This document shows, in pieces, positions 1-64,000 of a stretch of 64,000 nucleotides of DNA. The stretch spans positions 13,578,001 to 13,642,000 of the forward strand of contig OZ059898.1 of assembly GCA_964057225.1 (NCBI GenBank), given 5' to 3'. The DNA is from Auanema rhodensis. Taxonomy: Eukaryota > Animalia > Nematoda. The position numbers and the translations under genes were made by a program. The notes below the pieces were generated by a model. That model was not told where the DNA came from and ran no database searches. It saw only the letters and a list, made by a program, of their open reading frames with translations. Numbering within the stretch: the first letter of the stretch is position 1; the number at the start of each line of letters is the position of its first letter.

Positions 1-2498
<2,498 letters not shown>

Positions 2499-2652
2499 TG
2501 TAGAACTGCTAAATGTAGAGAAATAGAATACAAGCTGTTACAATAAGTTTCGATAGAAATTTCAAAAGAAATCTATTTTCGAACTTATTATTTAAAAGTA
2601 AGATAAAATTTCATACATATATTATTTATATATGTAGTCTTGAAAACCCATC

Positions 2653-2675
2653 TTTCGCGCAATGAAATTTCCCGC
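2653..2675. promoter_or_regulatory. Pair of E2F/DP (EFL-1/DPL-1, DREAM-type) sites in the mcm-3/rps-8 bidirectional promoter
   Basis: TTTCGCGC at 2653-2660 and TTTCCCGC at 2668-2675 match the TTTSSCGC consensus, ~160 bp upstream of the MCM3 ATG. MCM genes are classic E2F targets. Confidence 0.65.
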
Positions 2676-3165
2676 CTAAATGTGTAAACATAAAAAATTC
2701 GTTGCTTTTAAATTGCAAATAGCTTAAAATTTGATCAATATAATTGGAATTTCTTATTTACTGCTTTTTCTCTCTATTTTTTTTGAAAAATTTGCATAAT
2801 ATTTAATCCTCATTTTAATAAGTGCTAATTTCATTATTTTTATTGTTGTAAAGAGAATTCTCAGGCATACCGCTGAATTTTAGAGAAACCAAAATTGGTC
2901 CCGTCGCGAGCCATCCAACTACCGTAATCTTCTCTGTCAGAAAGGTTGTGAATTTTCTCTCTGGCCTACCCTGTTATTTGTAGAAATTTCATTTTAGGTT
3001 TGCTTTTCGTATAATTGTTTAAGTTTGTTTTTTGGGATTTTGATAATCTGAAGTGCTGATTAAAACATATATTTGCGTTCTATGCCGCAGTATTCTTTTT
3101 TTGAATGTTTTATCTTAATTGATTTACTGCTAAGTAATACTTTTATTAAAAACCTTTTTTATTAG

Positions 3166-3974
3166 ATGGGTATTTCACGTGACTCTTGGCACAAGCGTTA
3201 CAAGACTGGTGCTTCTCGCCCAGTCCCACACAAGAAGAGAAAGTTCGAGCTTGGACGTCCAGCTGCCAACACCAAGGTATTCAAGTTTTTTGTGTGATGT
3301 TCTATAATCTTTTTAAAAATATAGATTGGAGGCAAGCGCGTTCACGTTGTCCGTGTTCGTGGAGGTAGCTTGAAGTTCCGTGCCCTCAGACTTGATGCCG
3401 GAAACTTCTCCTGGGCTTCTGAGAGTAATTTTCTAATGTGGATTTGCTTAATCTTGTTTTTTTTAAGAGGTCACCCGTAAGACCCGTATCGTCGATACCG
3501 TCTACAACTCCACCAACAACGAGTTGGTCCGTACCAAGACTCTCGTCAAGGGAACCATCATCACCATTGATGCTGCTCCATACAGACAATGGTATGAGTC
3601 TTACTACTCTCTTCCATTGGCCAGAAAGAAGGGTGCCAAGATCTCCGAGGAAGATCAAGCTGTTCTTAACAAGAAGAGGTTGCTATTCTCAGAACTATTA
3701 ATATAATTCTCTTAATCTTTAAGATCCAAGGAAGCTCAAGACAAGTACACCGAGCGTCAAAAGACCGCTGCTGTAGATCCACTTCTCATCGAACAATTCC
3801 AAGCTGGAAGACTTCTTGGTAAAAAGCTATAACTAAAATGATAAATAAAAATCTCCATTTTTAGCCAGAATTTCCTCCAGACCAGGACAAGTCGGACGTG
3901 CTGATGGATACATTCTTGAAGGAAAGGAATTAGAATTCTACCTGCGCAAGATCCGTGCTAAGAAAGCAAAGTAA
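3166..3974 (+). CDS. rps-8: 40S ribosomal protein S8 (eS8), spliced
   Basis: [16 protein letters not shown]...[83 protein letters not shown]; stop TAA 3972-3974. Confidence 0.98.
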
Positions 3975-4114
3975 ATACCCATGATTAATTAATTGTTATG
4001 GGTTATTGTTGCTTTTGAATAAAAATTGTTATATAACTGTTGTTTAATTTTTTTGGTTGTACGCCCATTGTTATATAAAAAAGAGACTTTTACCAAAACA
4101 CCGGGTATATAAAG

Positions 4115-5548
4115 ATGACTCGACACGGAAAAAATTGCACAGCCTCTGCAGTATACTCTTATCATGAGAGGCAAAGGGATGCTAAAGTTAGCGGTTATGG
4201 AACACTTCATGCTAGATTAGGAGCTGATTCCATTAAGGAGTTCGATTGCTGTTCTTTAACACTGCAGCCTTGCAAGTAGGTGTTTGCAAGCAATTCTCAA
4301 GGAGCCTATCCTTACAGAGATCCTGTTGTAACACCTGGTGGATATTTATTTGACCGTGAAGCTATATTGGAATATATCCTTGCTCAAAAAAAGGCTATTG
4401 CTAAAAAAACTAAAGAATGGGAGAGGCAATCTGCTTTATTGCAATCTGTTGAGCAGAAGGCAGGCTTCCTAATTATTACTATATGGACTTTTAATGGTTT
4501 AGGCGAACATTGCTGACCAAGAGGAGAAAATCAAAAAGTTTGCTGCTTCAGAGGGAACAAGCATTACTGGAACAGCATCTAATTCTTTAGTTTGTATCTT
4601 TTTTCCTATTATTTTCTATTAATTTATTTAAGAAGCGCCCAAGTTCGACATTGGTTAATGAACCAGCAGCTAAAGTAAAAGCTCATGGTGAAGAGGGAGA
4701 GATCTCTAACATGAAAGGAAACAAGAGTAGTCAACTTCCTAGTTTTTGGATACCGGAACTAAATCCTTCTGCTGAAACTACTAAACTTGAAAAACCAGTA
4801 ATTATTTAATTTGTTTTGATTTATTTTTTATTGTCTTTAGAGCCAACAAGTTTTATGCCCTCTCTCAGGTAAGCCTTTAAAAATGAAACATTTGATGGAT
4901 GTTAAGTTTACTGAAATGCCTAAGGATATCAATGAATCTTCCAATTCTAAAAAGGTTGCAACTAATCCCTTATTAGTGAAATTATAATATATTCTAGGTT
5001 CGTTACATGTGCCCTGTAACTCGCGATGCTTTAACTAACACTACTCGGTGCGCTTATATAAAGCCTTCGTAAGTTTATTTTGTATGCGTTTTGAGTAGTA
5101 CTGAATTTTCATTATAGAAAAGCAGTTGTAGCCTATACTGTTGTTGATAAATTAATCAAGAAAGATTGGATTGACCCCGTCTCTGGAAAGAAAATAACTG
5201 AAAGTGATATTGTTGAGTTACAAAGAGGAGGTTTGTTTAATTTTAATTTTATTCAGTATTCGTCATGTGTTCTGAAAACAAAATTATTTTTCTTATTAGT
5301 TGATTTGATTTGCCTAAACTCACTAAAGGATTGCCAAAAAGTTGGCAAACGCTTTGCCCTATTGCGAATAAAGTGCCCCGTTGCCAACATAAATTTTTGA
5401 AGTAGTATATTTCTAGTCCAACGTCTTGAAATATTCAAAATTATTTAAATAGTCTTTTAATACTTTTTTATTATCTATAGGCACCGGATTCGCTGCTACC
5501 AACGAAGTTAAAGCTAAACTTATTCGCCCTCAACTTGAATTACAATGA
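4115..5548 (+). CDS. NOSIP: Nitric oxide synthase-interacting protein (NOSIP; U-box/RING-like spliceosomal factor)
   Basis: MTRHGKNCTASAVYSYHER...GYGTLHARLGADSIKEFDCCSLTLQPC, DPVVTPGGYLFDREAILEYIL, LPSFWIPEL, YMCPVTRDALTN, IVELQRGGTGFAATN; stop TGA 5546-5548. Confidence 0.93.
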
Positions 5549-5722
5549 TCTCTTGAACCGCGCTGGGTGTGTTCTCCTATTTGTTTCCAATTTATTATTC
5601 GTATATATTCCACAATTAATTTTATACCTTAATTATTAATTCGTCTTGATCGAGCGTTTATCGCACGTATATCTTGTCTCACGTTGATATATCTTCGCTA
5701 ATTGTGTATATTAAGCATTGTT

Positions 5723-7134
5723 ATGGCTCTTGAAGCATTCAAAAGACCAGCAGCTCCAGAGTATGCTCTTGGTTTGTATCGTTTTTAAAGCACTTTATAA
5801 CTATTGTCTTTAGCTAAGCGAAGTAAATTTGAGGACTATGGAACTGAAAATGCCAGACTATCTAATCTTCAGGTTTGAAACAGAAGGAAGTCAAAGAGAG
5901 TGAATATATTTATGTCTTAGGCTCCCATAATGCTTTTACAAGGACATCAGGGTGAAATTTATACTTCACGCTTCAGTCCCGATAGAACCTGTATAGCATC
6001 TGCTGGATTCGACCAAACCGTAAGCATAAAATGAATTATTTGTTTGACTGTTTTTAGGTATTTTTATGGAATGTTTATGGAGATTGTGAAAACTTCTCTA
6101 CGTTTAGAGGTCATAATGGCGCTGTTATGGATTTAAACTTTAACACTGATTCAAGGTTTGAATGTAAATATAGTTTTGTCTTCAAATACAGATTTCAGTT
6201 TGTTATTCACTTGTGGTACTGACAAAACTTTACGGGTATGGGATATGGAAACAGGAGCGTGCCAAAGACGGTTTAAATCACACGACGATATTGTCAACTC
6301 TTGTCACCCAGCTCGTAGAGGACCAACTTTAGTTTGTTCAGCTAGTGATGATGGAACAGTCAAAGTTTTTTTTGCTTATCGTACTCATTTTCAAACTGTT
6401 TCTCTCAGATTCATGATGTTCGTCAAAAACACGCTATTAAAAATTATGAAAATAAATTCCAACAAACTGCTGTATCTTTCAATGACACAACTGAACTAGT
6501 ATTTTGTGCTGGGATTGATAACGATATTAAAGTGCTATTGGACATTTTACAATTTGTTAGTTATTTCTTTATCTGCAGGTATGGGATATGAGACGGGATG
6601 ACATATCTTATGTTTTACGTGGACATGGCGACACCGTTACTGGAATGTCTCTTAGTCCTAATGGAAATTTCCTTTTAACCAATTCTATGGATTGCTCATG
6701 TAAGTTTATAAAGCAGATGTTGTTATTCAATTTCATTGATCAGTGAAACAATGGGATGTTCGTCCATTCGTACAAGGAACCAACCGCTTAGTTCAAACTT
6801 TCTACGCTCATCAACATAACTTCGAAAAAGTTAGAATGTTATAATAAGTGCTGAATATTTTGCATACATTTTAGAATTTGCTCAAGTGTGCATGGTCTCC
6901 TGACAATAGACGTGTTTCTGCTGGATCCAGTGATAGATTTGTTTATGTTTGGGAAGTATCAAACAAAAAAATAATGTATAAGCTTCCTGGTCACATGGGT
7001 TCAGTCAATGCTACAGATTTCCACCCTACAGAAAATATTTGTAAGTTATAAATCATATTGAAATTACAAAATATAATATTTCAGTGTTATCCGCATCGAG
7101 CGATAAGATGATCTATCTCGGAGAAATAGCTTGA
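5723..7134 (+). CDS. SNRNP40: U5 snRNP 40 kDa WD40 protein (SNRNP40)
   Basis: SNLQAPIMLLQGHQGEIYTSRFSP, FLWNVYGDCENFSTFRGHNGAV, DKTLRVWDMETG, HNFEKNLLKCAWSPD, YKLPGHMGSVN, SASSDKMIYLGEIA*. Confidence 0.93.
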
Positions 7135-7317
7135 AGAATCTTCAGGATCTCAATCACTTTCATTTATTTATATGTTAACATTTGTGTTCTTTGTTGTCTC
7201 CGATGTAAATAAAAATAATAATACAAATAGTTTTTTTTCCCAAAAGCAGAAGGTCGATCAACCGTAGTTTTTTGTTTAGTAGTTCTGCACCTGAAATTTT
7301 AAAAGATATATAGGATT

Positions 7318-8524
7318 ATGTGTGATGTTGCATTAAGACAACTAGGCCGTATATACATCTCGCGATCTAAGTGTATATATCAAAACTTAGCTTTCGAGGA
7401 ATTTATTTTCCGTAAACATGATGTTCAAAAAGATGGAGATGTTATGATGATTTGGAGGTTGTATTCATTTGAAAGCGTGTGCTAATGAATCATTTAGTAA
7501 TAAACCATCAGTTGTGGTAGGTAGGCATCAGAACCCATGGGTTGAGGTTAATGTTCCCTATGTACGGGAGCATGGGATTGATTTGGCACGTAGACATAGT
7601 GGTGGAGGAACTGTTTATCATGATTTAGGTTTACTTAAGGTCTTTACTCTTGTTTTAATGTCAATATAGGCAATTTGAATATATCTATCCTGACCTCACA
7701 CAAGGATCATTGTAGGCCGAGAAACCTTTCATTTCTCTCCGATAGTCTGAATAAGCAATTTAACCTGAATGTACAATCAATAGAATCATATTGAAGACAA
7801 TACAAACAATTTTTTCCAGATTATTCCTAATAAACGAGATGACATGGAACTACAACCTGGTAGTAGAAAATGTTCGGGAACAGCCGCCAGAATTTCACGT
7901 GGCAAAGCTTACCATCATTTAACTCTTCTAGTTCAAGCAGATTTGGAACGTTTAAAACGAGCCTTAGCTTCTCCATATAAAGTAAAGAATTCTCTCAACA
8001 TATGGGCTATATAGAATAGTTATAAGTTCTGAAAGAGTTTAATTTGATAACTATAAAAACAAATATTAAACTTGATCAGTCGTTACACATTTTAAATTCA
8101 TATTTCCACATTTAGTTTCTTCTAAACAAAAAATTAAGAATCAATTTAGAACGCTATTAAATCTAATGCTACTGCTAGTGTGCGAGCACCCGCAGTCGGC
8201 TTCCTTAAACAAGATTGTGCTGACATTAATGTTGAAGATGTAAAGAAAACTTTAGTGACAGGTTTTGAGAAAAGATACGAGGTGACATCGGATATTTAAC
8301 TTTATGTTTAATCGAAAGTTCTGCAGACTTGTTTTTTGGCTGAAGTTGACATCGAATCAGAGATGATGGAGCATGAAGATATCGTGCAGAATTATCAAAC
8401 GCTGAGAGAATGGGATTGGGTGTTTGGAAAAACTCCGAAATTCGTCTATGATCCAGATGGCAAGGCTCAACAGATAGACAAAGGAATAATAGTTGAGTCT
8501 GGAGAAAGATTTAGTCTATTCTAG
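7318..8524 (+). CDS. LIPT1: Lipoyltransferase 1 / lipoate-protein ligase A family (mitochondrial)
   Basis: [83 protein letters not shown]; stop TAG 8522-8524. Confidence 0.9.
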
Positions 8525-8711
8525 TCACTGAATAAAGTTCTATTTAGTTAGAATGTATTTATTTATGTTCTCGATTGTAATAAAAATTTAAATGTTGTTG
8601 TTCGAATCGAGGTTATCAATGCAATCACGTAGTAGAACTCATCATGATTCAACTTAAATCACTGGATCCGTAGCTATTTTCTTACAATTTCGAATCTAAA
8701 CTAAGTATTTC

Positions 8712-9383
8712 ATGCATTTGGTGCCAGTAGTTATGATTTTTTACACTAATCTAGCATTATGTTGTATTCCCACGCAAGATATAGGCGACTCAAACTATGG
8801 AGGTATACCTTATGCCTTTGATCATTTTCACTTGGGACAAGATACAGGGATAAATATTCCTAATATAGGCAAACCAGGAATGAATGGCCGACCGTCGCAG
8901 TCAGGCAAACCAGGCAATTCGAACTCAGGTACTGTTAAAGTTTAAGTTCATTGAACATTTTTTCACAAGGCGGAGGTGAATCTGGAAAAAATCCTTGTCA
9001 AAGTCCATATAAAAATGGTTGCCTTACGAATGTTTCACGGACAACATGTGCTTCTTCTGATGAAGCGGGTGTAGAAGAAAATCCGAAAAAAATATGGAAA
9101 AAGACAAGATGGCAGTAAGTTGCATTTTGATTTCATAAAAACGTACATTTTCTAGCCTTACATGGACATGCCCTACTGGAACCTTTAGTTATATCAATGT
9201 AAGATAACGCTTGTACATTTCATACTGTAACTTTTTCAGACACCAAACGGTTTTCTTCCTGTTCCTATTCCTGAACTGCCATTGATATGTATGAGACAAA
9301 TAATTTGGGGAAATGGCCAGAACGTGTATCGTCTGGTAACCGGCGAAATTGTAACTGAACTTTCATGCATGAGCCCAATTTAA
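8712..9383 (+). CDS. Small secreted Cys-rich protein, nematode C6/DUF281-like (tentative)
   Basis: Signal peptide ending ...LALCCIPT, Gly/Pro-rich linker, then spliced exons NPCQSPYKNGCLTNVSRTTCAS.../LTWTCPTGTFSYIN/...LPLICMRQIIWG...VTELSCMSPI*; stop TAA 9381-9383. Confidence 0.6.
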
Positions 9384-11327
9384 ATGTTGAATATCAAACG
9401 CTTATATCAACATGGTTGATTTCAATCCATTTCAAAATATATATATTCTTATTCGGAAATAAAAATATGAATAAAGTGAAGTTAAAATGAATGTTTTTAT
9501 ACCTAGCCAGTTTGTACAAATATTAAAAATAACTGTTTTGTAGGGTTTATGGTACCTCCTCCCCCCCCCCCCTACATAACACTGTAGAACCGTTCATCAA
9601 GTTCATGCGAACTTTACGTGCAACTTGCTGAATCATGATTCAAATCTTTTAGTGGTTGCATTTTGCAAACTCTTCGTTTCGCACCTCTTATTTTAAGAAA
9701 GAAATTAATCGGGCTGACGCTGATGAGCAAAATCGTAAGTTAGATGGAGGAAAGCGACCTCAATCTTGATACTTAAGAAAACAAATAACCCCTTAATGTC
9801 AAATAGATATAAGACCTGCAGACAGATAGCGCGAAGTATAACAGTGATGAAGAAAGGGTCGATCGCCTGCTCACGTTCTAGGTCAGTCAATTCATTCGTG
9901 AAACTTGGCTAAGCTCCTACTTTTATAGTATCCGACAAATGTAGTAATTTCCACAAGCAGGTACTTTGTATTTATCTCAGAACATTGCTATTATCTTATT
10001 ATTCATGATGATGTACTTATGTTCATTCTCAGATTATATGCCATGGGGACCACAAGTAATGACGCAATGAACAATTTTGTAGACTGACCCCCTGTATGGA
10101 TCTTAGCCCCTCATTTTTTTGTTCTCATTGACAAGCCAAGATAGTTGCAATCTGCTGGCCTTCTATTGTTAATGACCTATCATTCAACGGCAAGAATCTC
10201 CATATGGTAAAATATAAAAACTTCCATCTCTTAAACTGACTGTTTCTTGCGCATATATTCTTTCTCCTCCTTTCTCAAATCAGCCGCCTACCATTATAAG
10301 TGCAAATTCAACATTTCCGTATTCTTTGCTATATAGCCTCGGAGCATATCACCCCCAGCACATATATCACCACCTAAGAGCATATCCCGACAAATTGGTT
10401 GAGCTCACGTAATGAATGTGCCCGAGCCGACAGTTGTTTTTTGAACTATATTTTCCCGCCACAGTTACGACCTATTAGACAATGTCGTCATCACGGGTCA
10501 GAGTTGAAGGAGGTGGAGTAGGTCGCACCCCTTATTCCCGGCACATGTTAGTTGGCGTTCTTTGGTTCTTCTTGGTAACAGTCCTGTGCACTTGTTTTCA
10601 GCGTCGTTTAGCATCTCAATACAAAAATATGAAAATAACTTATGTACCTCAAAGATAAACAATATCCCAATATTTTTGCATAATGTGTGCCACTTGCGTA
10701 GATCGTGCCATGACGTCATAATACTGTAGTCTGCTCTATTATTTCGTAATTAATATAGTCAGTTCTTGTATGTTATTGGCTTGCTATGTTTTTCGGTTTT
10801 CTTTTATAGTTTTAAAAGAAACTTAAAACTTTATCATTTGGAACTGTAGGTTTCTGTACTGTTGTGACATCTCCTTGATTTTCTTCTGAGTCATAGTGTG
10901 TCTATTCATATCAATTCTATTATGTTTTATTCATAGCTTTTTTTCGAATTGTAATTGTGGTATGGTAGAACGAACGATATTCAACGGGCAAAAACATCAA
11001 GTCATATCAATGTTCTTCCATTTCCTTTTTTACTTTTTAAGCCATCTGCTTCGTATTCCCCATTTCTCTCTATTATGCTATCATATTATGTGTGTACTTC
11101 TAAATTAAGACAATGGATTCTGAGTTCGTTGAAGTGCTCACGAATTGTTTTGCCAATTGTGGTTTGATTCTTATTCTGTGTTCTAGCATTTATTGTATTT
11201 GCTTGTCTCGGGTCATCGCCTATCTGTTGGCATAGACCTGTGTACTTATATCTTTGTCTTGAAAGAAACTTGGGTTATCTTCCTTATATATTCTCATTTT
11301 AGTGTTGCTCCTTTTTGGTAGGCAACA

Positions 11328-13194
11328 ATGTTGTCTATACCATTTCTGAACAAATTTATAAATACGGTGAAAAGGCAAGAGGTATATTTATCTCAGATTC
11401 TTCGTTTTTATAATTTGTTACATAGGTTGCCGATTCCGTCGATTATCTCAATTATTATGTTACTACTATGATGCTGGCCTTTTTCTCCTTGGCCATTTCT
11501 GCCAAGCAATACTTTGGATCTCCAATCCAATGCTGGGTTCCTAACGAATTCAGAGGTTTTTAGAAATAAAAACTTTTTTCCTTACTTTATGTTGATGTAT
11601 AGGTGGATGGGAGAAATATGCTGAAGACTATTGCTTCATCGCTAACTCGTACTATGTTCCATTCTCCGAGGAAAATATGCCTGGACATGATGAAAGACGT
11701 GATCAAATCAGTTATTACAGATGGGTTCCAATTATGCTTGCCATACAGGTATTGTGGTTTTCGAATCATATCCTTATTTCTGATCCTTTAGGCTATTTTC
11801 TTCTATCTCCCTAACTGTATTTGGAACATACTCCATCAGCAAACTGGTATGCGTTCTAGTTGTTTGCTTTATCGTACCTCTATAAATCTTCAGCTATTAA
11901 CCCAAGAGCTTTCCTTTCCGAAGCCGAAAGAATAAAGAGTATGAATGGTGATCAAAGAGAGAAAGAATTAACTGGTCTTGCCAATTATTTCATGGATACT
12001 GTATCTGTTTTCGGAACTTCCGATTACAACCGTGCTGTAAGAACTGAAGTATATGAACATTTAAATTATCAATTTTTATTTGCAGCTTAAGACAACCCCA
12101 CGAAGTGGATATAATGCTATGTATCTTTACCTTCTTGTTAAGGCTAGCTATGTCTTCAACATTTTTATGCAAATCATTTTGTTGAATCATTTCTTAGGAG
12201 AGGATTATCTTCACTGGGGCTACCAGGTAAGCTCTTTCGTTATCTTCTGTCTCTAATCCATTTCCAGGTCGCTGCCAATATCCTCCAAGGACATGAATGG
12301 GCTGAGTCCGCTGTTTTCCCACGTGTTATTATGTGTGATTTCACGGTAATTTTTCTTGATCAGATATGACATTTTGCATTTATATATACAGATTCGTCGT
12401 CTGGGAAACCAACAAAAGCATACTGTGCAATGTGTAATCATGATGAACATGATTAACGAAAAACTTTATCTTCTCCTCTATTTCTGGTTCTTGTTCTTGC
12501 TTGCTGCCACCCTTATTAACTTCTTTTACTATCTTGTTACAATGATGGTCCCAAGCCTTAGAGCCAGATTAGTTGTCATTAAGATGAACGGACAAAGAAA
12601 GGTTTGAAATGAAAACACAAAAAAAATTTATTTTATCTTTAGAAGGGTAATATGTACCGTAAGCGTGATGTAGATCGTTTTGTTGCTGAATGCTTGCACC
12701 CCGATGGAGTTCTCCTTATCCAGTTCTTGAAGGAACACGCTGGAGGACGAGTGGCCTTTGAGCTGACCAACAAACTTCTTGACTTATACACTACCCAAGA
12801 GGTAGGACCTGACTATAAAGTACGTGCTTTCGGCGGTCATACATAGCTGCCCGATTGCAGACGTAGATGTAATGTATGTGAAATCGAAACATGATACTTC
12901 TTTGTTTAGAGCTTTTCTGACGATTCGATTGAGAAGCACCCAAATTCCCCTCTCATTGAGAAGTACATGCGTCCTCCCCACTATCACTTTCCCGAGAACA
13001 AGGTAAGCTATCCTTTCAATGAGTTCATGGAAACGACAAACTATTGTCAGCAGCCCTATTATCCCAACATTGTCAACAAGGCCTTTGAGAATGCTCCCAC
13101 AATGGAAGATTTCATCGATGGTGCAACCCTTAGAGTAGGCGATCGCAAATCTTCTTCTCCCAAGGAGTCCAGAAGTAGCCCCACTGAAGTTTAA
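11328..13194 (+). CDS. Innexin (gap-junction protein)
   Basis: [18 protein letters not shown]|[42 protein letters not shown], signature [46 protein letters not shown]; stop at 13194. Confidence 0.95.
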
Positions 13195-15355
13195 GTCTTA
13201 GACCACGTTGTCTTAGCAGAGAATATACGATGTTATTTCTTATCATCAGGTTTTAGTGCGTATTCTAAGTTTTTAAATTAGTATAAAGTACGCTATCTCA
13301 TTCTGTTGGTCTCCTAATTTTAATATTAGCGTCACTTTAATATTTCGTTATAATAAGATTTTCTTCTACTTCTTCAATCTTATATCATTCATAATTTGTT
13401 CAAGCTTAAGTTTTTATTCACGCCCTGCTCTGCTCTTCATCGGAATATATTTGAGTCTCCATATCTTCTTGTTCTTTCTCTCATATGTATGTTCCAGTAT
13501 TGTATCCCTTCATACGAGTCTTTTTCGTAATGCCTTTCATATATATTTATCAATTATGAAATAAATTGTTTCTCATTACTTTGATCAATGGATTATATAT
13601 GCATGTTCGGAACCACCAACGACATTACATAATTGCATCTTTAGCATAAACCGAAGATGAAGGGAAACATGCTTGCCACCCTATTGATTTCATACTCAAA
13701 GCAGCAATGCTTATGTGGTATGCGGGTAGGTTTAGTCTTCATCAGAATACGTTTACAATTGTCTTGGATATGCTGTTCTTTCATTCTATTAATCAAATTT
13801 CGTCATCCAGTTCTAAGCCTTTTATACTTGCCACACGGCTTATCTGTTTCCTATTAATGTTTGTTTCACAATTTCAGATTGTTGCGGCTAAGTCAGTTGT
13901 TTCGATTTTTTAAATTTTCTGCCATGACCAGTCATGAAATCGATTTCTCACTCAACATTTAAAAACTTTATAGAGAGTATCTTATATATTACTATGTCTA
14001 AACTGAATGAAACGGAAAAATGCTAAGTTACTGAATTTAGTTTTTTTTTTACTCAAATTTGTTGGCTAGTTCATAACTTTCAATGGAGTTTTCTATTTAT
14101 CTTTCATCCTTCATCTTGTTCCTCAAGTTTAAATTGTTTTTTTCGCCCAACTTTCTCAGCTTATACTCTTCTTTCATAGTAAAGTGTCTGTGAGCTAAAT
14201 GCTGGTATAAAAGAGAAAGTTGTCGATAGCATTACATATTTTCTCCAGAGATTTTTGAGCTTTGAATTGAGTGTATATTCATTTACTTTCTGCATATCAA
14301 GCATTTCATTTTACTTCTGGCTGTTCATTTCTAATCACCCATATTAACAACTACATTAATGGATCTAATACTAATCTTCTATTTACTTCCGTTTAGAATT
14401 TTCTCGATATTTCGTGATTGATGTTGCAATGAAAAGTATAACTCCCATCCGGTTTCAACGAATTATCATCAAATTACACGACGTATTCCACAAAAAAACG
14501 GCATAATCATCAAAAAACTGAGAGCTATCCATTTTCGAAATTAAAAAAACGACTTTACATTCATTTCGTTCTTCATTTTTGTGAAGTTTGAATAAACTGA
14601 AAATAGAGTTCATACAACTTTAAACGTCAGCTCAAGCTTTCTTAAATTTTGTTCGCTTTCTTTTTCTCTGCTCAGACCATTAAACTCTTTTGCTATTGAA
14701 CGAAGAGCTTCAGAGCATGTTTGTACTACATAAATAGGTTTTTACATCTGTCTTTCTTGTGTACTCATACCTTATAACTATACACATATTTATCTCTTTA
14801 TTTATATAGCATTTTCAAAACTTATCTTGTTTATTTGGCCGTCATATATTGTTGCAATTCATAGCGACAATAAACAGAGATAATTGTGATTGGATTTGAT
14901 GTATCCGGTTCTATGGATTATTGATTATTTTAAAAAACGTATGAAGAACTTAACTCTTATTTCTGAAAATATATTTGCCGCTATATGTGATATTACACCT
15001 CGCCATCGAACAACCGCTCATCACCGCCTGCTCAAAAGAAATTAATGCCGAACGATTCAAACATCACGTGCCACGTAGCAGATGCGTGTTACGTGAAAAT
15101 TCGCATATTTCTTTGAGATTTGGTGAGAGAATACTTCTGCCCGATCTCTAAACTGATCTTCGTACATTCGGATGTAAATACTCCAGTTCTTCAATGCGAT
15201 CTAACCTCTCAACTGCTTAAGCGAAATATAAAAAAAATTGAGTGCGCTAATTGCATTGTTCGTTATTATTAATTGCTCAAAATTTTTTTCATTACCAAGT
15301 AGATAGTTCACATTGCAGATTTCTGTTCAAGAGCTTTTCAACGTTCACTTAAAAA

Positions 15356-16513
15356 ATGGTAGTTTTTAAATTTTAAATGAATATCAAACACGGCTCAATA
15401 CTTAGGCTCCAATTGAGAGAAAAAACATTGATTTGGCTCCATTGAAGAAAGCTAATGTTCCCATTTTCTTCATTGTTGGAGGTCCAGGATCTGGAAAGGG
15501 TACTCAGTGTGAAAAGATTGTAGCCAAATATGGATTAAGTCATCTTTCCTCCGGGGACCTTCTGAGGTAAGAAAAAATATCAACAACCAACAGTCAAAAG
15601 CTGTTCTGTTTTTGAAAACCCATTGGATGTAATGCCCAAAAAGCGGCTTCCGGAGAGAAATTACTTTTTCTATTCAACAAAATCCCTGTAATAGAATTTA
15701 CATTTTTCAGAGACGAGGTTAAATCAGGTTCTCCTCGCGGTGCCCAATTGACCCAAATCATGGAAGCCGGACAACTTGTTCCTTTGGTTCGTTTCGGAAT
15801 ACGATATAATCACCCTCCTTATGTTGACCGAGATTAATTGTTTTTCGTAAATATGCATATGTTTATTCTAGACACATAGAGAATAACTTAAACAAAAAAG
15901 GGTTGAAAATTGAAAACCAATACTCGAAATGATTGTAGGAGGTTGTCTTGGATCTCATCAAGGAAGCTATGCTGAAGGCTGTTAATAACGGCAGCAAAGG
16001 TTTCCTCATCGACGGTTATCCAAGAGAAGTAAGCCAAGGGGAACAATTCGAAAAAGAGGTAACAACTGGCAACTCTATACTTCTGTATTTAATTATTTTA
16101 TAGATTCAAGAAGCCAAGTTGGTTCTCTTCTTCGATGTTGCAGAGGAGACTCTAGTCAAGCGTTTGTTAAAGAGAGCAGAGACCAGGTATCATTTTCATA
16201 TAAATATTTTGAAGATAATAATCACATTGAATGATACGAAAAGAAAATTTAATTGACGACGTCTAAATTTAATTTTGAATTTTAAGTGGCCGCGCCGATG
16301 ACAATGCCGAAACAATCAAGAAAAGACTTCATACCTTCACCACAGCTACCGCTCCCGTTGTTGACTATTATCACTCAAAGGGAAAGCTTGTAAAGGTATA
16401 GTTTGTAGATTGTGTTCAATAATACTGAACATGTTCAGATCAATGCTGAAGGATCTGTTGATAGCATCTTTGAGATTGTTACTCAAAACTTGGATAAGGC
16501 TGTTGCTAACTAA
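15356..16513 (+). CDS. AK1: Adenylate kinase isoenzyme 1 (myokinase-like)
   Basis: ATG-only first coding exon (15356-15358, then a GT intron), [73 protein letters not shown]; stop TAA 16511-16513. Confidence 0.93.
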
Positions 16514-16888
16514 ATAGATTGTGCATAGTGAGAAATGTTTGTAAAAGATAAATATTTTTATTAAAGAGATGAAAGTATAGACCATCTATCATATCTCAAG
16601 ATATGGTTGAATAAGGAAGGTTGCGTAGAAAAAGGTCGAGATTCGATAAACTTGGTATTCCGATCTACCTAACTAAAATATTTAAGCTCTGTGATAATAG
16701 AATTATAAAATAAACAATTAACAAAGTCTAACATTGGAAAAGATAACAACTTCACGTAGTAAGTACTTAATCTCAAAATGATAAGATAACCAGAGTGTAA
16801 AAAAGATTTGATGTAAACGTAAGAGATTGCATCACTCACTTCAGTGAAAACAGGTTGTATTTTTAAAAATAATGAGGAGAAAGTACGA

Positions 16889-16889
16889 A

Positions 16890-16920
<31 letters not shown>
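16889..16920. repeat. (AG)n microsatellite
   Basis: AG run just past the Ctr stop codon. Confidence 0.85.
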
Positions 16921-16953
16921 TTATCGAGAACAGTATAATGAGATTTTTCGAAC

Positions 16954-17948
16954 TTAGTGACAGGCGTCAGCAGCGAAACTGTCCGCTGCTTCATCAAATG
17001 AACTGTTCAGCTTGAGTACAGCAAATATCCAATGACCAAAGCCAGCGCCGAGGATTACAGCAGCAGCTATAGAAATAGTGTAAGATGGAGCGGAGTGAGA
17101 GAAAAAAAAGAAACTTACTTAGATAGTTGTTGTAGGTCATAACAATAAGCATCAACCAGTATGCTAGAATAAGTTGGGTGATATAGAGGAAAGCTTCAAT
17201 GAGACGATCGAGTGAAAATGCGTCAGAAGCAGTGAAAGGACTAAAAGACCGTTTTTAATAAAATAAGGAAAAAAACATTTTGAATACCTAGAACGATTTA
17301 CAGTCAGCCGTCGAGATGGTGGTGTAGTGGTTGGATTGTAAACATCTTCCTGAGAACAATGATTGTGTTGTAGGGGAGCCTATATAAAATGGTGAGATAC
17401 AATGTATAAAGCAAAAAGTACCTTTTCAACTTCGGAAAGTAGTACAGCATTCTGCTTGGGAATCTTAGCTTGAGCAGATTGCTTCATCTGCAGATACACT
17501 CTAAACCATTTCAACCCTTCATAAGCAGCCCCCATAATAAATATAGCAATGCATGACCAGAGCATTCCTAAATTAGCTTTTCCATATATATATATGACGT
17601 ATAAATGTATTATACCTATCCAAGTCTCTGTCCTCCAGAAATCAAAAAGAATCACTTCTTCAAATCCTCCGTGGAACCACATTTTCATCATATGGCCAGC
17701 ATGAGCGTCATGTCCAGCGTGAGCGTCATGTCCTGCATGAGCACTATGATCCATAGCATCTATAAAGGTGTTATCGTAAAAATAAAGAGAAAGATATAAA
17801 ATAACATACGATTATGATGAGCATGAGCATCGTGGCCCGATAAAATAGGATTAGAATCTGTCAATGAATCTAAGAAAGCGTCGACAGAAGCCGAAATGTT
17901 ATTTGGATCAACAGATGCATGATGTCCATGATGCTGGCTATGATCCAT
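16954..17948 (-). CDS. Ctr/SLC31 copper transporter with His-rich N-terminus
   Basis: MDHSQHHGHH...GHDAHAGHDAHAGHMMKMWFHGGFEEVILFDFW, AAYEGLKWFR, YWLMLIVMTYN (MxxxM copper gate), GAGFGHWIF (GxxxG), C-terminal DACH*. Confidence 0.92.
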
Positions 17949-18260
17949 GGCCTAAATTTTTTTATTAGTTCCCAATTAAAATTTAAAAAATATTACGAGA
18001 AACAACAAGAATCATATGCAACAGAATTAAAAAATGTGAAAGAAAATCAAAAAGATCAAACCATACAAAATGGAAAACCCAATTAGTACTAGTATATGCA
18101 TATAAAGCAACTATAAATTAATTTGGCAATGCTATATATATATACATATATATATCACAGAATCTTCACCAGTTATCAAAATATCAGTTTTTTGAATATA
18201 CTAAACCCATATTAATAGTCGATATCATGTATTAAAATGCCCTATGTTAAATATTTTTGC

Positions 18261-19871
18261 TTAGATAAAAGCTAGTCCTTCAAATTTATAGGAGCCAGGC
18301 AAAGTTGTATCATTCATAACAACAACTCCAGTAGTATCAAAAACTGTTATGTGGCTAGCAGTAGATTTACCACCCTGAAAACATATTTTGCTCAATTCAA
18401 ATTGGAAAGGAGACGAAAGGAACGTACAATCTCTTCACTTTTCAGAGCTACAATGAGCTCATCTTGAGTGTCGGGGATAAACTGGAAGGCACTAAACCCG
18501 CGAGTTCCTTCATATATTCCTGGTCCCACTCGGATCATAGAAATCGTATTCTAAACCGATAATTATAGACGATAGAAGTCTATATGACTTACAAAATGTT
18601 CATCAGCGGATATCAACATGTTAGTTCCCCGCTTTTCATCAGCTTCGTCATTATAAGCGCTAGTGGAAGCACGACGGGGAAGGAAAAACCATTTACTAAA
18701 ACAGAATAAATCAATCAGATTAACTGCTGAAAATGAAAATAAGATAATAAACTATACTTACTTATGAATATCACTCCATTGAACGGACTCGTGAACCATA
18801 TACCCAGGTGGTGAAATTCCACACTCTTGTCTTAGCTAATGCACAGAACAGATAAGGTTAAAACGTGCAAAACACTAACTTTTCTATAGTTATCAGCCCA
18901 GTTGATATGACGCACTCGCCCAGTTCGATCAACAACCTTAACCCACATTGGGTGATCGTTAATGAATACTCCTTCATTATTGGTCCATTCCTTGCCAAGT
19001 CCACCTATCCAAAGTTCCTCATTCTTAACTGTCATCCATTCCCCCTGACAAGCTCGATTTTTATAAAATAGTAAAGTCAAAACAAACCTTGAGCGGCTTT
19101 GTCTGATGACCAGGGCCGTCGTTGAGAAAAACCCAGGGAATTGCCTCATTGTTGTCAATCTTAAATGGCAATTCTAACCTGAGTAAAATCACAAAGCAAC
19201 CTCATATATCAGCCCTGTTCTATCATCAATTGTTAAAAGGCGGTGATTGAAGACCACCAAGTCGGAGAGCTCCATGGCACGTCCTCCAGTAGAAATTTGA
19301 GTGGTCAACTGAACATCGTCATTCGTTGACTTCCATTGAATACGTGCCTCCCTTTTATCAGGTGTGTACTAAATTCTTACATCGGCATAGATAACTTCGA
19401 ACGACATACAGACAAGAATCCAGTTTTGAAAATACTATACCACTTCTCGTTCTTTTTGCTTTCTTGATCTAAATCGGTTACGACTCCTATTCTGAATACT
19501 TTTGTTCCATCCACTCTGGTCTAAATTAAGAAAAAAGTGAAATACAGAAATACTAAAAGCCACGTTTCCCTACCTCTGGCTGGCTCAGCGGTTCAGAGTT
19601 ATATGGCCCCCCGGTCAATGCTTCGAGTTCTCTCAGATAATATTGAAGTTTAAAGAATGATAAACCAAGGACACACAATAAAATAATAGTAATAGCCTCA
19701 AATGAAAAAGTTAGAAATGTAATATATGAAATATCTTACATTACTATGTCTTCCTAAGCAACGTTTCGTAGAGCGATTATGCAAAAAGGGAGCAGAAGGT
19801 AAACGTTCTTCAATTAAAAGTCTAGTGTTATTCTCCATTGATCCACTTGATGGAGATCTGCGAATTCTCAT
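18261..19871 (-). CDS. apy-1: Calcium-activated nucleotidase / apyrase (CANT1 type)
   Basis: FRIGVVTDLDQES, GGRAMELSDLVVFN, DDRTGLIYE, EWMTVKNEELWIGGLGKEWT, PGYMVHESVQWS, FLPRRAS, RGFSAFQFIP, YKFEGLAFI*; N-terminal TM anchor. Confidence 0.93.
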
Positions 19872-20125
19872 TAAAAAATATCTAAATTTTCACAAATAAT
19901 CATAGTTAAGACAGTACAACGAAATAGGAATTGATATAACAGTCAGACCAAATTGCCACGAAAAGCTCGTTTGCATGAAAATATCGGGTCAAAGACAACA
20001 GTGTATGCTCGTGACCGGAGATCTCCTGGAATTCTTTTGATAATATTTTGAACTTTATAGTTTTAGATTAAAACAATTAAAAATACTTAATCTTAAATTT
20101 TTTTTAATATAGATTATTAGTTAAC

Positions 20126-23100
20126 ATGCGAATACGTAAAATATCATGTAACGCCAAAGTAGCAAGTGAATTAGAAGTCCTACAGGTTTGTATCAGATAG
20201 TATAATAATTTACATACCTTTTTAGAAACCGGAAAGGTTAGTTTCACGTTATTTTCAAGAACCCAGACATACTGAAGAAATTATTGGTGCTAAGGAGGAC
20301 AGTGAAGAGAAGGAAGTATGGTGAGAGAAACTTGTATTTTCGCGGATTTAGTATGGCTTCAGGAAAAAATATACGAAAGATCGCATGAGAACTGTGTCTG
20401 TAGCATTAGTGTTTTGTCTACACATCGGGATAGATCCCCCGGATATTGGACAAAAACCAGAAAATCACGCTCGTCTTGAGGGATGGGTAGATCCTTTTGC
20501 TTGCCATCCATCTCGGGCAATAGTAAAAATCACACAATCAGTGCAGAAGAGCTATGAGCGATGGCAACCAAGAGCACGGTATATAAATTTTTTGAGCTTA
20601 TATTTTAGTTAAATTCCAGATATAAAATCGCTTCCGATCCTACCACGGACGATGTTCGTAAATTGTGCCTTAGCATGCGAAGAAATGCTAAGGATGAACG
20701 TGTGCTGTTTCATTACAATGGACACGGCGTTCCCAAGCCAACTCCCAATGGAGAAATTTGGGTTTTCAATAAGACATTTACTCAGGTTTGCTATCATATT
20801 ATGTCATATAAAATTTTTAATTGATCATAATTTTTAGTACATTCCGTTGTCTATTTTTGATTTGCAAACATGGATGGAATGGCCAGCCATTTATGTTTGG
20901 GACTGCTCTTCAGCAGAAACTATTATTAACTCCTTTAATCGTTTTACAGAGGACCACAACAAGTAAATTGAACAATTTCATGTAATGAAAATACATATTT
21001 GCTTTTAGTGAATGGTTCAAAGAGTTCCATAACCACCAAGAATCTTGTGGACATCCTCTTCCTATTATCACTTCTAACATGACTATTGAAGAACAAGCAG
21101 CGGCACTGCGTTTTAAGAAAAAACCAAAATATGAGGTTTTGTTTTTTTGTAAAATATATATTAAATCATGTCTTGTTTAGAATTGTATCCAATTAGCCGC
21201 ATGTCGAGTGAATGAAAAACTTCCGATGACGCCCGGATTACCAGCCGATTTATTTACTTCTTGTTTAACCACTCCAATTCAAACAAGCATATTATGGCAA
21301 GTTTATTATTCATTTTCATATATGCATTTTCTTATTTTTAGGTATATTATTAGAACAGGGCGTAGAAAAGACTTTCCTGATACTTTTATTGAGGAAATAC
21401 CAGGAACAATAGGCGATAGAAAAACTCTTTTAGGAGAGTTGAACTGGATTTTCACAGCTATTACTGATACAATCGCATGGAGTACATTACCTAAGGAGGA
21501 TTTTCAGAGATTATTTAGACAGGTTTTATTCTTTTAGATTGTATTATATAAGTTTTATAAATTGAAGGATTTGTTATTAGCATCATTATTTCGAAGTTTT
21601 ATTTTGGCTGAAAAGATTATGGGAGAAAATGGCTGTGGTATGTGATTTTAAGTTAACCTCAAATGATGTCATGGTTTAGGAGTTGTTTCATCTCCCGCAC
21701 TTCCATCAACTTCCGATCACCCGCTATGGGAGTCTTGGGAATATATCTTGGATTTGACTGTAAATTATATGTACAACCAATTGGTATTGTCCAGAGAAGT
21801 TAATGTACATAAAATTGGAGAAAAGGGATCCGATCTAATCTTTGCCGGCAGCACATTTGTTCCTCTAGACAGTATATACAGTTTAGATAAAGTTGAAACA
21901 TTATAATATTTTAGGTTTAACGGATTACAGTGGCATTCTCGATGGAGCGATTGAGATGCAACATAATTGGTTCTTTGTTGAGCAGTTACGAGCATTTGAG
22001 GTTTATAAACTTGAGTCAGATTGTGGTTGATTTTGACTTTCAGGTTTGGCTCGATTATGGATCTGAACGACATAAACCTCCTATGCAACTGCCCATTGTT
22101 CTTCAAGTTCTTTTGAGCCAGGTATTTCACGCTTATTAATTGATGGTTACATTTTGGTTCAGGCTCACCGATTGAGAGCTTTGGAGTTGTTAAGTAAATT
22201 CCTAGACTTAGGTCAATGGGCTGTAGTACACGCTTTATCTGTTGGCATTTTCCCATATGTTCAAAAGCTGCTTCAGAGCCATTCTAGAGAACTAAGACAA
22301 TGGCTCGGGTTTATTTGGGCAAAAGTAGTTTTCTTAATTTTAATACAGTTGTTATTACCATTTTATTTAGATTTTGGCTGTAGATCCAAGTTGTCAAACT
22401 GAATTATTTAAAGAAAATGGAGATGATAGAATGGATAGTCATAAGCCTAAAGCTCCTCTTAGGTAGAACAAGTGCAGTATTTTATAATGTACTTGGTATT
22501 TCAGATATCACTATTTTATGCAAGTAATGAATGATACAGAGACTACTACTCGTCAGAAAATAGTTCCTGCTTTTATTTTAGCTATGCTTTTCCATAATAA
22601 CTATAGGTATATTACATATTCAAATCATTTAAATGCTTTCCTTCCAGAACTGCTCAAGAGAATTTAACAGAGAAGGGTTATGTCAATTTATGTACAGAAT
22701 TGTTAGGAGAATGTAAAAAAGAAAAGTGCCGTTTGTTGAAACTTTGGATATTAATTGGCCTCGGCCGTCTTTGGGCCGACTTCAATGAAGCTAGATGGCA
22801 GGCTATTCGCTTGGGTGCTTTCAATAAGGTTTTATTTTGATGATTAACCCGCACCATTTATAAACATTCTACTTTAGGTCGTGGAAGAGTTGGACGATGT
22901 TACACCTGATGTTAGAGCAGCGGCCGTTTATGCTTTAGGATGTCTTATTAAAAACAGCTCTCAAGACAATGAGCATGCCGCAACTGTTAGTATTATCAAT
23001 ATCATAACCTTAATTTGTGATCATGATTAGGTTGACCAAGAACTATGCGACGAGTTGTGCCAGAAATGTACATTAGATGGCTCTGTTCTGGTTAGAGTGG

Positions 23101-25766
23101 AACTTGTTGTTGCCATTCAGGTATTTTAAATATAATTATATATATACGATTTATTTCAGTGGTTTGTTATGGATTTTGAACAAAGATTTGCTACAATGCT
23201 TTTGAGTATTACTGAGTCGCTAAAGATTGATTTGCGAGAAAAAGGCATATTGCCCCCACAAAAAATGGCTTTTGTGAGATATAGTGCAATGGAAGACGTT
23301 ATGCCTGAAGATTTTAACTTTACTAATGATCCAGATGGCAGAAAATTCAATGATAATTATATGCTTAGGTTGGTTCTATCCTTTTAAAACCTCATGTGTA
23401 TATTTCAGGGATCGATGCCTCAAGCAGATCGCCTATCTTGAGGCAAAAAATTTCCATGAGCCACTCGAGAAAATTTGGCTATCTTTGTTACGTTTAGCTG
23501 TTGATCCATCACTAAGGGTATATTGAATTACATTTTAATATTTTTATGGTTTTCTGTAGGTGGCCAATATGGCTCAAGTATTAGTTAGAAAAATAGAAAG
23601 TGCTGCTGTAGAAAAAAGCAACAAAGTTAATACTCACGCTACGAAAATTATTTGGAAAAGTGAGAATGATCATCCGACATCGTCATCTCTAGAGCAAAAA
23701 AGTAGATTGATACTGTTGTTTTTTATTTTATAACATTCGTTGTTGAAGATGTTGTTTTCGAAGTTGGAAGTCCAACTGCTAGTGCCTTGAAAGATACATG
23801 TGATACTCCTTTAGCTCCTACACAAAGAAAATTGTCTGCTGCAGGAACTCCCAAACACAAACGTAGGCTTTTAAAATCTGTGAATTACTTGTTTTTTTTC
23901 TTTAGCAAGAATTGGTAAAGAAGACTTGCTCAGTTTAGTTCGCCCTAATCAAAGTTTTACCCCTAAGCGTGTCACGGTAGTTTTTAAATTAAATATTCAA
24001 AACCGTTTTCTCTTTCAGACGGGAAGGTTAGATTGGACGGCTCATGATAAAAAAATACCATGTAATCAAGATCCCGTTGTGCAATCTGATTTTGTTGATT
24101 GGTGCAGTCGCGTTTTTGTTGAACCTATACTCGACTTCGTTCAAGTTTGTACATAAAATAACTAAAAGTAATGTAAAATTATTTTTCAGTCCAACGAAAG
24201 TGAAGATCACGAAGCTTATCGTTTACTTATACGTGTGAATCCCACCGATTGGGCTTATCATACTAGAGAAGGATTGGAACAAGTTGCGGCGGAAGAATTT
24301 AAAAAGCCTGGCGTAAGTTTATTGTGGTTCAGCAAGCAACATCTAAAAATAAGAAAAAAAATAGAAAAATATGTTATTATTTATTACAAAATGCAAACTC
24401 GACTGAGTGCGCCAGTATTTTTCATAAAAATAATTTATTAACAAGATTTGCACGGCTCAATTATTGCAGGAAAATTTATTCTAATATTCAATGTTCACTC
24501 ATATTTCAAAAATCATAATTTTAATTTTCAGCCTTGTGAAACATCCTTGGGCACTATTCATATAAAGGGTATAAAACAGCTTGCTCTTTCCTCTTTGCGA
24601 AAGATTATTTACTGTTCGGATGGAAAAAATGTCTCGTTAGCTCGTTATGATGGCTCTAACGTTTCTGTAATAAGGAAATTCGCTTTCGACGGAGGCAACA
24701 TGTTTGGAAGAGTATGAACCACAAAAATTTGAAGTAGTTTCTACATTTTTTTAAGGATACGATCACATCGTTACATGTAATAAATGATATGTCTCGGGAA
24801 ATGCTACTTTGTGGCTCTGACCGCGGTGTCTTGAGGGTACTTTTTTATGAAGTCTGTATCAGATAGTATAGTTCTTTTTTAGATTTGGGGTCCTCAATTT
24901 AATATTCATTCACACGAGTTAGAAACTGAACCACAATTTGTGACGTCGAGTCCCATTTTGAAAGATCAGGTTAGGAATAAGGTAGAGAAATCGAAAGGCT
25001 TCTTCTGCAGATATGAGTAAGAACTTTTTTTAAAATTCTTTTATTTTTCAAATTATCTTTAGCTGGTGTCAAGAACAAGGCAGAGTATTTGCTAGTGGAA
25101 ATATGAAAATAGTCCGAGTTTGGGATGCTCAATATGAGAGAACAACCCAAGATATTGTCGTAGATTCGAAATGCGGCTCAGTCAGAGCATTGAGTGCTCT
25201 TAGCTCTCAAGAACACACTGATTTGGTTTCTGTAGGATTCTCCAAGGGTACTGTAGACGTACATGATCTAAGAATTCCATCAAGATCTTCGCGTATTATG
25301 CGCTACGGAGATGGTACAAGCCCAGTAGTTCATTGTTCTTTGCGAATGGAAAATGATAAGGGGTCCTCCCGTTGTTTAATGTTCTCTGCCTCCGAAAGCG
25401 GAGAAATTGGAATTTTTGATCCTCGAATGTTCCAAGAACCAATTGATGAAATGCGCATTGAAACTGAGACGGCTCTTAATGTAGATGTACATCAAAATGC
25501 TCAAATGTTTGGGGTTGTGTGTAAAGATGAAGAAAATCGTACAGATGCACGTCTTTATGATATTAGAGGAAACAATATGGGTAATATCAACTCATATCCA
25601 CCAAATACTATGTTCACAAATGCATCGGTTATGGCATTTCATAAAATGAGGTAAAGTCACTCTAAAGATGTGAACATCGATAACCTTTTCACCTTTCAGA
25701 TGTCTAGTAGCTATTGCTGATGAAAACACTGTTACTTTATATGGTAAGAAGGCTATGAAAATATAA
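20126..25766 (+). CDS. daf-15: Raptor (TORC1 regulatory subunit), many short introns
   Basis: [107 protein letters not shown] region and C-terminal WD40 repeats; stop TAA 25764-25766. Confidence 0.95.
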
Positions 25767-26269
25767 TAGATATCTATTTCCTTTGTTGATTTTGTGATCT
25801 TTATCTCATGTAATTATGACATTCTGTCTTATACTTAATTTTAGTCTATTACGATACGGAAACTACTTGACGGTGTAGTTGCTCAATGCTTCAAAATGCC
25901 TTATCTTTGTACATATTTTGTTATATTTCTAAATTTTTAAAAATATAAATCGATAGATTAGTTTTATATAGTTATCATCTACTTCAGGGTATTCAATTAT
26001 GAATGCATTGTAATGGCCAATTCCTTACCATCTTTGTACATTTTGTGATGCTCTCTCAGATTTTGAAAAAAATGTGTTATATGTATATATGAATGTATAC
26101 ATATATATATATATCTATATATCTATATCTATATATGTCATTCGCTTTATTTGTGCCGAATGGAATATATAAATATTGAAGCTAATATTTTTGTTTTGTA
26201 TCTGGGTAATGACCAAGACTTTATCAAATATGTGAGGATATCAATATCGATCCTTTTTTCGTATTAAGA

Positions 26270-27831
26270 ATGAACTTAAAACTTACGGCTAGGCCCATAA
26301 GCACTATATGGAAACGCTATTTTTCAAAACAGGTTGCTTATTTCTTCAATTTACATAAGCAATTTTGTAATTTACATTTAGAGAGCTTTAAATGTGGCTG
26401 TAATTGGTGCTCCAAATGTAGGCAAATCACTTTTAACTAATCAACTAGTGAGAGCGGCTGTATCTGCTGTGAGTAGTAAGATGGACACTACTCAACAGGT
26501 TCGTAATCTTTAGACCTTCGAAACAGGATAAAGTTATATTTTGAGAATATTGAATGTGTTATTACGGAGAGAGGAGTTCAATTGAGCATTGTTGATAGTC
26601 CTGGTACAATTGGTTTGGGACATGCAAAGAAGTTGATAGGACGTCGAGCAGATGATCGAATTTTAAGTGATCCCGAGTTGGCTGTTAGCAGAGCAGACCA
26701 TATACTTGTTTGTCAGGTGTGTTGACCATTAAGCGATTAAAGCATTAATAGTCGAATTGCAGGATGCTACTGCTATGGGTGACTATATACACCATAGAGT
26801 TATGCATATATTACATAGAAATTCCCATTTACCTTCATCATTAGTTTTAAATAAAGTAAGTTCTTATACACATGAGCATTTAGAACAGATTCAATTTTTT
26901 AGGTTGATCTTGTAAAGGATAGAACACATTTATTAGAACTAACCAGGATATTAACAAATGGAACAGTAGGAGGACAAGCTATCAAAACGTCCCCTGTAAA
27001 GGTTAATAATTTTCATATTTGCAAAGAAATCACCCGTAAACTATCCAGATGGGTCGCCTTGGTTCAGTTAATACAGATTTAAAGCTACATGATGATATTG
27101 TTCAGAACATGGATGTGAAATGGCAGGAGAAATATCGGTATGGTGTATATCATATTACAATTGATCTTCTAAAAATCTAATATTTCAGCCATATCATTGG
27201 AAAACCAACACATAAAGTGCCATATTCTGATACGAAAAGGCTTTTCTTTGATATTCGAGGCTGGGGGAACTTCAATTCAGTGTTTTTCGGTAAAATCACC
27301 AAAAAGAGGAAGTGTCACTCCATTTTGATTTTACAGCCTCTGCTTTGACTGGTGAAGGAGTTGATGCTGTTCGTGATCACTTGATGTCGGTATCAGAGAC
27401 AAGAGATTGGACAATGGATGAAATGACTGTCACAAACAAGGTTTTTTTGAAAATTGTTTCCTTCTACCATTATTTTATTTTCTCCAGTCTCCCCAAGAGA
27501 TTTGCCTGGAGTCTATAAGAGCAGCTCTTCTTGACAGCTTGCCAGGGGACGTTGCTTACCCATTGAAACCCAAAATAATTGAATGGAAAGAAGAAGGAGA
27601 GGTAAATCCTTTATTTTTCCATCATCTTCATTCCTATTTCTACAGGTTCTTCAAATTGTAGCTGAAATTAATTGTAGAAAAGAACGAGAAGGCAAATTAG
27701 TTGTAGGTAAAGGAGGACAACGTATATCTGAGATTGGTCGTCGAGTTAATGATCATCTTCACTCTCTCTTTCAACGTCAACTTTTTGTACGACTTCTAGT
27801 AAAAGGTGATAAGAAACTCATAACTACATAA
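26270..27831 (+). CDS. ERAL1: Mitochondrial Era-like GTPase (ERAL1)
   Basis: Basic presequence, LNVAVIGAPNVGKSLLTN (G1), VSSKMDTT (G2), IVDSPG (G3), LVLNKVD (G4), SALTGEGVD (G5), KH domain VVGKGGQRISEIG. Confidence 0.9.
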
Positions 27832-30800
27832 TTTTAATAAAAATTCGTTAAAAGAACAGTTGTTATCAACGGGTTATTCTAGCACTTTTTTACTCTTATT
27901 GTTACTTGTACATAATTTGTTATACATTCGTGAATGAATATTTTAAATGATGACGACTTTTGCTTATGTTTTTTTTTATTTTACCGCCAGCTTACTAAAT
28001 CTATGTCAAAAATACGATTCAAAAACAGCTACTGACGAGGCTTGATTGAAAACCATGGCAGTTCACGTATACATCGCCCACGTGGCTCAATTCTTATTTT
28101 AATTATTTATTTCGCTAAGAGCGGTCGTTTAACGTCTGTGCGCTGAACAAGGTGGAGGAAGAAGGAAGAAAATAAAGCGGTTCTTTGAGAATTTTAAGAA
28201 TATTTAGGTATGTAATGTACCACAAAATTAATAGATTTATTCATGACAAAGATATTTATTTTCTTAAGTTCTTAGTTTAGCCAAAATGGAAAATATTTCA
28301 AGCAATTTGTAACGCTACTGCATCAAAAGAAGGTATGTATTACAATTACTTAGCCTGTTATAAAATCATACGGGTGCCAAGTACTACAGCAATTATAGCT
28401 AACATGTTATATTTTATGAGAAATAATAATATGATAGATATTCAATTATATATAATACCTTCTTTTATTTTTTTCTATGCTCAATTTGAACAGGCACTCT
28501 AGAAGAACAGTGGCTTTTTGTATTTTTATTTTTGTGTTTTTCGCATGACCATCTAGATGCTCTTAAATTTGGGTACAGATATGATGTAATAAGTTTTAAA
28601 ATAATCTTCTTTTTCTTAAAGAATATAGCAACTAAACAATACTATAACGATTCTAATTCGTGCCATATGTGATTGTTTTTCTCGTTTCTCTTCAACGTAT
28701 CGATGAACTCTTCGCTGTTCTCTTCATTTCATTCTCAATTAAATTTGAGCATGTTTTCAAAAATATGAAGATTGCCATTCATGTAGGTTCAATTGAACGT
28801 TTTCGCAACATGCAAGCCCAAATCTTTACTCACTAACTGTTCTGTCTATGGAAGCGAATCTCTTGAGTGACTTGCAGCCAATTAAGTTTAAGAAAAAAGG
28901 CAGATCTCCCCGTATTTCAGTCTTATTTCATGATATGTAACAGTGCTACACCTCACACACGCATTCTGCATTAGTAAAGCCCAAATGTTATTATTTAGTG
29001 GTCTGTCCAGTTATTTTTGTGTATCTTCTTTATGCGAGACGTCCAGATGCATCTTCTCCTTTGCCTCATACACAGATCATATGGCCGTTGGCCTACTATT
29101 GGTTTCCGTTCATATGTCGTTCCTTTCTTAACTCGCCTCTTCATTGTTAGCACTCAATGTAGTTTGCAATATCAAGATAAAACGATATAGCACAGGGAAT
29201 AGAACCTGGAAGTTGAAAACAACAACATTCATTTTGAATTTTCATTTTTCTTCTCAATTCAAATGTTTTTTATTGGCCTTTAATCATTTTTATTTCAACG
29301 GTTGTTTTTACTTCTGAATATATTTTTATTTATTTATTTCGTTTTCATACCTAGATGGACGCATTCTTGCTCTCGCACACTGCTAAAACATTGCTTTCGT
29401 ACTTCTTGTGTTGAGTGAACATCATTACCTTTAAATTGTATTAGAATACTTGGCATCTATTCCAAAATAAGATAGAAAAAGTCGAATTTTTTATGATCAA
29501 ATTAGTTCTTAACGAAAAAAAAAACATTATTTTTCTCACTTCCTTTTTTTGTGAAACTTCATTGTGTGCCATGCAGCATAGAGAACAGCGGCGTTGACTT
29601 TTGAAGGAAATCCGCCTTACTCTATACATCAGTCAGTAATAGGGTGAATTCGCGGAACCAATTTCGCAGTTAGTTAACGTGAAATTTATTTGTTTTTATG
29701 TTTATTCTCTTAAATTCGCTAATAAAAATATCCTGGAATACTACGAAAACGCGTCTTGCTCACTTCGTTTGCCATCTTCTACCAGTTTGATGCCGTCTAG
29801 TTTTCATGCATTCAGACGATTAACTTATTCTTTTCTGGCGGAATCACTCAAAGATAATGCCAAATGCCGACAAAATAGGCACAAACAATACCCACATTTT
29901 AGCTTCTAACTTACTATTCGCCGTCTGAGACTATCTAATTATCAGAAACTTTTATCCATAACGTGCATTAACTGCATATCTAATGAGGAATGCTATAAGA
30001 TCTTGACCTGATATCGGCATGACTGATGAAGTCCAAAAGTCAGCGACCATCACGCCTTCTATATTTTGAGAAATTGGTCAATCTGATATTTGTGTCTTCT
30101 ATATATGGATAGTTGGATAACGTAGTATTCTCTTGAGGGAGATGATGATTCCAGGTCATGATGTTGTCTCTGCAAATCATGTTGTTATTCCATCTGCAGT
30201 TGCATTATCTGTCTTAATCATATAAGCCATAAGCAGCTTCATTTTTCATGCTTCGTCAATGATCATTAAATATGTTTTTTTGACTTCTATTTATCATGTT
30301 TAAGTTTGTTCTTATTCACATTTATTTAATTCACACCAAAACTTTGACATTTTTTCTATCAATTTGTCTTTTCTTTATCATCGGTTAGTGTTTCTCGATA
30401 GTTGCACGTTTAATTCACATTAATTTCATTTTTCAGTTGTGTTCATAACAAATTGTTTTCGCTCCTCCCTAAAATTTGTGCAAGTTTCATTTTCTATACT
30501 TTATTATCGTATATGTTATTATATTTAATATTGAAAAAAATTGAGATCCCAAGTAGGACTTAGTCGGCTATTTGCTTTTGAGTATTTCGATTACTCTAGA
30601 ATAAATAGCAAATATTCAGAGGTTTTTCCGTGTTTTAATTTTTTTGTTTAATTCTCAGGAATTGCTTCTTTAAGTAACTTCTCGGTTCTTTTTTTCTCAG
30701 CTTAAGTTGTTTTTTTGCCCAGTCTTTCATCACATTTTCAACAGCTTGTCCGTTTTTTGAACGATGCCCTTGTTGATATGCTCTATAATGAAATATTAAC

Positions 30801-33800
30801 GCCTAAGCGAACTTTACGCCATGGAGATGGTACAAACTTGAGTTACTCGATGTTTCCAATTTTTTCACTTAGGACTGAAAAGTGAGTCAACTCCTCAAAC
30901 TATGGAAACAACGAATAAACAGAGAAACATATAAGGATCAGTCGGATTTAAAATTGTCTCTTTTCTTCAATATTTCGACATGTAACAAATCTTCGTAACA
31001 GCTGTAAATAAATAACGCTCCTTTAAAGGTTTCTACTAATTTTATTTTTTTGTCTTGGCTTGATTTAGTTTGCTTTTTGATGAACAAAGCCATATTTCTA
31101 ACATATTAGACAAATTTACAGGGTTACTGTATTCAAATTTTTGATCCATCTATATTTAAACACCTTATTAAAGTTGTATTTTGTCTGTATTATGTGGTTG
31201 TCCATAGAGTGAGCACAAGTTAAGAGCAAATTGTTTCCTGCTTGTTTAGACGTACAATTATTTTTTCCTTCATTCTCCCTGGGATATGCATAATTCCTTT
31301 CCGGACTTACATTGTTTTACATGGTTAACTTTACAAATTCTATTTTGATTGTCTTCTATAAAAACTGTGTAAATAGTCAAATACATCCTTGTACATGAGT
31401 GTATGTATTACGTATTTTTTTGAACTTTCTCAAGTGAAAAGAATAAGAAGGGACTTATTTATGTACTTTAAAGGTTGATGGTTACCTTCTTCCTTGTAAT
31501 TCTCTATATAAGGTGGTTTTGCTTCCGGTATAGCCTGAGACGTTGTTTTGATTCTGTCATCTTCATCTCTACATGTATATCCACACTTATACACACATAT
31601 TCATACACAATTACACACACACACACATATCTAACTACACATTAACGATGTCCAGCTCATTTCTTTAATGACACTCATCATCAACATCTATACTTTCATC
31701 CGTGTATGTCCATGTTATAGTTTGTATAGTTTGTGTTATAACGGAACACACTTCTAATGGGTGTTTTCAATGTTGTTGTGAAGAAATCGCCATTTAACGT
31801 TCATAAGACATGCTTAATCAGAGAGTTGAAAAGTGTTACAGCGTTTGTGCTAGTTTCTCCTTTTCAGTCTGCGTGGGGGGCTGAGGCCTCCTTTTTCATT
31901 CCTTTCATCTCCTATTGTTTAAGCTTATATCCTATTTGTATGAAAAAACACTGCCAAATTTAGAATCCAAGCGGAACCTTGTGTATTGTGACTAATTTCT
32001 CCTTTTTTTCTCATTCATCAATCAACGTTGTGTTTACAGTTTATTCGTTATCTAATTTTGATCTATAATTATAGGCAAATGTATCAAATCCTTTCTTACT
32101 TTACTCAATTGCTCATTCAAATAACATAAGAACATAACCACTTCTCTTCCTTCTTGTCTGTTTACTGGTACACATCATCCACTTAATGAAAACTTTGTTT
32201 TTTTTGAAATAATAATATCCCTAAATGAATACTATCCTTAACTTGACCTCCCAATCGCTTCTTTGACGCCTTATTTGTTATGAAACTATCGTGATTGATT
32301 GCACCTAGTGCTTTCAGAAACCAAGAATCATTTGATCGTCTAAAAAAGCCCTTTCCCCCTCACATTCACTCAGTTACCGTGAACATCTTCAACATATTTT
32401 ATTTTACTACCTCGTTTTCAATTTCATATAAACTTTTGAGAGGGTGTTAAGTAGTTTGAAGATATTCTTATACTCAAGTTTCATTTTCATAAATATTTTG
32501 GAAAAGTTCACAACAGTCGGCTTGTCTTTGCTGTTATGTCATCGACTTAAAAATCTTTCCGTTTTTTGTCCAATATACCCGTATCTCTCTCTCTTCCTCT
32601 TTGCTTTTCTGTGGCAAGGTAGCTGACGTACTACTACTTCGGTGTGGTTCAGATGCCTATAAGGTTAACCAATAACAAAAACCATAGATGACGTTTAATC
32701 CAAGAGAAAATTTAAAGCTTGTTATTCCATTTTTTCATCTTTTATCGTTTAATATTGTCATCAAATTTCATTTAGATTCTTCTAGTATATTGTATCTAGT
32801 ATGTGCGTTCTGCAAACAACACCTAACACACTTTGCAATAGACATCAGATTTACTTTACAAAACGTTGACATCTGTGGTCTCATGTATGATCAAGCTTCT
32901 TCTGGCATTCTTCTCGAGTTGTCCTGAGTGTTGTCTTTCTCCTAGTTTTCTTTTTGCCGTTACTGACACTTTTTTGGTCGCCATTTGATGTGCCTTTTTT
33001 TTCGGTTTTCTCAATTCCTAAGTTTCGCGTTGCTTCTGAACTTTATCCCTCTTTCATTCGCTCTGCTCATTCTTCTCGACTTCTGATTCTCCTTCGTTCC
33101 TTCTCTCTCGAAATCTGCTGTTTTCTGGATATTTGTTTACACATTATTCGTGTTTACCTCAAGAGTTTCATGCTTTATTGTTGCTTTACATACCTTTAGC
33201 TCATAAGTGAGTTTTAAACACGAAGCTAAAGTGTAAATCGTCATGAAACACCGAAAGTATCCAATACTATTTGACGTTTTTTCCGGTTCAGAGGCATCGC
33301 TAGAGAGACATTTCAGATGCTAACCACTAGCATCCGAAGATCTCGCTCCATCTGTTCTTAAGCTTTTTCACTCCTGTTTTTAGCTTCTTGATTTGTGCCC
33401 TCGCTTAGAGATCCCGGATCTAATTCCATAAGCTGTTTTTCCAACTTTTCTCATCTTTATTGTTGTCCCCATTAAGAGCTGAAAACAGTGACTTTCATAC
33501 CTAGCAGATTCCCATGCATTTCCATATTTTATTTTAAAACTTGGGCGTCTTCTCCTCCCTCTCTCTTTATCGGTCGCTGTCTCTCTTGCTCACTTTTCTC
33601 TTTTAATTTTATCCTTCGAACCCGTCATCTTCTTTAACAACTAACCTACTAAGCTACCTTTGCTCTTCATTTGTTTTCTTCAGCTTTCCTAGCCTTTGAT
33701 TCATTTTAGCCAGTTCCACCTGATTTATGCATATGTTTTTTCTCATTGAACCCAAAGTTTGAAACATTATGCTCAGTCAGGAACGTTGACAACAATGTCA

Positions 33801-34852
33801 CCACGACATTTCTCATACTCCTCTGTTGTTGTCCTGATGTTTTCTTCTTAATTTCAGCTTATCACTCAAAACCTTCTCTTCAAGTTGCTGCCCGAAAATG
33901 ACTGAACTTATTGAGTGAAGCAACTAGCTCCTCTCTCCTAACATCATTCATTTTGATTATTCACGCTGGATGGATTCCAGATGAAAAACCCATGGTTGTT
34001 GCTCAGATCAAGCTACAAGCCAAAGCGTAGCATCAGTGAATTTTTCATTTTTGCTGCTGTGCTCGCATTCCAAAAATCTTTCTATTATGACTATTTTCAT
34101 TTTTTTTAATAATTCATAAGTAATGTTCGCAAAAAAAAAATTTTGGATTTGTCTGCATCTCATTAGTTTTTCCAAATTCTTCTTTGAAAGCCACAAGGAA
34201 CCACCTGTATTCATAATACCATTGGCACTTCTCTCTCTTCTTCAATCTTTCTCTCTTTCTCTTTGTATCTCTGTATATCTCTCTCTTTTCTCTCTCTCTC
34301 TCTTTCTCTTCCCTTCCCTCCAATTCATCGAGGTACAAAATAAATATTTTCTTTTTTTTTCGTTTTGATTTATTTTTTTGAAATATATTATTTTAATATT
34401 GAATACATATAATGAAATTTTGTAAACACATTATGTTCATCTGTATTCAAATCTCGTTTTCAAAGCCCAATCGACTCTCAATACATGTTTATTTGTAGGC
34501 TTTAGTCTGTTTGAAAAATAATTTATTTCTAATTAATTGTTTCTATATCCTTTTTTGGTCAAATTATGCTGTTTTATCATTAAATTTATTAGATTGTTAC
34601 AGTTGTCATCTTAATTTACCTGCAGCATGTTTCAGCATCCTGATATTCTGCCTCTTCCAAATTGTCTCGAATTCAAGTATTTATCATCCTGTTTCCGGGT
34701 TTCAAATCAGATATTAGATGTTTAATCCAATTTTTTTTGTTTTCTTCTCTGAAGATTCCACATACATCGAGTAATCCATATTCATACCAGCTTTCTCTGT
34801 TATTCCGAAGAAGAGAAGAAAATCATTTTTATAAGGACAACCTCTCCCCCTC

Positions 34853-34917
<65 letters not shown>
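34853..34917. repeat. (CT)n microsatellite
   Basis: ~30 CT units with one interruption. Confidence 0.95.
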
Positions 34918-34920
<3 letters not shown>

Positions 34921-35571
34921 TTTACATTTTTGGTTCTATTTTCGCTTTCAACGTCCACTTTCACCTTTGTTACATAGAACGGATTTTCTTTTAAATTTTT
35001 TTAAAAATCGTTTCCTGTAGCTCTCTTTATAACACCACTTGCCCCTGCCCTCTTAGTTGTCCTTTTCAGCTCTTGTTTTGTTCTTATTCGCTAACAATTC
35101 TTATGCTCATTATTTTTTTTCAATCTTCTTTCCATAATACCAGTGTTTCATGGCTCATCTTATTTTCTCCGAATCTCTTCTTCACATGTACATTCTCTCT
35201 CCTTCAACTTGTAATTCGACTATGAAGCATGAATCGGAAACAAACAAATTATAGGTTATATCATGCTTTCTAAGTGAACGTTCCTCCTTTCTCTTGTCTT
35301 TCTCTCTCCCTCTCTCTCCTTTTTTACGTTTTGTTCTTCACCTGGCTCCAACTATACAGATCATCCGTTGTCCACTTTCATAACCTATCACTTGTCTTTC
35401 ACTTATTTTAGTAAACTTTGAATTTTCAGACGAAATATCCAGAAGCTAATTCTTCCGACGTTTTTTTCGCCGAAATAATTTCTTCGTCAGGCTTCAATAG
35501 AGCCTAAACTTTGTCACTTATAGCTTCATCCACTTGATTTAAGATCTTCAAATTCAAACCATCATGACAAT

Positions 35572-38500
35572 ATGATGATATTGATCGTAAACCTCTTTTT
35601 GTAAGTTTCTATAATTTTTAAATTAAGTTTTATTTGTTTTTTAATCAAAAACAGCCCATTTATTCTATTTACAATAAAATTACTTTTCATTTCCTCTCAA
35701 AGTTCAAGAATACTTTAGCCAATCCTATTATTTATCAACAAGATATTTCCTTTAAAATAAATATTTTGAACATTTATCTTGATTATTCATGTTTTTTTAT
35801 TACAAATAAAGAGAAATATGAACAATATCATGTACTTCAAACGTTCAATATAACTTACAAACATATGTTTTTTTGAATATTTAATCTGATTCACCAACAT
35901 TCAACTTCAAATTTAATATGAAACTTGACACATTATCGATCATATTCACTTTTAATAATTATTTGAATTTAGATTTCAATTCATACAAATTAGCTTTTCA
36001 ATTTCGAAAATTGATACTCTGATCAATAATCTATCGAAAAAACCGCCAACTGATAATGGCAGTCAACCTTTGGATGTTCGATTGGGCATGTATCTGGAAA
36101 GTCTGGGAAACTTTCGATCGACAGAGATGGTAATTTGAACTTGAAGAAGAGTACGATCTTATTTAACATCATCTTCATTTTAGTCATTCGATGTTGATTT
36201 GTATGTTTACATGTCTTGGAAGGATCCTCGGTTAGCTCATAACCACACGGATTATGTTCTTGTTAGTGATGATGAGATCAGAAAGCAATTATGGTAAGTC
36301 CATCCAAATATCTTTTGTTGAAAATGGATAATGAAAGTTATTTAAATATCTGAAGAGAAAACGGACAGAAAACACAGAGAGAAAGAAAAAGAGAGAGATA
36401 AAAAGAAGGTCGAAGCATTCCGGATATTCAGGAAAATCCTTAAAAACAAGAAGAAAATATAATTCTGTTCTTTCATACGAATAGCCTGTGTATTCTTTAT
36501 TCTATCCTCATTATCCTATTCGTTAGAACTAATTTTTGGAGAAAAAACTTTTTTTTTTAGAAAATTGAATAAATTATAGCTTCGAACAGACACAAATATT
36601 CGATTAGATGTAATACGTATAGCTAACTTATGGCTTTTCAGGCTACCTGATTTATACTTTGCCAATGCCCGTGAAGCTCATTTTCAAGAAGTTACTGTAC
36701 CTAACTTCAGCATGTTCATATCTCCAGATGGAACTGTAGCATATTCTCTTCGATGTACATTGACCGTCGCTTGCAGCTTAGATCTTCGGTTTGTTATTGA
36801 ATTCTAAATCGTTGAGCTGAGGAGACAAACAATTCTTTTTGCAAGTTTTATCAAGCTGATTTTTTCAGGTTTTATCCAATGGATTTACAAGTATGCTCCA
36901 TACGTGTACTAAGCTGTAAGCTTTAAACTCATGAACTTATTCTTTATTCCGTTTTGTAATTCAGATGCATACGTAGCTCGACAGATGAATGTAAGTTGGT
37001 TCAGCAGTAATCCAATACGTCACAATCCGGAAATTGGATTGCCGGAATTCGTGATAACAGACGTCGCCAAAGGCTACTGTAATGGTACTTATCGATATGC
37101 TCTGATGCCTGGATCTTACAAGATTGGTCAGTAAAGCAGATCTTCAACTTTATTTTAACTTTATGATTAATGTTTCAGATGAATTCAGTTGTTTGGCTGG
37201 AAAAATGTATTTATCTAGATCAATTGGATATAATTTGGTTCAATCTTATATACCCACAGGATTAATTGTTATGATTTCTTGGGTTTCGTTTTGGATTGAT
37301 CGAAGAGGTTAAAATTTATTTAAAAAACTTCTTTATAAATTTATAAATTTCAGCTGTTCCCGCTCGAGTTACTTTAAGTTTCACAACTTTGGTGTCTTTA
37401 ACAACTTTGGTATGTTGCTGTAATTATTTAAAAATATTGTTTTCTTCTTCAATATTTTGTTGATGAAAAAACATTTTTTTCAGGGTAATGGCCTTCGTTT
37501 TGGGTTGCCTCAAGTCAGTTATGCAAAAGCCATAGATCTTTGGTATGGAGGTAATGATCTAAACATCAAAAAAAATTTAAAAAATAAAATTTCTTGCAGT
37601 TTGTATGTTATTTGTTTTCTGTGCTCTACTGGAATTCGCTATTATCAATAGTTATATGAGAAAATCGGAGAAGTTCGATCAAATCGCAAAGCGAGCTCAG
37701 AGCATCTTACAGGGCAGGAGAAGTACTTTAACACTTAATTATCAAAAATTAATTTTAAATTATGTTAAAGGTAGAGCAAGTCGGATAGATGTTCCTGAAC
37801 TGGATGCAGCCCAACTTGATGAAATTATGGAAGAGAAAAAAAGCAATGGATTTAACTTTATTGATGAAACAGCTAGAGATGACATCACTCCGTCTAGTTA
37901 TAAATGTTCGTTTTTTGCTTTAATTAGTTTTCGAAAACTTATTTATCTCAGTGTATTTATTGAATTATTTATCAATTGTGTTATCTTCTTTAAAAAAATA
38001 AAATTAAAAACATTTAGTGTTGAAAAGGAATAAAATCAAATCGTCTCCTCGGTTTCCTGAACATCTTCGGACTGAATTCAAGCTCAGCACATTTGTGAAG
38101 AATGGCGATATTCGAGTGACTGATACAGGTTTTTAACTAAATAGCTTCTATAAGAACATCTTCATTGACACGGAAACTCTTTATAGTAATGCGAGAATCC
38201 ATTGATTCAGCTCCACGTTCCTTATATGACAATGTATCGCCGTCATGGAGAGATTTGAAAAAATCTTTGTTAGCTGATGACTCTAGTAAAGAATCAGGTT
38301 TCTATACAAAGTATATGAATGCATAGTTATATTGAATACTATTTTCAGATGACGATCCTTGGGAAATGATGCCAAAAAGCCGGCCGTCTGTTGCTTATGG
38401 CCTTGAGAGCGACAATCGAAAATTTTCTATTGATCCAGCTGCTGCTCAAAATTATGCACAGGTATATATGCTGACTATATTTTTTCTTGACATAGCTCAC

Positions 38501-39247
38501 CAACTTCCTTACTTATATAAGATGCCCCAAAATGAATTAGATGCAGAAAAAACAACCGCATTAGCGCTGAAACGGATACAAAATGAATTTTGAGCAAGCT
38601 GCCCACCCACACTACCAGCACTACTCCGTTGAACACTCAATAAGACTTCAAAACGCGGCACATTTGAACATGACATGAGCATTGACTCAGAAACTTCATT
38701 TTTGCAAAAAAACCTGTAATCACATAACTATCAGTAATTTCAAAAGTATGATGTAGTTGTATAGCTAGAATATAGTCAGTAACTGCTATAGTTATGTGAG
38801 TACTTTATGAGTACAAAAACAGAAGAATTAATTGAAAAAAGCAAAAATATTATTTAAAAAATTATATTAATTATGTGCATAATCAGAATATATATATTTA
38901 TATAATAGTATATATGGAATAGAAATATAATATACTATATGTATATAAAGACTAATATACAAGACAATGATAAAAACGATTTTTAAATAGAATTTTCTTT
39001 TCTTTCCACCCCCACCCCGCCAAAAAAAAAATAAATACTATAGGCTTTTACTATATTTCTTCAATTTCAATTCAATTTTCAAATTTTTCAGATCTCTAAA
39101 TCTTGCTCAAGATATGCATTGCGCATTGATAAGATGTGTCGTTATGGTTTTCCTTTAGTTTTTCTTGGTTGGAATATATGGTACTGGTGGTATTATCTTG
39201 TCTATAATCGATCATTTTGTCCAGATAATGCATGTGACCGTTATTAA
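35572..39247 (+). CDS. Cys-loop ligand-gated anion channel subunit (resembles nematode LGC-34; orthology not verified)
   Basis: Signal [34 protein letters not shown], Cys-loop [16 protein letters not shown]1 [18 protein letters not shown], anion-selective AVPARVTL in M2, M4 [21 protein letters not shown]; stop TAA 39245-39247. Confidence 0.93.
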
Positions 39248-40576
39248 GCTAATGTTTCTATACATTTCATAGGTTTCTAAATAATTTTATATAATTCATA
39301 TTATATTATATATATATATATATCGTATAGTACATATGATATACATATTTATGTTTTTTTTTGTTTGTTTGGAGCAGGAGGTGAATGAGAGTTTCTCTTT
39401 CTTTTTATTTTAACTTTACAACAATAATAATAACAACAACTTAATAACATTTCATTTTCATGTTACATGTTTCATGATATCATACTACTTGTGTTTGTTG
39501 TTATTTTTGCTCAGAACTTGAATCTCATAAACTCTTCATACCTGTCTTCCTCCTTCTCCTACTCCTTCTCCTTCTCCATTTCATAAGTATACTATCCTCT
39601 TTATACTTTTCACTCATTCATACCTTGCCTTACTCCCATTCCCCTCTCACTCCCCAAGTGTTTCTTTCTCTCATCATATTTTATTTTTGTTCAGAAAACC
39701 ACCTAAAATCAGGAACATTTCTCTTCTCAAAATATAAATATCAAATTAAATTTTAACTAAAACATAAATTACTAAGTCTAATTAAAAAAATATTTATATT
39801 TACACATTTCACATGCTCTAACCTTTTTTGAGAGAAACATTTCAATAAACAAAATGTTTTTTTTTGAAGATCTTATCTCAAATCCATTTTTAACATAATT
39901 TTCTTTTTACTTTTGTATAATTTCGAAGATCGGAAATTATGATTTGAAAAGATTTTCGATTAAAAATATTCTTAATTCATGAGAGGCTACGGACGAGAAG
40001 AAGGAGGATGGGAGCTCGATTTCGTGGTAAGAAATGAAAAAGAGAGAGAGAGAGATGTTGCATCTCCCCTTCTCTCATCTCTTACTGTAAACCCTGAGTC
40101 ATTTTTTCTGGTCTTCTTATGAATAATTCGGTTTTTTTATTTGAAATATCCTGCTTGATCTCTGATGTTTGTGATTGGTTTTAATATAATGGGTGAAACG
40201 TTGAACACAGCGAAATAGAACAATTTTAGGAAAAACTCTTTTTTTTTCTTTTTTTTTCTCTCTTCTTTTTTTTGAAAAGCTTGTTCATTCAAAGAAAAAC
40301 GTCATAACTAAATAAAGAAATTTTTATTATATTATCAATGTATTTCATTCATAAAATCACAAGAAAAATATGAAATGAGAATATAAACAATGTATTTGTT
40401 GTTCTAAAATTTTTCAAAAAAATAAAAATAAATATACACGTAATTGAAATGATTATGATCGTTATGATGTTCTTTCAATATACATAATATTAGTAATAGT
40501 TAATTTATAATATTATTATTAATTATTATTATCAATTATTATTTCCATATGTACATATATTTAGATTCGATTTCAT

Positions 40577-43500
40577 TCAAATTACTGGATTTGATATCAA
40601 TGGTGGTTCTTCTTCATTCGTATATTTACTTTTATTTGAAGCAAATGATATGGATCGAGCTTTGCGTGGAACTTCACGAGGACACGTCCAGTCGTATTGA
40701 GATTGCGAACGGAAAGTCTGAAAATATTTAGTTAAATCATACTTTTTTTTAATTTAATTGGTGCCTAAAGAAAATAGTCAAAGAATTAACCTTCTTATTA
40801 GCTTCGACAGCAGCACATAGCGTTCCATTTCGCATTTCACTCAAGACCAGGTTAAATGCTCTTGTTAGCATATCATTAATCTCATATGGTGTACATCCAT
40901 GTGATTTAAATCCTTGATCTCTAAAATACTATATATGTTAACTATATCATATAAATAATATATAAATATATGTAAATGATAATTTTATATGAAAAATGAA
41001 ATCCGATATATAAACATATCGGAAATGAAAATTCAACCGTTCAATTGCATATCATCTCATATAATTGATTATGTGACGTGTATCAGACATCACGTGAATG
41101 ATTTCCGTCATATAATTCCGGACGTGAAAATAAATCGTATATATGCTAATTTAAGAATAAATTAAAAACAATAACTTGCCTGAGGGTATATTTAACGATA
41201 GTAGACACTACACGGCTTCTTATATCTTTCCACTGTTCAACAGTAAAATGAACATTCGAATAGAAATTTGCTTCTCCCATCCTTCGTCCCATTTCACGAA
41301 TATTATCTCCTCGACCTTTGTTGGATATCCTGAGGTAATCTTGTTAAGAATTACTAAGTCAGAAAATGCGATGTGTGTGTGTGCATGTGAGAGAGAGAGA
41401 GAGAGGGAGAGAGACAGAAAGACAGAGAAAGAGAGAGGAGGAAATGAAAATGATACTAACCATCTAAGCACTTGTTCGATAAATAATCCAACACGTTCTC
41501 CTGTATTTTTCACACTTTGATGATCTTCATACTGCTGCTCATAATTTGAATTACCAACAATAGCAGCAGCTAGTTGTTTATATTCTTCACAGAGCTATAA
41601 AAATATAAATTTTCAAATAAAATCAAAAAATTTATAAAACTTACAGTTAAAATGATATCTATGCCTAACGAAGTCTTTATCGGTGCAATGCTTTTGAGTA
41701 CAAAATCAGCAACTCGTGGCCGTATAAATAAATTTTTTGACGTTGTAACCGTAACACTCTTCAAACTTTGTCGTTGCTGTAACAATGATGATAATGAGCG
41801 ATAATCTCTGATTTGCATAAATTTGTTGTTTTCATGGCATATTCAGTTTGAAAAATAATTAAAACCTTATTAAAACTTGGCCAATGATAAAAGAGCAGCC
41901 AATTAGTTGTACTATGAATGACGAGTAAAAGATTTGAAGCATCAGTTAAATAGTATGTATTCATGAAGCGATCAATATCACCATCAGCTGGATCTCTAGA
42001 AATTATAATAAATTAATATAATTATATTATTTACATGTTTGTTTATTTCTTATTTTTTTGTTTTTCAATAAGAAATGTAGCTGTCAAGAAAAGAAGCCAA
42101 AAATGATGAATATTATGAATGAAATAGTATAAAACAACTTACTCTACGCTTTCACCATAACCAAGTAATTCAAGTAATAATGTATTAAACATGTATAACA
42201 TATTACATAAAATGAATTTAAAGTTTAAAAGCTGAAAATATGAGGAAATAACCATTATACAAGCAACTTGTATAGAAAATTTATATTATTTTAAAACTTA
42301 CAGACAACCGAAGTGGAATATTTCGTTTCATATGAGCATTTATGTGCAAATTTCCAACTGTTCGTTGATTACAAACCTTAAATTTGATTTTTCAATAATT
42401 TTTGAAACAGCACAAGTTGTTTTAAGTTTTTAAGAATCAAACTTACAATAATAGTTTTTATTGTAAGAACTGTTAACACAATAATTGGAAGAGGAGCTCG
42501 AAATATGATATCAGGTAGGAAGTGAACAACTAAAATATTGTATCATTCTTCATGGAAAAATGTTTATTAAGAGGTACAAACCGAATTTGTATTGACGTGA
42601 TGAAGTGCTGTTGTATGGCTTGAGAAGGGTTGATAGCCGATAACGAGATTGTTTGGTCGGCTTAATTTCAAAACAGGGAACTAGAAATCTTTCGAATGGA
42701 ATTGGTAATAAGTTTAAAATAGATGCTCCAATGATGATGCAAGCACATATCCAAAAAACTCCGAATTTCGCTTTTCGTGTACGTTGTTCCAGAGGCTTCG
42801 TAACTGCCCAGTATCTGGAGCAATGAATAGATTATCCAAATTAAGGCAGTAACTCAGAAATGCTGCTGCTTGCAAGACGAGTTTGATTGAATAATGTGAA
42901 AACGTACCTTTCAACAGTGATGGCTAGAACTTGCCAGATTGTGCAGGACACGCAGAATGATGCAAAAGGTTGTAAGATGAATAAAACATAAGCCATAGTA
43001 CCATATGTAGGTGGCATTCCATAAATAAACGATGGAATACCGTATGTAGCTATAAGTTGATTTCGTATTTGAATATTGAATCTCTGAGATTATTTGACTA
43101 CCTAAGCATGATAGAAGATATAATGAATCCCAGATGCATATCATTCCAAGATGAACTGCTAATCGTTTTGAGAAAACACGTGAGCCATAGATCTGAAGAA
43201 TAATTGGCTTTGTTTCGTAAATGAGGAGGAGGAGTAGGAGGACAAATATGATGAATGAAGATGAAGCTATTGAACAATCAAAACGAAGATTTACCTGTAT
43301 GAGCAGTAGAATACTACCTGTTAAGCCTAATGTAACAAGTGTCATGGTTATTACTCCATTATAACGATAACTATAAATGAATTGATTACTCATTTAAGAT
43401 ACATTAGAGAGACAGATATGACGAATTCAGAAAACAAACCTGAAATTCTTGTATTCCTTGAAACTCTTAGCCATTGGAACAGCTAAGTGACCAGCTGAAC

Positions 43501-43585
43501 TTGAATAGTAAACTTCAATATCAAAGCACCAGTCCATTTCAGGGAATTCGACCTTTGGATATTCAGTGGCATTTTCGATCACCAT
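40577..43585 (-). CDS. Chimeric peptide-receptor-like 7TM GPCR plus C-terminal globin-fold domain (GLB-33-like architecture)
   Basis: ATG 43585 after a TTGCAG acceptor. TM1 GVITMTLVTLGLTGSILLL, TM2 HLGMICIWDSLYLL, TM3 CTIWQVLAITVERYWAVTKPL, TM5 DIIFRAPLPIIVLTVLT, TM7 DASNLLLVIHSTTNWLLFY. These are followed in frame by a ~150 aa helical globin-like domain and a tail ending NPVI* (TGA 40577-40579). Confidence 0.82.
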
Positions 43586-44399
43586 TGTGGTGACAACTGC
43601 AAGAAGAAAATACGAATAAAAATTAATGAAAAACAGAAGAAAATAACCGAAGACCAGATAAAATTAAGAATCAAGCAAAAGAGAAGAAGGAGAAGAAGAA
43701 GAAGAAAGAGGGGAGGAGGAGGTGAGAGAAAATATAAAATGAAAAAACAATAGTATGAGATGATATATATATAATACAATGCTAAGAAGATAATGAGGAA
43801 AATGAATGTGAGGAGAAAATAAGATTTTTTTGTGAAAAAAAAAAACTAAAATTTCGAGATATGATGCAATAAATTTAATAAGAAATATGATGATGTGTTA
43901 AACTTTTTTAAAAACTTTTTTTAGCTGAGAAATTGAAATATGATAGTATATGCTCACACATATCGAATATGGATAGTGTACTTCAGATGATATATTTAAA
44001 AATTCACGAAGAAGTATCGAAGATTAACAAACAGAATAGATAAAAGGAAATGTCGGAAACCATCGAAATCGTCTAGAGCTTGAAGAAGCTGAAGTTAAAT
44101 GATTATGAAAAGCAAACTCCATTGTTGCAGACATTCAACGTCACAGATTTGCTTGAAAACTGAGCGAGCGTGAGAACGTGAGCTTTCATGAGCAAAGAAG
44201 AGTAGGAGAGAATCGGTTTGTGTGTGAGTTTGCATATAAAGGATTTTCTTCACTGTGTTATTTTTCAATGAAATCAACCTTGTGAGGTCTGAAAGCACAG
44301 AATGATAAGCTCCTCCTCCCTAATTTTCGTTTGCTGAGTTCAAAGCATAGAAGGGAGAAGCATAGAGTACAGTGACAACTAGAGAAAGAGAAAGCGACG

Positions 44400-44457
44400 A
44401 AGAGAGAGAAAGAGAGAGAAAGAGAGAGAAAGAGAGAGAAAGAGAGAGAAAGAGAAA
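44400..44457. repeat. 10-bp tandem repeat (AGAGAGAGAA)x5
   Basis: Five exact consecutive copies at 44401-44450. Confidence 0.95.
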
Positions 44458-44870
44458 GTAAGAATGATAGACAGAGAGAAATAGACAGAAACGAGAGAAC
44501 TAAGAGATTCGATGAAATAGAAGATGAAGAAGAAGACCTCTAGCTATATCTTGACTTCTAAAAGTCAGAACTTCAACTTGAAATAAAATAAAAAATTTCA
44601 AAAGCAATTTCATTTCATATCTCTTCTATCAGTTCAAAACTAGTAGTCACCTGTCATTGTTAGGAATTCAACAAAATTTAAAAATAAAATAATATATCCA
44701 TATGAAATTTAATGTACCTATACTATAAATAATATGCAATAGTTGGTGCTTGTTCTCTTTACTGGCAACTAAAAATATCCAAATGGGTATTTAAGAACTT
44801 TATTTTCTGAATGAAAATTTGATAAAGTTTTAAAATATTAAAATTAACTATATAGCATATGTTTAAATAT

Positions 44871-44895
44871 AATATATATATATATATAGTATATA

Positions 44896-44928
<33 letters not shown>
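44871..44928. repeat. (AT)n microsatellite, interrupted
   Basis: TA runs seen directly. Confidence 0.9.
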
Positions 44929-44931
<3 letters not shown>

Positions 44932-45998
44932 ACATGTACATGTATGTGTTTATCTATGTGCTCCAGCAGATAATGTATGAAAGTCAGGAAAAGCTTTTTG
45001 GTGGGTGCTGCTTGTAATAGCGGTTGTTGTAGCAGTGGTGATGATGTTGGTGTTGGTGTATGACCGTGGTTAGATGTGGTGCTGGCTTGAGCCATAATGG
45101 TTTGTTCTAGATTCAAGTTCAAAACAATCTATTAAATGCTTTTGTTGTGTTGTATGGAAAATTATTGTTTCAATGATACTTTCACTTGAATGAGACAGTT
45201 TGTCTGACGTGTACCACAGCATACATAGCTTTAGTTTTCTTTTCAAAAATGGAGTTTTTAAAGAAATATTTTGGATGTAAATTAGATATTTAAATTATTT
45301 TAAAACTACTTCAATAAACCTAAAAGTCTATCTAGATATATATCCAAATACACAATATGAAATATTATAATCAGCATAGTTAAACTCAGTTATATATGTA
45401 TATCATAGTAAGGAAGTGACATACTGAAGAATTTCATTTTAAAACCCAAATATAGCTGGGAAATGATGACAAATTAGAAAATTCCAATTTAATCACTTCC
45501 ATTCATATGCTGAGATGCCATTCGGTAAGCTGAGCTGAGCTTCGCATCAAACTCAAAACTTGATTGCCTTTGCTGATGACCATGACTTGCACAGAAGGCA
45601 ATTGAATTGGAAAATTTCCAAGTTTAGCTCACGAATGAGCACATAAATCAGAGAAAACGAAGAATATGACCTCCTTGTTATCTATACACATAATACATAT
45701 GTACATATATTCTAAAACAGAGGGTAGAAAAAGGAAGAAGAGTGATGAAAAAGAGGAAAAAGAAGGCAAGAGAAAGGAAAAGAGAGAGAATATGAAAGAA
45801 ATACTTTGAATAAAGCTTAACGCATAATTACCCCAATTTGAATGAGAAATGAAGAATAGTTTTCAAAAATCTGTGTTTCTATTCGAGATATTCTCGGTTA
45901 TTTATTCATTAAAAACATTATAAAAGATAAATAATAAGTATGCAAATTGCTGTCGAGGGAGATCAAACTTAGAACAGAAAAAGTTTTCAAAATTTTCT

Positions 45999-46001
<3 letters not shown>

Positions 46002-46052
<51 letters not shown>
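46002..46052. repeat. (CT)n microsatellite
   Basis: ~25 units. Confidence 0.95.
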
Positions 46053-46055
<3 letters not shown>

Positions 46056-47520
46056 AAGCTGACATATACTCAACCAATCAAATATCTAAACTATGATATT
46101 TTAATTGTTTAAATCGTATATAGGCATACATATAAGTAAAAAAGAAAAATAGGGTATAGTTATCACATTTGAAAGAATGTGAGAGAGAAGGAAAAAAGAA
46201 AAGGGGAAGCGAGAGGAAATGCAGAATAAAGAAAAAACACAAAAAAAGGAAAAAAAGAGCTTCGAATTGAAGATTAGTTGATGACTCATGACTTGCAAGC
46301 CGTTCACATGAATTCTACAAACTAAATAAGGTTAATGATGCTTGTTTTTCCTTATTCGTTTTCTATGTTACTACTTATTTGACTTGGCAAACTAACGAAC
46401 TACAACATTGACATCAGGAGCATCACACATATCAAGGAATTCTCAAAATATATTTTTCAATGAATGAAAGCAATTTACATTTGGAGAGAAATAATTTTTA
46501 ACAGAGTCTTCTGGTTAGCTCAAGTCAGAGAGTATCAGATGACAAAAATTTTTTTGTGTGTATGAGAGGTCTTCGAGTGCATTTTCGGATGAAAAAATGA
46601 AAAAAAAATATTGAAACTAAAAAGAAAAACACATAAATACTGTCCTATAAGATTATTGGGTCGGAGAGAGAATAAGAGAGCAAAATTAGATTTAGTATAA
46701 TGCTATAGTAATAGTTGGAATTTTACAATTTGGTTGAAAGCTGTAGACCTTTTAAAGTATGATTATGTGGATGTTTGTGAAACATACATGTATGTATGTA
46801 TGTATACTCTTATACACAGATACAAATAGAAGATCACAAGTATGTACAAGCCATGAACATTCATGATGGACTATGTAAAACCCAATAGATATTCAAATAT
46901 TTAGTAATGAAAGGAAAATAAATTTAAAAAGCTGAGTGAAATGAAAAGCAAAAAGCATCGTTGTTGATTAAAAGCCAACATTATAATAGTACTATATAGC
47001 TGAGATTGAGGTTGAATAATTAGGTTCGTTAAAAGGGAACAGAAAAAATTGGATAAAAAAGCGTCAAAAAATGGGGTCATTGATCATGACATAGACAGGA
47101 AGTGAATGTTGGAAGCATGAGAGATCAGTTAGGGAATCAAAGAAATAAGAAGGATATCCCGAATTGAGCAATCAACATTCTTTTTTCGATATTTAAGTCT
47201 TCAAAAATTGAAGCTTGCTATCTGAATGCTGAAGGTGCTTGACGAGGTTGATGCAGTTAAGTCAAATGAGAAGCATTAGTAAAGGATGATGATGACAAGC
47301 ACAGCTAAAGACGGAAAATACGAAAGCTAAGAGACTAGAAATGGAAATCTGAATCAGTGAAGGAATTTACAGAAAAGAAAATTCAAAAATTGGAATTCAA
47401 GATGTTAGCAAATCAGCTTGATGAAAAAATGTTTTCAAAAAAAAACCACACGTACATACATAAATGCACAATAGTTGTTCTGATACCTTTCAATAATTTC
47501 TTTGTTTTTTTTTGGAAAAA

Positions 47521-47525
<5 letters not shown>

Positions 47526-47586
<61 letters not shown>
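47526..47586. repeat. (AG)n microsatellite
   Basis: ~26 units. Confidence 0.95.
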
Positions 47587-47587
<1 letters not shown>

Positions 47588-50500
47588 TATGAGATGAAAA
47601 AACAATAAAAATATTATAAAGTGACTAGTAAGGTAGTTCATAGAAGTACAGAGAAAGGAAAGTGAACGAGAACGATTAAGAATCAAAATCCTGAATCTAG
47701 CAAAAAAAACTATTTGGTATAACGGATTGTGAGGATTCTGTTTAGATTTGTTTAAAGTTATACTGTAAATCATATAATATATACTTTTCTCTCTTAATTA
47801 TTATAAAAGACAGAAAAATTAAAATTTTGTACAAATTGGAAAAAAGGCAAATTTAAAGAAAATCTAACGATCGATGGGCGATGAAAAGATATTTAAGAAT
47901 TTGAATATTTTTCCAAAAAAAAGTTTTTTTTGACTAAATACTATTCATAGAATGTTTCGTTTTTCAATAGTGAGAAACGTTCAAAAATTTAATATAAATT
48001 ATGAAATTGGTAAGTTATTCATGTTTAGAGACATATGGCACTTGTCTAGCTTTTCAGGTTCTACTTCATTGGAGTGAAACGAGGACGACGTATGAGATTC
48101 AATGATAGCAATGCTGAATTAGAAAAAGCGTCAGCTTTTGAAAGGATGAAAAACGAATAGTTTGAATAAAAGTAAAAGATAAAGGTTAGAAATAAGTTTA
48201 AGAGAACGAAAGGCTTATAAAGAATAAAAGAGGTGAAGGAGCTATTTGAAGGGTAGGAAAGAAGGGAGAGGTATATGGATATCAACCGCATGTGTGTCTC
48301 ATGTAAGGGGAATGAATTGACCGTTAGACTTCCTACGTCAAGAATTCCATGCTAATCACGTGCATAACAATCAGGAAAGAAGTAGTAAAAGAAATGAAAA
48401 GTAATTTGTAACCTTGTGTGAACATGAATACGATGAGCAAAAAGCATAAATCATTCATATATTAGAGCAAGAGGGTAAGCATGACAGGGTGAAGCATGAG
48501 ATGAAATGATAGCCTGAAGCAGCAAAAATTCTTTGAGTCATCATTGCGTGAATTTAGATCTCAAATTTCTCGCAACACACTCTAAAAGCTAGAATAAATG
48601 AGAAAAGAGCTCAATGATTTAGGAAAGAGAAATTAAAAATTCTCTGGGAAAATCAGAGCAGATGAGAGAGGGTAGGTGAGTGAGCAAGCTGAAAGTTTTC
48701 TCCCGAAGGAACAATGCCACGTTTAGTTTTGATGCATTAAACAAAAAAATTCTGACGCAAGTTTGAAGAAACCACCATGAGATGCGGAAGTTCAGTTTTC
48801 GTTAGGTTTCAGCAGTTTTTTTCTGCCGCAATGAGATTGTCGTTAGTAGATGGATATGAGCTGGAATCTAGGAAAGAAAATATAAAGTTGAAATCATGAA
48901 AATCAAGCTGTTCGTGTATAATTTGAATGATGAAGGAATTTCTGGAACTCCAGAAGAAAATACACAGGTAAACAGAATAAACAATTCTGCAGGTAATTCT
49001 AAGAAGAAGAATACTGCTCAAAACATCTTAAATTTATTTTTAGAGAGAGAGAGAGAGAAGATCGATGATTTCAAAATGAAAAAAAAAAGAAAAGAAATAA
49101 CAGATTTCTGGTTATGGTAAAGCTTTGAAATAATTTTGTAAAAGGGTGGTCTGTAGTGTAAACGATCATATATCTTCATGTATGTATATCCAAGAGATAT
49201 ACCATCTTTGAAAAATATTTTCTTTGATCAAATACAACAAAAGTACCAAATGCAGTGCATATTCATAACGTCATCAGTATACTTATATGCTATCGAATTT
49301 TTGAAAAATAATGAAATGAATTATAAAAACTAAACAAAGAAGAAGAAGAAGAAGTGGGAATAGAAGGAGGATGGCATGAGGAAAAGACACAAAACCAAAA
49401 AAAATGAATGAAGGAAGTTTTGAAGAAATATCTCGTCTATACGACCAGATAATGCTGCTGATGATACCGAAAACGAGTAAGTTTGCAAGACAAAGAAGCT
49501 TGATGCTTGACGATACACATATAAATGAAAATTCGAAATGTTGGAATATATACATAGATATTTCTTTGTTGGATTTTTTGGGAAAAAAAAGCAAATTTTC
49601 TCTCAACATCATATGAAAGTCACAGAGAAAATTGAAAAAAAAATGAGCGAAAGAATATCAACATATGGAAAGGAACAGTTGATCCCTGTGTATGTGGTTC
49701 TAAAGAGAATGAGAAAGATGAAGATAAAGAGAAAGAGAAAGAGAGAGAGAATGAGAAAACGAGAAGAAATGAGGATTTCGTTCACAACTGTGTGCATGAA
49801 TCTACATTAGGTAGTAGTGAGGGTGGATGCTTTGTAGTATTTAAAAAAAAAAAAGTAAATATTTCCAATTTTGCTCTGAGATACTCATCCCTCTCATTCG
49901 TTTCTTCATCTAAATCAACGGGTCTTATAACATGAAAAAGGAAAAAGACTTGCAGTAGTCAAATGAGTCGGATGAACGACCACCCATCCTACTGTTGTGG
50001 AGAAAGCAGTAAAAGAATGGCAAAGCTGACCATATGCTCACCTAAATCTGTTGACTTGGAAAGCTATTTTTCGATTAAAATAAAAGAAATGAAGCTAAAT
50101 GGCTGTTCCAAAAACTAAAAAAAACGCGCTTTTGAACGAACGACACTACCACTAGTTATATTCAGCAGTAACAGCACTACCATACTAGCAGCAGCAGCAG
50201 TTTTTTTGTTTCATTTTTCTCATTTCATCCTCCATATCTCAAAATAGAAGTTAATTGTGCAAAACGGAACATAAAAAAAAGAAATAAAGATTTAATAAAC
50301 GCCAATTAATGAATTAATGAACTTAAATTTATTAATTTACTCCACAAAAAAAGAAAGAAAGATTAATATTATTAAAAAAGAAATGTTGATTAATAATAGT
50401 TAATCATATAATTATATATAAACTTCTACTTTTTACTTGATCCTTTTGATTTCTAATTATATCCTAAATGTTTTTTTTATAATAATCATTAGATATATAT

Positions 50501-50802
50501 ATAGTATATACGTGAACTCTTTGCATTTTCCTCACTAATTATGTGAAATAACAACACATGAATTACATGTTATGCCGTCATGTACATCTTCGTCACATCG
50601 TTGTATATGAAACTGTTTGATGGAGCAGGCAACAACAAGATAACTGGCTGGTGTGTTCTTCACATTCTTTTGACTTAAAATTATTATTTTTAATACAGTA
50701 AATTGATATACATGTACACATGTACAGCGTCAACATAAATTAGTTATTGCTTTGTCTGATAATAGCTGTGTCTCTCTCTCTACAGTCCTTTTTTCGTCAC
50801 AT

Positions 50803-50850
50803 AGTCAGTCAATTTGCCAGTCAGTCAATCAGTCAGTCAGTCAGTCAGTC
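50803..50850. repeat. (CAGT)n tetranucleotide repeat
   Basis: agtcagtc...cagtcagtcagtcagtcagtc. Confidence 0.85.
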
Positions 50851-52291
50851 AACAATAACAATAATTGTATGGAAATTAATTAAACAAATGAATATTTAAA
50901 AGATAGACGACGATGCGGTATTTCTATCTCCCCCCCCCCTATAGACTTGCTTATAGATGATGATGTTATTTCTTTTACTGTTTTTTCTATTGTTTTAGCT
51001 TCAGTTTCAGATTCATATGTATACATATCCATAGATATGTACATACGACATACACAGACATACCCATATATAGACAGAGCACATATGCATATGTATAATA
51101 TACTAAGATAACATAATATGTATTACGCATGTTTGAATATCCAAAAATAGCTTTATGATGATAATGGAAGCTGTTGTCAAATTTTCTTTTATAATTTTTT
51201 TTGTTCGAAAAATGATATAATGATAATTAGCATAAGTCTCTGAGATGGTATCACGTTTCACGCATTTCCATCGAACGTCAAATTTCATTTACTTTTTACG
51301 TTGCAGAGGGAATGGTTGCATTTACCAACAATTTCTTCATCAATTTTTTCATCAACAGAATATAAGATCATATAGTAAGCTAAATTATTATTTTATTTTA
51401 CTATACAAAAAGTATGAAATATATGTATAATTTGAATATAATTAATAGAAAATATAATAAAATAAACATAAGTATTAGTATTAATAAATCAAAATTTTAA
51501 CTAACACTTTTAACAATTTAAAAATCTGAATTTATACGACAGAAAATGAAAAAAAGTCTACCGATTCACATGCATGCACACTCGAGCTTTTGCAAAGTTT
51601 GTAAATAAGTTATGAGTAAGGTGAACTTGAGCAAGAATTTTTTTCAAAAAAAAAATGAAAAAAGGTATTGAGGGAGGTTAAGACTTGAGACAATATGAAA
51701 CGTTGAGGAAATGAAGAAGAACAATAGCCATATTCATCTAACTCTTGTGTATTTGTAAACCAAAAACATGTACATATACATAGGTACATAGAGGTATAGA
51801 ATAAATAATTAAAATAAAAATATTTATTTTAAAAATTTGTAAGAAAACTATCAACAAACAATCATTTTTCCAATATAAATACATAAATATATACATATGT
51901 GTATATATATTATCTTTTCTTTAATAGTTCATATAAAAAAATTCTTATGATATAGAAGGATTTTCAAAAATTATTTATTAGGCTATGATGAAAAATTAAG
52001 GCAAAATTCAATCATGCATAGTATTGGATCGTTTTTTTTCACAAAAAAAAAACTTTTTTTCCTCAATATCCTATGCAAATGTATACGAAAATTTATAAAA
52101 AAAATTGAAAAAAGGCAAAAGTCGTTTATAACTTCAGTGGTTTTAATTAAAAAATTATTTTGTTTACTTCATTGTATTGTAATTACCTGAGATTGCACAA
52201 AAAAAAGCTTCATTTTTTTATTTATTCAAGATGAAGACGAGAAAAAATATTTGCTTAAACTATTTTCTGTAAATTAAAAATATGAGAATAT

Positions 52292-53285
52292 CTAGATTAT
52301 GAGAGCAGAATCGAAATAATGTTTCAGCGAATTGAAATATTCATCCTGAGCTTTGTTGTTATTTATGATTTTTTGACCTTTATGGCGTTTTTGTTGACGA
52401 TATAACACCCATGGTGTTATAATCATGTACATTGGAATCTGAAACAGTAAATATTTGTTGAAAAATTGGAAGAGATGTGATTAAAATGGAGAAGAGGAAG
52501 ATGATTTTGATAAGCTTAATGAGTATGAGCAACTTACTAGAGTAACAAATTCAAGATAAACAGCATAAAACCCATAATCTTTGTGTGGAAAAAGCTGGAA
52601 ATGGAAGGTATTATATGAATTAATATAATATTAATGATAAAATATAGTTTGCAACATTTTTTTGTTCCTCAATAATTCAATATAACCGTTGCAAAGTGTG
52701 CAAGTGAAAATTTGATTTTGAAGGGAAAATCTAAAACTTACAGTTCTAAAAAATACTAAACCTCCACTATTTATAAGCATAATCAATAAATGAAAACAAG
52801 TAATTGGTAATAATCGTTTAACAACCATTCTACTCTCAGAAATCTGAAAAATATTTGATTTTAAGAGAAAAGAAGTAAGAGATTGTATGTATTCATAAAA
52901 GTTGATTCATTTTTAAAATTTTTAAATCATTTTACCTGATATTTAGATCCAAGATTAACAACTTTCTTTTTCAATTTTCTATCTTTTATTTTCAATGATA
53001 TCCAAAGAAATAAAAATATAAGAACACATAATGATTCAATAACAAGATTTGTCATATTAAAAACCTAAAAAACAAATTGAAAACATAAAAAAAGGAAAAA
53101 AAAACAAATATTTCTCACTTCATTACGCCATTCATTATCATATGAACGAGCTGTTATAATTGGTATCATTTCATCAAATCGAATACCACTTAAGATGAAA
53201 CCGTAGGTCATAAAAATTGAAAAAGTTGACTATAAAGTATGAAAGTTGAAAGAAAAATTAAGTTCAAACAGTCTCTCTCTCTCTA

Positions 53286-53334
<49 letters not shown>

Positions 53335-53966
53335 ATTACTTTAATATAAATTATATTTTAATAATACTAACCGATATGGTAATTGTTAAAATAGCATATT
53401 TTGGATTAGAATTTTGTTCATATATTTCAGGAGATAAAGTTGATATATAGCGTTCAATAGTTAAAAATAGCATACATAACGTTTGTGCCATAATACCAGT
53501 CAAATACGGTAATTTCAAATGAACAGCTAATCCAATTGGAATTAAATATGCGCAAGCTTCTTGAAGTTGAAGTGAATACCTATAGTTTAGAAGAAGAGTT
53601 AAGAAGAATTTAAAAAAATCACAAAAATCACAAATGTCATCATCAGCATCATGAAATAAACTTGAACAAACCTATATAAATCAATAACGTAAGCTGGTAT
53701 CAGTGTTAGTGCTATCCACATATTCCAATAGACATGAGCTAGAAACAGCCAACGACAGTTCACATGAGCAAGCCATAGATAATGCTATAATTGGAGAATA
53801 TTCAAAGTTTGTAAACTTGAACTTGAATTAAAAACTTTACCTTTTTATATAATAAAATAGATGAACTTATAAATGATAAAACACATAAAGTTAATTTAAA
53901 ACAATAAAGATATTTAATAAGATGATTTTGGCTCATATCCCGTGCTATTAAACATTCTTCTTCCAT
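52292..53966 (-). CDS. Nematode chemoreceptor GPCR, Sra superfamily (srab-like), copy A
   Basis: MEEECLIARDMSQN, HVNCRWLF, LTIERYISTLSPEIYEQ, LGSKYQISE, QDEYFNSLKHYFD...*. Confidence 0.85.
53272..53332. repeat. (CT)n microsatellite in an intron of chemoreceptor A
   Basis: CT run seen directly. Confidence 0.9.
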
Positions 53967-54513
53967 CTGCAACATAAGAACTAATTGGAAAAATTATGAG
54001 AAATAATTAAAAATTAAGAAAAACTAAAAGAAAAAAAAGAAAAAAAATTTTATTTATCAATTGAATTAAAATGTCTCATATTTTTATATTTTTACTTCTA
54101 ATTATTATTAAAAAAAGATTAAAAAACAAAAATTGAATAAGAATTTGAACAAAACGAAAAGAAAAAATTATAATTTTATTCACGAATATACTGGATATCT
54201 ATAAAACTTTTTCATAAATATATTTAAAAAACTTTAATTGATTCATAAAAACAAATAAAAACATATTTATAAACAGAATATTGTTGTTGTGCCTGTTAAC
54301 AATTCTCTATGTCTTTTTTTTTATTTTTTACAAAAAAAATGAATAAAAATAATGATAATTATATTAAAAAATATATGAATATATGTATATAACAACTATA
54401 ATAAAATATTTGGAAATTTATTATATTTCTATGACAAATTATAAAAACAAATATTAAAATGCTATATACTATGCATGTTCTAGATGATATGTATGTGTAT
54501 CTCATCTTGAATT

Positions 54514-54970
54514 TCATTTTGAATAATTGTCGAAATAAGTTTTTAATCCTTCAAAATATTCATCTTGATGTAATGAAGTTATAGTATCAATATTAGCTTT
54601 ACTAGTACGTTCTTTAGAATAATATTGAATTATAATAGGAAATATCAATGAATATATAGATGCTGCCTATAAATCAAAAAAAAAAAGTTTCTTGTTTTCA
54701 CATAAAAAAACAACCAAAAAAGAAACCGAATATATAGTTAAATTGACAAAAATATACAAAATAGAACATTACAAACCTCATTAATAAGTTCTAAATACAT
54801 AGGTAATACGGCTAAATTGTCATTCGGTAGGACCTATAATTATTCTTTTTGACGAAGACAAACTCTGATTCGTAGAAAAATAATGTTGAAGCAATACTTA
54901 TAATTAGATTATGATGTATGATGATTCTATGGTTCTAATAGTTCCATCTTACTTTCGTCCTTCCTCCTTC

Positions 54971-55016
<46 letters not shown>

Positions 55017-56327
55017 ATTTTCTCTTCCACCTGTCTCTTTATATTCTTTTTTTAAAATAGTTTTATGTATACCTTTAAATAAATACTATATCCAACAAAT
55101 GTTATATTCATCGTAATAAAATGTACTATGCAGATTGGAACCATTTTCTCAAGAACTGCTTCATTTTCTGTTATCTAAAGATGATTAAGTAAGCTAAACG
55201 TTTGAATTTTTAATTCAAAAATACTATACCTGATATTTGCGTCCAATGTTAGAATCACGAATTTTGAGCTTTTTTCGGTAACAATAATTCTTCAATAATG
55301 CAATGAAGAGTATAATTACAGTTATAGCTTCCATAATGAACATTGCTACTGATAACATCTGTTAATTAAATATTTTTATTATTCGAATAGTTTGTATGAA
55401 CACCTGTCCAATATCTACTGTATCGTCCACTGTTACAGAGTGAAAAAAAGTTGTACCTTCATATGAATCTAATGGTGCAATGAATACCATTAATGTTGCA
55501 CCAGTTGATGATATATTCTTCAAATATACTTTATAATAATAATAATAATAATATTAATTGAAAATATGTTCTTTATATGAAATCAACAACTTATTTCCCT
55601 CATCTCTTCTTTTTTTCTTTGTTCCTCTCTCGCTATCACCTCACCATCGTCTCCACTTGACACAGTCACGTAATTCTTATTTTTTGAGATTTGACGCTGA
55701 GATGCGGTTGTGCGATTTGTTGGCAAAATAAAAAATATATAACTTACAGCAATAATTGCAAGAGTTATACCAAGATATGGAGATGTGATTTTTTCATATT
55801 TTTCCAAGAAAAATGTTGATATACATCGTTCAATACATATAGAAAACATTGATAATACTTGTCCATGAATACCAATTACATATGGTAATTTCATAGCTAA
55901 AGTTGTTCGAAATGTAAATAATGCATCACATGGATCAATATATGTTTGAAAATATCTATATAATTATAATAATTAGTATCAACAATACATATTATTATTA
56001 ATTTAATTAAAAATACTTGTATGATTGCACTATCAGTGCTGGAAAGCTTGTCAATGGAACTTCTATAACCCATAGTAAATGTGCATACAACAAAATTTTA
56101 TAATTTGTATTACTAAGCCATATATCTTTATAATATTTCTGAAAACAAAATATATTTTATTATTTAAAATAAAAAATAATATTTTAAGTAAAACTTACTC
56201 GTTTTATAATTAAACGAATAACTAATATAATGGATAAACCAGCTAAAAATGATTTGAAACAGAAAATAAAATATAACATTGTACTTGATACTGATTCTAA
56301 AGCCCATTTACATGATTTATCTATCAT
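54514..56327 (-). CDS. Nematode chemoreceptor GPCR, Sra superfamily (srab-like), copy B
   Basis: MIDKSCKWALES, DPCDALF, ICIERCISTFFLEKYEK, IGRKYQITENE, QDEYFEGLKTYFDNYSK*. Confidence 0.85.
54976..55012. repeat. (CT)n microsatellite in an intron of chemoreceptor B
   Basis: CT run seen directly. Confidence 0.9.
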
Positions 56328-57372
56328 CTATAATAAAAGACATTGAAAAGAAATTTATTTTCACAAAGACATGGAGAATAATTCATAATAAATTTATTTA
56401 TTTAAAAAATTAGTTTTAATTCAATTTTCTATAATTTATAAGAAATCAAAAAGATATCTTCGATATTAAAACTAAACAATCACTACAATTTTATTAATTT
56501 ATTTGATTTATTCAAACTAAAAATTGCTAAAATTTTATAATTTGATTCAATAATTCAATAATTTTATAAAAAAAATTATTAAAATAAGTGTTTGAACGAT
56601 TATTTATAAAAGCTACATGTATCTCTAACTATAAGTAATAATTAGTAAAAATTGTGATGATTATAATGATTAAATAAAAAAAAAAATTGTCCATGAAGTA
56701 TATTGAAAACCTATAGTTTTAAAAATAATAAATCGAAGTATGCCAATAGCAAGATATATGATTTTTGAATTATTCTTAAAGTTTGTCTTATTTATTGTTT
56801 GATAAAGCATGTGCAAAAAATAAGGAAACATGAATTTTCAAATAGACTTATATAAATAAATGTTTTGAAAATAAAAACTTGATATAGAATAATATATAAA
56901 TTAATATTGTATATATATATATGTGGATAATATAAGTTAAAATAATTAACTGATGTGTTGTACATATGAACTTAAAACTTAATATACTATACTATATGTA
57001 GATAAATCTTATTTTCGTAGTATAGTTTATCTTAAATTATTTTCATTTAATTATGTATTTTTTTCATATTTTCTTTGTTTAATTATGAAAATTATAATGA
57101 TGACAAAGCTGAAAATATTCATTTGTGTCAGAATACATATAATCGAAATCTTTGATATGTTAAGGTGTCAATTCATCACGTACAATGATTTTAATATGAG
57201 AATTACGGTAGACACGGTTGCATTCAATCAGTTTAAAATAGAATTTCATGAACAGTTTGTATTTAAAAAGGGAAACAATGCTTTAAAAATCTTTGTAAGC
57301 GTAGGTATTAAGTTGAAACGAAGTTGGTATTGAGGGGTAGAGCTGAAATTAACTGATGGCGGAGAGAAGGAT

Positions 57373-57373
<1 letters not shown>

Positions 57374-57428
<55 letters not shown>
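57374..57428. repeat. (AG)n microsatellite
   Basis: ~24 units. Confidence 0.95.
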
Positions 57429-57429
<1 letters not shown>

Positions 57430-57657
57430 GGAGAAGGAAATAAAGAATTAAGATGTTTGATAGTTGAAAGTTGATGAATTTTAGAAGTATTCTCTGCCAT
57501 TTGTGTCAATAATTTCTGCTTCATTTCTCTGAAATTGAGATTGAAAATCAGAAAAAAAGTGGTTCGTATCAATCTAATTACATCGTTTTCTTTTTTATTT
57601 ATAACAAAAAAAAATAAAATTTATAATAACTAATATATAATATATAACATAAATAAA

Positions 57658-59067
57658 TTAAATATTATTTGATGAACTTTGACTTGGTACGACAACATTT
57701 TCCCGTATCTCTGTTAGTTTACGACTTCCTCCTTTAACTTGTGGTTTTTCAATATGTAAATCAAAATATGATTTAAGTCCTTTAAAGTATTCATCTTGTT
57801 CCAAATTATTATTCCTTACATCAATTCTTTTATATTTTTTAATTTGATATCTTATTATTAATGGACAAAGAAATGAATAAATTTGTACCTATAATTCATT
57901 ATAATAAATAATTAAAAAAAAGAACAAAATTCTTACCATACTTACAATCTCAAATGACATTGCAAATGATTTTGAATCAACATTTGGATCAAACTGTAAT
58001 AAATCAAAAGAATAAGTTGAAAGATACAAAAATTAAAATTAAAAATCAGCAAATAACTCTTTAAGTTTTGAAAACTTACATGAAGATATAGACTGAGAAC
58101 AATAATAATATTAAGAAGAATAACAAAATGTAGAAAACATATTGGTAAGAAGCGTACAATAGCCAACTTGTTTTCACCAACCTTATATGAAATGGATATT
58201 CTTTTATTAAAAAATATATATGTATATACCATACCTGATACTTGTTACCCAGATTAACAACACGGTTTTTGAACATTTTTTCATCATATAACGTTTTACA
58301 TAAAGTTAATATAAATATTATTATTGATGTAATTTGCACTATGAACATTGAATATATTAATATTTTGAACTAAAATTATAGTTTGATTATAAAAATCTTT
58401 TTAAATTTTGATTAATAACATACTGATGGACGTTCAGATGCATCAGGTACTAACACAGTTATCAGAGATAACTTGTCTTCAGGCTCTTCTGCTCGAAAAA
58501 TTACCAGTAATTGCAAAAAAGCAAGAGAAAAAAAAATCTGTAAATTCCAGCTTAACTCAAGACTTGATCTCTGTTGTAATAACTTTAAATAGAATTGATA
58601 AAATGTCTAAGATTGACATGCTGAAAATGCCGAATATATAATAGAAAACATACAGAAAATAGAACTGAGACATATCCCAAATATGGTTTCGATATAGTTT
58701 CATATTTTCGAGGAAAAGACGTCGATATGGCACGTTCCATACATATGCCAAACATCGAAATAACTTGACTATTCATAGCTAAACTATATGGCATACGTAA
58801 GTAAAAAGCTGTTTTAGATAACATTGCATAATTACATGGATTTTCATGATATTGCAAAGCTCTGAAAAGAGAAAGAAAGAGAGAACGATAGACGGAGAGA
58901 GCAGGGAAAAAGAAAATAATACCTATGAAGTTCATATGAGTATATAGGTATCTGTGTTAAAGACAAGAAGATGTTGCACACCAAATGAAAATGAAATACT
59001 ACACGGCAATTAGAGTTAGCTAACCATTGTGTTTTCTGAAAAAAATAGTTAAAATTCCTTCTATTTT

Positions 59068-59125
<58 letters not shown>

Positions 59126-59338
59126 ATCACATATTTAAGCTTTTTTTAGAAATATTTTTTGTTACAAAAGAAGGAAATTTGATCGAACTTGAAATATTAC
59201 TTCGTTGGAAAAATATCTGCCGATGGAGCAAAGAGCTAACATTGATACAAAGATTTTGATAAGAAAAACAAGCTTAAGTGCCAAACTTTGTGCCAATTCT
59301 TCAGACACAAGACAGACTGGGAGCGTATTCATGATCAT
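57658..59338 (-). CDS. Nematode chemoreceptor GPCR, Sra superfamily (srab-like), copy C
   Basis: MIMNTLPVCLVSEELAQS, ENPCNYAM, ICMERAISTSFPRKYET, LGNKYQVGENK, QDEYFKGLKSYFD, extended C-tail; stop TAA 57658-57660. Confidence 0.85.
59071..59118. repeat. (AT)n microsatellite in the first intron of chemoreceptor C
   Basis: ~24 TA units. Confidence 0.95.
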
Positions 59339-61353
59339 CTAAAAATTTAGATAAATGAATTATTAATGAAAATTAAAAAAAATTATTTAAATTTCTTAAT
59401 TATATAATTAATTTTATAATTTTTATTAGAGATAAAATGAAAAGCTAATTAAATATTTCACATACGACAACATGAAGATAACAGCTTAAGGTTCAAACTA
59501 GATTCTCTTTCATGCTTTTCACAAAATGTACAATCATTCTCATGCTATATGCATCAATGCTTGCTTCTCTTACGATTTATAAAAGAATTATAAATTTTTC
59601 TTGAACAAAATCAAAAAAATTTAAGAACATAAGATGTAGTTAATAAATAGATTCTTATACTATACATATAGACATATAAAGATGAATGGAAGTAAATTTT
59701 ATAACATTTTATGTGATTTATATAAGATGTTCATCAAACTTATTACTTTTTAAAATTATAGATCATGAAATAAGTTGGAATAGGCTGGTGAAGGCTCATT
59801 TAAATATATGTATTATATGTAAAAATTTACGTTGACACAGATAAGAAGCACATGCCCAATTAATTTATTATATTTTCTAAAAACATGTACTAACTAGCAT
59901 AAGTGTATTTCAATTTAGATAAAATTTTAAAGAAAATATTTTGGGACGAAGATAAAGAGATGAGACTGAGATTTTTGAATCCAACAATACATTAAAGCTT
60001 CAACAATATTGTGAACTTTAAAAGGAGCGAAGGAGACGTTTTCAAATGAAGTAAATAGGAAAAAAAATTATATTGAAGAAATAAACTTTTTCCAAAGTTT
60101 TTTCAAAATGAATTAAATTTTGTTATTTCTTTTAGTGAAAAAACAAGAGAAAACAGTATTTTCTTTGAATAATGTGGGAAAACCGTTGTTCATGAGTATA
60201 TACTTTATCGAATTGGAAACAGAAATATTCAATATTTGTTTTTTTAAGAACAAACTATTCTTTAAGAAAAAGGAAATTTTCAAGAAACTTCTATTTTAAT
60301 GACTTTTGGAGAAAATAAACATTTCTGAGTCATGACATGTCGTGTATTCTCATCTTTTCTGTCATCCATCTTCAAAGCTATCAACTGGAATGGTTAAGCA
60401 AATTAAATGTTATTCAGTTGTTCTATTTAGGATCAGGAGAAAAACTCATTTTGTCTCAAACAATTGGTTTTTTTTTGTTGAAATATTTGAAAAATCTCTT
60501 CTTATTTATTGTTTTTTTCATTTCATTCTTGATTCTCTTTTAATATTTGAGCATTTTTTATATTCTATTAAATAAATGGTTAAACCAAATAATAATAGAA
60601 TTGAATATGGAAAAAAAAAGAAGAAGAATACCTAAACCGGGGTCGAATAAGGAGACACTTGTTCTGTTAATCCTCTTCAATATTTGCCATACTCTTTACT
60701 ACAGGGTGCCAAGTGCCGGCATTCAATACTTGATAATTCATTTATAAAAAGAAAAGAAATAAGGAAATTTAATATTTGTATTAAAAAACATTTATAAGGA
60801 AAATCATTTATTTCATTTTATTTCTCTCTTAATAATTAATTTTATATTTATTTTGATCATGCCTCTTATATTCTTATAGGCCTTAAAGTACAATGTAGTT
60901 TTGACAACTTATTCAAAACAAAACTAATTACTGCTTATGTTCTATGAAATTTTAAATGAAAATTTAGTTTTATATCTTAATTAAGCAGAAAATAATTTAC
61001 TAACTAATATATGTTTAGTCTAGTCTATTTATACAAAAAATAAAAAGTTCAAATCAAGGCTCAGCCATCATGCCACATTAAAGCATTGCCGCTCTTCTCT
61101 CTCTCCTTTTCTCTCTCTCTCTCTCCATCCCTCTCTATCTTTCTCTCTCTATCATTACTGTCGTTCTCTCTTCAACTACATATATCATATTACTAAGATA
61201 TATAAGAGAGATCAGTCTATCGTACTTGAACAACTTCCTTATTTTATTCTATCGGCGAAAGCCAAAAAAAGGTAAATAACTATATTGTATAGTTAATTAC
61301 ACATAGTTCATGAACCGTTGTATCTAATAACGGTCTATGTACATGTATCATTT

Positions 61354-61384
<31 letters not shown>

Positions 61385-61960
61385 CACACTTTCTTTTTTT
61401 TCACCATTTTCAGATCACAGCATGATATCTCAATATGAAGTCTCCTTTAAGTCAATGGCTCCAATGAGATGTTATCCTAATCATCTGCCTATTGTTGCAT
61501 CTATCTATATCCATTCCATCTGTCGAGAAAAAAAGAAAAAAAAGATGAAACTTCAATGAAAGTCGGGTCGATGTAACGCCTTAATCCAGATGATTGCCGG
61601 ATAATTGTTTGTGTCGGCAAACTCTAAAACGTTGCAACAGTCTACAGCGAAGACATCAAGCCGATAGAACAATTAGGAATTGCATGTTGCTGCTACTGTT
61701 CTAATAGTATAATCGTTGCGAATACATTTCCGGTTAATAAGGAAATGAGATTGAACCATTTCCATGTATACATAGACATATACACAGTATAGACAGGCAG
61801 ATGAGAAATTAGCATATAACGTGAAAATTTACGTGAACACAGTCAACGAGACGAAGCTATTTTTTAAATTAAAAGACAGTTACACGGTTGTTCCCTCATT
61901 TAAGATCAGACAGGGGAAAGGCATGTATATAAGAATAATAAAAAGAAAGAGGGAAATGGT

Positions 61961-61966
<6 letters not shown>

Positions 61967-62004
<38 letters not shown>

Positions 62005-62043
62005 GAGAGGGGGATATGCTAAAAAGAGAGAGAGAAAGAGAGA
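61967..62043. repeat. (AG)n microsatellite, interrupted
   Basis: AG runs seen directly. Confidence 0.9.
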
Positions 62044-62649
62044 TGACGAATGTATGGGTATAACTATATATAGAGAGGGAGATTATTAGATTTTAATTTA
62101 ATCTAAGAATATGTAAAAATGATTCTTATTGATCATCATAATCATCATATTACCTTCATCCCCACTCTAGTCCAATGACAAATCTTATAATCAAAGAAAT
62201 TATATAAATGACTTTTTATACTTTTTCTTATCCATCTATCTATACATATACATGTATATGAATAATTATATTTACAATATAACTACGTTTTCTATTTTTA
62301 TTTTCACTTACCATCAATAATGATATAACATATGTATATTATAATATATATATTATATTATACATACATACATACATACATACATACATAGACTATACAT
62401 GTATGCCAAGTATATCAAGACATATAGTAGTTATACATAATGCCAATGGCATTTCATCTTCATTCATATAAAATCTATTATGATTTGATGAGTACAAAAG
62501 AATTTTTGACTGATCATGACATTTTATTTTTCTAGTTTATTCAAAAAGAATTTTTTCTCCAGTAATCCCATATACATGCTATTGGAAATGTATAAATCTG
62601 ATGTCGGAATGCTTTTACCGTTTAGAGAAAAGAAAGTTGGTACTGAAAC

Positions 62650-62654
<5 letters not shown>

Positions 62655-62715
<61 letters not shown>

Positions 62716-62729
62716 ACACACACACACAC
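62655..62729. repeat. Compound (CT)n(CA)n microsatellite
   Basis: CT run followed by a CA run. Confidence 0.95.
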
Positions 62730-63614
62730 TCATACAGAAATATACATACATTTAACTTATTGGTCTTTCGAATGCACTTATAAATCTATTCAACAGGCTT
62801 CTATTCTCATTTAAGATTTCTGGATGTGCACACTGATCTGAACAGCTTAAGTTTGACAATCCTACTAACTGGCCGAACTGATTGAGACTGTGGAATACTA
62901 AAAGCATGACCGACCCATAGATGGAACACCTGTGTCACATCTAAGTATCTCAGTATAAGGTGCTAGAATCCACCTGGATCTCAGCAAATCTCTTGTTTGC
63001 TTTGTCACCAGTTCGGCTTGAACCAGTCTCTATTAGCGATAAGTGTCCTCAATGACGTAAGCCATACCGTCAAACAACGTGAGATGCCGACGTGGATCTT
63101 CAGAGTAGAGGAGCTTAGGTGAGAAGAAGGTCTTGAGCATACACCTAAGTGTAAGATGAAAGAGCAAGACCGATACATTCCATTACTACTTGTTCATTTT
63201 GTCTAAAAAGTTTGCAAATACTTCCTGATATAGGAAATATAAATATCTTTTCTGTACTAAAAATTATAAAAATTATATAGAATATGTTGAATTCATATTG
63301 AATATCTTCATTAGTTATGAGATAGTTAGCTATCCCTGAAGTTTTACTGAATCTGAGAATTCGATGCAACGGTACGGACTGAAGTGAAATCCTTGTCCGA
63401 AGAAAATTATAATTACGTTGAATGAAATCCTGCATAGTTATGCTAACACTCTATGGTTTCAAGGAACATTTGCGATTTGGACATTTCACACTTTATTGTG
63501 AAAATTTGAACAAAAATTAGTAAAATAATATATTAGAAGAAGAAGAAGAAGAGGTAAAAGAATATACAATATAAAAAGAAGAAATACAAGAACAATCAGT
63601 TTGAATTATTCATG

Positions 63615-63618
<4 letters not shown>

Positions 63619-63651
<33 letters not shown>
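63619..63651. repeat. (AG)n microsatellite
   Basis: ~16 units. Confidence 0.9.
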
Positions 63652-63656
<5 letters not shown>

Positions 63657-64000
63657 GAGTGAAACGAGAAAAAAAGAAGTTTTCCTATACATTGCGTACA
63701 TACATACATCGTAGAATCTTTGAATGATTAGAATTATCATGCGAATCATCATGCTTGCTGACTGTTTCTTCTGAACTCACATAATGAACATGAAAGTTGG
63801 ATAAATAGAGAAAAGAGAAAAAGAAGGTGAAAGATATGAAAACAAGAAGAAGCTTTAGGAGAGGAACAAGAAATAATACAGACAGCATTTGATGAGAAAA
63901 ATAGTTACAGACAATCAATGTCATTTAATGTATTCATAAAAGTTTAAATAAATAAATTAAATATTTAAAGAATTAATTTTACTTCTGTTGCAAAGTAATT

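What the first reader, a model, noticed from the sequence alone, without database searches (positions are those of the whole stretch)
41221..41330. Proximal heme-ligand His(F8) replaced by Asn: candidate heme-less pseudoglobin sensor
Seen: in the putative F helix (DNIREMGRRMGEANF) the position matching the G-x-x-H motif is an AAT (Asn) codon at 41266-41268 (minus strand), one base from CAT (His). By eye the CD1 Phe and any distal His/Gln at E7 are also missing (QLAAAIVG; SVKNTGER). Knowledge: His F8 is the near-invariant globin residue and, as I recall, is retained in C. elegans GLB-33; non-heme globin folds act as sensors elsewhere (Bacillus RsbR). Inference: the domain may have lost heme binding and become an adaptor or ligand pocket on a GPCR tail, or may use an alternative ligand such as the nearby His in NVHF.
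Basis: partly seen in the sequence, partly recalled or inferred. Interest (0 to 1): 0.8.

Follow-up and report, generated by a model that had tools for sequence, protein, structure and literature searches.

The report
Receptor-tail globin without haem histidine
A nematode membrane receptor ends in a well-conserved globin-shaped domain in which the histidine that normally holds haem is an asparagine, so the domain probably works without haem; related worms show the same loss.

Summary
The minus-strand codon at 41268-41266 is AAT (Asn). It lies in exon 12 of a 14-exon, 583-residue gene (43585-40577) that encodes a 7TM receptor with a 230-residue C-terminal tail.

In a 31-member family alignment the Asn sits in the l-G-x-x-H column. 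That column is His in 10 members. It is Asn in both Auanema species, Tyr in strongylids, and Ala or Val in Caenorhabditis.

The Asn is not a sequencing error. JU1783 has the same AAT, with nine synonymous differences in the surrounding 21 codons. Tail dN/dS is about 0.05 with synonymous sites saturated.

The gene is not glb-33. It belongs to a separate, X-linked orthogroup that one database entry names C39B10.1.

My best reading is an ancestral haem-sensing globin tail that lost haem ligation in the Auanema, strongylid and Caenorhabditis lineage but was kept as a structural or regulatory module. Haem loss itself is inferred, not shown.

This scan had already noted the chimera on this window (s1-419467).

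The parts
40577..43585 (-). Whole gene: 14 exons, 583 codons, 7TM receptor plus C-terminal globin-fold tail
   Evidence: The exon model was built from the sequence. The annotated JU1783 orthologue has the same 14-exon structure; ten exons match in length and four (1, 11, 13 and 14) differ by 2-9 bases. The two proteins are 90% identical.
41866..43585 (-). Exons 1-9: rhodopsin-type 7TM part, with an E-R-Y motif after TM3 and N-W-L-L-F-Y in TM7
   Evidence: The orthologue P0001 carries a precomputed PF00001 hit. dN/dS against JU1783 is 0.012.
41645..41776 (-). Exon 10: linker plus globin helix A and the start of helix B
   Evidence: Helix positions come from the AlphaFold model.
41461..41594 (-). 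Exon 11: helices B to E. C2 is Lys (41579-41577), CD1 is Ile (41561-41559), E7 is Thr (41504-41502), E10 is Arg
   Evidence: Family alignment and column table.
41180..41329 (-). Exon 12: EF loop, F helix, FG corner and G helix. Its donor site is GC (41179-41178) instead of GT
   Evidence: In JU1783 the same 150-base exon has a GT donor.
41266..41268 (-). AAT, Asn465, at the proximal-ligand position F8
   Evidence: The column is His in 10 of 31 family members.
41248..41250 (-). CAT, His at F8+6 (FG corner, in N-V-H-F)
   Evidence: 12 of 31 members have His here, nine of them members that also keep F8 His.
41230..41232 (-). TGG, the nearly invariant G-helix Trp of the Q-W-K-x-x-R motif
40791..40920 (-). 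Exon 13: GH loop and H helix with the family-wide motif E-M-x-x-G-x-L-C-A-x-V-E
40577..40717 (-). Exon 14: low-confidence C-terminal extension and stop codon
   Evidence: pLDDT is below 60 in the model.

Best explanation
The gene encodes a peptide-receptor-like 7TM protein of the orthogroup that one database entry names after C. elegans C39B10.1. Its intracellular C-terminal tail is a complete 3-on-3 globin fold.

The ancestor of this family had a haem-competent globin. Toxocara still has C2 Pro, CD1 Phe, E7 His and F8 His. In the lineage leading to Auanema, the strongylids and Caenorhabditis the proximal histidine was lost. In Auanema it is Asn, one base away from His.

In the window species the distal His, CD1 Phe and C2 Pro are gone as well, so the domain most likely no longer coordinates haem. 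It is nevertheless kept under strong purifying selection. The strongest conservation lies in the E-helix-to-H-helix half and in two family-wide motifs, Q-W-K-x-x-R in helix G and E-M-x-x-G-x-L-C-A-x-V-E in helix H. These motifs are equally conserved in His-bearing and His-less members.

I infer that the tail acts as a haem-independent structural or regulatory module of the receptor. It would either dock on the receptor's cytoplasmic face or bind a partner through the G/H surface. The original gas or redox input has been dropped.

Shown here: the fold, the residue at F8, its conservation, the orthology and the purifying selection. Inferred: loss of haem binding and the adaptor role.
For: Sequence and gene:
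- The codon and the gene model.
- The closest relative, P0001 from Auanema sp. JU1783, shares the 14-exon structure and the downstream Cys-loop channel neighbour.

Conservation of the Asn:
- JU1783 has the same AAT codon amid 9 synonymous differences in 21 codons.
- dN/dS is 0.012 for the 7TM part and 0.05 for the tail, with pS near 0.7.

Fold:
- The AlphaFold model has pLDDT 80 and pTM 0.71.
- All of the top 50 Foldseek hits are globins.
- Pfam Globin scores above its gathering threshold in the Toxocara tail (24.3 bits) and the Dracunculus tail (22.2 bits), against a cut-off of 22.
- Apart from designed helical repeat proteins, the tail profile's listed PDB hits (E up to 10) are all globins.

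Family pattern:
- The column table and gene tree show F8 His in clade III, Steinernema, Bursaphelenchus, Pristionchus and Mesorhabditis spiculigera.
- F8 is N, Y, A or V throughout the 13-member clade that holds the window, which has 99% support.
Against: - Haem binding was not measured.
- GLB-33 itself has non-canonical CD1 (Val) and E7 (Ile) (PMC2228317) and, as I recall from Tilleman 2015, still binds haem, so only the F8 change is strong evidence.
- The fold model is of the JU1783 orthologue, not of the window protein. The spliced window protein had no reference that could be handed to the tools.
- No Pfam Globin hit exists for the Auanema tail or for single window exons.
- The F8 assignment lacks a residue-level structural superposition, and one pairwise alignment disagrees.
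- The name C39B10.1 rests on one database name plus X-sized contigs in C. briggsae and C. remanei. The link to the X chromosome is from my own knowledge.
Confidence: 0.62

Rival explanations
1. The domain still binds haem, or another tetrapyrrole, through a non-His ligand. Candidates are the FG-corner His six residues after Asn, or the family-invariant Cys of the H-helix L-C-A motif. It would then still act as a gas or redox sensor.
For: - The domain is strongly conserved and keeps its full fold.
- Tyr at F8 in strongylids and several clade IV members could in principle ligate ferric haem, as in Hb M variants (my own knowledge).
- The conserved Cys residues in helices B and H are present in all lineages.
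Against: - Asn, Ala, Val, Gln and Phe at F8 cannot ligate iron.
- The FG His and both Cys residues are equally present in members that keep F8 His, so they did not arise as replacements.
- C2, CD1 and E7 are degraded together in the window species.
Confidence: 0.15
2. The former haem pocket has been re-used for a different small hydrophobic ligand such as a lipid or another metabolite. The tail would then be a new intracellular ligand sensor on the receptor.
For: - The fold and its helices are retained while the pocket-lining residues changed to other hydrophobic or polar residues (Ile, Thr, Asn, Arg at E10).
- The B-to-D region around the pocket entrance is the most variable part between the two Auanema species.
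Against: There is no direct evidence. The pocket residues differ between His-less lineages (N, Y, A, F), which argues against one shared new ligand.
Confidence: 0.13
3. The Asn is an assembly or sequencing error, or a strain polymorphism, and the true residue is His.
For: AAT is one base from CAT. Reads could not be inspected.
Against: - An independently assembled genome of another Auanema species has the same AAT codon, although synonymous sites are saturated between the two.
- Eight DNA runs from two studies hold all sampled 31-mers of the stretch, though they may be the source of the assembly.
Confidence: 0.02
4. The tail is a decaying remnant heading for loss, a pseudo-domain without function.
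For: The canonical haem residues are lost. Some database orthologues are truncated after helix E or G, although these are probably partial gene models.
Against: - Tail dN/dS is 0.05 with saturated dS.
- The stretch from mid-helix E to the end of helix H has few changes between the two Auanema species, 8 in about 112 residues.
- The G and H motifs are conserved across nematode clades III, IV and V.
Confidence: 0.03

Closest known systems
C. elegans GLB-33 (Y75B7AL.1), the GPCR-globin chimera
   Same: - The architecture is the same: an N-terminal 7TM receptor-like part of about 350-370 residues followed by a C-terminal globin domain.
- It is restricted to nematodes.
- Its distal side is non-canonical, with CD1 Val and E7 Ile (PMC2228317).
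   Different: - GLB-33 keeps F8 His. As I recall from Tilleman et al. 2015, which I could not read here, it binds haem.
- It is a different orthogroup. Its C. briggsae orthologue is CBG06424, whereas this family's is CBG17255.
- No GLB-33 was recovered by a single-sequence or a profile search with this family.
- A first-reader note says this genome has its own glb-33 elsewhere (s1-401414). I did not check that.
C. elegans T19C4.5, a globin-like gene with Asn at F8
   Same: A nematode globin-like sequence with Asn in place of His at F8. It was left out of the C. elegans globin set (PMC2228317).
   Different: It is not fused to a receptor. Its C. briggsae homologue keeps His, so the change there is species-level. 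Here it is fixed in at least two species and belongs to a clade-wide loss.
Neuroglobin and cytoglobin (best structural matches)
   Different: Sequence identity is 11-15%. Both are free-standing haem proteins with His at F8 and E7.
Bacterial non-haem globin sensor domains (RsbR-type, stressosome)
   Same: A globin fold used as a signalling module without haem and without the proximal His. This comparison rests on my own knowledge and was not tested here.
   Different: They are bacterial, N-terminal to a STAS domain, and show no detectable sequence relation. Here the haem-less state can be traced, within one animal orthogroup, to haem-type ancestors.

Membership tests
Globin fold (3-on-3, Pfam PF00042) | Helical sandwich A to H that superposes on solved globins | tested here: met
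Globin fold (3-on-3, Pfam PF00042) | Sequence match to the Pfam Globin model above the gathering score | tested here: not met
   There is no hit for the window exons or for the Auanema tail. Orthologues do pass: Toxocara 24.3 bits and Dracunculus 22.2 bits, against a cut-off of 22.
Haem-binding globins | Proximal His at F8 | tested here: not met
   Asn in the window and in JU1783. The same column is His in 10 of 31 family members.
Haem-binding globins | CD1 Phe and E7 His or Gln | tested here: not met
   Window: CD1 Ile, E7 Thr. JU1783: CD1 Phe, E7 Ile. GLB-33 also lacks both, so this feature is the weaker criterion.
Haem-binding globins | Bound haem (Soret absorption) | not testable with these tools
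   Needs the expressed protein.
GLB-33 orthogroup | Orthology to Y75B7AL.1 / CBG06424 | tested here: not met
   This family's C. briggsae member is CBG17255, while the published glb-33 orthologue is CBG06424. No GLB-33 appeared among the hits at E of 0.001 or better.
GLB-33 orthogroup | 7TM part followed by a C-terminal globin domain | tested here: met
C39B10.1-type nematode GPCR orthogroup | Groups with the family in a tree that follows the species tree, with shared tail motifs | tested here: met
   The search recovered 35 members and then a sharp drop in score. In the tree the window is sister to JU1783 with 100% support, inside the clade V group. The C. elegans gene name itself was seen only as a database label.
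Rhodopsin-type GPCR (PF00001) | Match to 7tm_1 | tested here: inconclusive
   A precomputed PF00001 hit is listed for P0001 and for most members, marked weak for P0001. A single window stretch of 160 residues gave no hit.

The most novel reading that the evidence does not exclude
Nematodes have a second, undescribed GPCR-globin chimera family beside GLB-33. Its globin tail has become a cofactor-free module, or one that senses a new ligand, yet it is still essential to receptor signalling. If so, C. elegans would carry a hidden haem-less 34th globin fold on an orphan receptor, and the family would be a natural series from haem sensor to apo-globin adaptor.
Probability: 0.3. Interest if true: 0.75.

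Novelty: new variant of a known kind. Interest (0 to 1): 0.55.

Why it matters
A 2026 review-type statement (PMC13331133) says glb-33 is essentially the only globin-containing chimera in animals. This locus belongs to a second receptor-globin family found across nematode clades III, IV and V.

The family contains members with a canonical haem pocket and members in which the proximal His is replaced by N, Y, F, Q, A or V, while the fold and two surface motifs stay conserved. That makes it a ready-made comparative system for two questions. What does a globin domain do on a GPCR tail? How does a haem sensor turn into a haem-free module?

It would also explain why the C. elegans member was never counted among the globins. 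The published screen reported F8 His in all 33 accepted globins and left out T19C4.5, which has Asn at F8.

Tried and rejected
- Pfam on single exons found nothing.
- A word search with the 65-residue stop-free stretch around exon 12 found nothing.
No read-level check of base 41268, of the splice junctions or of the GC donor was therefore possible.
- My first guess was that the Met four residues upstream (G-R-R-M) was F8. I rejected it once orthologues showed the His column at the Asn.
- My first model of the exon 9/10 junction was wrong. I corrected it from the JU1783 gene structure.
- phmmer of the Dracunculus tail against PDB sequences gave nothing useful.
- The tail-profile search of PDB was topped by designed helical repeat proteins, which I regard as composition artefacts.
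- GLB-33 sequences could not be retrieved by a single-sequence or a profile search, so there is no direct alignment with the GLB-33 globin domain.
- Tilleman et al. 2015 is not held in the library.
- The spliced window protein has no reference, so it was not folded or searched whole. The JU1783 orthologue stood in for it.

Full report
**What is at the coordinates.** Read on the minus strand, 41329-41180 is a 150-base exon.

**Gene model.** The exon is number 12 of a 14-exon gene running from the ATG at 43585 to the stop at 40577.
- Every splice site is canonical except the donor of exon 12, which is GC (41179-41178).
- Exons 1-9 encode a 7TM receptor, with an E-R-Y motif after TM3 and N-W-L-L-F-Y in TM7.
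- Exons 10-14 encode a tail of about 230 residues.
- I corrected my first model of the exon 9/10 junction after seeing the orthologue's gene structure.

**Relatives.** Single exons hit nothing in Pfam, and a word search with the exon 12 stretch found nothing.
- The exhaustive search with the 77-residue exon 5 found 18 proteins. The best, P0001, is 99% identical over that exon and 577 residues long.
- P0001 is an unnamed protein of Auanema sp. JU1783. Its gene (L001 3001-5592) has the same 14 exons; ten have the same length as in the window and four (1, 11, 13 and 14) differ by 2-9 bases. Its exon 12 has a GT donor.
- The convergent downstream neighbour, a Cys-loop channel gene, is shared. The two genes are therefore positional orthologues.
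- A word search with P0001, and then with a 22-member family profile, returned the same sharply bounded set of 35 nematode proteins. The next hit is a single weak unrelated GPCR.
- One member is labelled 'Protein C39B10.1' in its record, and the Toxocara member is named 'GLOBIN domain-containing protein' by UniRef.

**This is not glb-33.** Hoogewijs et al. 2007 (PMC2228317) describe GLB-33 (Y75B7AL.1) as follows:
- It is 542 residues long, with a 372-residue 7TM extension.
- Its C. briggsae orthologue is CBG06424.
- It has CD1 Val, E7 Ile and F8 His.

This family's C. briggsae member is CBG17255, and the Caenorhabditis members have Ala or Val in the F8 column. The C. briggsae and C. remanei members lie on contigs of 21.54 and 21.50 Mb, which I recognise as their X chromosomes. 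That fits C39B10.1 and not glb-33, which is on chromosome V; the chromosome assignments are from my own knowledge. An unchecked first-reader note says this genome has a separate glb-33 elsewhere (s1-401414).

**The tail is a globin.**
- Pfam Globin passes its gathering score in the Toxocara tail (24.3 bits) and the Dracunculus tail (22.2 bits), against a cut-off of 22. It gives a weak hit in a Pristionchus-like member.
- A profile of 30 tails searched against PDB sequences (E up to 10) listed only globins, apart from designed repeat proteins.
- An AlphaFold model of the JU1783 tail, built with the 30-sequence alignment, has pLDDT 80 and pTM 0.71 and shows helices A to H.
- All of the top 50 Foldseek hits are globins.

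**Which residue is F8.** In the family alignment the Auanema Asn sits in a column that is His in 10 of 31 members: Toxocara, Parascaris, Dracunculus, both Steinernema species, Bursaphelenchus, two Pristionchus-type members and Mesorhabditis spiculigera.
- The residues before it follow the canonical hydrophobic-G-x-x-H pattern of the F helix.
- In the model Asn114 lies three residues before the end of the F helix (102-117). The G helix starts at 123, and the near-invariant Trp is 12 residues after the Asn.
- The offsets of the neuroglobin superposition fit Asn114 on His96.
- One pairwise phmmer alignment of the Toxocara tail to haemoglobin beta is shifted by 10 residues. I reject it because it would put F8 at the start of the F helix.
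- A residue-level superposition was not available, so this assignment is strong but not absolute.

**State of the rest of the pocket.**
- Toxocara has the full canonical set: C2 Pro, CD1 Phe, E7 His and F8 His.
- The window species has Lys, Ile, Thr and Asn at those positions. JU1783 has Ser, Phe, Ile and Asn.
- The His in N-V-H-F, at F8+6 in the FG corner, is His in 12 of 31 members. Nine of these also keep F8 His, so it is not a compensating ligand.

**Distribution of the loss.** A maximum-likelihood tree of 31 members follows the nematode species tree.
- His is retained in clade III, Steinernema, Bursaphelenchus, Pristionchus and M. spiculigera.
- The 13-member clade with 99% support that holds Auanema (Asn), the strongylids (Tyr) and Caenorhabditis (Ala or Val) has no His at all.
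- Further losses occur in M. belari (Gln), Panagrellus, Aphelenchoides and Meloidogyne (Tyr), and the cyst nematodes (Phe).
- Parsimony needs at least 4 changes between His and non-His.
- The Auanema Asn is therefore one instance of an old and recurrent loss, not a private oddity.

**Is the Asn real, and is the domain constrained?**
- JU1783 has the same AAT. The 21 codons around it carry nine synonymous differences and one replacement, Met to Leu.
- Between the two species pS is about 0.7, which is saturated. dN/dS is 0.012 for the 7TM part and 0.05 for the tail, with 0.048 for the globin core.
- The stretch from the middle of helix E to the end of helix H has 8 changes in about 112 residues. 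The B-to-D region is the variable part.
- Across the whole family, the most conserved tail positions in the 30-tail alignment are the G-helix Trp, Lys and Arg of Q-W-K-x-x-R and a Val of the H-helix motif. The full-length alignment adds the Glu, Cys and Ala of the H-helix motif E-M-x-x-G-x-L-C-A-x-V-E. His-bearing and His-less members are alike in this.
- A sequencing error or a decaying remnant is therefore very unlikely.

**What could not be done.**
I worked beside those places and sent none of their letters to any search tool.
- The run index shows that eight DNA runs from two studies hold all sampled words of 40500-43700, but these may be the source of the assembly. Four runs guessed to be RNA hold 0.32-0.45 of the words. 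That is about what the exons would give, but it is no proof of expression.
- The spliced window protein has no reference, so it was not searched or folded whole.
- The GLB-33 sequence and the Tilleman 2015 paper were not obtainable.

**Mechanism.** I commit to the following, at about 0.6 confidence. The family began as a receptor with a haem-type globin tail, plausibly a gas or redox input as proposed for GLB-33. In the common ancestor of Auanema, the strongylids and Caenorhabditis, or shortly after, the iron ligand was lost. The domain persisted because its main job is structural or regulatory and is carried by the conserved G/H surface. That job would be docking on the receptor's cytoplasmic side or binding a signalling partner.

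The rivals are haem bound through another ligand (0.15), a new small ligand in the old pocket (0.13), a decaying remnant (0.03) and a sequencing error (0.02).

**Novelty.** GPCR-globin chimeras are known (GLB-33), and haem-less globin folds are known in bacteria. An F8 Asn in a C. elegans globin-like gene (T19C4.5) was noted in 2007 and led to its exclusion from the globin set. I found no paper describing the globin tail of the C39B10.1 family; the only full-text mention of the gene is an allele in a screen list. A 2026 paper still calls glb-33 the sole such chimera in animals. The A. suum receptor modelled by Tilleman et al. may belong to this family, but I could not check that. I class the finding as a new variant of a known kind, of moderate interest.

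Noticed in passing
window 41178-41179 (minus strand): The intron after exon 12 starts with GC (g-c-a-a-g-t) instead of GT, while the JU1783 orthologue has GT at the same junction. Read-through would hit a stop after 13 codons and remove the conserved H helix, so the GC donor is presumably used.
   Followed up: partly
window about 35960-39230 (plus strand): A multi-exon Cys-loop ligand-gated ion channel gene lies convergent with the receptor gene. It is syntenic with the neighbour of the JU1783 orthologue (PF02931 and PF02932 on L001 5814-8383).
   Followed up: partly
window 41380-41440 (minus strand, intron 11) and 44400-44560: There are long CT/CA dinucleotide microsatellites inside the intron and again upstream of the gene.
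   Followed up: no
I regard this as a chance trip of the filter, not as evidence of anything. I did not send it to any search tool afterwards.
   Followed up: no
family alignment A1/A2; window exon 13, 40791-40920: The H-helix motif E-M-x-x-G-x-L-C-A-x-V-E contains a nearly invariant Cys, and a second conserved Cys sits in helix B (the L-C motif). Both are kept whether or not F8 is His. They could mark a redox-sensitive site or a binding site.
   Followed up: no
P0041, P0009 (Toxocara, Parascaris): The ascarid members have the most canonical haem pocket in the family. The published A. suum 'GLB-33-like' receptor may really belong to this orthogroup rather than to GLB-33. I could not check this because the paper is not held.
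   Followed up: no

What the first reader, a model, noticed from the sequence alone, without database searches (positions are those of the whole stretch)
40577..43585. GPCR-globin chimera: 7TM peptide-receptor-like protein fused to an intracellular globin-fold domain
Seen: the minus-strand exons splice into one open frame. After TM7 the protein continues IRPRVADFVLKSIAPIKTSLGIDIILT|LCEEYKQLAAAIVGNSNYEQQYEDHQSVKNTGERVGLFIEQVLR|WISNKGRGDNIREMGRRMGEANFYSNVHFTVEQWKDIRSRVVSTIVKYTLR|DQGFKSHGCTPYEINDMLTRAFNLVLSEMRNG. The ORF track misses this domain because it is split over short exons. Inference: length and pattern fit nematode globin helices A-H: B-helix Gly, E helix ...F-I-E-Q-V-L, F helix IRExxRxxGxx[H], G helix F-x-x-E-x-W, H helix F-x-x-V-x-x-EMRxG. 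Knowledge: C. elegans GLB-33 is the known FMRFamide-receptor-like 7TM + globin chimera. This gene is either a divergent GLB-33 orthologue or a second, poorly described lineage of globin-coupled receptors, which could link gas/redox or lipid sensing to G-protein signalling.
Basis: partly seen in the sequence, partly recalled or inferred. Interest (0 to 1): 0.85.

Follow-up and report, generated by a model that had tools for sequence, protein, structure and literature searches.

The report
Receptor gene with haem-less globin tail
A nematode (Auanema) cell-surface receptor gene does carry a globin-shaped domain on its intracellular tail, but it matches the uncharacterised C. elegans gene C39B10.1 rather than GLB-33, and it lacks the histidine that normally holds the haem, so it is probably not a classical gas sensor.

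Summary
Window 43585-40577 (minus strand) splices into one 14-exon, 583-aa frame, exactly as quoted. It encodes a rhodopsin-type 7TM receptor, a roughly 25-aa linker, a roughly 165-aa domain and a 46-aa tail.

The nearest relative is Auanema sp. JU1783 (89% identical). It has the same 14 exons, and dN/dS is about 0.03.

The tail domain is a globin. The AlphaFold model of the JU1783 tail (pLDDT 90) matches only globins (Z up to 15.2). Pfam Globin passes its cut-off in the Toxocara and Dracunculus orthologues.

The gene is not glb-33. Its C. elegans orthologue is C39B10.1 (583 aa, chromosome X), whereas GLB-33 is Y75B7AL.1 (542 aa). The family is single-copy across Chromadorea.

Plectus, ascarids and some others keep His at E7 and F8. 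Here F8 is Asn, E7 is Thr and CD1 is Val. The F8 His was lost at least six times on the family tree, while the G/H surface stays invariant.

My reading is a second, old lineage of receptor-globin chimeras, represented here by a probably haem-free form.

The GLB-33 sequence could not be compared.

The scan holds an unchecked note (s1-401414) of a separate glb-33 candidate elsewhere in this genome.

The parts
40577..43585 (-). Whole coding region: 14 exons, 583 codons plus TGA. Orthologue of C. elegans C39B10.1.
   Evidence: Splicing script. 89% identity to Auanema sp. JU1783 protein P0001. Same exon structure in L002. Tree.
41866..43585 (-). Exons 1-9: N-terminal ectodomain with the conserved DWCFD motif, plus seven TM segments (about aa 55-73, 85-103, 124-150, 170-188, 230-259, 283-306, 325-348).
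   Evidence: Hydropathy. Pfam 7tm_1 scores 31.3 bits (cut-off 30.5) and Srw 23.0 (cut-off 22.2) on P0001, which is 98.5% identical here. Weak class A GPCR hits in PDB.
42811..42912 (-). E151-R152-Y153, the E/DRY motif at the end of TM3. The Arg codon is split by intron 4.
   Evidence: Codon map. E149/R150 are invariant in alignment A1.
41887..41904 (-). N343-W-L-L-F-Y348: the TM7 motif in place of NPxxY, with Pro replaced by Trp.
   Evidence: N341/W342/F345 are invariant in A1.
41726..41776 (-). Ser/Thr-rich linker (aa 356-372) between TM7 and the globin A helix.
   Evidence: The helix starts in the model of the JU1783 tail.
40791..41725 (-). Globin-fold domain, aa 373-537, spread over exons 10-13 (helices A-B, C, E, F, G and a long H).
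   Evidence: AF2 model of the 78%-identical JU1783 tail has pLDDT 90.2. All top hits are globins by Foldseek and by VIA, Z 15.2. Language-model neighbours are all nematode globins. Pfam Globin passes cut-off in orthologues.
41266..41268 (-). Codon AAT = Asn465 at globin position F8, where haem-binding globins have the proximal His.
   Evidence: It lies in the G-x-x-H motif column (RRMGEAN here, RRIGFAH in Ascaris, RRVGAVH in GLB-33). The spacing F8 to G-helix Trp is 12, as in GLB-33.
41502..41504 (-). Codon ACA = Thr430 at distal position E7. This is His in Plectus, ascarids, Dracunculus and Bursaphelenchus.
   Evidence: Toxocara tail versus human beta-globin alignment places its His on beta His63. 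Site table.
41248..41250 (-). His471 in the FG corner, a second His that is conserved in many orthologues.
   Evidence: It lies in the loop between helices F and G of the model.
40806..40853 (-). Invariant or near-invariant H-helix residues N517, E522, C529, A530 and V532 (the SGALCAxVE motif). With W477/K478/R481 on helix G, they are conserved whatever the F8 state.
   Evidence: Alignment A2 invariant columns. Codon map.
41174..41179 (-). GC donor (GCAAGT) of intron 12.
   Evidence: The orthologous donor in JU1783 is GTATGT at the same codon position.
40577..40717 (-). Exon 14: 46-aa C-terminal tail with a conserved basic/Ser motif (PRKxRSxSF, 40643-40669), followed by TGA.

Best explanation
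This is the Auanema orthologue of C. elegans C39B10.1. It is a class A (rhodopsin-type) seven-transmembrane receptor whose cytoplasmic C-terminus is a full 3-on-3 globin-fold domain, tethered about 25 residues after TM7. The family is a single-copy lineage found across chromadorean nematodes and is separate from GLB-33. Its ancestral tail had the normal haem ligands (His E7, His F8). In the branch leading to Auanema, strongylids and Caenorhabditis the proximal His was lost. In this gene F8 is Asn, E7 is Thr and CD1 is Val, so the domain most likely no longer holds haem in the canonical way. The domain is still under strong purifying selection, and its invariant residues lie on helices G and H rather than in the haem pocket. 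I therefore infer that it now works as a haem-independent regulatory module. It may dock on the receptor's intracellular face or on a partner (G protein, arrestin or a second protomer) through the G/H surface. Shown: gene structure, orthology, fold, residue states and selective constraint. Inferred: loss of haem binding and the regulatory role.
For: Gene model and conservation: (dN/dS 0.010 for the 7TM part, 0.055 for the tail). Orthology: the best relatives are C39B10.1-type proteins in more than 35 nematodes. The gene tree follows the species tree, with the window sister to JU1783 at 100/100 and inside a clade with strongylids and Caenorhabditis C39B10.1 at 97/94. Synteny with JU1783 is conserved, with Srab receptors upstream and Raptor-type WD40 exons downstream. 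GLB-33 is a different gene: Y75B7AL.1, 542 aa, C. briggsae CBG06424, with a P. pacificus orthologue of its own. C39B10.1 corresponds to CBG17255 and P. pacificus P0079. Globin fold: model pLDDT 90.2, pTM 0.85. The top 50 Foldseek hits are all globins, TM 0.44-0.76, mostly above 0.6. The top 44 VIA hits are all globins, with Z 15.2, rmsd 2.3 Å and 140 aligned residues against neuroglobin. The C. elegans tail behaves the same way, Z 14.5. Homology: Pfam Globin scores 24.7 and 23.7 bits against a cut-off of 22 in the Toxocara and Dracunculus tails. Toxocara tail versus beta-globin gives E = 2.2e-4. The family profile hits only globins among natural PDB proteins. Residue states and at least 6 His/non-His changes. 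The F8 column is fixed by the G-x-x-H motif and by the 12-residue spacing to the G-helix Trp, both shared with the 33 C. elegans globins. The invariant residues are on helices G and H.
Against: There is no RNA evidence from this genome. The window's own spliced protein could not be handed to the profile or fold tools, so fold evidence rests on the 78%-identical JU1783 tail and on the C. elegans tail. Pfam Globin does not reach any score on the Auanema or C. elegans tails themselves. The residue-level F8 assignment rests on motif, spacing and conservation, not on a 3D superposition. One profile-profile alignment to E. coli Hmp put F8 two residues later, but at 2.4% probability. His471 and Cys529 are conserved and could be alternative ligands. 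Haem binding was not and cannot be tested here. The regulatory mechanism is inference only.
Confidence: 0.8

Rival explanations
1. The domain is still a working haem sensor. Haem would be held by a non-canonical ligand (His471 in the FG corner, Cys529, or a water/Asn network), and the receptor would still couple gas or redox state to signalling.
For: The fold and a hydrophobic core are kept. His471 is conserved in many orthologues, including those that keep F8 His. Cys529 is nearly invariant. Several orthologues have Tyr at F8 with His at E7, and Tyr can ligate ferric haem (established from Hb M variants, from my own knowledge).
Against: F8, E7 and CD1 have all changed to residues that do not ligate or pack haem. 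The C-CD-E segment that forms the distal side is the fastest-evolving part of the protein, with 38% identity between two Auanema species against 98.5% in the 7TM part. The C. elegans orthologue has Ala at F8 and was not counted among the 33 globins. The authors of PMC2228317 excluded a C. elegans globin-like protein with F8 Asn (T19C4.5) from their globin set.
Confidence: 0.2
2. It is a divergent orthologue of GLB-33.
For: The architecture is the same. By eye, the E, F and early G helices resemble GLB-33 more than the other 32 C. elegans globins (RRVGAVHY against RRIGFAHY, and FT...WK).
Against: C. elegans, C. briggsae and P. pacificus each have both a GLB-33 gene and a separate C39B10.1-type gene. 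The window groups with C39B10.1 at 50% identity over the full length. No intron position in the globin part is shared with GLB-33: CD2.0, EF10.0 and FG7.0 there, against after B12, after E20 and late G here. An unchecked scan note reports a separate glb-33 candidate elsewhere in this genome.
Confidence: 0.03
3. These are two genes, or a mis-joined model: the receptor ends after TM7 and exons 10-14 belong to a separate globin-like transcript.
For: There are no reads from this genome. All database relatives are computational predictions, apart from the curated C. elegans model.
Against: The frame is open across every junction, and the same junctions are kept in JU1783 despite saturated silent divergence (dS about 2). 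There is no start codon or upstream stop pattern at exon 10. L003 and L004 carry the receptor and the tail in one uninterrupted ORF of 676 and 671 aa. More than 35 species show the same fusion.
Confidence: 0.04
4. The tail is a generic helical bundle that only resembles a globin by convergence.
For: Helical models often reach Z of about 13-14 by chance arrangements (tool note). The family profile also hit designed helical repeat proteins.
Against: Every one of the top 44 VIA hits and top 50 Foldseek hits is a globin covering the whole domain. Sequence-level significance to globins exists in the orthologues. The globin-specific motifs B6 Gly, C2 Pro, E8 Gly, F5 Gly-x-x-F8 and G5 Trp are in register. 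The designed-repeat hits are sums of many sub-threshold repeats, each with an individual E-value of 0.06 or worse.
Confidence: 0.03

Closest known systems
C. elegans C39B10.1 (NP_509754.1, UniProt Q18517), annotated only as a family-1 GPCR
   Same: Orthologue: 583 aa against 583 aa, about 50% identity over 95% of the length, the same 7TM plus linker plus globin-fold tail plus Ser-rich end, and the same invariant G/H-helix residues.
   Different: F8 is Ala and the F5 Gly is lost in Caenorhabditis, whereas here F8 is Asn with F5 Gly kept. I found no paper describing a globin domain or a function for it. Only a deletion allele, ok2789, is mentioned, among alleles excluded from a sleep screen.
C. 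elegans GLB-33 (Y75B7AL.1), the published GPCR-globin chimera
   Same: An N-terminal 7TM receptor and a C-terminal globin domain. The E/F/G helix motifs are similar by eye.
   Different: It is a separate gene lineage, present alongside C39B10.1-type genes in Caenorhabditis and Pristionchus. GLB-33 keeps F8 His and is listed as a true globin. Its intron positions differ. Whether the two lineages share one ancestral fusion was not testable, because the GLB-33 sequence was available only as text in a paper.
Ascaris suum FMRFamide-receptor-like globin chimera (Tilleman et al. 2015, as cited in PMC8076648)
   Same: Probably the same orthologous family. The Ascaris member found here (P0020, 596 aa) has the same architecture and keeps His at E7 and F8.
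   Different: That paper is said to model a 'shortened' globin fold. The JU1783 and C. elegans tails modelled here show all the main helices A-C and E-H. I could not read the paper, so I could not confirm that its protein is P0020.
Neuroglobin and other hexacoordinate animal globins
   Same: They are the best structural matches: mouse neuroglobin at Z 15.2, rmsd 2.3 Å, 140 of 147 residues. The His-retaining orthologues have the same His E7/His F8 pair.
   Different: Those are free-standing haem proteins. Here the domain is fused to a receptor and lacks both His residues.
Bacterial globin-coupled sensors (HemAT, DosC, AfGcHK, GsGCS)
   Same: A globin domain coupled to a signalling domain. Their globin domains match the model at Z 12-14.
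   Different: The domain order is reversed (globin first), the globin subfamily is different, all bind haem, and none is a 7TM G-protein-type receptor.
C. elegans T19C4.5, a globin-like protein with Asn at F8
   Same: A precedent in nematodes for a globin-like protein with F8 Asn.
   Different: It is not fused to a receptor. The authors of PMC2228317 excluded it from the globin set.

Membership tests
Globin superfamily (3-on-3 fold, Pfam PF00042) | 3-on-3 alpha-helical sandwich, helices A-H | tested here: met
   Models of the JU1783 tail (78% identical to the window's tail) and of the C. elegans tail have pLDDT 90 and 89. All top PDB matches are globins, with Z 15.2 and 14.5. The window's own spliced sequence could not be submitted.
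Globin superfamily (3-on-3 fold, Pfam PF00042) | Significant sequence match to the globin profile | tested here: inconclusive
   There is no Pfam hit on the window exons or on the Auanema and C. elegans tails. The orthologous Toxocara and Dracunculus tails pass the cut-off (24.7 and 23.7 against 22 bits), and Toxocara hits beta-globin at E = 2.2e-4. Membership therefore follows only through orthology.
Globin superfamily (3-on-3 fold, Pfam PF00042) | Proximal His at F8 | tested here: not met
   Asn465 (codon AAT, 41266-41268) sits in the G-x-x-H column.
Globin superfamily (3-on-3 fold, Pfam PF00042) | Phe at CD1 and His/Gln at E7 | tested here: not met
   CD1 is Val412 and E7 is Thr430. GLB-33 itself has Val at CD1 and Ile at E7, so these two positions are not strict requirements.
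Globin superfamily (3-on-3 fold, Pfam PF00042) | Binds haem | not testable with these tools
   This needs recombinant protein and spectroscopy.
GLB-33 orthologous group | The closest C. elegans and C. briggsae genes are Y75B7AL.1 and CBG06424 | tested here: not met
   The closest genes are C39B10.1 and CBG17255. GLB-33 identifiers come from PMC2228317.
GLB-33 orthologous group | Groups with GLB-33 sequences in a tree | not tested
   No GLB-33 sequence could be fetched by reference.
C39B10.1 orthologous group | Full-length collinear similarity and monophyly with C39B10.1 | tested here: met
   50% identity over 95% of the length. The clade with Caenorhabditis and strongylids has 97/94 support, and the gene tree follows the species tree.
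Class A (rhodopsin-type) GPCR | Seven TM segments and a match to Pfam 7tm_1 | tested here: met
   Seven hydrophobic segments. 7tm_1 scores 31.3 bits against a cut-off of 30.5 on P0001, which is 98.5% identical in this part. On a single window exon the match is only E = 0.083.
Class A (rhodopsin-type) GPCR | E/DRY at TM3 and NPxxY at TM7 | tested here: inconclusive
   ERY is present and invariant. NPxxY is replaced by NWLLFY across the family.
FMRFamide/neuropeptide receptor family | Specific similarity to known peptide receptors | tested here: inconclusive
   The Srw hit is just above cut-off (23.0 against 22.2). PDB hits are weak and mixed: 5-HT and dopamine at E = 6e-5 to 1e-3, and NPFF1, CCK-A and neuromedin-B receptors at E = 3e-3 to 7e-3.

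The most novel reading that the evidence does not exclude
C39B10.1-type receptors would be a second, ancient lineage of GPCR-globin chimeras, found across Chromadorea and overlooked because the globin is cryptic in C. elegans. In this lineage the haem ligands were discarded repeatedly, at least six times, while the fold and an invariant G/H-helix surface were kept. The globin domain would then have been re-used as a haem-independent signalling module attached to the receptor, and C. elegans would carry a 34th, haem-less globin fold.
Probability: 0.45. Interest if true: 0.7.

Novelty: new variant of a known kind. Interest (0 to 1): 0.6.

Why it matters
A 2026 review-level statement says that glb-33 is essentially the only globin-containing receptor chimera in animals (PMC13331133). 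The evidence here points to a second lineage that is older and more widespread: Plectus, ascarids, tylenchids, strongylids, Caenorhabditis and Auanema. It includes the uncharacterised C. elegans gene C39B10.1, for which a deletion allele exists.

The family offers a natural series. Some members keep both haem histidines, and others have lost them while the domain stays under constraint. That makes a long-standing question directly testable: what does a globin fold do on a receptor when it is not carrying haem? It also means that the Ascaris 'GLB-33-like' receptor in the literature may have been compared with the wrong C. elegans gene.

Tried and rejected
- **Pfam on single window exons** found nothing useful. 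The pieces of 27-77 aa are too short.
After that I sent none of those letters to any public search, pattern, paper or findings tool. All later references were to exons or database proteins. For transparency, one local script in the closed sandbox used the whole window file as a BLAST subject for my own protein model. It found no second copy of any exon.
- **The look-up of sequencing runs** found four runs of one study holding 34-46% of the words, with the kind only guessed as RNA. These results cannot be interpreted without laying the reads.
- **A word-indexed search with the JU1783 tail alone** found only the query itself.
- **Attempts to reach GLB-33** through a family profile, the C. elegans orthologue and the protein atlas never returned it. 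It was compared by eye only.
- **The family profile against PDB** gave top hits to designed helical repeat proteins. I reject these as additive sub-threshold repeat matches.
- **The Dracunculus tail alone against PDB** gave nothing significant.
- **hhalign of the family against the E. coli Hmp globin** was too weak (probability 2.4%) to fix the register.
- **Intron positions.** Intron 10 lies one nucleotide from the classical B12.2 globin intron. I give this little weight because nematode globin introns are highly variable.
- **The Tilleman 2015 paper** is not held in the library.
Full report
**Gene structure.** Reading the minus strand of 40000-44500 and splicing at the obvious sites gives 14 exons from the ATG at 43585 to the TGA ending at 40577. 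The product is 583 aa. Twelve introns are GT-AG, and intron 12 uses a GC donor (GCAAGT). Hydropathy shows seven membrane segments between residues 55 and 348. ERY sits at the end of TM3, and NWLLFY replaces NPxxY in TM7. A Ser/Thr-rich linker follows, then about 165 residues of predicted helices, then a 46-residue tail.

**Limits on evidence.** The spliced protein has no reference, so I did not paste it into any tool. Single exons gave nothing in Pfam. There is therefore no RNA evidence from this genome. I kept those letters out of all later public searches. One local sandbox BLAST used the window file as subject.

**Relatives.** A full HMMER scan with exon 5 (77 aa) found a 577-aa protein of Auanema sp. 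JU1783 at 99% identity, plus full-length relatives in Pristionchus, Ascaris, Steinernema, Meloidogyne and others. Profile and single-sequence searches extended the family to more than 35 nematodes, including Plectus, Toxocara, Dracunculus, strongylids and eight Caenorhabditis species.

The C. elegans member is C39B10.1 (583 aa, NP_509754.1, on the 17.7-Mb chromosome X record), and the C. briggsae member is CBG17255. GLB-33 is Y75B7AL.1, 542 aa, with C. briggsae orthologue CBG06424 (PMC2228317; PMC2576238). It also has its own P. pacificus orthologue. Caenorhabditis and Pristionchus therefore each have both genes.

A maximum-likelihood tree of 38 family members follows the nematode species tree. 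The window is sister to JU1783 (100/100) and lies inside a clade with strongylids and Caenorhabditis C39B10.1 (97/94). The gene is a C39B10.1 orthologue, not a glb-33 orthologue.

**Is the model real?** The JU1783 locus (L002) splices into its database protein with the same 14 exons. Exons 2-10, 12 and 13 have identical lengths. It has a GT donor where the window has GC. The two proteins are 89% identical, with no gap at any junction. Silent sites are saturated (dS about 2), while dN/dS is 0.010 for the 7TM part, 0.055 for the tail domain and 0.031 overall.

Neighbours are partly shared, with Srab-type receptors upstream and Raptor-type WD40 exons downstream. Two assembly contigs from a Meloidogyne-like nematode hold the receptor and tail as one uninterrupted ORF of 676 and 671 aa. 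A mis-joined model is therefore unlikely.

**Is the tail a globin?**
- An alignment of 29 tails (A2) gave an AlphaFold model of the JU1783 tail with pLDDT 90.2 and pTM 0.85. It has helices at 3-31, 33-40, 50-71, 78-93, 99-119 and 130-161.
- The top 50 Foldseek hits in PDB are all globins, with TM up to 0.76 for C. elegans GLB-12.
- An exhaustive VIA alignment against 48,161 chains ranks 44 globins first. Mouse neuroglobin scores Z 15.2, rmsd 2.3 Å, with 140 of 147 residues aligned.
- The C. elegans tail gives the same result, with pLDDT 88.8 and Z 14.5.
- Language-model features put the tail among nematode globin clusters in 30 of 30 hits.
- At sequence level, Pfam Globin passes its cut-off in the Toxocara (24.7 bits) and Dracunculus (23.7 bits) tails. 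It is weaker in Ascaris and Pristionchus and absent in Auanema and Caenorhabditis.
- The Toxocara tail hits human beta-globin at E = 2.2e-4 through helices B to F, placing its His on beta His63 (E7).
- The family profile finds only globins among natural PDB proteins, at E = 0.02-2. The stronger hits to designed helical repeats are sums of sub-threshold repeats.

**Haem pocket.** In the published alignment of all 33 C. elegans globins, F8 His sits in a G-x-x-H motif. In GLB-33 it lies 12 residues before the G-helix Trp. The family has the same motif and the same spacing (RRIGFAHY in Ascaris, RRVGAVHY in GLB-33). The conserved stripe I79-C83-L86-H90 runs down one face of helix F.

In the window this column is Asn465 (AAT, 41266-41268). 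E7 is Thr430, CD1 is Val412 and the C2 Pro is Lys. This agrees with the scan's own note s1-419476.

His at both E7 and F8 is kept in both Plectus paralogues, Ascaris, Toxocara, Dracunculus, Enterobius, Bursaphelenchus and Aphelenchoides fujianensis. F8 is Tyr in strongylids and most tylenchids, Ala in Caenorhabditis, and Gln in Mesorhabditis belari and Steinernema glaseri. On the tree at least six His/non-His changes are needed. With Plectus as outgroup, these read as losses. One of them may be shared by Auanema, strongylids and Caenorhabditis.

Between the two Auanema species the C-CD-E segment is only 38% identical, against 98.5% in the 7TM part and 91.5% in helices E-H. The columns that never change (W/K/R at the start of G; N, E, C, A and V in H) are not pocket residues.

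**Mechanism.** The shown facts point to a receptor whose cytoplasmic globin domain was originally a haem sensor and is now, in this lineage, probably haem-free yet still needed. I infer a regulatory or docking role through the G/H surface. That surface is the dimer interface in bacterial globin-coupled sensors. From my own knowledge, a globin can also act on G-alpha, as reported for neuroglobin. This part is inference. Residual haem binding through His471 or Cys529 cannot be excluded.

**Relation to GLB-33.** By eye, the E, F and early G helices are closer to GLB-33 than to the other 32 C. elegans globins. However, no globin-domain intron position is shared. No GLB-33 sequence could be fetched for a test. 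Whether the two chimera lineages come from one fusion remains open.

**Literature.** The literature treats glb-33 as the only such chimera in animals and mentions an Ascaris counterpart with a 'shortened' globin. That counterpart is probably this family's Ascaris member, but I could not read the paper. The scan holds an unchecked note of a separate glb-33 candidate elsewhere in this genome.

Noticed in passing
window 41174-41179: Intron 12 uses a GC-AG splice (GCAAGT). The orthologous intron in Auanema sp. JU1783 has GTATGT at the same codon position.
   Followed up: yes
window 43597-43600; L002 about 9991-9995: A splice-acceptor-like TTGCAG lies 11 bases upstream of the start codon. A TGCAG lies 6 bases upstream in JU1783. 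The layout is typical of an SL trans-splice site.
   Followed up: partly
window 41645/41594 (intron 10): Intron 10 falls directly after globin codon B12, one nucleotide from the classical B12.2 globin intron. Nematode globin introns are very variable (PMC2576238), so this may be chance.
   Followed up: partly
window 40643-40669: A conserved basic/Ser motif (PRKxRSxSF) lies in the C-terminal tail. It is shared with strongylids and Caenorhabditis and looks like a basophilic kinase site.
   Followed up: no
window 41375-41445 and 44380-44470: There are (CT)n/(CA)n microsatellites in intron 11 and a long (TCTC)n run about 800 bases upstream of the gene.
   Followed up: no
Its message says the filter also trips by chance. 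I worked beside them and sent them to no public search tool.
   Followed up: no
window 58588-58935 (-), 17383-17754 (-), 25103-25651 (+), 6158-6496 (+): Neighbouring exons hit an Srab-type chemoreceptor (E = 4e-4, just under cut-off), a Ctr copper transporter, and WD40 beta-propellers (Raptor-like). Srab receptors and Raptor are also neighbours of the orthologue in JU1783 (L002).
   Followed up: partly
P0051:364-529 (C. elegans C39B10.1): The tail of this uncharacterised C. elegans receptor is predicted with high confidence to be a globin fold with Ala at F8. It would be a cryptic globin outside the published set of 33.
   Followed up: yes
L004 113-1120: The Logan contig that carries an intron-free orthologue also carries a DDE_3 transposase ORF just upstream. 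It is unclear whether the contig is genomic or a chimeric transcript.
   Followed up: no
P0082 and P0086 (Plectus sambesii): Plectus has two divergent copies of the family, and both keep His at E7 and F8. They join on long branches, so the timing of their duplication is unsure.
   Followed up: partly
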